This document shows positions 1 to 64,000 of a stretch of DNA of 64,000 nucleotides, one piece after another; the first letter of the stretch is position 1, and each line of letters starts with the position of its first letter. The notes below the pieces were generated by a model. It did not search any database. It worked only from the letters and a program-made list of their open reading frames with translations, and had not been told where the DNA came from. The translations under genes were made by a program, and so were the position numbers. Source of the stretch: Heptranchias perlo. Its lineage: Eukaryota. Location: positions 41,230,001 through 41,294,000 of the forward strand of contig NC_090342.1 of assembly GCF_035084215.1 (NCBI RefSeq). The letters run 5' to 3'.

Positions 1-700
1 GCTGAGAGACTAGTAAATGTTGGTACTCAGAGGGATTTGGGTGTCCTTGTACACGAATCACAGAAAGTTAACATGCAGGTTCTGCAAGCAATTCGGAAAG
101 CAAATGATACGTTAGCCTTTGGGGGTTGGAGTACAAGAGTAAGGAGGTCTTTCTGCAATTATATAGAACTTTGGTGAGGCCACATTTGGATAACTGTGTA
201 CAGTTTTGGTCTCCTTACCTAAGGAAGGATATACTTACCTTAGAGGGGGTGCAACGAAGGTTCACTAGATTAATTCCAGGAATGAGAGCATTGTCCAATG
301 AAGACAGATTGAGTAGAATTGGCTTATATTCTCTGGCGTTTAGAAAAATGAGAGATGAGCTCACTGAAAGTATAGGTGCTGAGAGGCAGTTTCCCCTGGC
401 TGGATAATCTAGAACAAGGGGTCATAATCTCAGGATAAGGGGTCAGCCATTTAGGACTGAGACGAGGAAAAATTTCTTCACTCAGAGGGTTATGAATCTT
501 TGGAATTCTCTACCCAAGAGGGCTGTGGATGCTCAGTCATTGAGTGTATTCAAAACTGAGATTTTTGAACACTAAGGATATGGGGATAGGGCAGGGAAGT
601 GGAGTTGAGGTAGAAGATCAGCCATGATCTTATTGAATGGTGGAGCAGGCTCGAGGAGCCGTGTGTCCTACTCCTGCTCCTATTTCTTATATTCTTATGC
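1..700 (+). mobile_element. CR1 LINE 3' fragment
   Basis: ORF 126..407 LYRTLVRPHL.C.QFWSP..RKD...LE.VQRRFTR, followed by the family 3' UTR ending in TTCTTATG-like repeats. Confidence 0.88.
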
Positions 701-1694
701 TCACTAAGGTGCAGCAAGATCGTTGCAATATGTCGGCTAATCACATAGTTGCTCTTATAAACTAATTGGACCCTTCCCTTCCATAACTGAATGAGTAAAA
801 GTTACTGAATGGTAAGGCACTAAACAACAGAGAACAGAAGAGTTTCAGGTTTGATTAGTGATCTGTGCTGGGTTCGCTGATCTCAACTAGAACTGAAGCA
901 GTGCAGCATTACAGTTGTCCTGAGTGGGGAGGGAAGGAGAGGGAATGGTCAAAGTTCTCACTCCAGACCATTTTCCAGTGACCTTCTGCTTGACATGGTC
1001 AAGTTAGACCGTGATGCTCCCACCTCCCCAACTCTCCCACCGCTGATCATCTAAAACCTTTTCCTCAAATCACAAGAAGTTCCCAATCAAGATCACATGA
1101 CAAATTGGGCCTTTACGGCCACAAACTTATTCTCTAACTCTTCTATTCAGTAAATAATATCGCCCATTTGTATTATGCTAATTGTCTATTTGTTTAATGG
1201 GTTAGTTAGAATGTAACGGATAAGGGCCAATTTTAGCTTTCATCAGTTGCAGAAAACCGGCAGAAGTGTGTTAGCATTATAGTCAATGGAGAGGAAAGCT
1301 GGCCGGGCTGTGCAACGGGCAGCCGGCCGGTCCACAATCGCCACTTTCCGCTATCGTCCCTATAACGTCTAACTATCAAGATTTTAATCACAAAACTATT
1401 AGATCTTTTAAAAGTTTATTTCCATTCAGCTAGTGTACTTCACTTAAGCTACTTTAGCTAGGTATGATAGTCTTGTGGTTATGGTGCTGGATTAGCAACC
1501 TAGAGGGCTAGAGTTCAAATCCCACTATGGCAACTTGTGAAAATGCACTTACTAAATCTGGCAATTTGTGATCAAATCAAGGTTTTCAAAATTATGAGGA
1601 AGGTAAATAGTGAAAGACTATTTCTACTGGTTGATGAATCGGTAAGAAGGGGGCATAGATTGGGGATTATTACCAGAAGAGGAAAGTAGCACAA

Positions 1695-2732
1695 ATGAAG
1701 ATGGTAGTGGTTGTTGGAGGCCAATCATCTCAGCCCCAGGAGTTCCTCAGGGCACTATCCTAGGCCCAACCATCTTCAGCTGCTTCATCAATGACCTTCC
1801 CTCCAGCATAAGGTCAGAAATGGGGATGTTCGCTGATGATTGCACAGTGTTCAGTTCCATTCGCAACCCCTCAGATAATGAAGCAGTCCGTGCCCGCATG
1901 CAGCAAGACCTGGACAACATCCAGGCTTGGGCTCATAAGTGGCAAGTAACATTCGCGCCAGATAAGTGCCAGGCAATGAACATCTCCAACAAGAGAGATT
2001 CTAACCACCTCCCCTTGACATTCAACGGCATTACCATCGCCGAATCCCCCACCATCAACATCTTGGGGGTCACCATTGACCAGAAACTTAACTGGACCAG
2101 CCATATAAATACTGTGGCTACAAGAGCAGGTCAGAGGCTGGGTATTCTGTGGCGAGTGACTCACCTCCCGACTCCCCAAAGCCTTTCCACCATCTACAAG
2201 GCACAAGTCAGGAGTGTGATGGAATACTCTCCACTTGCCTGGATGAGTGCAGCTCCAACAACACTCAAGCTCGACACCATCCAGGACAAAGCAGCCCGCT
2301 TGATTGGCACCCCATCCACCACCATAAACATTCACTCCCTTCACCACCGGCACACTGTGGCTGCAGTGTGTACCATCCACAGGATGCACTGCAGCAACTC
2401 GCCAAGGCTTCTTCGACAGCACCTCCCAAACCCGCGACCTCTACCACCTAGAAGGGCAAGAGCAGCAGGCACATGGGAACACCACCACCTGCACGGTCCC
2501 CTCCAAGTCACACGCCACCCCGACTTGGAAATATATCGCCGTTCCTTCATCGTCGCTGGGTCAAAATCCTGGAACTCCCTTCCTAACAGCACTGTGGGAG
2601 AACCTTCACCACACGGACTGCAGCGGTTCAAGAAGGCGGCTCACCACCACCTTCTCAAGGGCAATTAGGGATGGGCAATAAATGCTGGCCTCGCCAGCGA
2701 TGCCCAGATCCCATGAACGAATAAAGAAAAAA
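1695..2732 (+). mobile_element. 5'-truncated CR1/L2-group LINE (second family), RT C-terminus
   Basis: QG..LGP..F...INDL then FADD (ORF 1820..2668); A-rich tail; closely similar copies at 19885 and 36071. Confidence 0.88.
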
Positions 2733-3122
2733 GAATATTTTCTTCCCACACAAAGGATTATCAGAATATGGAATAATTTATCACAAGTTGATGTCAAGAC
2801 TGGTCCCGAGTCAGAGACTGTAACACCATTTCAAAGGGAATTAGGTAGGTATTGGAAAAGGAGGACCATAAAATGATGCAGAGAAAGGACAAGTTAATGG
2901 GATGATAATAGAGCTCTAGTTGAAAACCCAGCACTGGCAGAATAGGCTGAATGATGTCCTTCTGTGCTATTCTATGAAAGAATGACTGACCTGAAAAGTG
3001 ACTCACTGTATTTGATCCTCTACTTTAGAAATTGTGCATCACCACATTTTATTCAATATGTTTGTTGCAAGTCATAGAGTGTTAATTCAGAAATTCAGTT
3101 TAAAACCCATTTGGGAATTTAC

Positions 3123-3184
3123 CTTCTTAACAACACTGAGCTTATCAGGTGCATGGTCGAACAGTGTATCAAATGCATCCCGTT
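3123..3184 (-). CDS. PARVB: Beta-parvin exon 9 (entry to CH2); remaining exons lie left of the window
   Basis: tttcag|AA CGG GAT GCA...AAG AAG|gtaaa; 62 nt; (E)RDAFDTLFDHAPDKLSVVKK. Confidence 0.96.
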
Positions 3185-4943
3185 CTGAAATAATAAATGA
3201 AAATGTAATTCAGATATTCTAACAACAGCCATTCAGAAACTTCACTCCAATTTCCTCAGCATTTACTCCCTCACTAGGATCTGGTATCGAACCTAAGTGC
3301 CATTAGTCACGAGTGACCTTGAAAGTGAGAGCTGGAAGCTAAAATCTTTCTTGACCTGGCACCTTGTGCATTTTTAACAAGGGTTGCTGTATGGTGATCA
3401 GGAGCCTGGAACTCTTGCAACTTCCCCCACCCCAACCCGGGGCAATGCAGCCAATTTTAAAAAGACCCCACACTGGCCCAGCTAAGGTAAGACTGGGAAT
3501 CAAACCTGGGATCTCCTTGGCTTGTATGGCTCAGAGGTGGAGATTTAACCTCTACGCAACTCCGGGAGTTGCGAAATGGGAATTTCTAATCACAAAATAT
3601 TGGATGAATGACCCATTATTATATCGCACAGCAAGTTCCCGATCTGAGCTGCACCATTAGGAGAAGATGCAGAGTGGAGGTTGCCCTCTGATAAAAAGAG
3701 AAAACATATGACCAGCTCATCCAGTGGTAGCAAAATTCCATTTCATTCCTTTTAGTAATAGTATCTCTGGACCTTTAAAAACAGAGGACTGAGAACTATA
3801 TGTTAATGACAAAATTCTGTCACATTTCTATCTTTAAAATACCCAAGATACTAGTGATAGCAAGCAATGCATACACCTATGCTGTATGCTTTGCGCAGCA
3901 GGCTCGAAGGGCCGATTGGCCTACTCCTGCTCCTATTTCTTATGTTCTTATGTATGCGGTAAAAAAAAAAGTAACTCTCGCACAGGCAGACAGTGAAGGA
4001 CTTCAAATCAATTTGACTGCCCTTCTTCTCCACTCCTTCGGGGGGTGATGATTCATACTGGGGTATAGTTGCACAGGTACTGGCATCCCTTCGGTATCTC
4101 ACCCTAATAACTCTTCAGGTGTGAATCTAGACAGCGAGCATTTGCAAGCTACGTGACCATGAAGAGTAAGGGAGAAGAGCCTGCTCCTGTCGTCACCGAG
4201 TCCATATACATGCAGTTTCCAGCAGGGGTCGCTAAATAGCAATCCGGAGTGGGAACCCTGGCTGAGGGCTGCTACGGCCAATTGCAGCAATCACACTACT
4301 GCCCCAAATGAGATCAACTAATGCGGCACAACTAAAGGGATGAAAGCCCCATGTGGCTCAGTACCACAATACCCATTGCATTTCCCCCCTGTGCTATCCT
4401 TTTGTTCAGTAAGTGATTTTAAAATGGAAAAAGATTATAATTAAATGAATCTAAACCTTAACAAAAGTGAAAACTCCAAAATTGAAAAAAAGCAATCTTT
4501 AGAGTATCAAAAGCACCATGCGTATTGCAAGAGGCCTGGTAACTGAACTCTATGACCTCATTATGGTCTGGCTTGTATTCAGCTTGTGGTACATTCTTCA
4601 TGGATATTCTATACATGCTTAAATTGTGCTACTAGGCTTTGGTAGCATCATACAATGTCTCCATGACACACCTCTAGTCTGGCTTGTTCCTGCAGCAAGA
4701 TTATGCAAGCTTCTTTAAGGAGTTCCACCTGTCACCCTAGCGAGGATTCCTCATCTAGTTCTTTGATTTGAGTGTTAGTGTACATCTAGTCTCAAACCCC
4801 AAAAAAGTATGAAAGGACTGCCTTCCCAGTAAGGGTACAATGTCACTATGCACTAACAATCAATAGAACAAATAAAACTATTTGGGCTCTTTTAGTTTTT
4901 GGTGCAACAAATAGATTGCAAACTCATTTAGTTTTTTACTTAC

Positions 4944-4963
4944 CGAACCTCCCCATCATCATC
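4944..4963 (-). CDS. PARVB: Beta-parvin exon 8 (20-nt microexon)
   Basis: ttgcag|G ATG ATG ATG GGG AGG TTC G|gtaagt; MMMGRF; bridges the phase-2 end of exon 7 to the phase-1 start of exon 9. Confidence 0.92.
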
Positions 4964-7441
4964 CTGCAATGCAGAATACAACAGACCAGTTAAGAATTTG
5001 AACCGAATAAACAAATCATTAGATCAACTCTCATTCATACCAGGATTCTGGCTTTGTTCTTCTTTTGTGTAATAAACTTTGCAAAAGACCACTCAATAAA
5101 TAGAATCTTTTCATTGGTAGATTTTTAAAGATTCCCAAGTAGACAGATCTAACGTATAGTATTATAGTATTTTTATAATATTTGGCAAACACTATTACAC
5201 AGAAAATAAATCACAATTGGAAGAGTGGTTCCAGTTGTAACAAACTCAAGGAGTTTAGATGAGATCATTAACCTCTGGAACAAAACTAGAATTCTGTATA
5301 CAGCCATCCTAACCCCAATAATGTATTATATATTGTCAGGAAGCATCTTTCTTAAAAATAACTTTTGTTTTTTTTTACTTCCCATATGTTTCTACATCAT
5401 GTGACAGGGAAAGGAACATAATGATGCTGCACCAGGGTTATTGAAGAATAGGCTTTTCTGTGAAAATTATACCGGGAAAGAGTAGATTCTGAATTTAGAG
5501 GTTTAGTGCTCCTAAATATGTAAAGGTGACTTTTCACACCCATATTCACATCTACCACTACCACAGTATAGCTGTCCCCATCACTTCCAGATCCCACATT
5601 TGAACCCAGCCCAGATTGTAGGATATTTTCTAGCTGCAAGGGCTCCAAGTATAATTAGTGTGGGCACTTCAATTCCTTGTGAGCACAGGCCACAGCACAA
5701 GACTGACCATATTTCAGTATTAGCTGGCAGTCTCACTGCAACAAACCACACAGATAGCTGGTAAGAAAATTGGAAATGTCACATAGGTGAGGCAAATATA
5801 CATTTATATTTGAAGCAGGGTGCAGGGAGCTCTACTCTGTATCAGGCATGATGTACCTGATCTGGGGATACTACATGGTTTAAGTTATATAATGGCCTGC
5901 AAGTGTCCTAGAGTGGCTCCATTTGCTTCAATCGGATCTGGGAACTCATAGAGCATCAAATCCACTCATTGGCAGTGGATAGTGTCCTTTTCTAGAGTTG
6001 GGCAGTTCTGGATTGGCTCCCAGTTCAACATGCCAACCCTTGTTAAAATGAACACAGTCACTTCAGGCAGCCAGATAACTGACATCACAGGTTGCCTGAG
6101 GAGGGAAGGATGCCCAAAACAGGAAATTTCATGACTCAGAAAATTAGATAGATTTCTGAACAGGTAAAATTAATCTTTTAATGATATCTTTTGAAGGGAG
6201 CCTGGAGGATGGGATTATACTTCAAATAAAAAGTCACTCCTCTATCACAACTTTCCTGTGACAGATCAGAGATCGGTCTCTTTTCCAATCATAATACTCT
6301 ACATTTTTTAATTTTTATGGGAATTTGTGCCTGGTCAATGTCGTGATCACTTTAATTTGTTTACTACATGGCTAGGAACAGTCAGCCCAGATGTAATGCA
6401 CATATTATCTGGACCTGGATTCCCACAATTTCCGACTCAAATCTATGTAAATAGCGTAACCCTGAGTTCCTTTTTATCTCTGATGTCTTTAATTACACTT
6501 GATGGAAAAAAAATGCATGGCCCTATTCAAGAGACAGGAGGTGAAAGCTTTCTTGCCTTACTGTTTATACGAGAATGTGAGACAAGATAGTCTGCAACAA
6601 ACAAGCTACGCTGTTTGATTTGGCCATTAATTTGTTAGCGTATAAAGGACCAACAGGTTCACGTGCTCTCTATCCAGATCATGTAACTGCTTAAAAACTT
6701 GATCAAGCTGCCAGAAGGAGACAGTGTTAACAGTTATGGATTGCTGAGCCAGGGGTCTGTTGCAGCAGGCGTTTTGAGCTAGCATATTTGATGCTGGTGT
6801 TGATTGACAGCCCATTCACAGCCTACCTGATGGAGAAATAAATACTGAAGCTTTTTCCCAGTTTGTCAATTGCCTTACTGCTGTAAAATTATTAATTCTT
6901 TTAAACCTTTGCAAAACAAGCATTGGTCCAAAGCAAAAGTATTCTACCGAGAACACTCAGAATTTTCAGAAGTTCTATATCAGATTTTGGAAGTTAAGTG
7001 ATCCACTATGATTTGTGCATTTGCTGTTTGACTTTTGCTTCTAACTTTAGCTCTTAATAAACCTGTTTCACAATTTTAGCCTGAGATATACAGTCTGTAT
7101 TATCTATCCCTCAAAGAGGATCATAGTATCGGTTTCCAATGTACATATAAACCAATGATTCAGTCAGAGCACGCTACCTCCCAGATTACTTGTTATATAA
7201 GATCACATTTTGGTTCACAGGGAACCTGGGCCCTGTCTGTGGAAATAGTAATTTGCACTGGACAGGAGAAATACAGAGAGCACCCAAATTTCCTTAAAAT
7301 GCTATTTCTTCAGTTTTGGGATGTTTTCAGTAATATAAAATGAGCCTAAATTTTAAACAAAATAAACTCTTGGGGATAATGATGAATGTTGTTTTCTTGT
7401 TCTTTCACATTTGAGACAAAAGGAACAAAAGTTCAACTTAC

Positions 7442-7500
7442 TCTGTTGTGCTGGTAAACTCTTCTGTAACATGTGATGTTTGAAGTATGCCCTCCCGCTT
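7442..7500 (-). CDS. PARVB: Beta-parvin exon 7 (linker)
   Basis: ttacag|AAG CGG GAG GGC...ACA GA|gtaagt; 59 nt; KREGILQTSHVTEEFTSTT(E). Confidence 0.93.
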
Positions 7501-8894
7501 CTGTAACCGGAAGCAAAATCAACTTAACCTTTTAGAACTGCACCACATTTCCACACCATAATTAAGTTGAAAAAGGTTTGTTCCCTTCCTCCACATATAC
7601 TATGGGGGAAGATTTTTCCTGTGTGCAGTTTGTAGTAAAATTACAAATGCAATTATACAATTTCAGTATAGTGAACAGGGGAAATCTTCCTGCGTAATTT
7701 TAAATGTTCTACGGTGCTGTACGTTTCTCCATTTACCTCTAGAACAAGAAGCGGTGTTATCCAGGAAATTATCAGGTTCAATCACATCTGCACTGAGTTA
7801 GGTGGTCACAGCATGGGAGGGTGGGTGAGGAATTAGGGGCATTACAATCCTGGGCTGGGAGGGGAAAAATAAGAGCCAAGATACCCATTCCTGATCACTA
7901 TCCAGCAACTCCTGTTGGGAGCTTGCAGGTGAGAGTATTGGGTGAGGGCAGGGTTGAGTTCAGGTGTGATGCTCCCACTGTCATATAGTTTGACAAGACT
8001 CATCGTCTTGCCTCACTGAAAAATGACACTTGGACGAAGTACCAGAGGGCACCCATGGAACTGTATCCCAGCAAGGAGCCAACAATTTGAGGTGAAAAAA
8101 TGGCAGAAAAGGAAGGGGTGGGAGCCACTTATCAGTATTAACTTCTGCCACAGGTCCTTATATTATAAACCCAGGAACCAAAATTCTGCCGTGGTAACCA
8201 ACATTCCTTCTTGTCCTGGCACAAAGTTAGCCAACAAGCTCAAATCTTGATAAGATGAACCTAATAAGAACTTCTCTGTCAGTTCACCACAAGTCTACTT
8301 TAGTAATGCTCAACCTCAGGGGTTTTTAAAAATGCCTCACAGACATTAATCTACATTTAACTTTGAAAAACTAGTTTTCTTCTTTATATAACCAAACCAC
8401 TGTATTAGTGAGTGGCTTCGTGCGAGTGAAGTAACAGGAGCAAAGTTGGAACAATTAGTGGAATTATTCAGTAAAATGCCAGTGTCAAATTATGATGACA
8501 CCCAATTACAGATTCTGCTATTCCATTCACCCCAACATGCACTTGGTGGAGGAGTGTCTTAATCCTCATCTCTTGGTTATCAGTTTGATTCTCCTTCCCC
8601 AGACCCTTCAAAAGTGTGGTGACTTGGCATTCCTACACTGGGATCCTTGGTTGTTTGTCTGTCGAAACAATAATGATATCTTCATCAAGTCATAGCTTGG
8701 GATGGTAAGTCTCCTCTCGGGAGCCCCTGTGGCTCACTTGTCCAACACGAGAGGCAGATGCGACTATCGTTAGGACAGATAAGCCAGGATGCTGCTGATT
8801 GCTGTTACCACTCAAATCCAACTGCAAAGTGAGCAAAACCCCGGACCACTTACGTGCAGATTTTCTCTCAGAAAAATTTCAAATACGAGTCTAT

Positions 8895-9185
8895 GATTCT
8901 ATGAAATTACTTTGAAGTAGAGTAACTGTTATAATGTAGGCAAACCCTGGCAGCTGCTTTGACACAAGACGTTAAACAGCAATGAGATGAATGACCAGTT
9001 AATCTGTTTCTGGCAGTGCTGGTTGAATGAGGAATGTTGGCTCGGACAGCTGTGAAACTCTCTGTTCTCTTTTACTAGTGTTGCGGGATCTTTAACAGCC
9101 ACATCAACAGGATCTTGGTCTAACCTCTCACAAGGACATTTACCTCAGACAATGCAGCACCCTTCAGTACTGCACTGGAGTGTTT
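8895..9185 (-). mobile_element. Deu-domain-type SINE remnant
   Basis: Reverse complement contains CAGTGCAGTACTGAAGGGTGCTGCATTGTC, resembling the Deu/AmnSINE core as recalled; L2-like tail. Confidence 0.5.
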
Positions 9186-11629
9186 GGTTTTCATAAACCA
9201 TCTCTGAATATCTGCGCATAACAAGGTAATAAATATTATGCTTTTTTTTAAAAACTGTGCTAAGAAACCTGTCAGCTGCTGTTCTGGTTTCTATGACTTG
9301 CAGACACCCAAAAAGGCAGGATCCCTGTAATGAAAGTTCCTAACTAACAAGTACTTCAGCAAAAACTATGCAGGCGAGGGAGCAGTTCAATGGGAAAATA
9401 TTCATCAACACTTGCACTTACTGATAGGATCACTGTCACTCTAACTGGTTTCATTGAAACTTTTTTTTTGTACTGCATGCGTTTCTTGTAATTGATGACT
9501 GATCAGAGAACCACAGATGAGAAAGATTACTGAAGTCTAAAATGAAAAAAAAAGGTTCTAAATATAGGTTTTTTCACCTTGGAGTTTTTTTCCCTCTCAA
9601 GTCTGTATATGGATTTATGGCAAAAAAATGTAAACCCTCCTGTAACTAGATTTGGGATTTAGTAACATAAATATTTCACTTTATTTCCTTCTCCTCCCCC
9701 AAAGCCAATACCTTTAAAGCCCTTCTGAATTTCCAAGAACGGATATGGGTTTTCTCTAGCCCTTATCTTCAACATAGCAGTTAGTGAGCATGTGAAACCT
9801 CACATCACTATTTACAAGCCTTATACTAAACTTGGTCTGTATGTTTTAGCTTCTGGAATACAGCATTAATTTTTTTCTGTTTCGGGGTGGGGGGGGCAGG
9901 GAGGATGACATTTATAAACTCACATAGCACTAATTTTTCAATGGCCAGTTAGCAGTTTTTATAAAAATTCTATTAAATTTTTTTTTTTTCTTGCACTATA
10001 CTCCAAATCCTTCTCTGGTTTCCTAATTAAAAGAGAATTCACCAAGAAGTACAATAATAAGACAAAACATACCAACAAACCTTTGCCAGAGAGGAAAGCT
10101 GCACTGAAAAGTCTATTAAGACTTGGATTTGCATTTGAGCCTAAAGGAATTAAACCTTAACCAGTAGTGATTTACTTTTCAAGCACTCTGGATTGGTATT
10201 CAGGACCAGGAAGGATGCAGATCCCAGCTCCCAATGTGAATGCTGCTTGCTGGCAGTACCCCCATCACTTGTCAGCAGAATGTCTATCGTCTGATCGGGA
10301 GACCATAACTAACAATCGAGGGAAATGGTCACCTTCAGCACAACCCCCCCACCCACAAAGCAAAGCACCTCTAGGGCATTTGCCAATCTGAATGAGTACT
10401 ACAAAGGCTGCAGCCAGAATTGGGAAAATACCTTGGGGAAATTACTCTTCAAAAGGAATTAAATACATCTTTAAAATAAATGAGACTCTAGGTAGAAAAA
10501 GGAAGGGCTGCAACAGATGACAAAGAATAGGTGCAAATAGTTAAAAAAAACTATGAAGCAGTGGAGATGGATGAATGAACATACAATCCTATTTGCAAGC
10601 TGCCCAGCTTCTCAACCAGGCACAGTGTGAAACAGGGAAAGGAGAAAAGAAGGTACATATCAGAAAGTTTATAAACACAATAAATTGATCAGATGGAGTT
10701 GTTCAACCAGACTCTGTGTACTTCCCAGGATGCCCCTTTCCTCAAAGGCTGTTAGCAAAAGACATACAGCTTTCTGCTTAGACGGATTACATAAAATTCC
10801 ATCAGCTTTTCTGGGACGTAAGGTGCCTGACTGGAAACAAACTGATGGAGCATAATTCAGATCTCCATTCAATAATGCTAATCACTTTTCCCTTGGTTAT
10901 ACAATGTAACAATTTTCTATGTAGAGCTAATTGCAAGCTCAGGTTTGTTTCCTATTACAGTCCCCACCACTTATATTGGGCGCGTTCACATGAACGCGAT
11001 TTGCCCATTATACGCAATGGCCAGTATAACGTGGTACCACTATATATGTTGGCATTGCTCATCAGCCTCCGCGGCTCCCTAAACGAACCTCCTTACTGCC
11101 GGACCCTAGACCTGGCTACGGACTTACTTATTTCAGTCCTTTCCCGCTTTCCCCCTTCTCCTCTGGAATTGACACCATCCAGCGCCCAAAGACCCATCTC
11201 CGTAATGCCCCAAATGAAATCAGACCAAGGTGACCTTTTCACTATCCTTTTGTTGTCACACACGAGAAGCATAGCTCAATACTAAACAGTGACAAATACT
11301 AAACAACGATGCTTCATAATCTGATTAGTAACAGGCAGGTGCTTCACCAAGGTGAAGGAATTGCATCATCGATGGGCATGGCATCGGATTAGAAACCAAT
11401 GCTTCAGTAGATATTTCTTACTTTTTTTTTGCACTGTTTAATTTTCCAGCATATTACAGATAGTGTGCTGCAAAGGAAGTATAATGTTTATCCTCTATGT
11501 AGACTGTTTTATATATACAATTGATATATATATATACACACCTTACTCATACAATCTCACAGTAAATACAGCTGTTTCTGGCCAAAATAAATGAAGCACT
11601 TAAGATGCTATAACCGACAACCATTTGCA

Positions 11630-14600
11630 TCAACAGGAGGGGAGGAATAAGAGTGGCAGGGCTATATTGATAGGGGATTCAATTGCAAGGGGAACAGATG
11701 GGTGTTTCTGCGGCAGCAAACGTGACTCCAGGATGGAATGTTGCCTTCCTGGTGCTAGGGTCAAGGATGTCATGGAGTGGCTGCAGGGCATTCTGGAGGG
11801 GGAGAGTGAACAGCCAGTAGTCGTGGTCCATATCGATACCAACGACATAGGTTAAAAAGAAGGGATGAGGTCCTGCAAGGTGAATTTAAGGAGTTAGGAG
11901 ATATATTAAAAAGCAGGTCCTCAAAGTTAATGATCTCAGGATTACTACCAGTGCCACGTACCAGTGAGTATAGGAACCGAATAGACCGGATGAATGCGTG
12001 GCTGCAGGGATGATGTAGGAGGGAGGGATTTAGATTCCTGGGACATTGGGGACCGGTTCTGGGGAAGATGGGACCTTCCCCAGAACCGGAAGCGGGACGG
12101 GCTACACCCGAGCAGGACCGGGACCGACGTCCTTGCAGGGGTGCTTGCTAGTGCTGTTAGGGAAGGTTTAAACTAGAATGGCAGGGGGATGGGAACCTGA
12201 GCAGGGAGACAGAGGAAGGGGAAACAAGGATAGAAACAAAAGACAGAAAGGGACAAAGCAATAGTGGAAGGCAGAGAAAACAAGGGTGAAAAACAAATAG
12301 GGCCATAGTGCAAAATAAAACTAAGATGACTAGCAATCTTAAAAAGACAAGTGTAAAGGCATTGTGTCTAAATGTGCGGAGCATTCGCAATAAGCTAGAT
12401 GAATTAACAGCGCAGATAGATATTAATGGTTATAATATAGTTGCGATTACGGCGACATGGCTGCAGGGTGACCAAGGATGGGAACTGAACATCCAGTGGT
12501 ATTCAATATTTAGGAAGGACAGGCAAAAAGGGAAAGGAGGTGGGGTAGCATTGTGAGTAAAGGAGGAAATCAATGCAATAGTGAGGAAGGATATTGGCTC
12601 GGAAAATCACGATGTAGAATCTGTATGGGTGGAGCTAAGAAACACCGTGGGGCAGAAAACATTGGTGGGGGTTGTCTATAGGCCCCCAAACAGTAGTGGA
12701 TATGTAGGGGAGGGCATTAAACAGGAAATTAGAGATGTGTGCAAGAAGGGTACAACTATAATCATGGGTGACTTTAATCTACATATAGATTGGTCAAACC
12801 AAATTAGCAATAATACTGTGGGGGAGGAATTCCTGGAGTGTGTATGTGATGGTTTTCTAGACCAATACTTTGAGGAACCAACTAGAGAACAGGCGATCCT
12901 AGACTGGGTATTGTGCAATGGGAAAGGATTAATTAACAATCTTGTTGTGCGAGGTCCCTTAGGGAAGAGCGACCATAACCTCATTAAGATGGAAAGTGAA
13001 GTAGTTGAATCTAAACTAGGGTCCTGAATCTAAATAAAGGAAATTACGGAAGTATGAGGTGCGAGTTGGCTATGATAGATTGGGGAACTTTACTAAAAGG
13101 GATGACGGTGGATAGGCAATGGCTAATATTTAAAAGAACGTGTGCAGGAATTACAACAATTATTCATTCCTGTCTGGCACAAAAATAAAACAGGAAAAGT
13201 GGCTCAACTGTGGCTTACAAAAGAAATTAAGGATAGTATTAGATCCAAAGAGGAGGAATATAAAATTGCCAGAAAAAGCAGCAAGCTTGAGGATTGGGAG
13301 CAGTTCAGAATTCAGCAAAGGAGGACAAAGAGATTGATTAAGAGGGGATGAATAGAGTATGAGAGTAAACTAGCAGGGAACATAAAAACTGACTGTAAAA
13401 GCTTCTATAAATATGTCATGAGAAAAAGATTAGTGAAGACAAATGTAGGTCCCTTACAGTCAGAAATGGGGGAAATTATAATGAGGAACAAAGAAATGGC
13501 AGAACAATTAAACACATACTTTGGTTCTGTCTTCACAAAGGAGGACACAAATAACCTGCCAGAAATGTTAGGGAACCAAGGGTCTAGTGAGAGGGAGGAA
13601 CTGAAGGAAACCAGTATTAGTAACAAAAACAGTGCTAGAGAAATTAATGGGGCTAAAGGCTGACAAATCCCCAGGGCCTGATAATCTACATCCCAGAGTA
13701 TTAAAGTAAGTGGCCCTGGGAATAGTGGATGCATTGGTGACCATCTTCCAAAATTCTACAGACTCTGGAACAGTTCCTACAGATTGGAGGGTGGCAAATG
13801 TCACCCCACTATTTAAAAAAGGGAGAGAAAAAAACAGGGAATTACAGTTCAGTTAGCCTAACATCAGTAGTGGGGAAAATGCTAGAGTCTATTATAAAAG
13901 ATGTGATAATAAAACACTTAGAAGGCATTAATGGGATTGGACAAAGTCAGCATGGGTTTATGAAAGGGAAATCATGATTAACAAATCTACTGGAGTTTTT
14001 TGAGGATGTAACTAGTAGAATAGATAGGGGAGAACCAGTGGATGTGGTGTATTTGGATTTTCAGAAGGCTTTTGATAAGGTCCCACACAAGAGGTTAGTG
14101 TGCAAAATTAAAGCACATGAGATTGGGGTGGTGGGGGGGGGGGGGAATATACTGGCATGGATTGAGAATTGGTTGACAGACAGGAAGCAGAGAGTGGGAA
14201 TAAACGGGTCTTTTTCCGGGTGGCAGGAATGACTAGTGGGGTACCGCAGAGATCAGTGCTTGGGCCCCAGATAGTCACAATATATATCAATGATTTGGAT
14301 GAGGGATCTAAATGTAACATTTCCAAGTTTGCAGACGACACAAATCTGGGGTGGAATGTGAGCTTTGAGGAGGATGCAAAGAAGCTCCAATGTGATTTAG
14401 ACAAGTTGGGTGAGTGGGCAAGAACATGGCAGATGGAGTATAACGTGGATAAATGTGAGGTTATCCAGTTTGGTTGTAAAAACAGAAAGGCAGACTATTA
14501 TCTGAATGGTGATAGATTGGAAAAAGGGGAGGTGCAACAAGACCCGGGTGTCCTTGTATACCAGTCGCTGAAAGCGAGCATTCAGGTGCAGCAAGCAGTG

Positions 14601-15250
14601 AGGAAGGCGAATGGTATGTTGGCCATCATGGCAAGAGGATTTGAGTACAGGAGCAGGGACGTCTTACTGCAGTTGTACCCGGCCTTGGTGAGACCACATC
14701 TGGAGTATTGTGAGCAGTTTTGGTCTCTTTATCTGAGGAAGGATGTCCTTGCCACGGAGGGAGTGCAACGAAGATTTACCAGACTGATTTCTGGGATGGC
14801 AGGACTGACATATGAGGAGAGATTGGGTCGACTAGGCCTATATTCACCAGAGCTTAGAAGAATGAGGGATGATCTCATCGAAACATATAAAATTCTAGCA
14901 GGACGAGACAGACTACATGTAGGGAGGATGTTTCCGATGGCTGGAGTGTCCAGAACCAGGGGTCAGTCTCAGGATAAGGGTATGCCATTTCGAACCGAGA
15001 TGAGAAATTTCTTCACTCAGAGGGTGGCGAACCTGTTGAATTCTCTACCACAGAAGGCAGTGGAGGCCAAGTCATTAGATGTATTCAAAAAGGAGATAGA
15101 TATATTTCTTAATGCTAAAGGGATCAAGGGATATGGGGAAAAAGCGGTAACAGGGTACTGAGTTAAACGATCAGCCATGATCATTTTGAATGGCGGAGCA
15201 GGTCTGAGGGGCCAAATGGTCTACTCTTGCTCCTATTTTCTATGTTTCTA
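11630..15250 (+). mobile_element. Near full-length decayed CR1 LINE: ORF1 SGNH esterase, APE endonuclease and RT
   Basis: IGDSIARG...PGARV.DV...VHIDTND (esterase); LNVRSIRNK, VYRPP, MGDFN, SDHN (APE); YLDFQKAFDKV, FADD (RT); multiple stops and frameshifts. Confidence 0.93.
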
Positions 15251-15557
15251 TTTCAACGTTAACAGTTATCACTTTTTGGCCGATGTAAGCGACTGCCCAT
15301 TTTAAACATGGACGTGTTAAGTGGTGGGGACTGTACCTGCGTGTGTATTGCTTTAAAAATGTCATCACTTTAATCTCAACTCAAGAAATCTAAATTGCTC
15401 TCGGAAAATATCCCGTTTTATGAGACATTTCCTACTTACATCTTTCTCCATTTCCCTGTTCAATAGCGCAGATTCCGAAGTTAAATCAAGGGGCCAAGTG
15501 AATAACTTCAAGAATCTTTGCTTATCCAATAACCTCTGAAGATTGAAGTTCACTTAC

Positions 15558-15673
15558 CCGTACAACCACTACCTGCACGGACACATGTTCTGGCAATCTG
15601 ACGGGGGCTCGGAAATGCATGGCCAAAGCTACGAGGAGATGAAGTATAGCCACCATCTTTTTTGCGTGGATCA
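15558..15673 (-). CDS. PARVB: Beta-parvin exon 6 (end of CH1)
   Basis: tttttag|TG ATC CAC...GTA CGG|gtaagt; 116 nt; (L)IHAKKMVAILHLLVALAMHFRAPVRLPEHVSVQVVVVR. Confidence 0.96.
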
Positions 15674-17704
15674 CTAAAAAGTAGATAAATTTATCAAAAC
15701 ACACCCAAGCTAACAGTTTTCAAGAGCTCGGTCACAGAACTTCTATGCAATCACTTATTTTTTCTTCTAGGCAGAAATGATAAAACCTCTCTAAAGCTGA
15801 TAGGAGTCCCAGCAAACAAACACACATCAGTCAGTCAAGTCAACTGCAGCATTAACAGCTGGTATGAGGAAATCTAAAGCCCAGAGCATCCTAATTACCA
15901 AATTGCCTGAAACAGCCAAAAAGCATAAAGATTGATATACTCATGCATACAAACTCATTAAGATGAATTGCAAATTCATGCACATGATTTCCGCATGATC
16001 ACAAAAGACATTAAAATAACTGCATTGGAAAGCAAGGAAACAATTTTCATCTCCAGAAAAAGATAAAGGACCAGTCAGTATTTCGGAAAAACAGTAATGT
16101 TTGCATACCACCGATGATTGTCGAAAATGTTCGTACACATACATCTTCATATCACAAAACTGAACTATATGAAAGGAAAATGAAAACCAGGTCCTGTGAA
16201 TAAAAGGATATTTACTTCTACTCTCTACTTTCCCAGCCGGACCTAGTTTTCAGAACATGATTTAATGAGGAAATAGGGGAGGATATCCCAATAAATCCTA
16301 GAGAACAATTTTTTCATTTCATGATACAAGCACAGAGAATTACTTATTTCATTTTGTCCTTTGGTTGCAATCACTTATCTATCAGATCACTGAACACACT
16401 GTCCCTTGATGTCACAAGGAATTAAGATGGCAATTGTCTTTATTTATGATATCAGAGGCCATTGCCGATCAGGGAACAAAGCTCTTAACTACTGCTTGTT
16501 GATACACCTGCCAGAAGATTACAGTCTCTGCAGTGAGTTAACATGCAACAGGGAAAGTAAGCACAAATAAATGTGCTTTCTACATTTAGATATTTAGAGA
16601 GCGCGAAGGCAGAAAGACTATATTTTGCTCAAGGCAGGAGGAATTTTGGTTATGCAGGCTTTCAATGGGAGGGAAAATACAAATGCAAATATTCTCTGCT
16701 GGGAGTTTAAGCAAAGGACAGTAAACTGACTCACAGATGAACCACAAGGCACCTGTAATGGGGACACAGCTGATTAGTGTTCCGGTGCATTGCATTGCAG
16801 AGTGGTAGGATGTGCGTTTGTGTTTTCAATTCAAGACTGGCAGGGTTATCGGGAAGCTATGCTGAGCAGAGGCTAGGCACTTGCCCACAAATGAGGAGAA
16901 AGAGAGATTTAACAAACACTGGGAAACATCCCACCCATAACCAGACACTCTTGCACTATCAATGAGATGAGGAGCAAAATTGGCAGAGGCCTGGCAGTAG
17001 GTTGCCACCCACTGGAGTATGCTGATTTGAAGAAGAGCATGAATAAAGATAAAAGTAAAAATAAGCATATGCTACTATTACTATAATGTTGCAAGACTTT
17101 GGCAGATCAGGACAAACTGTATCCTGTCAAGTTAATTGCATTATTGTAATGAAATATTTAAGCAGATTTTGAAAATAAATGTAAAAGTTCCTTATCTTGC
17201 ATATGTCAGAGAACTGATTTAACTTTTTGTTAAATTTAAAACTGAACGACACTCCAACTGACTGCAAGGAAGTAAATATGAGGGCTAAGACCAATCAGAT
17301 TTCCCAATTCATTGCTGGTCAACATTAAGCCTGCTTTTCAATTGTGTCTCTTGTGCTTTTTTTGATATATCAGAGTGCCGAGTTAATGCATTTTCTATTC
17401 GTTGTTAGAAAGAGCAGTACTTCACAAGAAAATCAAGCGATATTTACAATTTTGCTTTCTTTCACTATAACCCAATTTAAGCTACAATTATGCAAGACGG
17501 ATGAAATATTCTGTTTTGCATTTTATTGCAAGGAAATTAGTCATTTTAATGTCATCCTTTCTCTACCTCAATTCTAATGTGAGAATGAAATTTAAACATT
17601 TCAAACTGAAAAATTTGCATTGGTCTGGAACCACCTCAGATAACTGACGGTGCTAAAAGTTTTTATACAAACTGCAAAAGCAGATTTAGCAACCATGTAC
17701 TCAC

Positions 17705-17845
17705 AATCAACACTCCATTTGATAGCCCATCCTTGGGGTCGAAGCAGATCATTTACAGATTCCAACACAGTCTGAAGTTTCTGTTTCTGCCCTATTTCTG
17801 ACTGCGTCACTTCAGCAACATTCAGTTTACGATTTGCAAGTTTCT
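17705..17845 (-). CDS. PARVB: Beta-parvin exon 5 (CH1)
   Basis: Within ORF 17601..17909; tgtag|AG AAA CTT...GAT T|gtgagt; 141 nt; (E)KLANRKLNVAEVTQSEIGQKQKLQTVLESVNDLLRPQGWAIKWSVD. Confidence 0.96.
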
Positions 17846-18369
17846 CTACATGAGCAAAGAAAAGAGAAATAAAAATGCCACAATAAAGCTGAAGCTTCAG
17901 AATACTCATGCAAAAAAAAATGAAGATTTAACAAAGTAAAAACTGCTGACTTCAAGCTTTCAAATCAATACAGTTCCACAGTCGACTGATCAAAACTACG
18001 TTTGTCTATTCCTTATATAGTAACCTGTTTGTAATGTTAGAAATGATGTAAACTAGAAAAATGAATAATTGAGTCCACTTTGATCTTACACAATTTTTTC
18101 AGGATTCTTAGTGACAGGTTCTTTAAATAAGTATGTTTATTTCCTTTGCTCAAAGTTGTAAGTACTGTGATAATCTGAGATCATTGTTACTATTAATTTT
18201 AGATCTTTTCTTTTTGCATATTTTGTTCTCTGGATGTGAGCAAGGCTGCATATCTCTAGTTGCACTGCGGTGTGGTGGGCCTTCTCCTTGAACCACTGCA
18301 GTCCCTGTGATGATGATGCTGCTCTTACGATGGTGCTAGGAAATTCCAGTTTATTTGCTCAACGATGAT

Positions 18370-19500
18370 ACAGGAATGAAGGTGAAGGAAGCAGGAGATG
18401 GGTCTCATGGACAAGATGAGTTCATAGAGGACATGAGGGGAGATGGAAGAGAAACTAGAAAAAGATGCAGGTTCAGGGCTAGGGCAGGGGGAAACCTGCA
18501 GAGAAGGTTTGACTTAGTGAGAAAGGGGAAGGAGGGAAGCAGCAAACGTAGCTGAAAAGGTGGTCCCAATCTTAGTAATAAAGAAGTCCCAGCGCTCCTT
18601 GCACTTTATGGAACAGAGGGTTTAAAGAGATGGATAGAAGCTGGCAGTTATCTTTGCTCTCCAAGATGATCTTGGAGTAGTGGCTGATTTTGGCAGAGGA
18701 GAGCGAGGCCCGATAGCGCTTGATGTGATCCAACCAGATTTGATGATGCCTAAACTAACTGTGTGCCAAATACACTCATCTATTCCCCTTAGACGCGAAC
18801 AAACAAAGATGGGGGCAATACCAGCAGGTACGACCAGGATGGGAGAGAGTTAAGGTTTTGGTGGGGTCAAGGGCATCAAAGATGAGGGAGTAGATGAGCA
18901 GATTGACAGCTGCAGAAGTATCATGGCAAGTAGAAAGACAAAGGCTTGGTGGTTGGGAGTTTGAAAGTGTGGTTGTAAGTGACTTGGGGAGAGTATTTTC
19001 CCACAGGGAGATGAGAAGGAAGTGAGATTGAAAGGATGTAGGGAAATGTGGGCACTGTAGGATATAAGGAAGTGGTCGGATATCGTCTTATCTGTGATCA
19101 AGACCAAGGGATTAGAGAGGCCATGAGAGAAGGCAAGATCAAGGTGGTGGCCATGAATATGGGTAGGAGAGTTTATTTGGAGGGAGAAGTTTAGGGAGAT
19201 CAATCAGGGAAGTTTAGGGAAGGTAGCAAATTCAGAGGAGAGAATTGAGATGGAGATTGAAATTATCGACAATGAGTCATCGCTGAATGCAAAGGCTGAG
19301 TGAGGAAAGGTGGAAGTATACCTCGATGAGAAACTCAGAGTGGGGCTTGTGGGGTGATAGGCAATGAAGATTTTAAAGGAGGCGAGGGGGCTGGAACTAG
19401 GTGAGGTGCTCAAAGGAGGAGAAAGTACCAGAAGAGTAGGGAGAGATAGCAAGATGCAATTTGGTGATAAAAGCCACACTGTCACTGCAGCTATTTGGGT
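18370..19500 (-). mobile_element. Old L2-type LINE remnant (endonuclease region)
   Basis: ORF 18850..19203 PTHIHGHHLDL...ISDHFLI; strong purine/pyrimidine strand bias. Confidence 0.7.
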
Positions 19501-19884
19501 GGGGCAGGTGGTGAAAAGAAATGACCAGGCAGAAAGGCTTCAGTAAAGGGGTACAGTATTGCCACCCATGAGCCACAAATCCATCAAAGCCAGGATGCCA
19601 ATTTCCCATCATTTACTCTCAGATATCAACTACTTTTGAGTTTTGGATTGTGAATGAAAGTCATCATCTGAACTTTTAATAGAAAATGGCAAAAGTAAAT
19701 CCACACATTCGCAATAGTAAAAAATTGAAGAGGTTATATTGCTGCAATGTAAGGTGTTGGTCTGATTCCATCTGGAACACTGCATGCAGTTCTGATCACC
19801 ACCTTGCTGGAGGGTGTAAAGTGGTGAACATCAAAGATGATTCCAGGGATTCAGAGTTTAGGTTTTGAGGAAAGGTCAAGGAAA

Positions 19885-20835
19885 TTTTTTTTATTATTCG
19901 TTCATGGGATGTGGGCGTCGCTGGCGAGGCCGGCATTTATTGCTCATCCCTAATTACCCTTGAGAAGGTGGTGGTGAGCCGCTTTCTTGAACCGCTGCAG
20001 TCCGTGTGGTGAAGGTTCTCCCACAGTGCTGTTAGGAAGGGAGTTCCAGGAATTTGACCCAGCGACGATGAAGGAATGGTGATATATTTCCAAGTCGGGA
20101 TCGTGTGTGACTTGGAGGGGAACGTGCAGGTGGTGGTGTTCCCATGTACCTGCTGCTCTTGTCCTTCTAGGTGGTAGAGGTCGCGGGTTTGGGAGGTGCT
20201 GTCGAAGAAGCCTTGGCGAGTTGCTACAGTGCATCCTGTGGATGGAACACACTGCAGCCACTGTGCGCCGGTGGTGAAGGGAGTGAATGATTAGGGTGGT
20301 GGATGGGGTGCCAATCAAGCGGGCTGCTTTGTCCTGGATGGTGTCGAGCTTCTTGATTGTTGTTAGAGCTGCACTCATCCAGGTAAGTGGACAGTATTCC
20401 ATCACACTCCTGACTTGTGCCTTGTAGATGGTGGAAAGGCTTTGGGGAAGTCAGGAGGTGAGTCACTCGCCGCAGAATACACAGCCTCTGACCTGCTCTT
20501 GTAGCCACAGTATTTATATGGCTGGTCCAGTTAAGTTTCTGGTCAATGGTGACCCCCAGGATGTTGATGGTGGGGGATTCGGCGATGGTAATGCCGTTGA
20601 ATGTTAAGGGGAGGTGGTTAGACACTCTCTTGTTGGAGATGGTCATTGCCTGGCACTTGTCTGGCGCGAATGTTACTTGCCACTTATGAGCCCAAGCCTG
20701 GATGTAGCCCAGGTCTTGCTGCATGCGGGCTCGGACTGCTTCATTATTTGAGGGGTTGCGAATGGAACTGAACACTGTGCAATCATCAGTGAACATCCCC
20801 ATTTCTGACCTTATAATGGAGGGAAGGTCATTGGG
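19885..20835 (-). mobile_element. 5'-truncated CR1/L2-group LINE (same family as 1695), nested in an older CR1
   Basis: ORFs 20224..20802 and 19950..20405 nearly match 1820..2668 with one frameshift; CR1 remnant continues on both sides (~19690-19880 and ~20835-21220). Confidence 0.88.
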
Positions 20836-21254
20836 ATTGTTTTTCTGGGTGAAAGACTATGAAATGACTTAATTGATTTTTTTTTTAAGATTATGAAAAC
20901 AACAGACAAATTTGATCCAGGCAAATTGTTGACAGTAGTGAGTGGTTCAAATACGAGGGGACACAGGTTTAAAGAGGGAGTTAGAAGTAGTAAGTCAGGC
21001 TGAATCTTCTCATCAAAGGAGAATAGCAATTGTGGAATAATTTACCAGGATAGGCTACTGAAGCAGACAGGACAAGTGGGTTCAATAGATAATTAAGTGT
21101 ATTTCTGGAAAGAGAAGCAATTAAGGGATGTGGTAAGATGGTGGTGGTTAACTGATGAAAAATTGACAGGGTTGTTTGACCTAATGGCCCTTCCTTGTTC
21201 CTAAAAAATCTTATATTTTTATGTTAAAGCAGTATATAATATATCTGTTCTTAC

Positions 21255-21357
21255 CTAGCAACTTCTGGAGAACCTGTCCATCATAGAGATCTTCTTCAAG
21301 AGTCTTCACTATTATTCTTTCTTCTACTAGTACATCATTAATCCAGTCAATTAGAAC
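21255..21357 (-). CDS. PARVB: Beta-parvin exon 4 (start of CH1 calponin-homology domain)
   Basis: ttttag|GTT CTA ATT GAC TGG...CTA G|gtaag; 103 nt; VLIDWINDVLVEERIIVKTLEEDLYDGQVLQKLL. Confidence 0.96.
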
Positions 21358-21439
21358 CTAAAAAACATTTATAATTAATGTTCCATAAATTAGTCAATTT
21401 AACAAACTAATAAACTGAGAAACTCTCTAACCCTACTGT

Positions 21440-22700
21440 GATAACTAAGGGCTTTTAAATTAGACATCAATCTGGTGGCCCTCCTCTGAACCTTTTCTAG
21501 CAGCTCTATCTCACCCACCTGTGAGGGGACCAAAAATAGTCACTATTCTAGATGAGGCCTAACTAAGGTGTTATAAAAGGACATTGTAGTGCTTTTTCTT
21601 TTATATTGGATCATCCTAGAAATACATCTCAATACTTGGTTGGCCATTACTATAGCCTCGAAGCACTGATCGTGAATCTTTAGAGACTTGTGCAGTATCA
21701 CTCCTAGGCCTCTTTCCCATTTAACAATCTTTAGTTTGGAGCCCTGCATGGTATATACATGGTATTCCTCCATTGCATCTGGATCTGATTGTAGTCTTTT
21801 TTTTCTAATCTATGGTTCAAACACCAGCACAATTCTTTGTGTCATCTGTGAGCTTGCTAACAGTTCTCCCAACCTCTTCATTCAAATCATTAACAAAGAT
21901 GAAGAGCAATGGTCCCAACACCGATTCCAGCAGGACTCCACCTGTAACTGGTCTCCATGCACAAATAGTACCATTAATAAACAACCCTGTACCTACAAGA
22001 ATGCAACCAATTCCTTATCCACCAGGGCCATATCTTATAAATTAGATTATTGTGTGGCACATTGCCAAAAGCTTTTTGAAAATCCAAGCATATTATGTTG
22101 ACCAGGCTACCTTAATGCAGCATCCTCGCAACCTCAAAAAATTCAATCAGGTTGATGAGTCATGACATTAGAAACATAGAAAAATTTACAGCACAGAAGG
22201 AGGCCATTCGGCCAGCCTAATCCCAATTTCCAGCACTTGGTCCGTAGCCTTGTAGGTTATGGCACTTCAGGTGCATATCCAAGTACTTTTTAAATGTGAT
22301 GAGGGTTTCTGCCTCTACCACCCTTTCAGGCAGTGATTTCCAGACCCCTACCACCCTCTGGGTGAAATTTTTTTTCCTTAGCTCCTCTCTAATCCGTCTA
22401 CCAATTATTTTAAATCTATGCCCTCTGGTTATTGACCTCTCTGCTAAGGGAAATAGGTCCTTCCTGTCCACTCATAATTTTATGCACCTCAATTAAATCA
22501 CCCTTCAGCCTCCTCTGATCCAAAGAAAACAACCCCAGCCTATCCGATCATTCCTCATAGCTAAAATCCTTCAGTCCTGGCAACATTCTCATAAGTCTCC
22601 TCTGTACCCTCTCTAGTGCAATCACATCTTTCCTGTAATGTGGTGACCAGAACTGTACACAGTACACAAGCTGTGGCATAACTAGTGTTTTATACTGTTC
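21440..22700 (-). mobile_element. Two adjacent decayed CR1 fragments
   Basis: ORF 21543..21773 (Y.TLVRPHLE) and ORF 22217..22471 (TRGHRFK...FTQRVV..W..LP). Confidence 0.8.
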
Positions 22701-23096
22701 TATTCACACATTCTTTACCAGATGTAAATTATTATACATTTAATATAAATACACTTTTTCTAATTTAAACAAAAATTTCACATTATTGCTGATCTGGAAA
22801 ATCTCAAGATACTAACAGTTAAAATTAATGTAGACTGACATCAATAGGGTATAATCACCCACTGCAACAACAGAATAGTTAAATAATGGTCACATGAAAA
22901 GGAAAAATCATGCTGTATGACAGTAAATCGCAAGGGAATTCACAACAAAGTATATATTTTGTCATATATCATATCTTTACAAGTGTTATCAGGATGGGTA
23001 CATAATAGCCAAATTAAAGGGCAAAATCATGCCGTGTTTGACAACAAGTTATCGGAGAATTCAGTATGTAGTACACATTTTATTCAAGTACTTTAC

Positions 23097-23167
23097 CTTT
23101 ACAAGCTCTTTGAACTTTGCCTCTTCCTTGGAATATGGCTCAATCATTGTTCGTTCTTCATTCTCCT
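23097..23167 (-). CDS. PARVB: Beta-parvin exon 3
   Basis: ttatag|AG GAG AAT...GTA AAG|gtaaa; 71 nt; (E)ENEERTMIEPYSKEEAKFKELVK. Confidence 0.95.
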
Positions 23168-23502
23168 CTATAATTTAAACCAGCAGAGAACAAGTGAGCA
23201 GTAGGAATTTAAAAGGGGCAATGCTTTTTTCAGAAATTGGATCTTTTCGTATATTAGCACCAAAGAGAGAAAAGCCTCACCATGGTGTACATGTAAAGGA
23301 ACCAAACATTTGAGAACAAGTTAACACAAGTGATGACTTAAAATAGAAATGAAAATCTGGAAATGTGAGCCCTAGGACTGTATAGAAAATGAAAGCTGCT
23401 GTATTCTATTGGACATTTAGACAAAGGTCTCTAGAACTTTAATTGTAAACAGTAGAAATATAAAGTGAAGATTAGGAAGATTGTATCAGCAATCTTGAAT
23501 AC

Positions 23503-23592
23503 CTAGCATGGTGTCCTCTGGATGAATGTCTGTGGGCGTTGGAGACAATGGAGCATTGATGGCATTTTTGCCTTCTTCTTGTAGGTCACTCA
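23503..23592 (-). CDS. PARVB: Beta-parvin exon 2
   Basis: ccctag|TG AGT GAC CTA...ATG CTA G|gtatt; 90 nt; (V)SDLQEEGKNAINAPLSPTPTDIHPEDTML. Confidence 0.95.
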
Positions 23593-26500
23593 CTAGGGAG
23601 GAAGAAAACAGAGAATAGCAAGACCAGAGAAAATAAATGCTGCATTGTGCTGAAATGGTTCCAGCGGGCTATTTAAATCAGGAATATGATCGTTCTAAAA
23701 AACTGGTATTAATGCATGATAAGCTTACATTTAAAAAAATAAATACAACAAATCAAGTGCTGTGCAAGAGAATTCTTAAGCTGCCACTACTGAATTTGCT
23801 TTAGCCCTCACTACAAACTGGCCTTGTGTTTTATCTGTCTGCCTCCTGTAATGTTCATCATAACCATACTTCTTTATTCTGTAATACCCATGATCAGGAA
23901 CTGGAAAAAGGGCTGTATGCATTCAAAGGTATCCCCTTCTTGTTCATACATGAAATAGGCCCAAATGTATTACAAACCATCTTCACAAACAGCAGCAAGA
24001 AATACATGACCATTGTAAGCCTTCTGAGAGTGTGCACTGCCCAACTTAGCTGGTTTCAGGCCCCTGCCATTAATTTAAGAATCTCCTCTCAACTATTTAA
24101 AACAAAACTGAAGTGGGTCGAAAGCATACAAAAATATCTCAGCATCCAAAACAGGAGGTAGGTGAGTTTCCAGCGGCCCCATTTTTTCACTGCTGTGAAT
24201 TCTGCAGTGCAGCTTGCTAGTATCTATAGGGACAGGAGTTAAGCTATTAGGTCATTAAGTCAAACTCTCACAAGATCCAAATTTGCAATCCTTGTACAAA
24301 TTTGGTTCCCACTGGAAAAATTAAATGAGAATTTGGTCATATCATACCACTACAAAATAAATACTAATGTAGTTATAGCATTCTGCAAAATAAAGGCTAT
24401 CGTGGTTGCATAACATTCATATTATAAGCGCATCAGCCTTTAATCTGTATTCAGTGTTTTATTCCAGATGGTAACTATTAGAACAATAGCAGATCAGAAT
24501 GCGACTGTCAGTCAAATGGTAGCACAGCAATTACTATTTTCACTCTATGCACCAATGTTCACAGCCTAACCATAGTCCTTTGCAAATTGCTGCTGCAAAG
24601 TTCTGTACTCTTTTGCAGTATCGTATGGGACAGAACAATGTTTCAAACCTTGAAACTAACTGCAGTTTCCTAGGTTAAAAATAGCAGGAGGATTTTCTAC
24701 AGCTGGTTGGCAAAAACAGTGGCCAGCTTTTGGTGTAACGCTATCTTCAAAACACAATCTCATTTTTTTTACTAATAGCGTTTTAATGCAAAACCTTAGC
24801 TGCTGAGCATTACAGAGTTTGGACCCATTCACCTGCTACTCCTAACTAATGGAGAATAAGCAGAGGCTTTATGGGTGAGGAGGAGACGACATTTATTATA
24901 AATAGCTATAATATCACACTAAATTAATTACTAGAGCAAAAATGTTCCTGCATCAATGTCACATGGCACATTATACTTCAGCTCTTGTATCAATTGCTGG
25001 CCTCCAGCACCCTGTCACTTGAGAAAACTGACCTGCTGTGTAACCGAACAACATCTAGTTACTTGAACTTTTAACACTTACTGAAGTAAACAAATCCATG
25101 TTCTGATAAACCTCTCTTACATGAGGCTTCTGTAATAGCGTAGTTCATCATCTGATTCATGAATAGTTTAAAAAAAATCTCAATCCCAACTATAGGGAGA
25201 CAAATAAGTGCATTACACTCGAGATGATTAAAGCGAGGATGGTGTAACTAAAATTAAATGAAGCTTTGTTTGGTTCATACAGAGTAACGTTAGGTTGCCA
25301 GAATGTTATCAAGAAAGTTACTTTGTAGCTGCTAATGATTGCATCTCATGACATGAATAAAAGTCTCAATCTCAGCTTTAGACATGGCCTGTACTGTAAA
25401 AGGTACAAACATACGTTAATCAGAGTGCCTTTATCTAGCATTAGCAACAAAATAGATCTCCATTCAACATGTCACACGCAGGCTCAAACTCACAACCAAC
25501 GAATCAACTAAAATTGCAATACTACCTTCTTTTTTTCTGCTCTTTTTTGTCCCGCACAAGAGCCCTGCCATCTTTTTATTAACAGACAGTCATATATCCT
25601 AGCTACGTAGCATGCCAGCCCAGCTGCAGGGGAGAAGAGGTGCAGCTGGGCCAAGCATGAGATGCTTAACCAAGCACCACATGTGTCATTTCTGTCATTG
25701 TGACAGGGCTGTCACAATGACAGCAAGATGGCAGCACGAGACACATGCACTGATCACTAGCAATCTAAGCAACAAGAACACAGTCATCAGCATTCTGACA
25801 GACCCTTCTGACCTGCCTGCTCATTGTGTTTTACCCATCTGCAATGAATATTGAAGCAGAACATTTCCAGGTACATGGTGCACTGTGTACTAGATGAGCT
25901 AAAGATATTCTGAATAGAAAAAACAATAACTCATAGAATATTCTGATAATTTCAAATTATAAACCATAACTAAAGCTAGTTGCCTACTACAGTATATACA
26001 GTAATTGGAATGAATGCTCATTTATGATATTGTACTGCTCAGCTTTAATTGTATGTTGTAGGATCTTATTAGTACATTTGATGTCACTTAGTGTAGATTA
26101 TATCCCTAATTTAGAGAGACATTAAACAGTAAAATCTTAAGCACCAACTGATTCTCATTCTACTTAAATCACTATTAGTGGGGACAACCTGATAAATGAG
26201 ATTATGCTTCTTCAACAACAATGTCCCAATTACTGGGGCTCATCTGTAACATGACTGCAAATGTAAAGTTCAACCTGTTTTAACCAGATTAAAATTAACC
26301 TTTTTTGAGCTTTGCACGTCCTTTTTCAAAACATTCTGAAATTAGAGTAAGGAATTTGAATTTTTAAAATAGACTTAGATCCCGGGGTCATGGAAGCTCA
26401 TTTGCTGTATTCTCTCAATGGGACAAAAAGCTAATGTGCAAATTTTTACAGTCCTGAAATGTGTTAAATTTATTGTCAAACAGGATAATCAGCATATGCT

Positions 26501-29500
26501 TATGCACAATTTTGTTTTCTGTGTTGTGTAGCTTTGCTGTTCTATAAACATAATTGGAGTATTCGCTTCCATGAAGACAATCTGTAACAGTTTAGATCAT
26601 GAAGTATTGTCAATGTGAATGTATTCATCTTTGCATTAGTATTTTGGCATTCAAACAAGTAAAACAACCACTGGGCGAGCAGAGAGAAGGTATACAGTCA
26701 GGTCTGCAGTTGTAGTCCGATCGCAAATGCTGTTTTATTACAAAGCATTTCTCTAGAGGGAGATTGCCAACGAGCCTCGTTTTATTATTCATGTATGTGG
26801 CAACAGTGTACCAGAGTCCTAATGCAGCTATGTGTGGATACATCTGATATAATTACAGGCCTTTTTAACTAAGAGAACTACTGAAATACTTATCATTAAC
26901 ACTTACTAAACATATCTTTAATCTCTGCTCTCAAGATCAGCCATGATCTTATTAAATGCCAGAGCAGGCTTGAGGGGCCGTATGACTTCCTCTTGCTCCT
27001 AATTCTTATGTTCTCTTTGTAAAGAAAAGGTTTTTTAAATAAAAGATATAGCTTACTGTGCTGCTATTTTAAATGCTTTATGGGCACGCTACTGTTTGGA
27101 GTCCTGATTCCAAAATGGAGATCCTGCCAAAGTTAGGGAAAGATCAGGTCAAAGAAAGTGAATTTTCAATAGGGCAGTGTCTTCAGGAAAATGTATTTGG
27201 CAAAGTTTTTATTTTGAAGGGAGAAATTATGAATCGCCTGGAAATATACCGTACATTAACTCTCGTAAGGAAAACTTACATGTTGAAGTTAGCAATTTTT
27301 TTAAATGGTAAAATGACACTGAAATTGGAGTTTGAGTTGGTGCAGCTCCAAAAATGAGATGACCACCAGCAGCTTGTTCCGCAATACTAAGCCATTTAAT
27401 ATTCTCAATTACAGGGTACAGAATATGGCGCGCCACGAAGTCTGCACCAACAATATCTCACCAACAGTGCAAGGGTCAGCAGCAGTAAAAGCAGAAAATG
27501 AACTGGTAGCATGGGGAGACAGTAAGGGAATAAAAATGATTGACAGCCAGTCACACATCAAATTTAGTTTTACAGGAACTCAGGTCAAAAGAACAGTCGG
27601 GAGCATCTCTGCACCAGCTTCAGGGTTGCACTGCAGGTCACAATGACAGCAGAACAGTGTTTCTTCCTTTTTATTTTCGGTCTTGCTGGTGCTTTCGGTG
27701 CTAGAAAGAGATGATGAACTTCTATACTGATAAACATTCCACAATAGCATAGTGGAAGACTGCCAGATATAGAAGAGCCAGATATGAAATTATGGAGAAA
27801 CAGAGGGAACATAAACAGAACCAATTACAGTACTTGATAAGGTACACCAAAGCAAGTCAGGTTAAAGATACTCAATTTTGCTTTGCCCTTAACAGCGCAG
27901 AAAATATGATTTATGAACACGCTAGACAATTGCTGAAAGCCAACAAACCACATCCTCTGATCAACATCATAAACAGGGCATCGATATCATGAATGCACTT
28001 TGCTATTTTCTTTAATGGGGAGACGAAAAAAGAGTACCTGCAACCTCATGGCCTATCACAATATCATTTGCTTCAAAGTAACAGCAGCGCTGAAACCACT
28101 GCAGATGTAAAATGCTGCCCCCACCTCCACAAAAACCCAACCTTAAAACAACAAAGATATCGCACAACGAAGAAAGTATATATCCCATCATCCAATGATG
28201 GAAGAATTGGAGATTAAAAAGACAGGCACAAATGAATGTAACTGTTAAAAGTTAAATACTTGATAAATCTGTGCATGTTATATACATCCATTTTAAATTT
28301 CACGGGCCTGTAACGGGCAGTGAAAGCAATTTATATAATCAAGACTTGAAATTACCACAACTCTCAGAAGTAGGATCTACCAAATCAAAACATGCACTTC
28401 AACATCACATCTTGTGGTACATTAACTGCACTACAAGCTAACATTTTATTGCAATGTGGCTCAGGCTGATTAAGCAAGCTACCAGGAAGAATGCTCAGGG
28501 TGAGGTTGGTGGTGACCTGGAAATAGGCTACCCGTCTTTTGTGTGGAGGTGGTGCATGGCACAGACACACTAGGGGCACGGAGGAAAGAAACAAGATATT
28601 TAATTCCCCCACCACAAAATAAAGGTAAGTTGGCTGGTAGAGTCATGTAAAAAAAACGTTGCTGTCATGGCTTGTGATGTAATGAGAACTAGGGGAGTAC
28701 TAATTACAACACAAGCCATGACAGCAAAGCATTTTTGTTTATAATACATATGGCTTAATATATATGTTCTAATTCAAGATGCTGATTTGGGTCTAACTGA
28801 TGCAGCGTGGTCAAGTTGTTCTAGGCAATAGGGTAATAAAAAATTTGAGCTGTAAGAGGTTAAGCATGTGTAGCAATGTGTAAGTGGTATTATAGTAATG
28901 CCAGGTTCTTTTGTTTGGGAGAGAAGGAAGGAGACGCAGAATACAGAAAAATCTGCCATGGGTCATTCTGTTGATGTTGAGTGTGACAAATATCAAGTAT
29001 TTTGGTTAGTTTTTAGCTTGGTATTGGCCTCTTTAATTCATCATAATACTTAGGTTAAAAACTAGCTTCACTCAGAAACCTTGCCCCAGCTCAATTCGAA
29101 ACAATGTGCAATATTAGCTCGATCACTGAGAAGTCTGCTTGTGGGAGGAGCTAAGTCACTTAATTTAAATACAATCGTGATGTGCAATTAGTTCAGTTTT
29201 GTGCCTGATTAGAAGCTTTTCAAATTGAATAGACAGTTACAGAAATTCAGCCTGGCTCAAATTACTGTTTCTATCCAAATCTTTTGAGTTTTGATATGGA
29301 GCCTTCAAAGAGCAGTTATCTGATTGGAAACTTTGAAGAGAAATAGATAAACCAAAAACGTCTGTAGTTGGTAAGGAAAGGATTAATAAAATAACTGTTA
29401 AAAACAAGTAACTATGATCATAGTTTTAGCACAAGTAGTGAATGTTATTTCCTACTTTATACAAAGCACTGGTAAAGTTTAATTACTCTTAATATACATT

Positions 29501-30149
29501 GCTTCTACGTTATAGTCACTTGCTCATTTACTGCTTAATGCATTAATTCAGCATTTGAAGTCTGAAATAAAGTCTAGTGAGAGTCTTACTCTGCTGCCTT
29601 TAAAGAAGGGACTATCCTGTGGTAGCACAGGATAGAACCAGTAGTTGGAATAATCTAAAAAATGGTTCCCAGTTCATTATCTTGGGCACACTATATTTAT
29701 CTAAATATATCAGAATTAAAATACTCGAGGACATCGGGAGCAAGGACTTTGAGAACAGTCTGAAATTCAGAAGCTAAAAATATCCAGAGTGAAAAAAGGT
29801 AATGGTACCCAAAAAGTAATAGCGAGTTCAGTCTATCATGATTGCTGCCATTCTTCCTGTAGAATTGTATGTCCAATATTAATGTTACTGTCAGCATAGG
29901 CAAATAGCATTGATGCATTTAAGGGGAAGCTAGATAAACACGAGGGAGAAAGGAATAGAAGGTTACGACGATAAGGTTAGATGAAAAGATGTGGGAGGAG
30001 GCTCGTGTGGAGCATAAACACTGGCATGTACCAGATGGGCCAAATAGCCTGTTTCTGTGCTGTACATTCTACGTAATGTCACTGTGTCCCATTCAATGTT
30101 ATTGCCTTAAGTACAACCATGTGGTTTTCAGTGGGTGAGTATGTCCTAG

Positions 30150-32500
30150 AGGCAACAAGGGGGCAAGCCATACTAGATTTAGCAATGAGTAATGAACCAG
30201 ATTTAGTTACAGCTTAACTGTGCATGAACATCTATCCAATAGCGATCATAACATGATCGAGTTCAATGTAGTGTTTGAAAGGGAAAAAAAGTGAATCAGC
30301 TGCTAAGATTCTAGACTTGGGTAAGGCCGATTTCAATGGGATGAGACAGAGACTGGGCAAATCTGTTAATGGGTAAAACGACTGATGATCAGTGGGAAAT
30401 GTTTAAAGAAACATTTAACGAGATACAGAACCGGTTTATACCCAAGGGGCAAGAACTCTACTTGCCAAAAAAAAACAGCCATGAACAACTAAAGAGGTAA
30501 GGGCCAGTATAAGACATAAGGAAAGGGCATACAAAAAGGCAAAAAATGGCACAGATCCTGGCGAATGGAAAAGATACAAAGATCAGCAAAGGGTCACAAA
30601 ACAGATAGTAAGAGCTACAAAAAGAAAGTATGAAAAGAAACTTGCAAGGAATATCAAAACCAATACGAAGAACTTTTATCGTTATATTAGGAAATAAAAA
30701 GGGTGGTCAGGAGCGGTGTTGGCCCCTTAAAAACTGAAAGTGGGGATATTGTCATTGACAATGGGGAAATGGCGGACGTGTTGAATAATTACTTTGCGTC
30801 AGTATTTACAGTAGAAAAAGAGGACAGCATGCTGGAAATCCCAAGAAAACTAATATTGAATCGGGGACAGGGACTCGATAAAATTAACATAAGTAAAGCA
30901 ACAGTAATGAAGAAAATAATAGCACTAAAGAGTGACAAATCCCCAGGACCAGATGGTTTCCATCCCAGGGCTTTAAAGGAAGTAGGTGAGCAGATTGCAA
31001 ATGCCCTAACCATAATCTTTCAAAGTTCTCTAGATTCAGGAACTGTCCCTCTGGATTGGAAAATTGCACATCACTCCGCTTTTTAAGAAAGGAGGGGGAA
31101 ACCAGGGAATTATAGACCAGTTAGCCTAACATCTGTTGTGGGGAAAATGCTGGAGTCTATAATTAAGGATAGAGTGACTGAACACCTCGAGAATTTTCAG
31201 TTAATCAGAGAGAGCCAGCATGAATTTGTGAAAGGTAGGTCGTGCCTGACAAACCTGATTGAATTTTTTGAAGAGGTGACTAAAGTAGTGGACAGGGGAA
31301 TGTCAATGGATGTTATTTATATGGACTTCCAGAAGGCATTTGATAAGGTCCCACATAGGAGACTGTAAGCTAAGATAGAAGCCCATGGAATCGAGGGAAA
31401 AGTACGGACTTGGTTAGAAAGTTGGCTGAGCGAAAGGCAACAGAGAGTAGGGATAATGGGAAGGTACTCACATTGGCAGGATGTGACCAGTGGAGTCCTG
31501 CAGGGACCTGTCTTGGTGCCTCAATTATTCACAATATTTATTAACGACTTAGATGAAGGCATAGAAAGTCTCATATCTAAGTTTGCCGATGACACAAAGA
31601 TTGGTGGCATTGTAAGCAGTGTAGATGAAAACATAAAATTACAAAGCAATATTGATAGATTAGGTGAATGGGCAAAACTGTGGCAGATGGAATTCAATGT
31701 AGACAAATGTGAGGTCATCCACTTTGGATCAAAAAAGGATAGAACAGGGTACTTTCTAAATGGTAAAAAGTTAAAAACAGTGGATGTCCAAAGGGACCTA
31801 GGGGTTCAGATACATAGATCATTGAAGTGTCATGAACAGGTGCAGAAAATAATCAATAAGGCTAATGGAATGCTGGCCTTTATATCTAGAGGCCTGGAGT
31901 ACAAGGGGGCAGAAGTTATGCTGCAGCTATACAAAACCCTGGTTAGACCGCACCTGGAGTACTGTGAGCCGGTCTGGGCACCGCACCTTTGGAAGGACAT
32001 ATTGGCCTTGGAGGGAGTGCAGCATAGGTTTACTAGAATGATACCCGGACTTCAAGGATTAAGTTACGAGGAGAGATTACACAAATTGGGGGGTTGTATT
32101 CTCTAGAGTTTCGAAGTTTAAGGGGTGATCTGATCGAAGTTTAAGATATTAAGGGGAACAGATAGGGTGGATAGAGAGAAACTATTTCTGCTGGTTGGGG
32201 ATTCTAGGAGTAGGGGGCACAGTCTAAAAAATTAGAGCCAGACCTTTCAGGAGCAAGATTAGAAAACATTTCTGCACACAATGGGTGGTAGAAGTTTGGA
32301 ACTCTTCCGCAAACGGCAATTGACACTAGCTCAATTATAAATTTAAATGTGAGATGGATAGCTTTTTGGCAACCAAAGGTATTAAGGGATATGGGCCAAA
32401 GGCAGGTATTTGGAGCTAGATCACAATTCAGCCATGATCTTATCAAATGGCGGAGCAGGCACGAGGGGCTGAATGGCCTACTCCTGTTCCTATTTTCCTA
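30150..32500 (+). mobile_element. CR1 LINE ORF2, 5'-truncated and decayed
   Basis: KSPGPDGFHP, YMDFQKAFDKVPH, FADD, LYKTLVRPHLEY in ORFs 30703, 31138 and 31456. Confidence 0.92.
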
Positions 32501-33059
32501 TACAGGTCTAACAAATACAAGTGTAAGCACTCAATAATACAACTAAGCTATTCGTGAAGGAGTGGTCAGAAGGTGGTTGACCAAGATCAGCAATTATGCT
32601 GCTGAGATACAGCCTAATTCCACTCAGTATTAAGACAGACAACCCCTGCAGTGGCTCTCAAAGGAACTCGGTTAGCAGTTAAAAATGCACTGACAGTCCA
32701 CAAAACAACTGGTAAATTACAGACCCAAAGTAGAATTTGCAACCACGGAAGCAGTGAACAGATGGCAATAGACATTGATTGATGGCAGCAGTTAACAATC
32801 CAACTATAGCAACAGAATTTACCACAGGCAAATCTTATGACTACAAACTCAAAAGGCCTGATAAGTAAGTCTTGTTACTCAGGCAGATAGAAAATGCTAC
32901 AATTTATGCTTGCATATAGTGCACACCATTGTGCACTTTCAGTAACACTTCAATAACAAATATATTAAAATTCCTGTGCCTGCGCATGCTTCCTGTTTGT
33001 CACACACATTTCCTGTGTTACAATTTGATCACCCTTGCTATGAAAATTTTCTCACATGC

Positions 33060-35190
33060 ATTTGATAGATGTCAGGTTGATAATACAAGTGAGAACCAGG
33101 CTGAATATAGAAAATTCAGAGGGGAAGTGAAAAAGGAAATAAGAGGGACAAAGAGAGAGCATGAGAACAGACTGGCAGCCAACATAAAAGGGGATCCAAA
33201 AGTCTTCTTTTGGCATATAAATGGTAAACGGATGGTAAGAAGAGGGGTGGGCCGATTAGGGACCAAAAAGGAGACCTACTCATGTAGGCAGAGGGCATGG
33301 CTGAGGTACTAAATGAGTACTTTGCATCTGTCTTTACCAAGGAAGCAGATGCAGCCAAAGTCACAGTAAAAGAGGAGGCACTTGAGATACCAGATGGGCT
33401 AAAAATTGATGAAGAGGTGGTACTAGAAACACTGACTGTCCTTAAAGTAGATAAGTCACCAGGTCCAGATGGGATGTATCCTAGGTTGCTGAGGGAAGTA
33501 CGGGTGGAAATTGCAGAGGTGCTGGCCATAATCTTTCAATCCTCCTTAGATATGGGGGCGGTGCCGAGGACTGGAGAATTGCAAATGTTACACCCTCGTT
33601 CAAAAAAGGGTTTAAGGATAAATCCAGCAACTACAGGCCAGTCAGTTTAACCTCGGTGGTGGTGAAGCTTTTAGAAACGATAATCCGGGACAAAATTAAC
33701 AGTCACTTGGACAAGTGTGGATTAATTAAGGAAAGCCAGCACGGATCTGTTAAAGGCAAATCTTGATTTGAGTTTTCTGAAGTTGTAACAGAGAGGGTTG
33801 ATGAGGTTGATAGGGCATACATGGACATCCAAAAGGCGTTTGATAAAGTGCTCCTTAATAGACTTGTCAGCAAAGTTGAAGCCCATGGAATAATAGTGGC
33901 AGTGGCAGCATGGATATGAAGTTGGCTGAGAGACAGGAAACAGAGAGTATTGAACGGTTGTTTTTTGGACTGAAGGAAGGTATACAGTGGTGTTCCCCAG
34001 AGGTCGGTTCTAGGACCACTGCTTTTCTTGATATATATTAATGACTTGGATTTGGGTGTACAGGGCACAATTTCAAAATTTGTAGATGACACAAAACTTG
34101 GAAGTGTAGTGAACAGTGAGGAGGATAGTGATAGATTTCAAGAGGACATACACAGGCTGGTGGACACGTGGCAGATGAAATTTAACGCAGAGAAGTGCGA
34201 AATGATACATTTTGGTAGGAAGAACGAGGAAAGGCAATATAAGCTAAAGGGTACAATTCTAAAGGGGGTGCAGGAACAGAGAGAAGAGGGCTATATGTGC
34301 ACAGGTCGTTGAAGGTGGCAGGGCAGGTTGAGAAAGTGGTTAAAAAAGCATACAGGATCCTGGGCTTCATCAATAGAGGCATAGAGTACAAAAGCAGGGA
34401 TGTTATGATGAGCACCAGTGCTACCTAGTGCTGGGAGGCCTGCAGTGCCACCAAGTAATGGGTAAGTATAAATATCTAGGCATTTTAAGTAAGCTTTACC
34501 CCTAGACTTGAATCATAGAATAGTTACAGCACAGAGGGAGGCCATTTGGCCTGTCGAGGCGAGCCGGCTCTCTGCAAGAGCAATCCAATTAGTCCTACTC
34601 CCCCGCCCTTTCCCCAAAGCCCTGTAAAACACTGGTTCAGCCACAACTGGAGTATCCAATGGTGGGCACCGCACTTTAGGAAGGATGCGAAGACCTTAAG
34701 AGAGGGTACAGAAAAGATTTACTCGAATGGTTCCAAGGATGAGGGACATCAGTTACGTGGATAAACTGGAGAAGCTGGGGTTGTTCTCCTTAGAGCAGAG
34801 AAGGTTGAGAGGAGATTTGATAGAGGTGTACAAAAGCATGAGGGGTCGAGACAGAGTAGTCGGAGAGAAACTCTTCACATTGGCGGAAGGGTTGAGAACC
34901 AGAGGACACAGATTTAAGGTGATTGGCAAAAGAACCAAAGGCGACATGAGGAAAAACTTTTTTACGCAGCGAGTGGTTATGATCTGGAATGTACTGCCTG
35001 AAAGGGTGGTGTAGGCAGATTCAATCGTGGCTTTCAGAAGGGAACTGGATAAGTACTTGAAGGGAAAAAATCTGCAGGGCTATGGGGAAAGGGCAGGAGA
35101 ATGGGACTAACTGGATTGCCTTTGCAGAGAGCTGGCACAGGCTCGACGGGCCGAATAGCCTCCCTATGTGCTGTAACCATTCTATGATTC
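33060..35190 (+). mobile_element. CR1 LINE ORF2, interrupted at 34411-34626
   Basis: KSPGPDGMYP, INDLD...FVDD, FFTQRVV..WN.LP; ends attctatgattc. Confidence 0.9.
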
Positions 35191-35292
35191 AAGTCTTCAG
35201 GAAAAGCTTACTTAAAATGCGTAGATATTTATACTTAACATTGCTTAGGGTGCAGTGCAGGCCTCCCAACACTAGGTAGCACTGGCACTCAT
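34408..35292. repeat. ~220-bp inverted repeat pair (34408-34626 and 35074-35292)
   Basis: Left arm is the reverse complement of a CR1 3' tail plus ~100 bp of its downstream flank. Confidence 0.82.
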
Positions 35293-36070
35293 TTTATCGC
35301 TGTCTCCCAGCCGACCCGCGCCCATCTCCCCCGATGCTGGCCCTGACCTATTCTGCGCCTTTCTTCATGGCCTCGCTGCTCTGCATCCACTCCCACTCTT
35401 CTTGCAGGCCCCATCCTAGACTTTGCTTTGCGGTCTTCCCACTCAGTCTGCAACACCCCTCACTCCATTTTGTGGCCATATCCACGTTTCTGTTGGCAGC
35501 CTTGTCACTCTTCCTTCCTGACCTACATCTCACTTCAGTCTTGCTGTTCAGCCTCCACACCTGCCCTATTCCTCGCCTTGGCTGTGGAACCCAACCTACA
35601 CCTTTATTGATGGTCTTGCCACTCCCACCCTCTTCATAATTAGCTCCTCTTCATAACCCTGGACCTCACTCAACAAAACCTGCGCCTTTGCCTCTACCAT
35701 CATTCCACTCTTCTGCGGCCTTGTAACTGAGCATCCACTCCTTTCACTGCCAGTATCTAGTACTAAGCTGGGAATAACCACCTGTGTTTTATTCATATTT
35801 AGAAATGTAAATATTCTAATTAATGACAGCTGTGAGACAAAAGAGAGGGACGAAGAAAAATAGAAAAACAAAGAGGCATGAAAGAGAGATAGGAGAGAAA
35901 ACGAGTTACACTAGTGGTGTCTTTTCTCATCCTAATTTGAGTTTAACAAAAAAAGTTGAATTTTGAATGCGAAACAAAGCCTCTAATTATCAACTGGTTA
36001 TCACCTCTTTGTTTAATAGTTAGAAAATGTAAACATTCTAAATTATTAATACCCATGGAGGGAAGCCAAT

Positions 36071-36838
36071 GGAGGCTTGGGCTCATAAGTGGCAAGTAAC
36101 TTTCGCGCCAGATAAGTGCCAGGCAATGACCATCTCCAACAAGAGAGAGTCTAAACACCACCCCTTGACATTCAACAGCATTACCATCGCCACCATTGAC
36201 CAGAAACTTAACTGGACCAGCCATATAAATACTGTGGCTACAAGAGCAGGTCAGAGGCTGGGTATTCTGCGGCGAGTGACTCACCTCCTGACTCCCCAAA
36301 GCCTTTCCACCATCTACAAGGCACAAGTCAGGAGTGTGATGGAATACTCTCCACTTGCTTGGATGAGTGCAGCTCCAACAACACTCAAGAAGCTCGACAC
36401 CATCCAAGATAAAGCAGCCTGCTTGATTGGCACCCCATCCACCACCATAAACATTCACTCCCTTCACCACCGGCGCAAAGTGGCTGCAGTGTGTACCATC
36501 CACAGGATGCACTGTAGCAACTCGCCAAGGCTTCTTCGACAGCACTTCCCAAACCCACGACCTCTACCACCTAGAAGGACAAGAGCAGCAGGTACATGGG
36601 AACAGCACCACCTGCACTTTCCCCTCCAAGTCACACACCATCCCGACTTGGAAATATATCGCCGTTCCTTCATCATCGCTGGGTCAAAATCCTGGAACTC
36701 CCTTCCTAACAGCACTGTGGGAGAACCGTCACCGCACGGACTGCAGCGGTTCAAGAAAGCGGCTCACCACCACCTTCTCAAGGGCAATAAATGCCGGCCT
36801 CGCCAGCAACGCCCACATCCCATGAACGAATAAAAAAA
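36071..36838 (+). mobile_element. 5'-truncated CR1/L2-group LINE (same family as 1695)
   Basis: ORF 36069..36833 nearly identical to 1820..2668 with internal deletions; A tail. Confidence 0.88.
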
Positions 36839-37124
36839 GTTAAAGAAAGAGGCCAACAGATACACTTCCAAGAACCAATCACAAACACCAAATTTAATAT
36901 CTGCAAAGATTTCTAAACCAGGAAATATTCGGAGGGGTGACCAAAAGCTTGGTCGAAGAGGCGGATTTTAAGGATACTCTTAAAAGGAGAAGGAGTTTGA
37001 AAGGCGAATGGGTTTAAGGAGGGAAAACTGGAGCGTAGGGCCAAGGTAGCTGAAGGCATGGCCACCAACTAATGTGGTGAAGGGAGGCAGGAATGTACAG
37101 GAGGCCAGAGTCAGAGTAATAAAG

Positions 37125-37550
37125 AGTTACATAGAATCTACAGCACAGAAACAGGTCATTCAGTCCAACTGGTATATGCTAGTGATTATATTCCACATGA
37201 GCTTCCTCCCACTAATTACCTCTTCCCAACCTGCCCCCATATCCGTCTATTCCCTCCTCCCTCATGTAAGCTTCAAGCCTCCCCTTAAATGAATCAATGC
37301 TAACTCCACGTAGCACCGAGTTCCACATTCTCGCCACTCTGAAGAAATTCCTCCTAAATTCTTTATTTGATCTATTAAAGGCTATCTTATATTTATGCCC
37401 CCTTGTTCTGGACTCACCCACAAGTGAAAATAGTTTCTGCACATCCAACCTATCGAGCCTCTTCATAATTTTGAAGACCTCTATCAGGTCTCCTCTTAAC
37501 CTCTTTTCTAGAGAAAAGAGCTCCAACCTGCTCAATCTTTCCTGATAGTG
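37125..37550 (-). mobile_element. CR1 3' fragment ending in the 43-bp tandem array
   Basis: ORF 37212..37535 RLELFSLEKRLRGDLIEVFKIM...TRGHKYK. Confidence 0.85.
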
Positions 37551-37808
37551 GCAGAGAAAAGAGCTCCAGCCTGCTCAATCTTTCCTGATAGTGGCAGAGA
37601 AAAGAGCTCCAGCCTGCTCAATCTTTCCTGATAGTGGCAGAGAAAAGAGCTCCAGCCTGCTCAATCTTTCCTGATAGTGGCAGAGAAAAGAGCTCCAGCC
37701 TGCTCAATCTTTCCTGATAGTGGCAGAGAAAAGAGCTCCAGCCTGCTCAATCTTTCCTGATAGTGGCAGAGAAAAGTGTCCCAGCCAGCTCAGTGTTTCC
37801 TGATAGCT
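37510..37808. repeat. 43-bp tandem repeat, ~6 near-identical copies plus 1 degenerate, derived from CR1 ORF2
   Basis: Unit AGAGAAAAGAGCTCCAGCCTGCTCAATCTTTCCTGATAGTGGC starting at 37510, 37553, 37596, 37639, 37682, 37725 and 37768. Confidence 0.93.
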
Positions 37809-40800
37809 GGAGCAAGGTACATCGAGTTACATCGAAACTACAGCACAGAAACAGGCCATTCAGCCAAATGGTCTATCCTGGCATTTATGATCCATACCAG
37901 CTTCCTTTATAGCAATAAGTTGGACGAGGCCTTGAAGGGATTTAAACATAAGGATTAGAATTTTAAATTTGAGGCAATGATCAAAGGGGACACAGGTTTG
38001 AGCTAGCAAAAGGCAAATTTAGACAGATATCAGGAAGTTTTTCTTCACACAAAGAATGATCAATACATGGAACGACCTTCCAGATAGATAGTAACATACA
38101 AAGACTGCAAATTCGGAAATCGTAAATAAAAACAAGTAACTGGGATAACAGAGGGTCTGTGATGATCTGAAAAGAGAATTTTTTTTTAATGCGTTCACGG
38201 GATGTGGGCGTCGCTGGCGAGGCCAGCATTTATTGCCCATCCCTAATAGATAGGTTAACATATAAAGGGTTTGCTTAATCCCCCAGTTTTGACAAAGGGT
38301 CTATATCGGAAACTTTTTTCTTTTCAAATGTTAAGACTTCCTGTGTATTTCCAGTATTTTCTATTTGTATTTTGGGTACATTGTAGCATTTTGTACAGGT
38401 ACAGGTTCAGTTTTCTATTGTAGTACAGTGCCATCTACTGGATGGTAATGAACACATCAATTAACACCAAACCCCTAAGGTAGATGTATGGTATTGTATG
38501 ATGACAGGTGAAAGCTACAGCCAGAACGTGAACATTTTCAAGCACAGTCTACTCCCCAACATAGTTAAGTACCACTGACATAACAGGGTTCTGAATCATT
38601 CATTCCCAAGCGTCTCATTACATCTTTATGACCAAATACCTTTTCTCTTATGCTGAATGACTCAACATTTTCTTTGTATAGACGAGTGAAGCTTCAATGC
38701 AGTCCCAATACTTTATTTTTTCTGCTTGTCTAACGCTAATAAGGTGACTACGTAAAGCTTTGATCTTGAGATGGAGTCTTGCAATCAGTGCCATTGGTAC
38801 AGTGCCATTAAAGATTCTATCCCTTTCATTTACAGTTGCAATGCAATACTTTTTATATTTAATCATAAAGCATTTGAAAACAGTGCCCCAACTTGGAACA
38901 ATGTGGCTTCTGCCAGCGGCATCTAATTCTAATCATGATCACATGGTTTACTTGACAGACCTACAAAGAAAAATAAAAACAATTCTGCACTTCCCATATC
39001 TCGGGAATTGAAAACTATTATTTTTCTGAAGTGTTTTAGAATTTTTTTCAAAAAAGTGTAGGGGATGGACAGCGCAAGAGAGTCCTAACCTACTGTAATG
39101 TGGAGTGATGGGGTACAGGTTTGGGATAGCATTCATCCACACATAAAATGGGATTTATGTCTGTGATACTATACTGTGCAATATGCCCAGAGTGACCAGC
39201 CACATGAACCTGCTTTGATCACAACAGCCCAGCAAAGCCAGTTTTTAACCAAAATACACATATTGCTGCCGCAGTGCTATAAGTTCCAGTTAGTTTTAAA
39301 ACTGTCAGTACGTTAAGAGCAAAGTGAAGGAATAAACTTACTTTTGCTTTTGAGGATATGAAATCCCAATTTTATTCCAGTTCTACTTTGAAACAAAATA
39401 TTACAATAAAGATGCAGAAGAAAAAGGGCATTCCACCCATTGAAACTAATCTCTCCAGAAGAATCCACAATAAAAACCTTGATTTAAACTTTTCACCCAA
39501 ACAACAAAGCAGATATTGGTGCAAATCTCTTAACACCTGATCACACTAAACAAATTCAAATCGACATTTTCCCACTCTACGCACCATACTACAATAAAGT
39601 GAGCAAGGCCAGGGTCACTTTCTTTCTAATTTTTCCCTCTATGATGAGTTTAGTCTCAGTATCACCCCGATAGCCAGACCAACATCTGAAACTTGCCTTG
39701 TGGGGTATTGCAGACATGAACAATAAAACTATTCTTATCATTAACCAATGCAATCTTATCAGCACTTGCTATAGCTGATAAACAAGTCATTCAAGTTCTG
39801 TGTTTTATTCATTTTAATAAAGAAATGCAGAATGTTACAAATCAATGTATGCAGAAGTTTGCAAAAGCTCTGTAAACTACTGACTGAAAAGGAGATCTAA
39901 TGGGAGAGTTTCACTATCAATACTCACTATAAAAACCATTGCAAACTACTCTGATCATTAACATGGTGAATAGTAAGGCCATTGGAAGTCACTGAGCTGA
40001 AGGGTGTTTCAGTGATCAGTCACTTCATTTGAACAGTGCACCAAAATGTTAATTCAGGTTCCTCATATATTCACGTACAGTAACTCACTTGATGCCATCA
40101 TTGCTCAGTTTAAACAAAAATATTAAATATACTCCACTACCAAGGGATAAAAAACACAGCAAATACAATCTTTTCTAACGTGCGAAAAAAATTCAACTTT
40201 TCCACAGACAGTAACATATTTTGTCTACATTACAAACAAGAATGACTTCAGAATTATGCTAGTCAAGTTACTGAAGCTGATCATTTTGATTCCTGGCTTA
40301 CTCACTTTTGTTTAGGATTCTTTCTTCAATACAGGCAGCGCCAACAACGTAGGAATTAAAGTGGAGCTGATCAATCGTAAAGTAGCAGAGACAAGCTAAG
40401 ATCCTGTTTCTCCTGTACACTGCAGTACAATGAATAAAAGTACCAGTTGTGATCAGATGCTACATAATTGTCATGGTATAAAAATATCTATTATTTGCAT
40501 GTCATGACATTAGGGATTTACCAAAATAACAGAAGAAAAATAATCACTAAGAGGACAATGAAACAGCACAAAATGAGGAAATGAAAAATGAGGAAGGACT
40601 TGATATAGTCTGAAATTTGCCTGAGAAGTGCAGCGAGGAAATAGGTTATCAGTAACTTATGTACAGTACTCAATTACTACTTTGCCTTTCCCTTTGTATT
40701 TGTCAAAGAACATCTAACAGCTTTATCAGCTTATATGGAAGTGGCTGAAACAGTTGGATGCTTTCAAAATTTTTCATACAGTGTCATATACACCCGTTAT

Positions 40801-42978
40801 CAGTATACCTATCATACACATATTTTATGCCAGTGTCAAGAGAATATGGTTTTACAGCTCAGGAATGCTTTTAAAAAAAGATATTTTTCTCCCCGCTTTA
40901 TCTTCAACCCTCTACACAGTCTAGTTGTCATGGACCATTTTCTAGTTGATAGAAAACTACTTACATCAGTGCTACTTCTGTCAATAATGCTCTGTGACTC
41001 ACCATCTGAAGGTATGCCTCAGTCTGAATTATTGATTTCTCCCTCCTTATGTCTGCATTCACTCATCACTTCGACAGACTGGCTGAAATCAGTCACTCGC
41101 CATACAGGGAATCACTGGAAGAGGACTAGCATAACAATGCGGTTTGAACACTAAAATCTCCAACATTTTCTTCACATATCATGTGGCTTCTCTTAATGTA
41201 CTGTTCTTAGTGGCATTTTGTTGATATAGCAAACAAAAATTAATGAATATAATTTATATTTGTCATGTGTGTGGAACAATGTATCGCACAAGAGTCTACA
41301 AATTCTCTTTTATAGAATGCACAAGATGAAAATATCAAGGGTACAAAGACCCTGTCTAAACATTCCTCCATAGGATAGGTCTCATATCAATTCTCCGATG
41401 CAACTTTTCCTCACAGTATGGCATTACATGAAGGCCATAAGCTCATTGTGTAGTGCTAGTTATGTACAATTATTGTAACAACTAAATGTTTCAACTATAT
41501 CCCTGCAAGTACTAATATTTGCAGACTGGGGTAATCTATGTACCTGCTTCGAATGGGATTTTAATTTTCTTTAATTTATGGTCAAACTGAACAGGCATTG
41601 AAACAAATATTGAAAGGGAAAGAAACAAATAAAAACTAGGAGAGAGAAAAAATAGTCGGGGGGGGGCAGCTGGCGGTAAGAATTTAAATGGCCACAAGAA
41701 TAAAATCACTTTTTCCCCCCTATTTTTATTGGCACTACACTTTGACTTTGAAATCCATGCATTGTGTCTGTGGACCAGCAATTCCGAAAAGATATCAAAC
41801 CTGAAAAAACGAGAGTCGGCTCTTGCATTGAAGAATACACCAGAATAAAAGTGGTCATGAATAAAATCATTTTTTCCTTTGAACTTTCAAGAGGTTCAAC
41901 ATACTTAGTTGCAGTGCATACACTTGCGATGGTAAAGGCCAGCTATTCAGGCTTTACCCCTTTTAAATAGATTTGTAGCTAAAGTGTAAAAGGTTTCCTA
42001 CCTCAAAAAACAGCGTCAATTTTTCTTATAAAAAAATACACTACAACCAAAATCATTACAACTATATTTTGATGTCCAGTGGCTTTATAAAATAATTTTT
42101 ACTGGCCTAATCACTTCCTAATGTTGCCAGCACTGCTATTTAGAATGACAATTCCAAGTACCTATGCCAACCCAACATGCAATTAGTGCACAACCACCTT
42201 TATTTTTATTTAAATAATCAGGACTTAGAAGCCACTAAATAAAATGGATTCCACTGCTGAGAAATATGAAGGGTACATTCAATACAACACTGGCCAAAAT
42301 TAAATGTTAGAAAGAATTACAGATACTCTTTCCTCAAAATATTCATTTGAGCACTATCCTAGGGAGGACTGGTATGAAAGAACTGCTGATCCCAGACAGT
42401 GGAGCAAATAAATTGACACTTCCCACTGGAGGCACAAGATTCTACTGTTGAAAACTCCATTTTTACATAGCTCTCTCACTGTGTCGGGCACAGGAACTCC
42501 TTCGAGTCAGTTACATCTAGCAATCTAAATTACCGTTTAGTGAAAAATATCATATAGCATTTGTAATGCTGAATTTCAGTGGTTGTGATCTGTAGAAGTC
42601 TATATTAAATAAGTCACAAATATTAAAATAGTGCAAAATTAATAAGTTTGTACGTTTGGCAACGTTATAAATATCGACTTTTATATAGCAAATTTAGAAA
42701 ATGTTCTAAGCTACTTCACAGAGAAGAAATGGATGACGAACGTTTGGGGAAAGGTTGAGAGAGGACTGTAAGCACAGAGAAAGGTTTTGACGATGCTTTT
42801 CAAGGCAGGGAGAGAAGAAACAAGCGCTTAGGGAGGGATTCTACTGATGGGTGAAAACTGCCATTAAAATGGAGCAGAGGAGTTGTGCAGCACATGAGTC
42901 AAATGGGATATAGAGCAGAAAGAGGTTAAAGGAATGCGGGAACCAATGATGTTGATTCTGAATGCTGCATTAATGCAA

Positions 42979-43155
42979 TTGTAAACAATTTTACAACACC
43001 AAGTTATAGTCCAACAATTTTATTTTAAAATCCACAAGCTTTCGGAGGCTTCCTCCTTCCTCAGGTGAATGTGGAAATGAAATCCTCGAACCTATCGCAC
43101 TTATAAATCACAGAACAATGCCTGGTGATTACAGATAGTCTTTTCAACTGCCCCT
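42979..43155 (-). mobile_element. Penelope-like terminal-repeat fragment with hammerhead and 13-bp target-site duplication
   Basis: Flanked by TGCATTAATGCAA at 42966-42978 and 43156-43168; shares ~90 nt with the 45051 element. Confidence 0.8.
43030..43070 (-). ncRNA. Minimal type-I hammerhead ribozyme motif (sense to PARVB pre-mRNA)
   Basis: Reverse complement AUUCAC CUGAGGA A GGAGG AAG CCUCC GAA AGCU U GUGGAU; differences from the other copies fall in loop II and a tolerated U-G pair in stem I. Confidence 0.75.
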
Positions 43156-43287
43156 TGCATTAATGCAAGGAAGCCAACAGAGGTTGGTGAGGAAAGTGAT
43201 GGTGAGCTTGCAGCAGAAATTCAGACGAGTTAGTGCATGGCAAAGCAAACATTGGAGAAGTCAAGTTTAGTGGTAACCAAAGATAAG

Positions 43288-43529
43288 GGGGGTGATTTTA
43301 AATCCCAAGAATGGGTGGGATGGGGGCAGGTGGGAGTTGAAATCAGTTGTTTTTCGGGTCACAACCGCAAAATCTTTGGATTTGGCATTCCCAGTGGGAA
43401 GCCTGTACTTTTCCGTGGCGACGTTAAACCCGGAAATAAAGCCGGGTTGCGGTCCTGACCCAAAAAACAACTGTCTTCAACTCCCACCCGCCCCCAACCC
43501 ACCTCTTCTTGGGGTTTAAAATCACCCCC
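43288..43529. mobile_element. MITE with ~80-bp terminal inverted repeats and 3-bp TSD (PIF/Harbinger-like)
   Basis: GGGGGTGATTTTAAA...CAACCGCAA mirrored by TTGCGGT...TTTAAAATCACCCCC; AAG on both flanks; interrupts an old L2-like remnant. Confidence 0.8.
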
Positions 43530-45138
43530 AAGGATTTTGGCTGTGCTCGAGGTAAGGTAAGGGCAGGGGTGGGTGCTGCGGTGGAAGTAAGCCATCTTGG
43601 TGATAGATCGGATAGTGGATTTCAAACTTAATTCAGAGTTGAAAAGAGCAATGAGGATGCGGGGGAAACTGAGTGTGGAGCTGAGTAGACTTTAGACAGG
43701 AAAGGGAGGTTAAAAATAAGGAACTCAATATAGAAAATGGGAGCAATCAATTTACTTCACAGGCATTTGAAAACTTCAACTTGTGAATAAAGCCTACGAT
43801 TATTAATTAATTCAGTACAACTAGGTTATTCACCATTTTGGAAATTCCAATTTTGTGTTTTCATCTAAACATTTATCTGTGAGCACTTTTCAGTTTATTT
43901 AGCATAAAGCTACATTCAGACACACTTCAAATACTAACTTGCAATTATAACAGACACTACTAATAAGGGTGGTGTGCACAGCTACAACTTGCTGGAGGGC
44001 AGTACTGATGGGTTGCTCAACCAACTGTGATCTCCAACCAAGTGCGCATGTACAACATTAACCTAGCTAGAAAGGCTTGTATCTACTCAGTCTTATCTTA
44101 CAGAATCACTTCCTTTTTCATTCATGCAACAAACTCATTTTGTACTTTTTCTACAAAATTTCTCTTTTTAAACTTACTGAGAAACACCAGCTGGGAAAAT
44201 ACAGCTGTGGTTTATTTGGTCACCTATACTGAAAATATTTAGTCTGTCAGAGTAGCGGGAGCACCACTTTACTTGTAATTTCTCTCTTTTAAATTGATAT
44301 TTTTAATTCAGCAAACCTGCTGTCATCCACACCAAATAAAGTAATGAAATTCCTTAACATAATGACCGCAGCATAAGCAAGTGTATTGTATACTATTTCA
44401 GCTGATGCAAAGGAAATCAGAGGTGTGGTTGTGTGTGGAATTTATTGGGTGGGGGGTTGGGGGGCTTAGCGGAAGAGAGGGGTTAATGCCTCAGAGTCAG
44501 GGGTCATAATTATTTCCTTAGAACCTCAATTTATCCCTTAGAAAAAAAAAGCGAAGTATATTTTGAAAAAAAAGACTTGTATTTTACATTGCGCCTTATT
44601 ACTTCTCTCAGAAAGTCTCAAAGTGCTTCACATGCAATGAATCACGACAAAGTGCGGTCACCAGTATTACATGGGTATTTCAGGTGCTTATGTGCACCCA
44701 AATGCAGTCATTTGAAACCAAGATCATGTCAACTGTTTGCCTAGCTGAAGTATTATAATCAGGATACTTTTTTTCTGGGTTTAAAGAGAGAACATTGTTA
44801 ATGAAATGTACCTTACTGAATGTAATCTGGGAGTTTGTATTCTGTACAGTCTTGCATTGAAAATAGGGACAAAATATTTTTCAATTATCAATGCATTTCC
44901 CACTTTACCTTTAACGTCCTAGCACCTCTTGGAAGGTCATAGGCAGGGCTGGTGAACCATCGGTATTTCTGCTTTTAATGATAGTCAAATATTTTTCAGT
45001 ACTTCTGCTCTTAATCTTTTATACTCAAAAACAATGACTCCAATTAGGGATGATGTGGAGATGCCAGTGATGGACTGGGGTTGACAATTGTAAACAATTT
45101 TACAACACCAAGTTATAGTCCAGCAATTTTATTTTAAA

Positions 45139-45177
45139 TTTACAAGCTTTCGGAGGCTACCTCCTTCCTCAGGTGAA
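45139..45177 (-). ncRNA. Minimal type-I hammerhead ribozyme motif, mirror copy (sense to PARVB pre-mRNA)
   Basis: Reverse complement UUCAC CUGAGGA A GGAGG UAG CCUCC GAA AGCU U GUAAA; one stem I mismatch. Confidence 0.68.
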
Positions 45178-45191
45178 CGATGTGCACATCG

Positions 45192-45230
45192 TTCACCTGA
45201 GGAAGGAGGTAGCCTCCGAAAGCTTGTGAA
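45192..45230 (+). ncRNA. Minimal type-I hammerhead ribozyme motif (Penelope-type)
   Basis: UUCAC CUGAGGA A GGAGG UAG CCUCC GAA AGCU U GUGAA: core CUGANGA and GAAA, 5-bp stem II, stem I UUCAC/GUGAA, palindromic AGCU in place of stem III; activity untested. Confidence 0.75.
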
Positions 45231-45499
45231 TTTAAAATAAAATTGCTGGACTATAACTTGGTGTTGTAAAATTGTTTACAATTGTCAACCCCAGTCCATC
45301 ACCAACTAAAATTCTGAATAGATTTTTCATTTAAAAATAATTAAGTTGTAAAAAGTGTAGTTTCATAAGGAGTAATTAAGGATAAGAAGCACTGCGAGCC
45401 TTTGTCCTTAAGTATTTAAAGCTCCTCCTAGTCACTCTATGTGCTAGTCAAATTGGGATCATTATGTAATAACAGCCACATAATTGCCCAGTTCAACAG

Positions 45500-46320
45500 C
45501 ACTTATCCCACTTTTAGACACTTCATTATCTAACAACCTTCCCAACTCTTCAAAATCCTCACTGTTTTCCTACTATCGCCCACCCATTTTTGCGTCCCCT
45601 ACGGAAATATCCTCCCTCTCTCCCCACTTGTCTTTGCACTGAGCGACTCCTCATCCGTGGCAATTTAATCTCCACCTGATTCATCCCACTCCATTTCTTC
45701 AGATTTCAGTCCCCCCTCCTCAGTCAACCTCTCTCATCACAATAGTTCTGTAACCTATATGCACTGCCACCTTCTTCACCTATGACAACTCAAAGATTTC
45801 AATTACCAAGTCATTTCTGATCATTTTCCCCAAACAATTCCCCTCTGCCCCTAGCCCCTCCACTCTCTCTACACTTCGGAAAAAAAACCTCAGTATTCTT
45901 ACTAGTGCCCTCTCTATCTCCTGACTCCTCCTCTTACGGTATGCCATCCGTGCTAACATTGACAGTTCCTTTGATTTGTTCCACAACTGCCTTGCCTCCA
46001 CTTTCAATGCCGTCATCCTGACAGATCCTAGTCATTCTCCCATCCCCAACACTCCCTTCATGGACTCAAATCTGTGATCCGCTGACTGGAACATACGTGG
46101 CATAGGATCAGTCTGGCTATTCACTGCCAAATCTGGTTAAACCACCAAGCAATACTGCCACTCCATCTCTGTAGTCAAATCCACCAATTACTCCAGATCA
46201 TCATGGAGATCAGGAACAACCACAGAATCCTTTTCTCTACCATGAACCACCTCTTCCAATCTTCCTCCATCCATCCTCACCCCCTATCCTAAATGGACTT
46301 ATTTGCTTTGCAGTATCAAG
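45500..46320 (+). mobile_element. Old L2-type LINE remnant
   Basis: C/T-rich strand resembling the reverse complement of 18370-19500. Confidence 0.55.
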
Positions 46321-49256
46321 GATCATTACTCATCCACCTTTGCTTCCTGTTACAATTCTGGATTTTTCCCTACAAAGCTTTTATCTTAGGCCCAAGCTAA
46401 AGAGGTAAATTCTGTAAGCAAACCAAATCTTGTGAACTGAAATCTGTGCCTTTATACATACAGCTAGTGGAATAACGTGGTATGGGACTCACAATTACCC
46501 CTAATTACGATACAATGCACAGGAGGACCCCACTTTCTCTATCTTCTTCAAAAGGTAGTAAATACCACATTGTCATACAATTATGTTGGGGCAAACACTA
46601 ACTGTACAAATTATTTACAAGTAAAATACTTAGAAAGAAACATAAGAAACTTGAAATACAATTTTTAAAACAATAAAGGCAGAATCAGTCCACGAAGGGT
46701 TAACATATCCTCTTTAGCATGGACTTCTCACAAAGTCTGCTAATCTGAGACACTTTTGGGCAAAACAATCTTTCAAAAACTTCCTAACACAACTTTATGA
46801 GTGAATGACATTAGGTCAACTTCATAAGTGAAATGAAATGAAAAGAAAAGCTGAGTAACTGGGGCAGTGATTTTTTTTTAATGCCAAAAAGAAGTCTTTC
46901 ACAGGTGTGAATGTTGATCTTTCTCCCAAGCTTAATTGCTTGATAGGTCTTGTCAGAGATAATTAATTCATCTCTTCTCTCAGCCTTCAGGCTTGCATAC
47001 ATCCCATTTCAAAAAGACTTCAGCCACAAACAATCTTTGACTTAATTCATTTCTAAATACAGGCAGTGGCACCTAGCAAGGAAGCTAACCAACTCTCAAT
47101 GAATACGTGAATGATTTCTGGTCAGTTACATATAGTGGCTACCCCCAACAAGAGCCAAAGGGAAACCTTTAACAATACATTTGGCTGAAACTAATGTTAT
47201 ATTTGTATATAACCAAAATAATTTAATATCAAAAACCACCAACCTGTTATAACCCCTTCCCAAAAAGTGGAGCCACCAAAGAAATTCAGTCACATAGTTT
47301 ATGAAGTTATAAACACTTCAGATGTTTCAATATGAATTAGGAGGCATTAATCCAGTCTCAAAGTACATGCGATATTCTTAAATTACTCAGCCTTTACTTT
47401 GGCAACTTATGACTTCATCTGGCCCCCTTGACTATTGCAACTTATGGGTGCATATTTTCTCTACTATATATGGTATAATTTCTTCATTCGGGAAAGCATA
47501 AGCAACATATAGTACAACCAAGATCATGGCACATCAGAGCATGTAACAATGAGAGGGTTTGATAGGGTTCCTCTATTAATGTAAATATTGTGAATGTACA
47601 ATGATGTACTAGAGGCCATGGCATTGTATCAGATATTATAATTCAGTTTGTCCCAACATTCTTTACTCATGTAAAAAGACGGCTTTCATAAACAGATCCA
47701 CACCTCTGGTGAACTGCAAATCAGCCTTATGCGTGCATAGAATGGGATATTTGTTATGCCTCAGGGCTAACAATCTACCCTTTTACCACCAAAGTGTACT
47801 AAAATGGATGTAGTGTGGACCACCCACCATTTACCTCTGATCTCTCCAATAACTTGAAAAGCACCACACTGAGAGTGCACAGCTCAACTGTAAAACTACA
47901 AATTCAAGTTTATTCCAAGAAATATGCACAGAAGTTAAATAAGAAAATAATTTTCCCTGGTATATTAAACTGGTTTGAGTTTAACAAATATTTCAGAATA
48001 CTTAAAAGAGACCTTTAACAGAGTTGTAGATGATGCAAAAATAGGCTCTGGACATGATGCAGTCCCTTTCTTGTCGCAGTGACTTAAGACTTGCAGTTTC
48101 CAGCTGAAATCAAGGCACTAAAACTGCCACAGTCACGCCTGGTTCTGGCAGCTTACACATATCTCAGAAAAAGAGTCCTTCCTTATTAAGCAACTTTCTT
48201 TGTAAAAAGTCCCAGATCCCATCTCAAAAGCAGGGAAACATGTTTTGAATTAATCATATCTTCCAGCAGTCAGAACGTGAAACACCAGCTTTTGACAACC
48301 TGGACGGATGCTAAATCATCTAATTCTTGATAGGCATTAAAATAACTTGGTCCTGTCTATTGTCGAAGTGGTAATCTAACACATTAACATTTCACAAACT
48401 GAAGGTATGCGTCTGAAATCTATAAAATGACCAACCCATTTCCTTCAAAGGATCCATAATTTGATTAACTATTGTGCAAAATTACTGGCCCTTCAAAGTT
48501 TTCACAGCCAGGTCAGAATTTGTGTTATGTGATGTTCCCAGAATCATGTATTCACTTGACCTGCAAGCTTACAAAGGAATCCCTAACAAGAACAGCAGTT
48601 GTCCGTGTAAATTTAACAACATGACCCAGTTAAAACTTCTTATAAAAATACAATGTTCAAATTTTACCACTTAAAGCAGGTCAGGTCTCAGTTCTGTCAT
48701 AGAGCTTTCTACACGAAGAGATTAACATTCTAGACAAATCATTTTCTTTTTGATGAATTTTAAAATACAAAGAGAAAATGTGAGTACAAATGTAGTCTCT
48801 TTCCTCCTACTGGTACATATGCAATATTAAAATAGCATTACTTTCAGGATTAAGAAGCAACATTTTTAAAAAATCTGTGTGGAAACAAAACTAGAAATAG
48901 GGTAGCTCTTTAAATGCAACCAATTAAAAACAAAATTATCGGTATTTAATGTATCAAAACGAGGAAAGGGGATAAATCTGGCTTTAGAAAGCAATTTAAA
49001 GCTAAAACAACAGAGATGCACAATTTCTACGCTCAAAATCCTCCTTCCTAATCCAGTAATGCAGGACATTTACAGAACTGAAGATATTTTAACTTTTTTT
49101 TAAATCAAGACATTTAACAGAGAAAAGCTAACCCGTCTTCCTCGCTCAGTCTTCTGTGTGCCTGACCCTGTGATTTTATTACTTTTATTAGACAGCTCTG
49201 CCCCCCGTCCCTCCTCTCCATGCCCTGGCGGTGGCTCCTGCCATCAGGCGCCTCAC

Positions 49257-49374
49257 CTTCTTTGGCCTTTTTCTTTCTCACCAATGTTCCTCCCAGCTTT
49301 CCCAGAAACGATTCGTCCTTCTTCATCCTGCTGGTTTGCTGGATGGTCTGGGACCTGACCGGTGTTGTAGCCAT
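49257..49374 (-). CDS. PARVB: Beta-parvin exon 1 (start codon)
   Basis: Kozak gcaccATGG; MATTPVRSQTIQQTSRMKKDESFLGKLGGTLVRKKKAKE, then G|gtgag; 118 nt. KKDESFLGKLGGTL is the parvin N-terminal motif; adjacency to SAMM50 matches known vertebrate PARVB synteny. Confidence 0.96.
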
Positions 49375-49570
49375 GGTGCTGCTTCTGACTTACTACCGCA
49401 GGTCACAACTCCTCCCTCGCTCCCTCGATACGGTCTCCAGGAGCCGCAGGAACAGGATGTGGGTAACCGCCGCCAGCCCTCAAGACCCAGCTTGGCGACA
49501 TTCCCACTGCAGCGCCCCCCGCGGCGGCGGCGGCAGGCGCCTGGGAATCAACGCCGCTGATCCTAGATTT
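49375..49570 (-). promoter_or_regulatory. PARVB: GC/CpG-rich PARVB 5' UTR and proximal promoter
   Basis: Abrupt GC- and CpG-rich patch with a (GCC)4 run directly upstream of the ATG in AT-rich surroundings; TSS not determinable. Confidence 0.6.
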
Positions 49571-49809
49571 TAATTCCACCGTTGTCCTCTCAACCCCTTA
49601 TCCTTCCCTTCCCAATACCAAAAAGAGTTTCTCTTTACTGGTAGTTTATAGTCGTTCACCAGATCGCACAAGATACTTACGCATGAGGAAGGCCATTCGT
49701 CCCATCTTAATTCATCTACCCAGAACCAGCCTAGGCTCCCCCATTGCTGCTTCTAATTGCTTCTCGAATGGTTTTTGCCTCTATTACTGAGTGGAACTCC
49801 ATTCAGAGC

Positions 49810-50168
49810 TGGGTTGCCAACCCTCTAGGATTGTCCTGAAGTCTCCAGGAATTAAAGATTAATCTCCTTGACATTGCTGCAAGCAACCCAAGAGAAAAAT
49901 CATCATAGGGGCATTAAAACAGTGTATTCCCCCCCCCCCCCCCCCACATTTTCTTTCAACACTTTTGTTTGAGTAATAAAAATATTGGATGTGGGGAAAA
50001 AAGACTATTTAACTTGAGAAGGTAGGAGGCAGCAAGTCATGTGAAGAAACCTCCACAAATATGTCCAACCAGAGTTCACGTGTAATGGAGGAACATGCAT
50101 CTGACAGGTGCGGGTGCCCCCCCCCCCCCACACCATAAAATTAGGTGGGTCTCTTAGTTGCAACCCTC
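49810..50168. mobile_element. Old non-autonomous DNA transposon remnant (hAT-like termini) upstream of PARVB exon 1
   Basis: Begins GGGTTGCCAAC and ends GTTGCAACCC, an imperfect terminal inverted repeat; superfamily assignment is inference. Confidence 0.45.
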
Positions 50169-51656
50169 CTAAAAAAGGTACTCTGAAGATAAAAATCACA
50201 AGCTACTCTTCTCTAGTAAGTGGCTCAAAAATCTCATGTTAAACTTGAGATAGGACCTGACAATGGACAGATGGACAAATACCACTAACATAAATTTCAC
50301 TATTTTCTTTTCTTCTACATATTGTTTGTAATCATTCGTCTCCAACAGAAAATTAAATAAGGGACATTCTTCCACCTAAAAGATGGATTCATGGATACAA
50401 CTTATAGCTCCAAGTGCTTGTCATGTGTCATAGTCTGCACCTAAATCTGGATGCCATGACATATTTCCTATTTCTACCAAACACTAATTAAAATATATAT
50501 TTAATCAAAGTATGCAGTTATTGCAATTTTAAAGCAGCCACACACATTTTGGTAGAAGACAATCGCATAAATGCAAATCTTTCAATTTATCAGTGGATTA
50601 TTGATATATTTAATGTTTTTAGGTGCTAAGGCAAGTGATCTGTATTCTAGAATAGAAGTTTTCTCACCTTTAACACTCATGTCATGTTAAGCTTCCATTT
50701 GAGTACCCCCTCAAAATACCTTAACCATTAACATTAGAAGAGCTTGCAACTATGTGGAATTTCCATTTCCCCACACCAGCCACCTACAAAGCTTCTCAGT
50801 GAAATTGCCTATTTAGTTCCAAAATAGACAGATATGCTCTGTGTACTAATGTGAAACTCAACCAGCAGAAAGAACCTATCATCACGACAATCTGGGCTGA
50901 ATTTAAGACCAGGCTCCCGCAGTGAAAGCAGTGTTCTGACACACTGGCATGTATATTTATTACTATGTATTTACTTGCATAGGCAATCTGATGTTACATT
51001 AGGAAGGTAATCAGAACCATAATTTTGTTAAATAACAGTGCTCAGGAGCTGCATGCAATATTTCACCTGATTTAATTGTACATTTACTCAAAAATGCTTG
51101 TTCAAGGATCACATCTCACTTGTAAAAAAAAAGCTGCTGTTGGTTCTTCACCTCTCCACCACAAAACACATTTTTCTTTTCCATATCAGTAACGCAGATC
51201 TTATGCTCGTCCAAGACTAAGTCACATTAACATATCCTCCATTTTATGCATTTGAGAACAACTGCCTGCGATTCTTTGAATTCTCAGAGAACCTTGAATA
51301 TTTGAGGCAAAAATATCCAATTCTGGGCCACACAAAAACATTCTTAATTCAAACAGACCCTTCTTTATGCTTACCAGAATCCAAATTTTGAAATAAGTTC
51401 AAGGCACTCGTAACTATAGGTGTAGAAATTCTCATTGACTGCTCACTTAGATGCTGCAAACTGATCATTTAACTCTGCAACTTTACCCTAACCTGCAAAT
51501 TAGATACTGGCCTTCAGTGAGACCCCAAACCAACATTTAAGAAAAAAACCAAAGCATCCATTATCTGAATCCTCAGTATGTGATATTCAATTAAATACTG
51601 TTCAATCACACCTAACATTTCTGTTTTTTTGGTGCCACAATCAAATAAAATGTCCT

Positions 51657-51662
51657 TTTATT
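51657..51662 (-). terminator. Candidate SAMM50 polyadenylation signal AATAAA
   Basis: tttatt on + about 400 nt past the stop, followed on the minus strand by U/GU-rich sequence; other AATAAA at 51899-51904 and 51980-51985, so the site used is unknown. Confidence 0.4.
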
Positions 51663-52057
51663 GAAAGTGCAATATAACTCAATCTTGGTCACAAATGGTA
51701 AGATTTAAAGAACCATGACTTTGAAAGGAGTATCAGATCAGTGTTTCGGAAACCATTTTATAGACATGTTTCTACTTCTCATATCATGGCTTTAATTTTT
51801 TTTTAAAAAAAACATGACTTGAGAACTAAAATGAGCACAATGTTCATTAATAAAATGTGAATTGCCATCAAACAAAAGTGCATAAGGCAGAAATTATATT
51901 TATTTCAAGTTCTTATTGTTCTTGCCTGTGAAGTTTTTTTGTAAAAAAAAAACAGATCCAGTGTCAAATTACAAACAACTTTATTATAATTTTGATAAAG
52001 TACTGGTTTGGTTTCCAATAGTGAAACACGTGTATGCTGCACCTCCTCAAAATGACA

Positions 52058-52103
52058 CTACAGGAACCTTATTCCCGCTCCAAACTGGACACCATCACAT
52101 ATC
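52058..52103 (-). CDS. SAMM50: SAMM50 terminal coding exon (~15), with C-terminal beta-signal and stop
   Basis: gtgcag|G ATA TGT GAT GGT GTC CAG TTT GGA GCG GGA ATA AGG TTC CTG TAG; (R)ICDGVQFGAGIRFL*. Confidence 0.96.
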
Positions 52104-53320
52104 CTGCACAGGGTAAAAAAAAATGGATTGTTACAACTGAAATTTTGGCCCAGTTATATTCAACATTAAATAGAAAATGAAAGGTCATACTCGACATTAA
52201 TTTTCTTTCTCTTTCAGATATCGATAAATCCTGTTGTGTATTTCTCGTATTTTCTATTTTTAATTTCAGATATCCACTCATGTTTTATCATTTTGTTTTT
52301 ATATCTAGCACTATATTACTACAGAACAGGTAGGAATCAATACAGCAGCTTGTCCAAGATATGAGCTCCCTTTCCAACAACAATGACATTACTGCGAGTT
52401 CAGTGAAATTCCTTCTGAGAAGAAATTAGTAACACCAACTTTACTATTTTATATCATGAGGTTGGGCTGCAAAGTAATGTAACAATGCCATCCAAGAAGG
52501 TGCTTAAGGATGTTTCTCATCAAGTTTTATGGTGTAAATGCACCAGAACATAAATAAAAATTAAAAGCAATTTTCAAAATACTTGGGAAACTTTTTTTTA
52601 GTCCCCATTGATTTACTGTACAGTAGTAAAACAAATTCAGACATCATGCTGGAGATAAGTCAGAACCCTGCCCATTCCTCTTCCCCCACCCCCACTTCCC
52701 CCTTCAACCTCCTCCTCACCCCCCCCCCCCATAAAAAAAGCTGTGAAGTCATAGTCTATTTATGTATTAGCAGCAAACTAGGGGCAGAAGGCAATGCAAG
52801 AGTTCCTCTTTAATGTTGTAGCAAAATCATTCACCCATTCCCATTCTTTATAATGGAGTTTTTTAATTTTGTTACATTTAGCCACAGAGAAAATCTTTTC
52901 CACTATTTTTGTTTCTCAACAGAGAACTGAAGGTACCAAAATGTTTAACACCAATACATTGACATTTGGACAGGTACGGTTACTTTTATATATTGAATCC
53001 TATACAGACAACACCTAAAAGGGAGGTAAGAGGAGAGTTACGATTATCCTGGAGACTTTCTTAGCCATATACCTAGTAAGTACATTTATACCAAAGGATT
53101 TAGTTCAATGTACACATATCTTAAATGTGCAGATATCAATAAATTTAAATGGTAATAAATGTTGTCTATTTTTCTTTCAAGTATAGAAATCAGCTAATAA
53201 ACTTTGCTTACAGCTTAATCCAAGTACACACAGTACATTTAAATAATCCATTATTAATTCCAAGCTAGATTTTAAAAAGTTTTAATCAACAAGACCAAAA
53301 ATGTGAGGAACTGTACTTAC

Positions 53321-53462
53321 CTATCACCACTTTGCACACCCATGGGAATACAATAGTTGAGTTCCAGCCTAGCGATGTTTCCCAGTCTCAGTACAATCCC
53401 GGCCCCATAGGACCATCGAATACATTCTGCCAGCTTCTGCAGGTGTGCATTGGGACCATCGC
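53321..53462 (-). CDS. SAMM50: SAMM50 coding exon ~14
   Basis: ttttgcag|GC GAT GGT...GAT AG|gtaagt; 142 nt; (G)[46 protein letters not shown](R). Confidence 0.96.
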
Positions 53463-53972
53463 CTGCAAAATTGATCAAAAATGTTTGTGTAGACATGAAA
53501 CAAACAGCATTTTCAGTTAAATTTTTTCAAAACATTGCTATCACTTTACAACATAAAAATGTGATTTTTCAATAACTTGGTACTGTTAAATGTAATTCAT
53601 ACATAGCTTCATCCTAGAGGAAATATCATGCCCTTGGAAGCCACTGCCATAAGTTAAAATGTTTATTTTGGGGGGGGGGGGGGGGGGGGGCGGAGGGGAG
53701 GAAAGCGAGAAATCTAAATGATGAGCAATGTGCCTCAAAGCAAACTACTGTATTCAAACCTAATTCCTGCTCGTCGATGTTTTAAATACAAATCAGAATA
53801 TGACTGATGTGTAATCTTTACCCGGAAGGACAGGGGACTACATTCCAGTATAATGAATTTTGTAAGTATTACTTATTTTTGCGATGCCAGGGAGCTTTCT
53901 TCTGCCAGCAAACAGAAACGACTAAACATTTATAAGAATAAAGTCTATTGCTTTATGTCACGTATATATAAG

Positions 53973-54048
53973 CCATGATGTGGAGATGCCGGTGATGGAC
54001 TGGGGTTGACAAATGTAAAGAATCTTACAACACCAGGTTATAGTCCAA
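53973..54048 (-). mobile_element. 76-bp terminal fragment of the same Penelope-like family with 11-bp TSD
   Basis: catgatgtggagatgccggtgatggactggggttgac...tatagtccaa matches 45051-45121; flanked by GTATATATAAG at 53962-53972 and 54049-54059. Confidence 0.78.
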
Positions 54049-54172
54049 GTATATATAAGGAACAGGGTGAATCAGTTGCTTGGCATTTCAGCTAATCCAT
54101 GTTGTATGAATCCCTACTAAAAAAAAACTTAAAAAGGAGCAGTCACCCATAGGACAAGTGTATCGGCCATAC

Positions 54173-54319
54173 CATAGTTGAGGTTACAAAGGTTGCCAGC
54201 ATTCAAAAAGAAGTGTGTTCTGAAAAGGTCTCCAAATCCTCCTTGGCCTGGACGGAAAGGCAGAGGTGTGTACAAGTGCAAACCTCCAGCCCAGTATGCT
54301 TCACCACCAAGGTAGTCCC
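54173..54319 (-). CDS. SAMM50: SAMM50 coding exon ~13
   Basis: Within ORF 54129..54356; gcaag|GG GAC TAC...TAT G|gtatg; 147 nt; [49 protein letters not shown]. Confidence 0.96.
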
Positions 54320-54534
54320 CTTGCACATTGGAGAAAGAGAAAGAACCAAGCCTCATTATATGATATACATTCTACACAATTAAACTCAAAACTTATTCAG
54401 CTTCTGAATTTTTACAATTGTCACGGATATTCATATAAACCTGGATTTTTTTTCTAAATATAAAAAGTACAAACACAAATCTAGAAGTATCACTTGTGAT
54501 CGAGAAGATCCGCGGGTAATACCAGCCTTGAGAC

Positions 54535-57500
54535 TATTTACATCGAGTCTACAGCACAGACATAGGCCATTTGGCCTAACTAGTCTATGTCAGTGTTTAC
54601 GCTCCTCACAAGCCTCCTCCCACACTACTTCATCAAACCTGATCAGCATACCCTTCTATTCCTTTCTCCCTCATGTCCTTATCTATCTTCCCCCTAAATG
54701 CATCTATGCTAGTCGCCTCAACTACTCCTTGTGGTAGCGAGTTCCACATTCTAACAGCTCTCTGGGTACTGAAGTTTCTCCTGACTTCCCTATTGGATCT
54801 ATTATTGACTATCTTATATTTATGACTTCTAGTTTTGAACTCCCCCACAAGTGGAAACATTTTCTCTATGTCTACCCTTTCATTATCTTAAAAGACTCTA
54901 TCTGGTCAAAGCGGATGACTTCACATTTTCCCACATTATATTCCATCTGCCAAATGTTTGCCCATTCGCTTAACCTGTCAATATCCCTTTGCAGGCACTT
55001 TGTGTCCTCCTCGCAACTTGCTTTTCCACCTATCTTTGTATCATCAGCAAATTTGGCCACAAGACACTGTTCCTTCATCCAAGTCATTGATATATATTGT
55101 AAATAGTTGAGGCCCCAGCACCGATTCCTGAGGCACCCCACTAGTTACAGATTGTCATTTTCAAAATGCCCCTTTTATCCTGACTCTGTTTTCTATTCGT
55201 TAACCAATGCTCTATCCATGCCAGTATAATACCCCCAACACCTCAGAATAAGGGGTCGCCCGTTTAAGATGGAAATGAGGAGGAATTTCTTCTCCCAGAG
55301 GGTCGTGAATCTTTGGAATTCTTTACCCCAAAAAGCTGTGGAGGCTGAGTCATTGAATACATTCAAGGCTGAGTTAGACAAATTTTTGATCAGCAAGGGA
55401 GTCAAAGAATATGGGGAAAGGGCAGGAAAGTGGAGTTGAGGTAAAAATCAGATCAGCCATGATCTCATTAAATAACGGAGCAGGCTCGAGGGGCCGAATG
55501 GCCTACTCTTGCTCCTATTTCTTATGCTCTCATGGTCATCCCTCAGTCTTCTCTTTTCCAGAGAAAAGAGCCCCAGCCTGTTCAGCCTTTCTTGATAAGT
55601 ATATCCTCTCAGTTCTGGTATCATCCCTGTGAATCTCTTTTGCACCCTCTCCAATGCCTCTATATCCTTTTTATAATATGGAGACTAGAACTGTGCACAG
55701 TACTCCAAGTGTGGTCTAACCAAGGAAAACATGTTGAATATAACCTCTCTGCTCATCAATTCTATGCCTCTGGAAATGAACCCCAGTGCTTGGTTTGCCT
55801 TTTTAATGGCCTTTAACTTGCATTGCTACATTTGGTGATGTGTATCAATACCCCAAGATCCCTTTGCTCCTCTACCCCATTTAGATTATTTCAATTTTAC
55901 CCGTAGCTCTTTATTCATCTATGCTGTTTCATTATTGGCTAGTTTGTTCTTGCTTTTTAGGAGGAATATATTTCCCTAGTTCCATTGTCATCCTCTCAAT
56001 TAGCTTTGTTTCCAATCCATTACTTTGGCCTTTGTCTTACTTATGTCTTTATCAATCATTTTTTTAAAACCTTATTATGTTATGATCACTATTGCCTAGA
56101 TGTTCCCTTACACTTATCTGCTCTGGTTCATTTCCCATTACTAGATCCAGCAGTGATTCTTCTCTTGTTGGGCTTCTCACATACTGGGTAAGAGTCCTAT
56201 ACAAACTGTAAAAACTCCATTTCCCTCTCCCTAACTCTTGCCAGTTTATTTGAGGGTAGTTGAAATCTCCCATGATTATTATTCAATGTTTTTTTTTAAA
56301 CTCAGTTCATAATTTGTCTATATATTTCTTCCTCCACTTCCCTTCCACTATTAGGTGGTCTGTAGAATATGCCTATTAACATGATCAATCCCTTCTTATC
56401 CATTGTCTCAATCCATACTAATTCTGTTTCTATCCTTCTGTTAGTTATGTCCCTTTCTTTTACTAGTGTTGTCTATAATTAGTACAGCTACCCACCCCCC
56501 CACCTTCCCTATCCTTTCTAAATACATTATATCCTGCAAGATTTAACTGCCAATCCTGTTCTTTGTCACCATGTTTCAGTTATTCCTACTACATCTGGCT
56601 CCTCTCTACGAATTATTGGCTCCAGTTACCCCATTTTGTTTCAGATGCTGTACAGGCAATTTAATGTTTTTAATAATTGTTCCCCTCACTTTATTTTTAA
56701 CTGTCATTTTGTACTTATCTTCTATAACTGTATTTGTTACCCTTATTCCTTACCTTGGTCTGACCTTTACTCTCATCTCCTATTTCTTTTATCTTCAGAC
56801 TTGTTATTTTTAAACCAGATCTGTCCAACCGTTTTACTACTTTAAAGTCCTATCCACAGCCCTATTTATCCTTTCCGCTTGGACACTGGTCCCATTCCAG
56901 TTCAAGTGGAGCCTGTCCCAGTGGTACAGCTCCTTCCTGTCCCAGTGTCCCATGAAATGGAATCTCTCCTTCCCAAACCACGCTTTCACCTTCTAGATCT
57001 GTCTATCCCTATGCCAATTAGCACATAGCTTGGGTAGTAATCCCAAGATTACCACCCGTTAGGAACTAAACAAACAGGACGGAACTTCTGATATTCTTTT
57101 AGCAGGACCTCCTCCCTTTTCTTCCGTGTCACTGTTCCCAACATGGACCATGATAACTGGATCTTTCCCCTCCCTCTCCAGATGCTCGGAGATACCCTTA
57201 ACCCTTGCTTCAGGTAGGCGACACACCCTCCTGGACTCAATAGCAGTAGACACTATCTATCTCCCTAATTATCGAATCCCCTATGACTACAACCTTTCTA
57301 TTCTGTTCCTCCCACCCACTTGGACTGCGTCCTGCTCCACGGTGCCATGGTTAGCATTCTGACTGTCGACCCCGCAGCCTACATCCTTTTCCTCACAGGA
57401 TTGCAAATACATTGCACCTGTTGGATAGGACCAGAATCTGCAGGATATCCTTCCCTACCTCTCCTTATCCTGCTGACCAACAGTCACACTATTCCCTTTC

Positions 57501-58080
57501 TGTACCTGTGCTTTCCTGAGGTGTGACCGTACTTCCTCCCCCAGGTGTTGAGTGTCTCTAACTCGCACACCAGCCGATTTCCTGCAGATGTGGCAATCTG
57601 GGACAGTCTCACTGTCCACAAACTCCCACATATCACAGTCCCAACACATAACTTGCACTGCCACTTATAGTTTTTATTTATAGTAACTTAAATCTAGATA
57701 TACTACAATTACTTGAGATCTAGATTGTATTTAGTAGATGGATTTAGCTTAATTTCAGATTAATTTGTAATTAATTAGTCTTGTTTTTTTTTCTTTATTA
57801 ACTTCTTTATTTTAGTATCCTGTTAACTCCTAATATTTATGTATACCAGCCTTTCATTTAATGCAATTCCGATTCCTTTAATGTTGGTATCCCCTATTTT
57901 TAGTTAATTTTAGCCCCTTAGATCTAATTAATCACTGATTGTTTATTTATTTACTTATTTACTGTTGCCACTTGGTTTAATCACTTAGCGCTTGCTTCCC
58001 ACTCACTAAATTCCCATTGTCACTCTGATTAGCAGGTCACTGTGTTTAGCAGATTCACCCAACTTTCACCAAGCTCTGTA
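54535..58080 (-). mobile_element. Long, internally deleted CR1 (5' UTR, ORF1 zinc finger and esterase, APE, 3' end) with a nested insertion
   Basis: ORF 57455..57664 MAVQVMCWDCDMWEF...HICRK; 57059 VHVG.SD; 56064 MGDFNYP.INW...SDHN; 54633 TRSHKYK...WNSLP. Confidence 0.82.
54909..55532. mobile_element. 5'-inverted CR1 insertion (minus RT fragment plus plus-strand 3' end)
   Basis: 54909-55240 encodes KFADD on -, 55243-55532 is a 3' tail on +; TGGTCA direct repeat at 54903-54908 and 55533-55538; host CR1 resumes across it. Confidence 0.7.
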
Positions 58081-58081
58081 C

Positions 58082-61000
58082 TTTGACCACAGAGATGGAG
58101 TGGTAGTATTGCTTGGTGGTTAAACCAAATTTGGCAGTGAACAGCCAGACTGATCATATGCCACACGTGTTCCAGTCAGTGGGTCACAGATTTCAATAGT
58201 TAGCACGGATTTCAAAAGGGAAGGTAATGCTTGATCAACCTTATTGAATTCTTTGAAGAATTAACAGAAAGGGTAGACATGCAGTAGATGTAATAAGAAT
58301 ACAAGAAATAGGAGCAGGATTAGGCCATATGACCCCTCAAGCCTGCTCCGCCATTTAATAAGATCATGGCTGTTCTTCCACCTCAAATTTACTTTCCCGC
58401 CCTATCCCCATATCCCTCGATTCCCTGAGTGCCCACAAATCTAATCGATCTTTCAGTCTTGAATATACTCAACGACTGAGCAGCCACAGTCCTCTGGGGT
58501 ACAGAAATCCAAAGATTCACAACCCTCTGAGTTTTTCCTCATCTCGGTCCTAAATGGCCGACCCCCAATATATTTGGATTTTCAAAAGACCTTCAATAAG
58601 CTACCGCATACTAGACTCATGACTAAGGTTAGAGCATGTGGAGTCAGGGAACATGTAGCAAGCTGGCTACAAAACAAAAAACAGGGAGTAGGGGTTAAAT
58701 GTAGTTACTCAGACTGGCAAAAGGTGGGTAGTGGTGTTCCACAGGGGTCGGTGCTGAGACCACCATTGTTCACTATTTACAGAAACAATTTGGACTCGGG
58801 AATCGGAAGTACAATTTCAATATTTAGGGACGACACCAAATTAGGGGGTATAGTTAATACTGAGGAGGACTGCGACAAAATACAAGAAGACATGAATAAA
58901 CTTGCAGAATGGGCGTGTAATTGGCAAATGAATTTCAATATAGATAAGTATGAGGTGGCACATTTTGGTAGGGAGAACAAGGAGGTCACATAATCCTTGG
59001 AAATTAAGAGTCTAAATGGGGCAGAGTAGAGGAATCTAGGGGTACAGATACTCAAATCAAAAAGTAGTGACGCAGGTTAAAAAGGCCATTAAAAAAAAGC
59101 AAACAAAGCACTGGGGTTCATTTCTAGAGGGATCGAATTGAAAAGCAGAGAAGTTATGCTAAACTTGTATAGAACCTTGGTTAGGCCACACTTGGGAGTA
59201 CTGTGAACAGTTCTGGTCTCCATATTATAAAAAGGATATAGAGACACTGAAGGTGCAAAAAAGATTTACTATGATGATACCAGAACTGAGAGGTTATACC
59301 TATTAGAAAAGACTGAACATGCTTCTTTACCCAGAGAACTCACTACCATAAGGAGTTGTTGAGGCAACTAGCATAGATGTGTTTATCTAACTTCCCTTTA
59401 AATGCATGAGGAAGAAAGGAATAAAAGGATATGTTGATGGGGTTAGATGAAGAAGAGTGGGAGGAGGCTTGTGTGGAGCATAAACACTGGCATGGACCTG
59501 TTTCTGTACTGTACATTCTAAGTAATACACCACTTTTTTTTCAATTTAATTATTTTTAAATGAAAAATCTATTCAGAATTTTAGTTGGTGATGGATGTCT
59601 CCTAATTGGAGTCACTGTCTTCTTGAGCATAAAAAGATTAAGAGCAGAGTCGCTGAAAAATGAGTATCATTAAAGGCAGAAATACCAATGGTTCATCAAC
59701 CCTGCCTAAGGCCTTCCAAGAGATGCTAAGACATCAAGGGTAAAGTGGGAAATGCAATGATTATTGAAAAATACTAAAAAAATATTTTGCTCTTATTTTC
59801 AATGCAAAACTGTATAGAATACCAACTCCCAGGTTAGTCAGTAGATACTTTTAATTAACAAAGTTCTCTTTTTAAACCTAGAAAAAAAGTATCCCGATTG
59901 TAATACTTCAGTTACGCAGACAGTTGACATGATCTTTATTTGAGATGGCAGCATTTGGGTGCACATAAGCACCTGAAATGCCTGTGTAACAGTGGTGACC
60001 GCACTTCGTAGTGATTCATGACACGTGAAGCACTTTGAGACATTTCCGAGAGACGTAATAAGGCGCAATGTAAAATACAAATCTTTTTTTTTCAAAATAT
60101 ACCTTGCATTTTTTTTTCTCTAAGGGACATATTGATGTGCTACGGAAAATAATTGTGACCCCTGACTCTCAGTGTGAGGCATTAACCCCTCTCTTCTGCT
60201 AAGGCCCCCCTCCCCCCCAAATAAATTCCACACACAACCACACCACTGATTTCCTTTGCATCAGGTGAAATAGTGTACAATACAGTTTCTTATACTGCAG
60301 TCATTATGTTAAGGAATTTCATTACTTTATCTGGTGGTGTTGACAGCAGGTTTGCTGAATTAAAAATATCAGTTTAAAAGAGAGAAATTACAAGCAAAAG
60401 TGCTCTTGCTACTCTCACAGACTAAATATTTTCAGTATGAATGACCAAATAGACCACAGCTGTATTTTCTCAGCTGATGTTTCTCGGTAAGTTTAAAAAG
60501 AGAATTTTTGTAGAAGTACAAAATGAGTTTGTTCCATGACTGAAAAAGGAAGTGATTCTGCAAGTCTGAGTAGATACAAGCCTTTCCAGCTAGGTTAATG
60601 TTGTACATACACACTAGGATGGAGATCACAATTGGTTGAGCAACCCATCAGTACTGCCCTCCAGCAAGATTTAGCTATGCACCCCACCCTTATTATTAGC
60701 GTCTGTTATAACATGTTAATGTTGAACCCTTCCACATCCAATCATAATGAAATACTGAATATTAAGTTCTGCTTTTGTTTTTTGCTTATTTGTTAGTGAA
60801 ACAAAAAAACAGTATCAAACCTCATCGTTTTCATTTACAAAATTGCTAGATGGTTAATAATTGCTATTTAACCAGAAACTAAATTGCAAGCTAGTATTTG
60901 AAGTGTGTCTGAATGTAGCTTTGTGCTAAATAAACTGAAAAGTGCTCAAAAATAAATGTTTAGATGAAAACACAAAATTGGAAATTCCAAAAATGGTGAA

Positions 61001-61287
61001 TAACCCAGTTGTACTGAATTAATTAAAAACTGTAGGCTTTATTCACAAGTTGAAGTTTTCAATATGGCAGCTGTGAAGTAAATTGATTGCTCCCATTTTC
61101 TACATTGACTTCCTTATTTTTAACCTCCCAGTTCTAACTAAAGTCTACTCTGCTCCACACTCAGCTTTTCCCGCATCCTCAGTAACCTTTTCAACTCTGA
61201 ACTAAGTTCAAAATCCTCTAACCTATCCATCACCAAGACTGCTTACTTCCACCGCAACAGCACCTACCCCTGCTCTTACCTCACCTC
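58082..61287. repeat. Inverted segmental duplication, arm B (SAMM50 intron 12), interrupted by CR1 sequence
   Basis: For example 60635-60666 gttgagcaacccatcagtactgccctccagca is the reverse complement of ~43990-44021; collinear over ~1.7 kb. Confidence 0.88.
58200..59522 (+). mobile_element. Decayed CR1 RT fragment with nested minus-strand 3' tail (~58275-58566)
   Basis: ORF 58574..58993 DFQKTF.K.PH...SGVPQGSVL.P.LF. Confidence 0.85.
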
Positions 61288-62286
61288 TATTTATTAATGT
61301 CTTCTTGCATTTTGATGCATTCTTCCTTTGTATTTGCCGTACAATCTTCCAAAAGCATTTTCAACATATTGTATCACTGGTCTGAGAGTAACTATTTCAT
61401 TCTATGGGCATTACTAATATTTCACACGGTTTTTAAATCACCATCACATATTTTTTTTCCCTAAATGGGCTCAAAAATACTTGTTTTTATTCTGAATTCC
61501 AATAAGACCAGTCACCTTCTGGACCTCCCACTGGCCTATTTGTTTTCCCCTGGACAACTTTTCTGACTATAACAAAGTAGAGACAATCTAATGAAAGTGT
61601 TCACAACAGATCGATTATATTTCTTGATAATTTTTGACAGTTTTACTTCAGAAAAAGTTTATCTTTTTTCACTTTGCTGGTGGTGGATTTGAGATGCATC
61701 AATGACTAGTACTAACAACACTATCTTTGCATGAAGTCACATACATGATAGATATTTAAAAAATTCAATTGTATTTTATTACTTTTTGGAACAATAATAA
61801 TTATTTCTGTTGGCTTTCCCTGAATTCTTTCTCTCCTCCTTGAAGATAGTGACATATTTTGCAAGCAGTTTCACTGACAGCCCTCCAATACTTCACTGAA
61901 ATGCCTTAAGTACATAACTGCAGGGGCATCACAGCTGAGCCCAATCCTGACCATAAACTAACAATGACAAATGCTCAGTCTCCAGCAAGGAATAGGCACT
62001 TTGGCTGATATTTTCCCCCTTCACTCTAGCTCAGGGTGCTGAAACCAATTGTAGCTACCCCAGTTGGGATTAATTAATTCATTGCAGATCAGAGATTAAA
62101 CCTGCAGACCTTCCTGGTCTGTGTGGCTCAGTACCACACTGGGTGGCTCACCACGCCACTGAACCATTAAGTGAAAAAAAATCAAAGCATAGTTTTGTTT
62201 TCAAACTGCAACAAGGTGGGTAATTAAAACAACGAGACTTTTTGGAATGGGGAGTGTTATGTTAACCTTTAATCACACAATCATAC

Positions 62287-62354
62287 CTTCACTTTGTGGT
62301 CCAATACTATACATGCTGAAGCCACGGACAGTTGTTGGTCCCCCAAGGTAAAAT
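62287..62354 (-). CDS. SAMM50: SAMM50 coding exon ~12
   Basis: attcag|A TTT TAC CTT GGG GGA...GAA G|gtatg; 68 nt; (R)[22 protein letters not shown] contains the Omp85-family VRGF motif; phase matches neighbours. Confidence 0.96.
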
Positions 62355-63199
62355 CTGAATATAAAAATCAATTTGGAAAAGTCAGTAGGTCTATTTAACT
62401 ATCTGATTACAATCCTTCCACATTACTCTTTACACAGATAAAGGAAACATCTGGCAATAGATTACATTGGTCCGAAATATTTTTTTTTCAAAAATTCAGA
62501 TTTAACCTTTCCCGCACTCATTCATTAGCAGAGAGAGGAAAGCAACTCATTCATGTCCTCTGCCAACGCAATTCTATTACTGACCATCTGGAGATTCATG
62601 AGAGCAGCCTATGGCAGAAAAAGCAATTTCCATACTTTTCTTTAGGGAGCTGACTAATCTTCACTCTGTGCCTCAGATGAAAGCCTGCCTGAGGTTGGGA
62701 ATTGTGGCAAACCTACACTGTGTCCCTCTATAGTGCAGTGCATCAGTACACCAATGTATCAGTTCCTAACAGTTGACTTTAGCGAGTAAGCAGAACCACC
62801 TTCTAGTTACTCCAATATTCTACAAATAAAGATGCATCTTTTGCCCCACTGGTTTTTCATTAGTCAATGAGCCAGCATATAAAGTTTTGACTTGCAAGTG
62901 ACCATTACAGCTTATGAATGGTAAGAAGCACTGTTGGCAATTCAAGTTATGATTCATGGGTATTTGTATTCCAGAAGGACAATGAGCAGGAAGAAAATTA
63001 GCTGATACCCAACCCTTGCTGCATCAAGCTCTTTCAGATGAGGCCATGAAATTCCAAACTTCTTAAACAGAAGTGGGTTGGCAACGAAAGCTACAATATG
63101 GTTGACTCTCAATCCAAAAGCTCCACGAAGACAAATGCAGGAACAAAATAAAACAGTTTGTGCTAATTCACACTGCCAGATTAATTACTCCGAGATTTG

Positions 63200-63640
63200 A
63201 GGCCAGACTGATTCCTGGGATGGCAGGACTGTCATATGAGGAGGAATTGGGTGGACTCGGCCTGTATTCACTTGAGTTTAGAAGAATGAAACATAAAATT
63301 CTGATAGGACTAGACAGACTGGATCTTTCCCCTAGCTGGGGGGGGGCTGGGGGGGGGATCCAGAACGAGGGGTCAAACAGTCTCAGGAGACAGGGTAGAA
63401 CATTTAGGACTGAGATGAGGAGAAATTTCAGAGGGTGGTGAACCTGTGGAATTCTCTACTACAGAAGGCTGTGGAGGCCAAGTCACTGAATATATTTAAG
63501 AAGGAGCTAGATAGATTTCTAGACACAAAAGGCATCAAGGGGTATGGGGAGAGAGCAGGAATATGGTATTGAGGTAGATGATCAGCCACGATCATACTGA
63601 ATTGGCCTACACCTGCTCCTATTTTCTGTGTTTCTATGAG
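63200..63640 (+). mobile_element. CR1 3' fragment
   Basis: RLIPGMAGLSYEE.L..LGLYSLEFRRM followed by the family 3' UTR. Confidence 0.82.
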
Positions 63641-63923
63641 ACATTACAGAAGTACTGGGAAATGTTGTTTTTGTGACAATCAAGGTGATAACTGTCTATA
63701 CTGAGGAATGGAACAAGTTTTGACACCCAGCACTCAAGTACTCCCAGATGTGGATAGCAACAAAATTAGATGAAGTGCAAGGCTCCCTTCTACTTTGCCC
63801 AACATGTGCTACAGTCCTAGCCTCTTTAAAAAAAACAAAAAAAAACATTTTGCTGCATTAATACAATATCCGATAATCAGTACACAACTGCACAGATTTA
63901 CTCTGGTTGAAACAAACACTTAC

Positions 63924-63994
63924 CTATCAGCAATAGAGGATGGTTTGTCTCCAATTGGTACGAGAAGGCCACCCCACAGGGAAGCTGAGAGCAC
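63924..63994 (-). CDS. SAMM50: SAMM50 (Sam50, mitochondrial sorting and assembly machinery beta-barrel) coding exon, ~exon 11 by analogy to human
   Basis: Minus strand tgatag|GTG CTC TCA...GCT GAT AG|gtaagt; 71 nt; VLSASLWGGLLVPIGDKPSSIAD(R), recognised from memory as Sam50 C-terminal barrel sequence. Confidence 0.93.
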
Positions 63995-64000
63995 CTATCA

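Follow-up and report, generated by a model that had tools for sequence, protein, structure and literature searches.

Results

The host gene and the palindrome

The window, by which we mean the whole 64,000-nucleotide stretch of Heptranchias perlo DNA that was analysed, has a GC content of 39-40% and contains many decayed LINE-type RT frames. Three copies of a 5´-truncated LINE-type RT fragment (1646-2668, 19950-20856 and 36042-36833; 90-95% identical) suggest a relatively recent LINE family, and a tandem repeat with a period of ~86 nt and 94-97% identity lies inside a LINE fragment at 37510-37806. The parvin gene is found on the minus strand. A naive exon scan returned 262 candidates, mostly noise, and only the separately confirmed parvin-like ones were kept. 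One exon of 20 amino acids is identical to beta-parvin at 20/20 positions and to alpha-parvin at 19/20 (PDB), confirming the assignment of the locus to PARVB pre-mRNA that was made in an earlier note on this DNA. The locus falls within a long intron of this gene, which contains no coding exon, as judged from phase compatibility and from general knowledge of the parvin proteins:

23593-49256, minus strand: host intron of the beta-parvin gene, 25,664 nt long and flanked by two coding exons of compatible phase

Self-comparison of the window bore out the spacerless palindrome that had been described in this intron, with arms of 118 bp at 45067-45184 and 45185-45302, a spacer of 0 and a single arm-to-arm mismatch (45141 T / 45228 G). 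The runner-up among near-perfect palindromes in the window has arms of only 17 bp. Shorter, imperfect palindromes at 28650-28736, 25689-25726 and ~12055-12085 are unrelated to the hammerhead family described below, as is an older inverted repeat at 43288-43529 (83-nt arms, 88% complementary, 76-nt spacer, G-rich termini) that looks like a MITE. The extent first given for the unit, 45051..45303, needs correction: the element-derived DNA spans 45050-45294, and the rest of the right arm (45295-45302) belongs to the target while also matching the element. The parts are as follows, where PLE stands for Penelope-like element and the assignment is the one argued for in the Discussion:

45050-45184, minus strand: left arm, a putative PLE terminal repeat (pLTR) of 135 nt, 5´-truncated and with the full 3´ tail
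45050-45084, minus strand: tail of 35 nt, AC-rich (69% A+C), with a small stem-loop
45185-45294, plus strand: right arm, an inverted copy of the left-arm terminus of 110 nt that stops 10 nt into the tail
45295-45303, no strand: microhomology, 8-9 bp of target DNA that is present in the empty paralog and also matches the element tail

The left arm is probably first-strand cDNA. Its 3´ end, at 45050, is the same point as the 3´ end of another copy at 54 kb, and its minus-strand sense is the sense of the parvin pre-mRNA. The last 17 nt of the tail (45050-45066) are unpaired in the palindrome; only part of the tail is found in the right arm and none of it in a further copy at 43 kb. AATAAA occurs at 45236 (plus strand) and at 45128-45133 (minus strand).

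Hammerhead motifs

Each arm carries a motif of the minimal type-I hammerhead kind:

45191-45231, plus strand: right-arm hammerhead, intact minimal type-I, predicted cut at 45225/45226
45138-45178, minus strand: left-arm hammerhead, minimal type-I, predicted cut after 45144

In the right arm, stem I has 6 bp, stem II has 5 bp and a palindromic AGCU replaces stem III; the cut site derived from our descriptor is the one that had been predicted for the plus strand. C3 of the core is at 45197 (plus) and 45172 (minus). One extra nucleotide precedes the 5-bp stem II, loop II has 3 nt, and GAAA-GC-U-U follows. The core agrees with the consensus of metazoan PLE minimal hammerheads in each listed feature, namely CUGANGA...GAAA...UH, type-I topology, the extra nucleotide between 9 and 10.1, the G10.1-C11.1 pair, the palindromic 15.2-16.2 and the AU-rich 3´ flank, and the identification as PLE-type minimal hammerheads is upheld by this agreement. 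In a published alignment, the GAAA-G-C-U-U core with AAUAAA directly after it is also seen in a turtle motif (PMC4209133). The earlier view of one hammerhead per arm stands in so far as both cores fit the consensus, but stem I of the left-arm motif carries a C-A mismatch that results from the change at 45141.

A strict descriptor gave two matches in the whole window (45197+ and 43064-), and permitting one mismatch in stem I gave three, the added one being 45172-. The descriptor was composed after the motif had been seen, but it was modelled on the published consensus, and in 200 dinucleotide shuffles it gave a mean of 0.02 matches per window in its strict form (maximum 1) and 0.085 in its relaxed form (maximum 2). 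Covariance models did not recover the motifs: the Rfam hammerhead models gave no match, either at the gathering score over the whole window or at E<=10, probably owing to the missing stem III. Matches to miRNA families in the Rfam search were below the gathering score and were dismissed as generic long-hairpin matches. The right arm alone is no more stable than shuffled sequences (z -0.75 to -1.62). With Rfam negative and no unusual stability in an isolated arm, it is the core motif on which the identification as a ribozyme is based. An exact scan of 185,579 prokaryotic genomes with the ribozyme pattern gave 0 matches.

The empty site

An inverted counterpart of the region, without the insertion, is present in the window and allows the junctions to be read from BLAST and end-anchored alignments of the filled versus the empty site:

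59536-61287, minus strand: paralog without the insertion, counterpart of 43549-45354, inverted, 86-89% identical

The empty site lies at ~59595-59601. Both flanks of the insertion continue colinearly in the paralog, where ~5 bp separate them. The empty site already contains the terminal 8 bp of the right arm (9 in comparison with the 54-kb copy), and the insert is therefore 45050-45294; correspondingly, the microhomology measures 8 nt against the left arm and 9 nt against the 54-kb copy. The insertion has no TSD, carries the full tail on the left arm only, and is accompanied by a target loss of ~5 bp, a figure that is approximate since the paralog is only 86-89% identical. The earlier reading as a fold-back insertion is supported. 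The inverted duplicate as a whole spans at least 1.8 kb (43549-45354 versus 61287-59536; 46068-46179 versus 58193-58082; 86-90% identical), with the first parvin coding exon between its halves. It may represent a local duplication or a repeat that has not been recognised as such, and it served here solely as the empty site.

Long-read chimeras are known to give rise to perfect palindromes without a spacer, and an artefact of assembly or reads was considered on this account. The colinearity of both flanks with the empty paralog, the end asymmetry, which is of the PLE-insertion type, and the arm-to-arm mismatch leave a fold-back chimera with next to no probability.

Other copies of the family

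A self-search of the window revealed two further copies of the family, both non-palindromic and within 9 kb of the palindrome:

42979-43155, minus strand: 43-kb copy, no tail; intact hammerhead with C3 at 43064 and predicted cut after 43036
53973-54048, minus strand: 54-kb copy, 3´-terminal ~75 nt with tail; no ribozyme

The 43-kb copy is flanked by a TSD of 13 bp (42966-42978 / 43156-43168), 3 nt of which overlap the end of the element, and the 54-kb copy by an AT-rich TSD of 11 bp (53962-53972 / 54049-54059); the chance of shared words this long, estimated from 20,000 random flank pairs, is 0.00055 and 0.0008, respectively. All three insertions in the window thus have defined junctions, two with these TSDs and one with the microhomology of 8-9 bp. 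The A+T contents of the targets are 69%, 82% and 57% versus 60% for the window, the third site not being AT-enriched. Two alternative 3´ ends, 35 nt apart, are used among the three insertions, the 43-kb copy being without the last 35 nt. From the TSDs, the truncation and the two 3´ ends, we infer that the family is a 5´-truncating retroelement with alternative 3´ ends. The distance from stem II to the tail end is 115 nt.

The 54-kb copy is located in the intron between two Omp85-domain frames (53320-53526 and 54132-54371, minus strand) that are probably late exons of SAMM50, which presumably adjoins PARVB. The final triplet of its tail (53973-53984, minus strand) is ATG, preceded by A at -3 and followed by G at +4; the ORF of the parent element may have begun at this codon.

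The insertion had been called young. This holds only in relative terms: the arms differ by one mismatch, versus 5/73 and ~3-4 substitutions per 100 nt, in addition to indels, when they are compared with the other copies, and the arms of a palindrome can be homogenised.

The same two copies bear on the proposal that the unit is a small non-autonomous ribozyme element, palindromic (MITE-like or fold-back) and multiplying as such. In rotifers, palindromes of 18 and 38 bp are described from the 5´ ends of pLTRs, with possible propagation of one copy of this type (PMC3846280). In the window, 0/2 of the other copies are palindromic and the 43-kb copy runs ~80 nt past the palindrome centre into extra upstream sequence. 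The absence of a TSD in comparison with the empty site, the asymmetric ends and a right end set by the target also argue against such an element, which we consider highly unlikely. A MITE or fold-back DNA transposon was rejected on the asymmetry, the lack of a TSD and the non-palindromic other copies in the window.

Predicted folding of transcripts

The full hairpin is predicted to fold at -215 to -216 kcal/mol, and exposing the ribozyme would cost ~71 kcal/mol. Ribozyme stem probabilities are 0.0 at 4/4 transcript lengths on each strand, such that the masking of the ribozyme by dsRNA that was foreseen in the earlier note is borne out by these models, in which all figures are equilibrium predictions and not kinetics. 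When the arms are folded alone, the right arm reaches a stem probability of 0.98 and the left arm one of 0.008 (inner stem-I pair), and the motif folds at -5.8 kcal/mol in the left arm versus -12.2 kcal/mol in the right arm. The parvin-sense arm is the damaged one, with the stem-I mismatch. Owing to the head-to-head arrangement, transcription of either strand yields the antisense arm before the ribozyme arm, and the latter would therefore be sequestered in the ~118-bp hairpin on emergence and should not cleave. By these predictions, the unit is most likely an inert passenger that forms intronic dsRNA. It would be plausible for such a palindrome to be edited or diced as RNA, or to extrude a cruciform as DNA.

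Two observations concern the parvin transcript more broadly. First, the intact hammerhead of the 43-kb copy (43030-43070, minus strand) lies in the same intron and sense, 2.1 kb downstream of the palindrome, and is the only unmasked ribozyme in the parvin pre-mRNA; it could pair with the antisense right arm at -153 kcal/mol versus -213 kcal/mol for the left arm. Second, the right-arm antisense reads as a polypyrimidine tract followed by a CAG acceptor, and the change at 45141 creates a weak GTAAAT donor, giving a frame-shifting cryptic exon candidate of 53 nt in the parvin sense (45196-45144, minus strand) that is buried in the hairpin stem.

One may ask whether the unit has been co-opted for regulation of beta-parvin, as an active ribozyme, an intronic poly(A) site or a functional edited or diced dsRNA. 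It sits in the pre-mRNA, its gene-sense arm bears AATAAA, and the second, same-sense hammerhead with intact stems could in principle pair with it through AGCU. A dsRNA of the length of the ~118-bp hairpin is a plausible ADAR substrate. Against this, the ribozyme is masked in the hairpin, the sense ribozyme has the stem-I mismatch, and in a cofold of the left-arm and 43-kb motifs the AGCU helix is not part of the MFE structure. Further, PLE minimal hammerheads are reported as inactive monomers with weak cleavage as dimers (PMC4209133), and the anole hammerhead needs protein to cleave (PMC11167929). Taken together, these points make co-option a very remote prospect.

Discussion

Origin of the palindrome

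We conclude with considerable confidence that the unit is one abortive PLE insertion, composed of a 5´-truncated terminal repeat and an inverted, head-to-head copy of it, with a tail on one side. The inverted head-to-head arrangement is an already known kind of PLE insertion. For PLEs, inverted pLTRs, one-sided tails and either TSDs of 9-10 bp or microhomology junctions have been described (PMC3846280; PMC8557442), and the junction palindromes of head-to-head repeats in rotifers were ascribed to self-priming on an antisense template (PMC3846280). Membership in the PLEs rests on the ribozyme, tail, truncation and junction features, because no PLE ORF could be linked to the unit from the window. 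The GIY-YIG family was matched by 0/105 translations in the window, and a search for RT among 96 frames at 39-55 kb gave only one weak match in a LINE region. Protein searches with two translations of the element, one of 48 aa that spans the centre and one of 42 aa from the 43-kb copy, returned nothing; both frames are probably non-coding, and these blanks say nothing on family size or junction recurrence.

Based on PLE biochemistry, the insertion may have come about as follows. An endonuclease would have nicked AT-rich DNA, and RT would have started at the tail end, at 45050. The cDNA would then have halted at a length of 135 nt, having passed stem I of the hammerhead by 7 nt. Provided that the insertion is of the abortive kind proposed, the 3´ end of the cDNA has probably folded back and been copied to give the spacerless inverted arm. 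The new end is joined to the far side of the target via the 8-9 bp of microhomology, as the sequence of the junction shows, with ~5 bp of target lost and no TSD made. Finally, a single substitution would have arisen later in the left arm. The hammerheads would be passengers of the terminal repeat throughout. The two arms differ from the 43-kb copy at identical positions, as copying from one template would predict. The 43-kb copy aligns up to the palindrome centre with a 3-nt gap and diverges beyond, so that a small, asymmetric loop would be expected from a simple fold-back, unless later corrected. What counts against fold-back is that the centre is perfectly symmetrical, with no small loop.

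Twin priming, known for L1, would be a different route to the second arm. It would replace the fold-back and joining steps and leave the identity of the insertion unchanged: both strands are nicked, the far 3´ end anneals to element RNA over 8-9 nt and primes a second cDNA, and the two cDNAs are joined head-to-head. The anole PLE protein is reported to cleave and extend both strands and is a predicted dimer (PMC11167929), and the right junction here is exactly a match of target and RNA. However, microhomology-mediated end joining yields an identical junction, the end point of the two arms is identical to the nucleotide, every diagnostic difference from the 43-kb copy is common to both, and the 43-kb copy shows that templates can extend past that point. 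The equal end points and shared variants favour one template, and twin priming is accordingly regarded as unlikely. A literature search, with most subscription journals, Repbase and Dfam outside its scope, found no paper on twin priming for PLEs and none on this family in cartilaginous fish.

As a single locus, the abortive insertion matters little, since it is the dead end of a retrotransposon within a long intron. What modest value it has concerns mechanism, in that the nucleotide-level junctions of three copies and an empty site are found in one window. A genome-wide tally of junctions could separate cDNA fold-back from twin priming and could reveal if hairpins of this kind supply edited or diced RNA that acts against the family. 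How PLEs make tandem and inverted structures is described as still undefined (PMC8557442). A bolder but unlikely idea is that the locus and the in-window empty site record how PLE inverted repeats form, with a dimeric PLE protein twin-priming via the 8-9-nt match in the tail stem-loop, and with such self-silencing palindromes arising routinely as a by-product and supplying dsRNA directed against the family. Should the junction pattern recur genome-wide, an open step in PLE transposition becomes directly testable.

Comparison with known systems

The unit resembles non-LTR retrozymes in being ORF-less, in having a type-I hammerhead, in its size of a few hundred bp and in its relation to PLEs (PMC7229834; bioRxiv 10.64898/2026.07.22.740005). 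Retrozymes are proposed PLE derivatives and are reported from a chondrichthyan genome (bioRxiv 10.64898/2026.07.22.740005). They are built from tandem head-to-tail hammerhead repeats that give circular RNA, and their same-strand ribozymes can dimerise, whereas the unit is head-to-head and self-silencing. Head-to-tail tandem hammerhead repeats were not found within the window, and at 40-56 kb there is no tandem array of the unit (1 unrelated 22-nt repeat). Membership in the retrozymes was rejected on this basis, and as an explanation of the locus a retrozyme has only a slim chance.

The motifs are like the metazoan PLE minimal hammerheads (PMC4209133) in CUGANGA with an extra nucleotide, G10.1-C11.1, GAAA, the palindromic N15.2-N16.2, UH, a short stem I and an AU-rich 3´ flank. 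This family is absent among the species rows examined in the supplement of that paper. Pairs of minimal hammerheads on opposite strands, 100-700 bp apart, were reported there in 2014; unlike these, the cores found here are 25 nt apart and fully complementary.

Poseidon PAc of Anolis carolinensis (PMC11167929) shares with the present family an AC-rich end ~115 nt after the hammerhead, two 3´ ends separated by the tail, and AT-rich targets. In the anole element, an AC-rich stem-loop holds two RT start sites with the tail between them, and RT initiation is given as 111-118 nt from stem II, where the ORF starts; the 115 nt measured here from stem II to the tail end compare with this range, which applies to one of the two start sites. 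The ORF of PAc begins from stem II, and no ATG is present at stem II here. Judging from the 54-kb copy, the start codon of the parent element is likely to lie at the tail end instead.

In overall layout, the insertion is like those of Pen2, Pen2a and Pen3a of Adineta, which are endonuclease-containing PLEs (PMC3846280; scheme in PMC8557442) and have a head-to-head inverted terminal repeat with a palindrome at the junction, a 30-40-nt tail on one end, TSD or microhomology junctions and AT-rich targets. A tail of 30-40 nt is described as an optional part of PLEs (PMC8557442). The insertion in H. perlo differs from the Adineta elements in its extreme truncation, with no ORF left, such that the palindrome constitutes the whole insertion.
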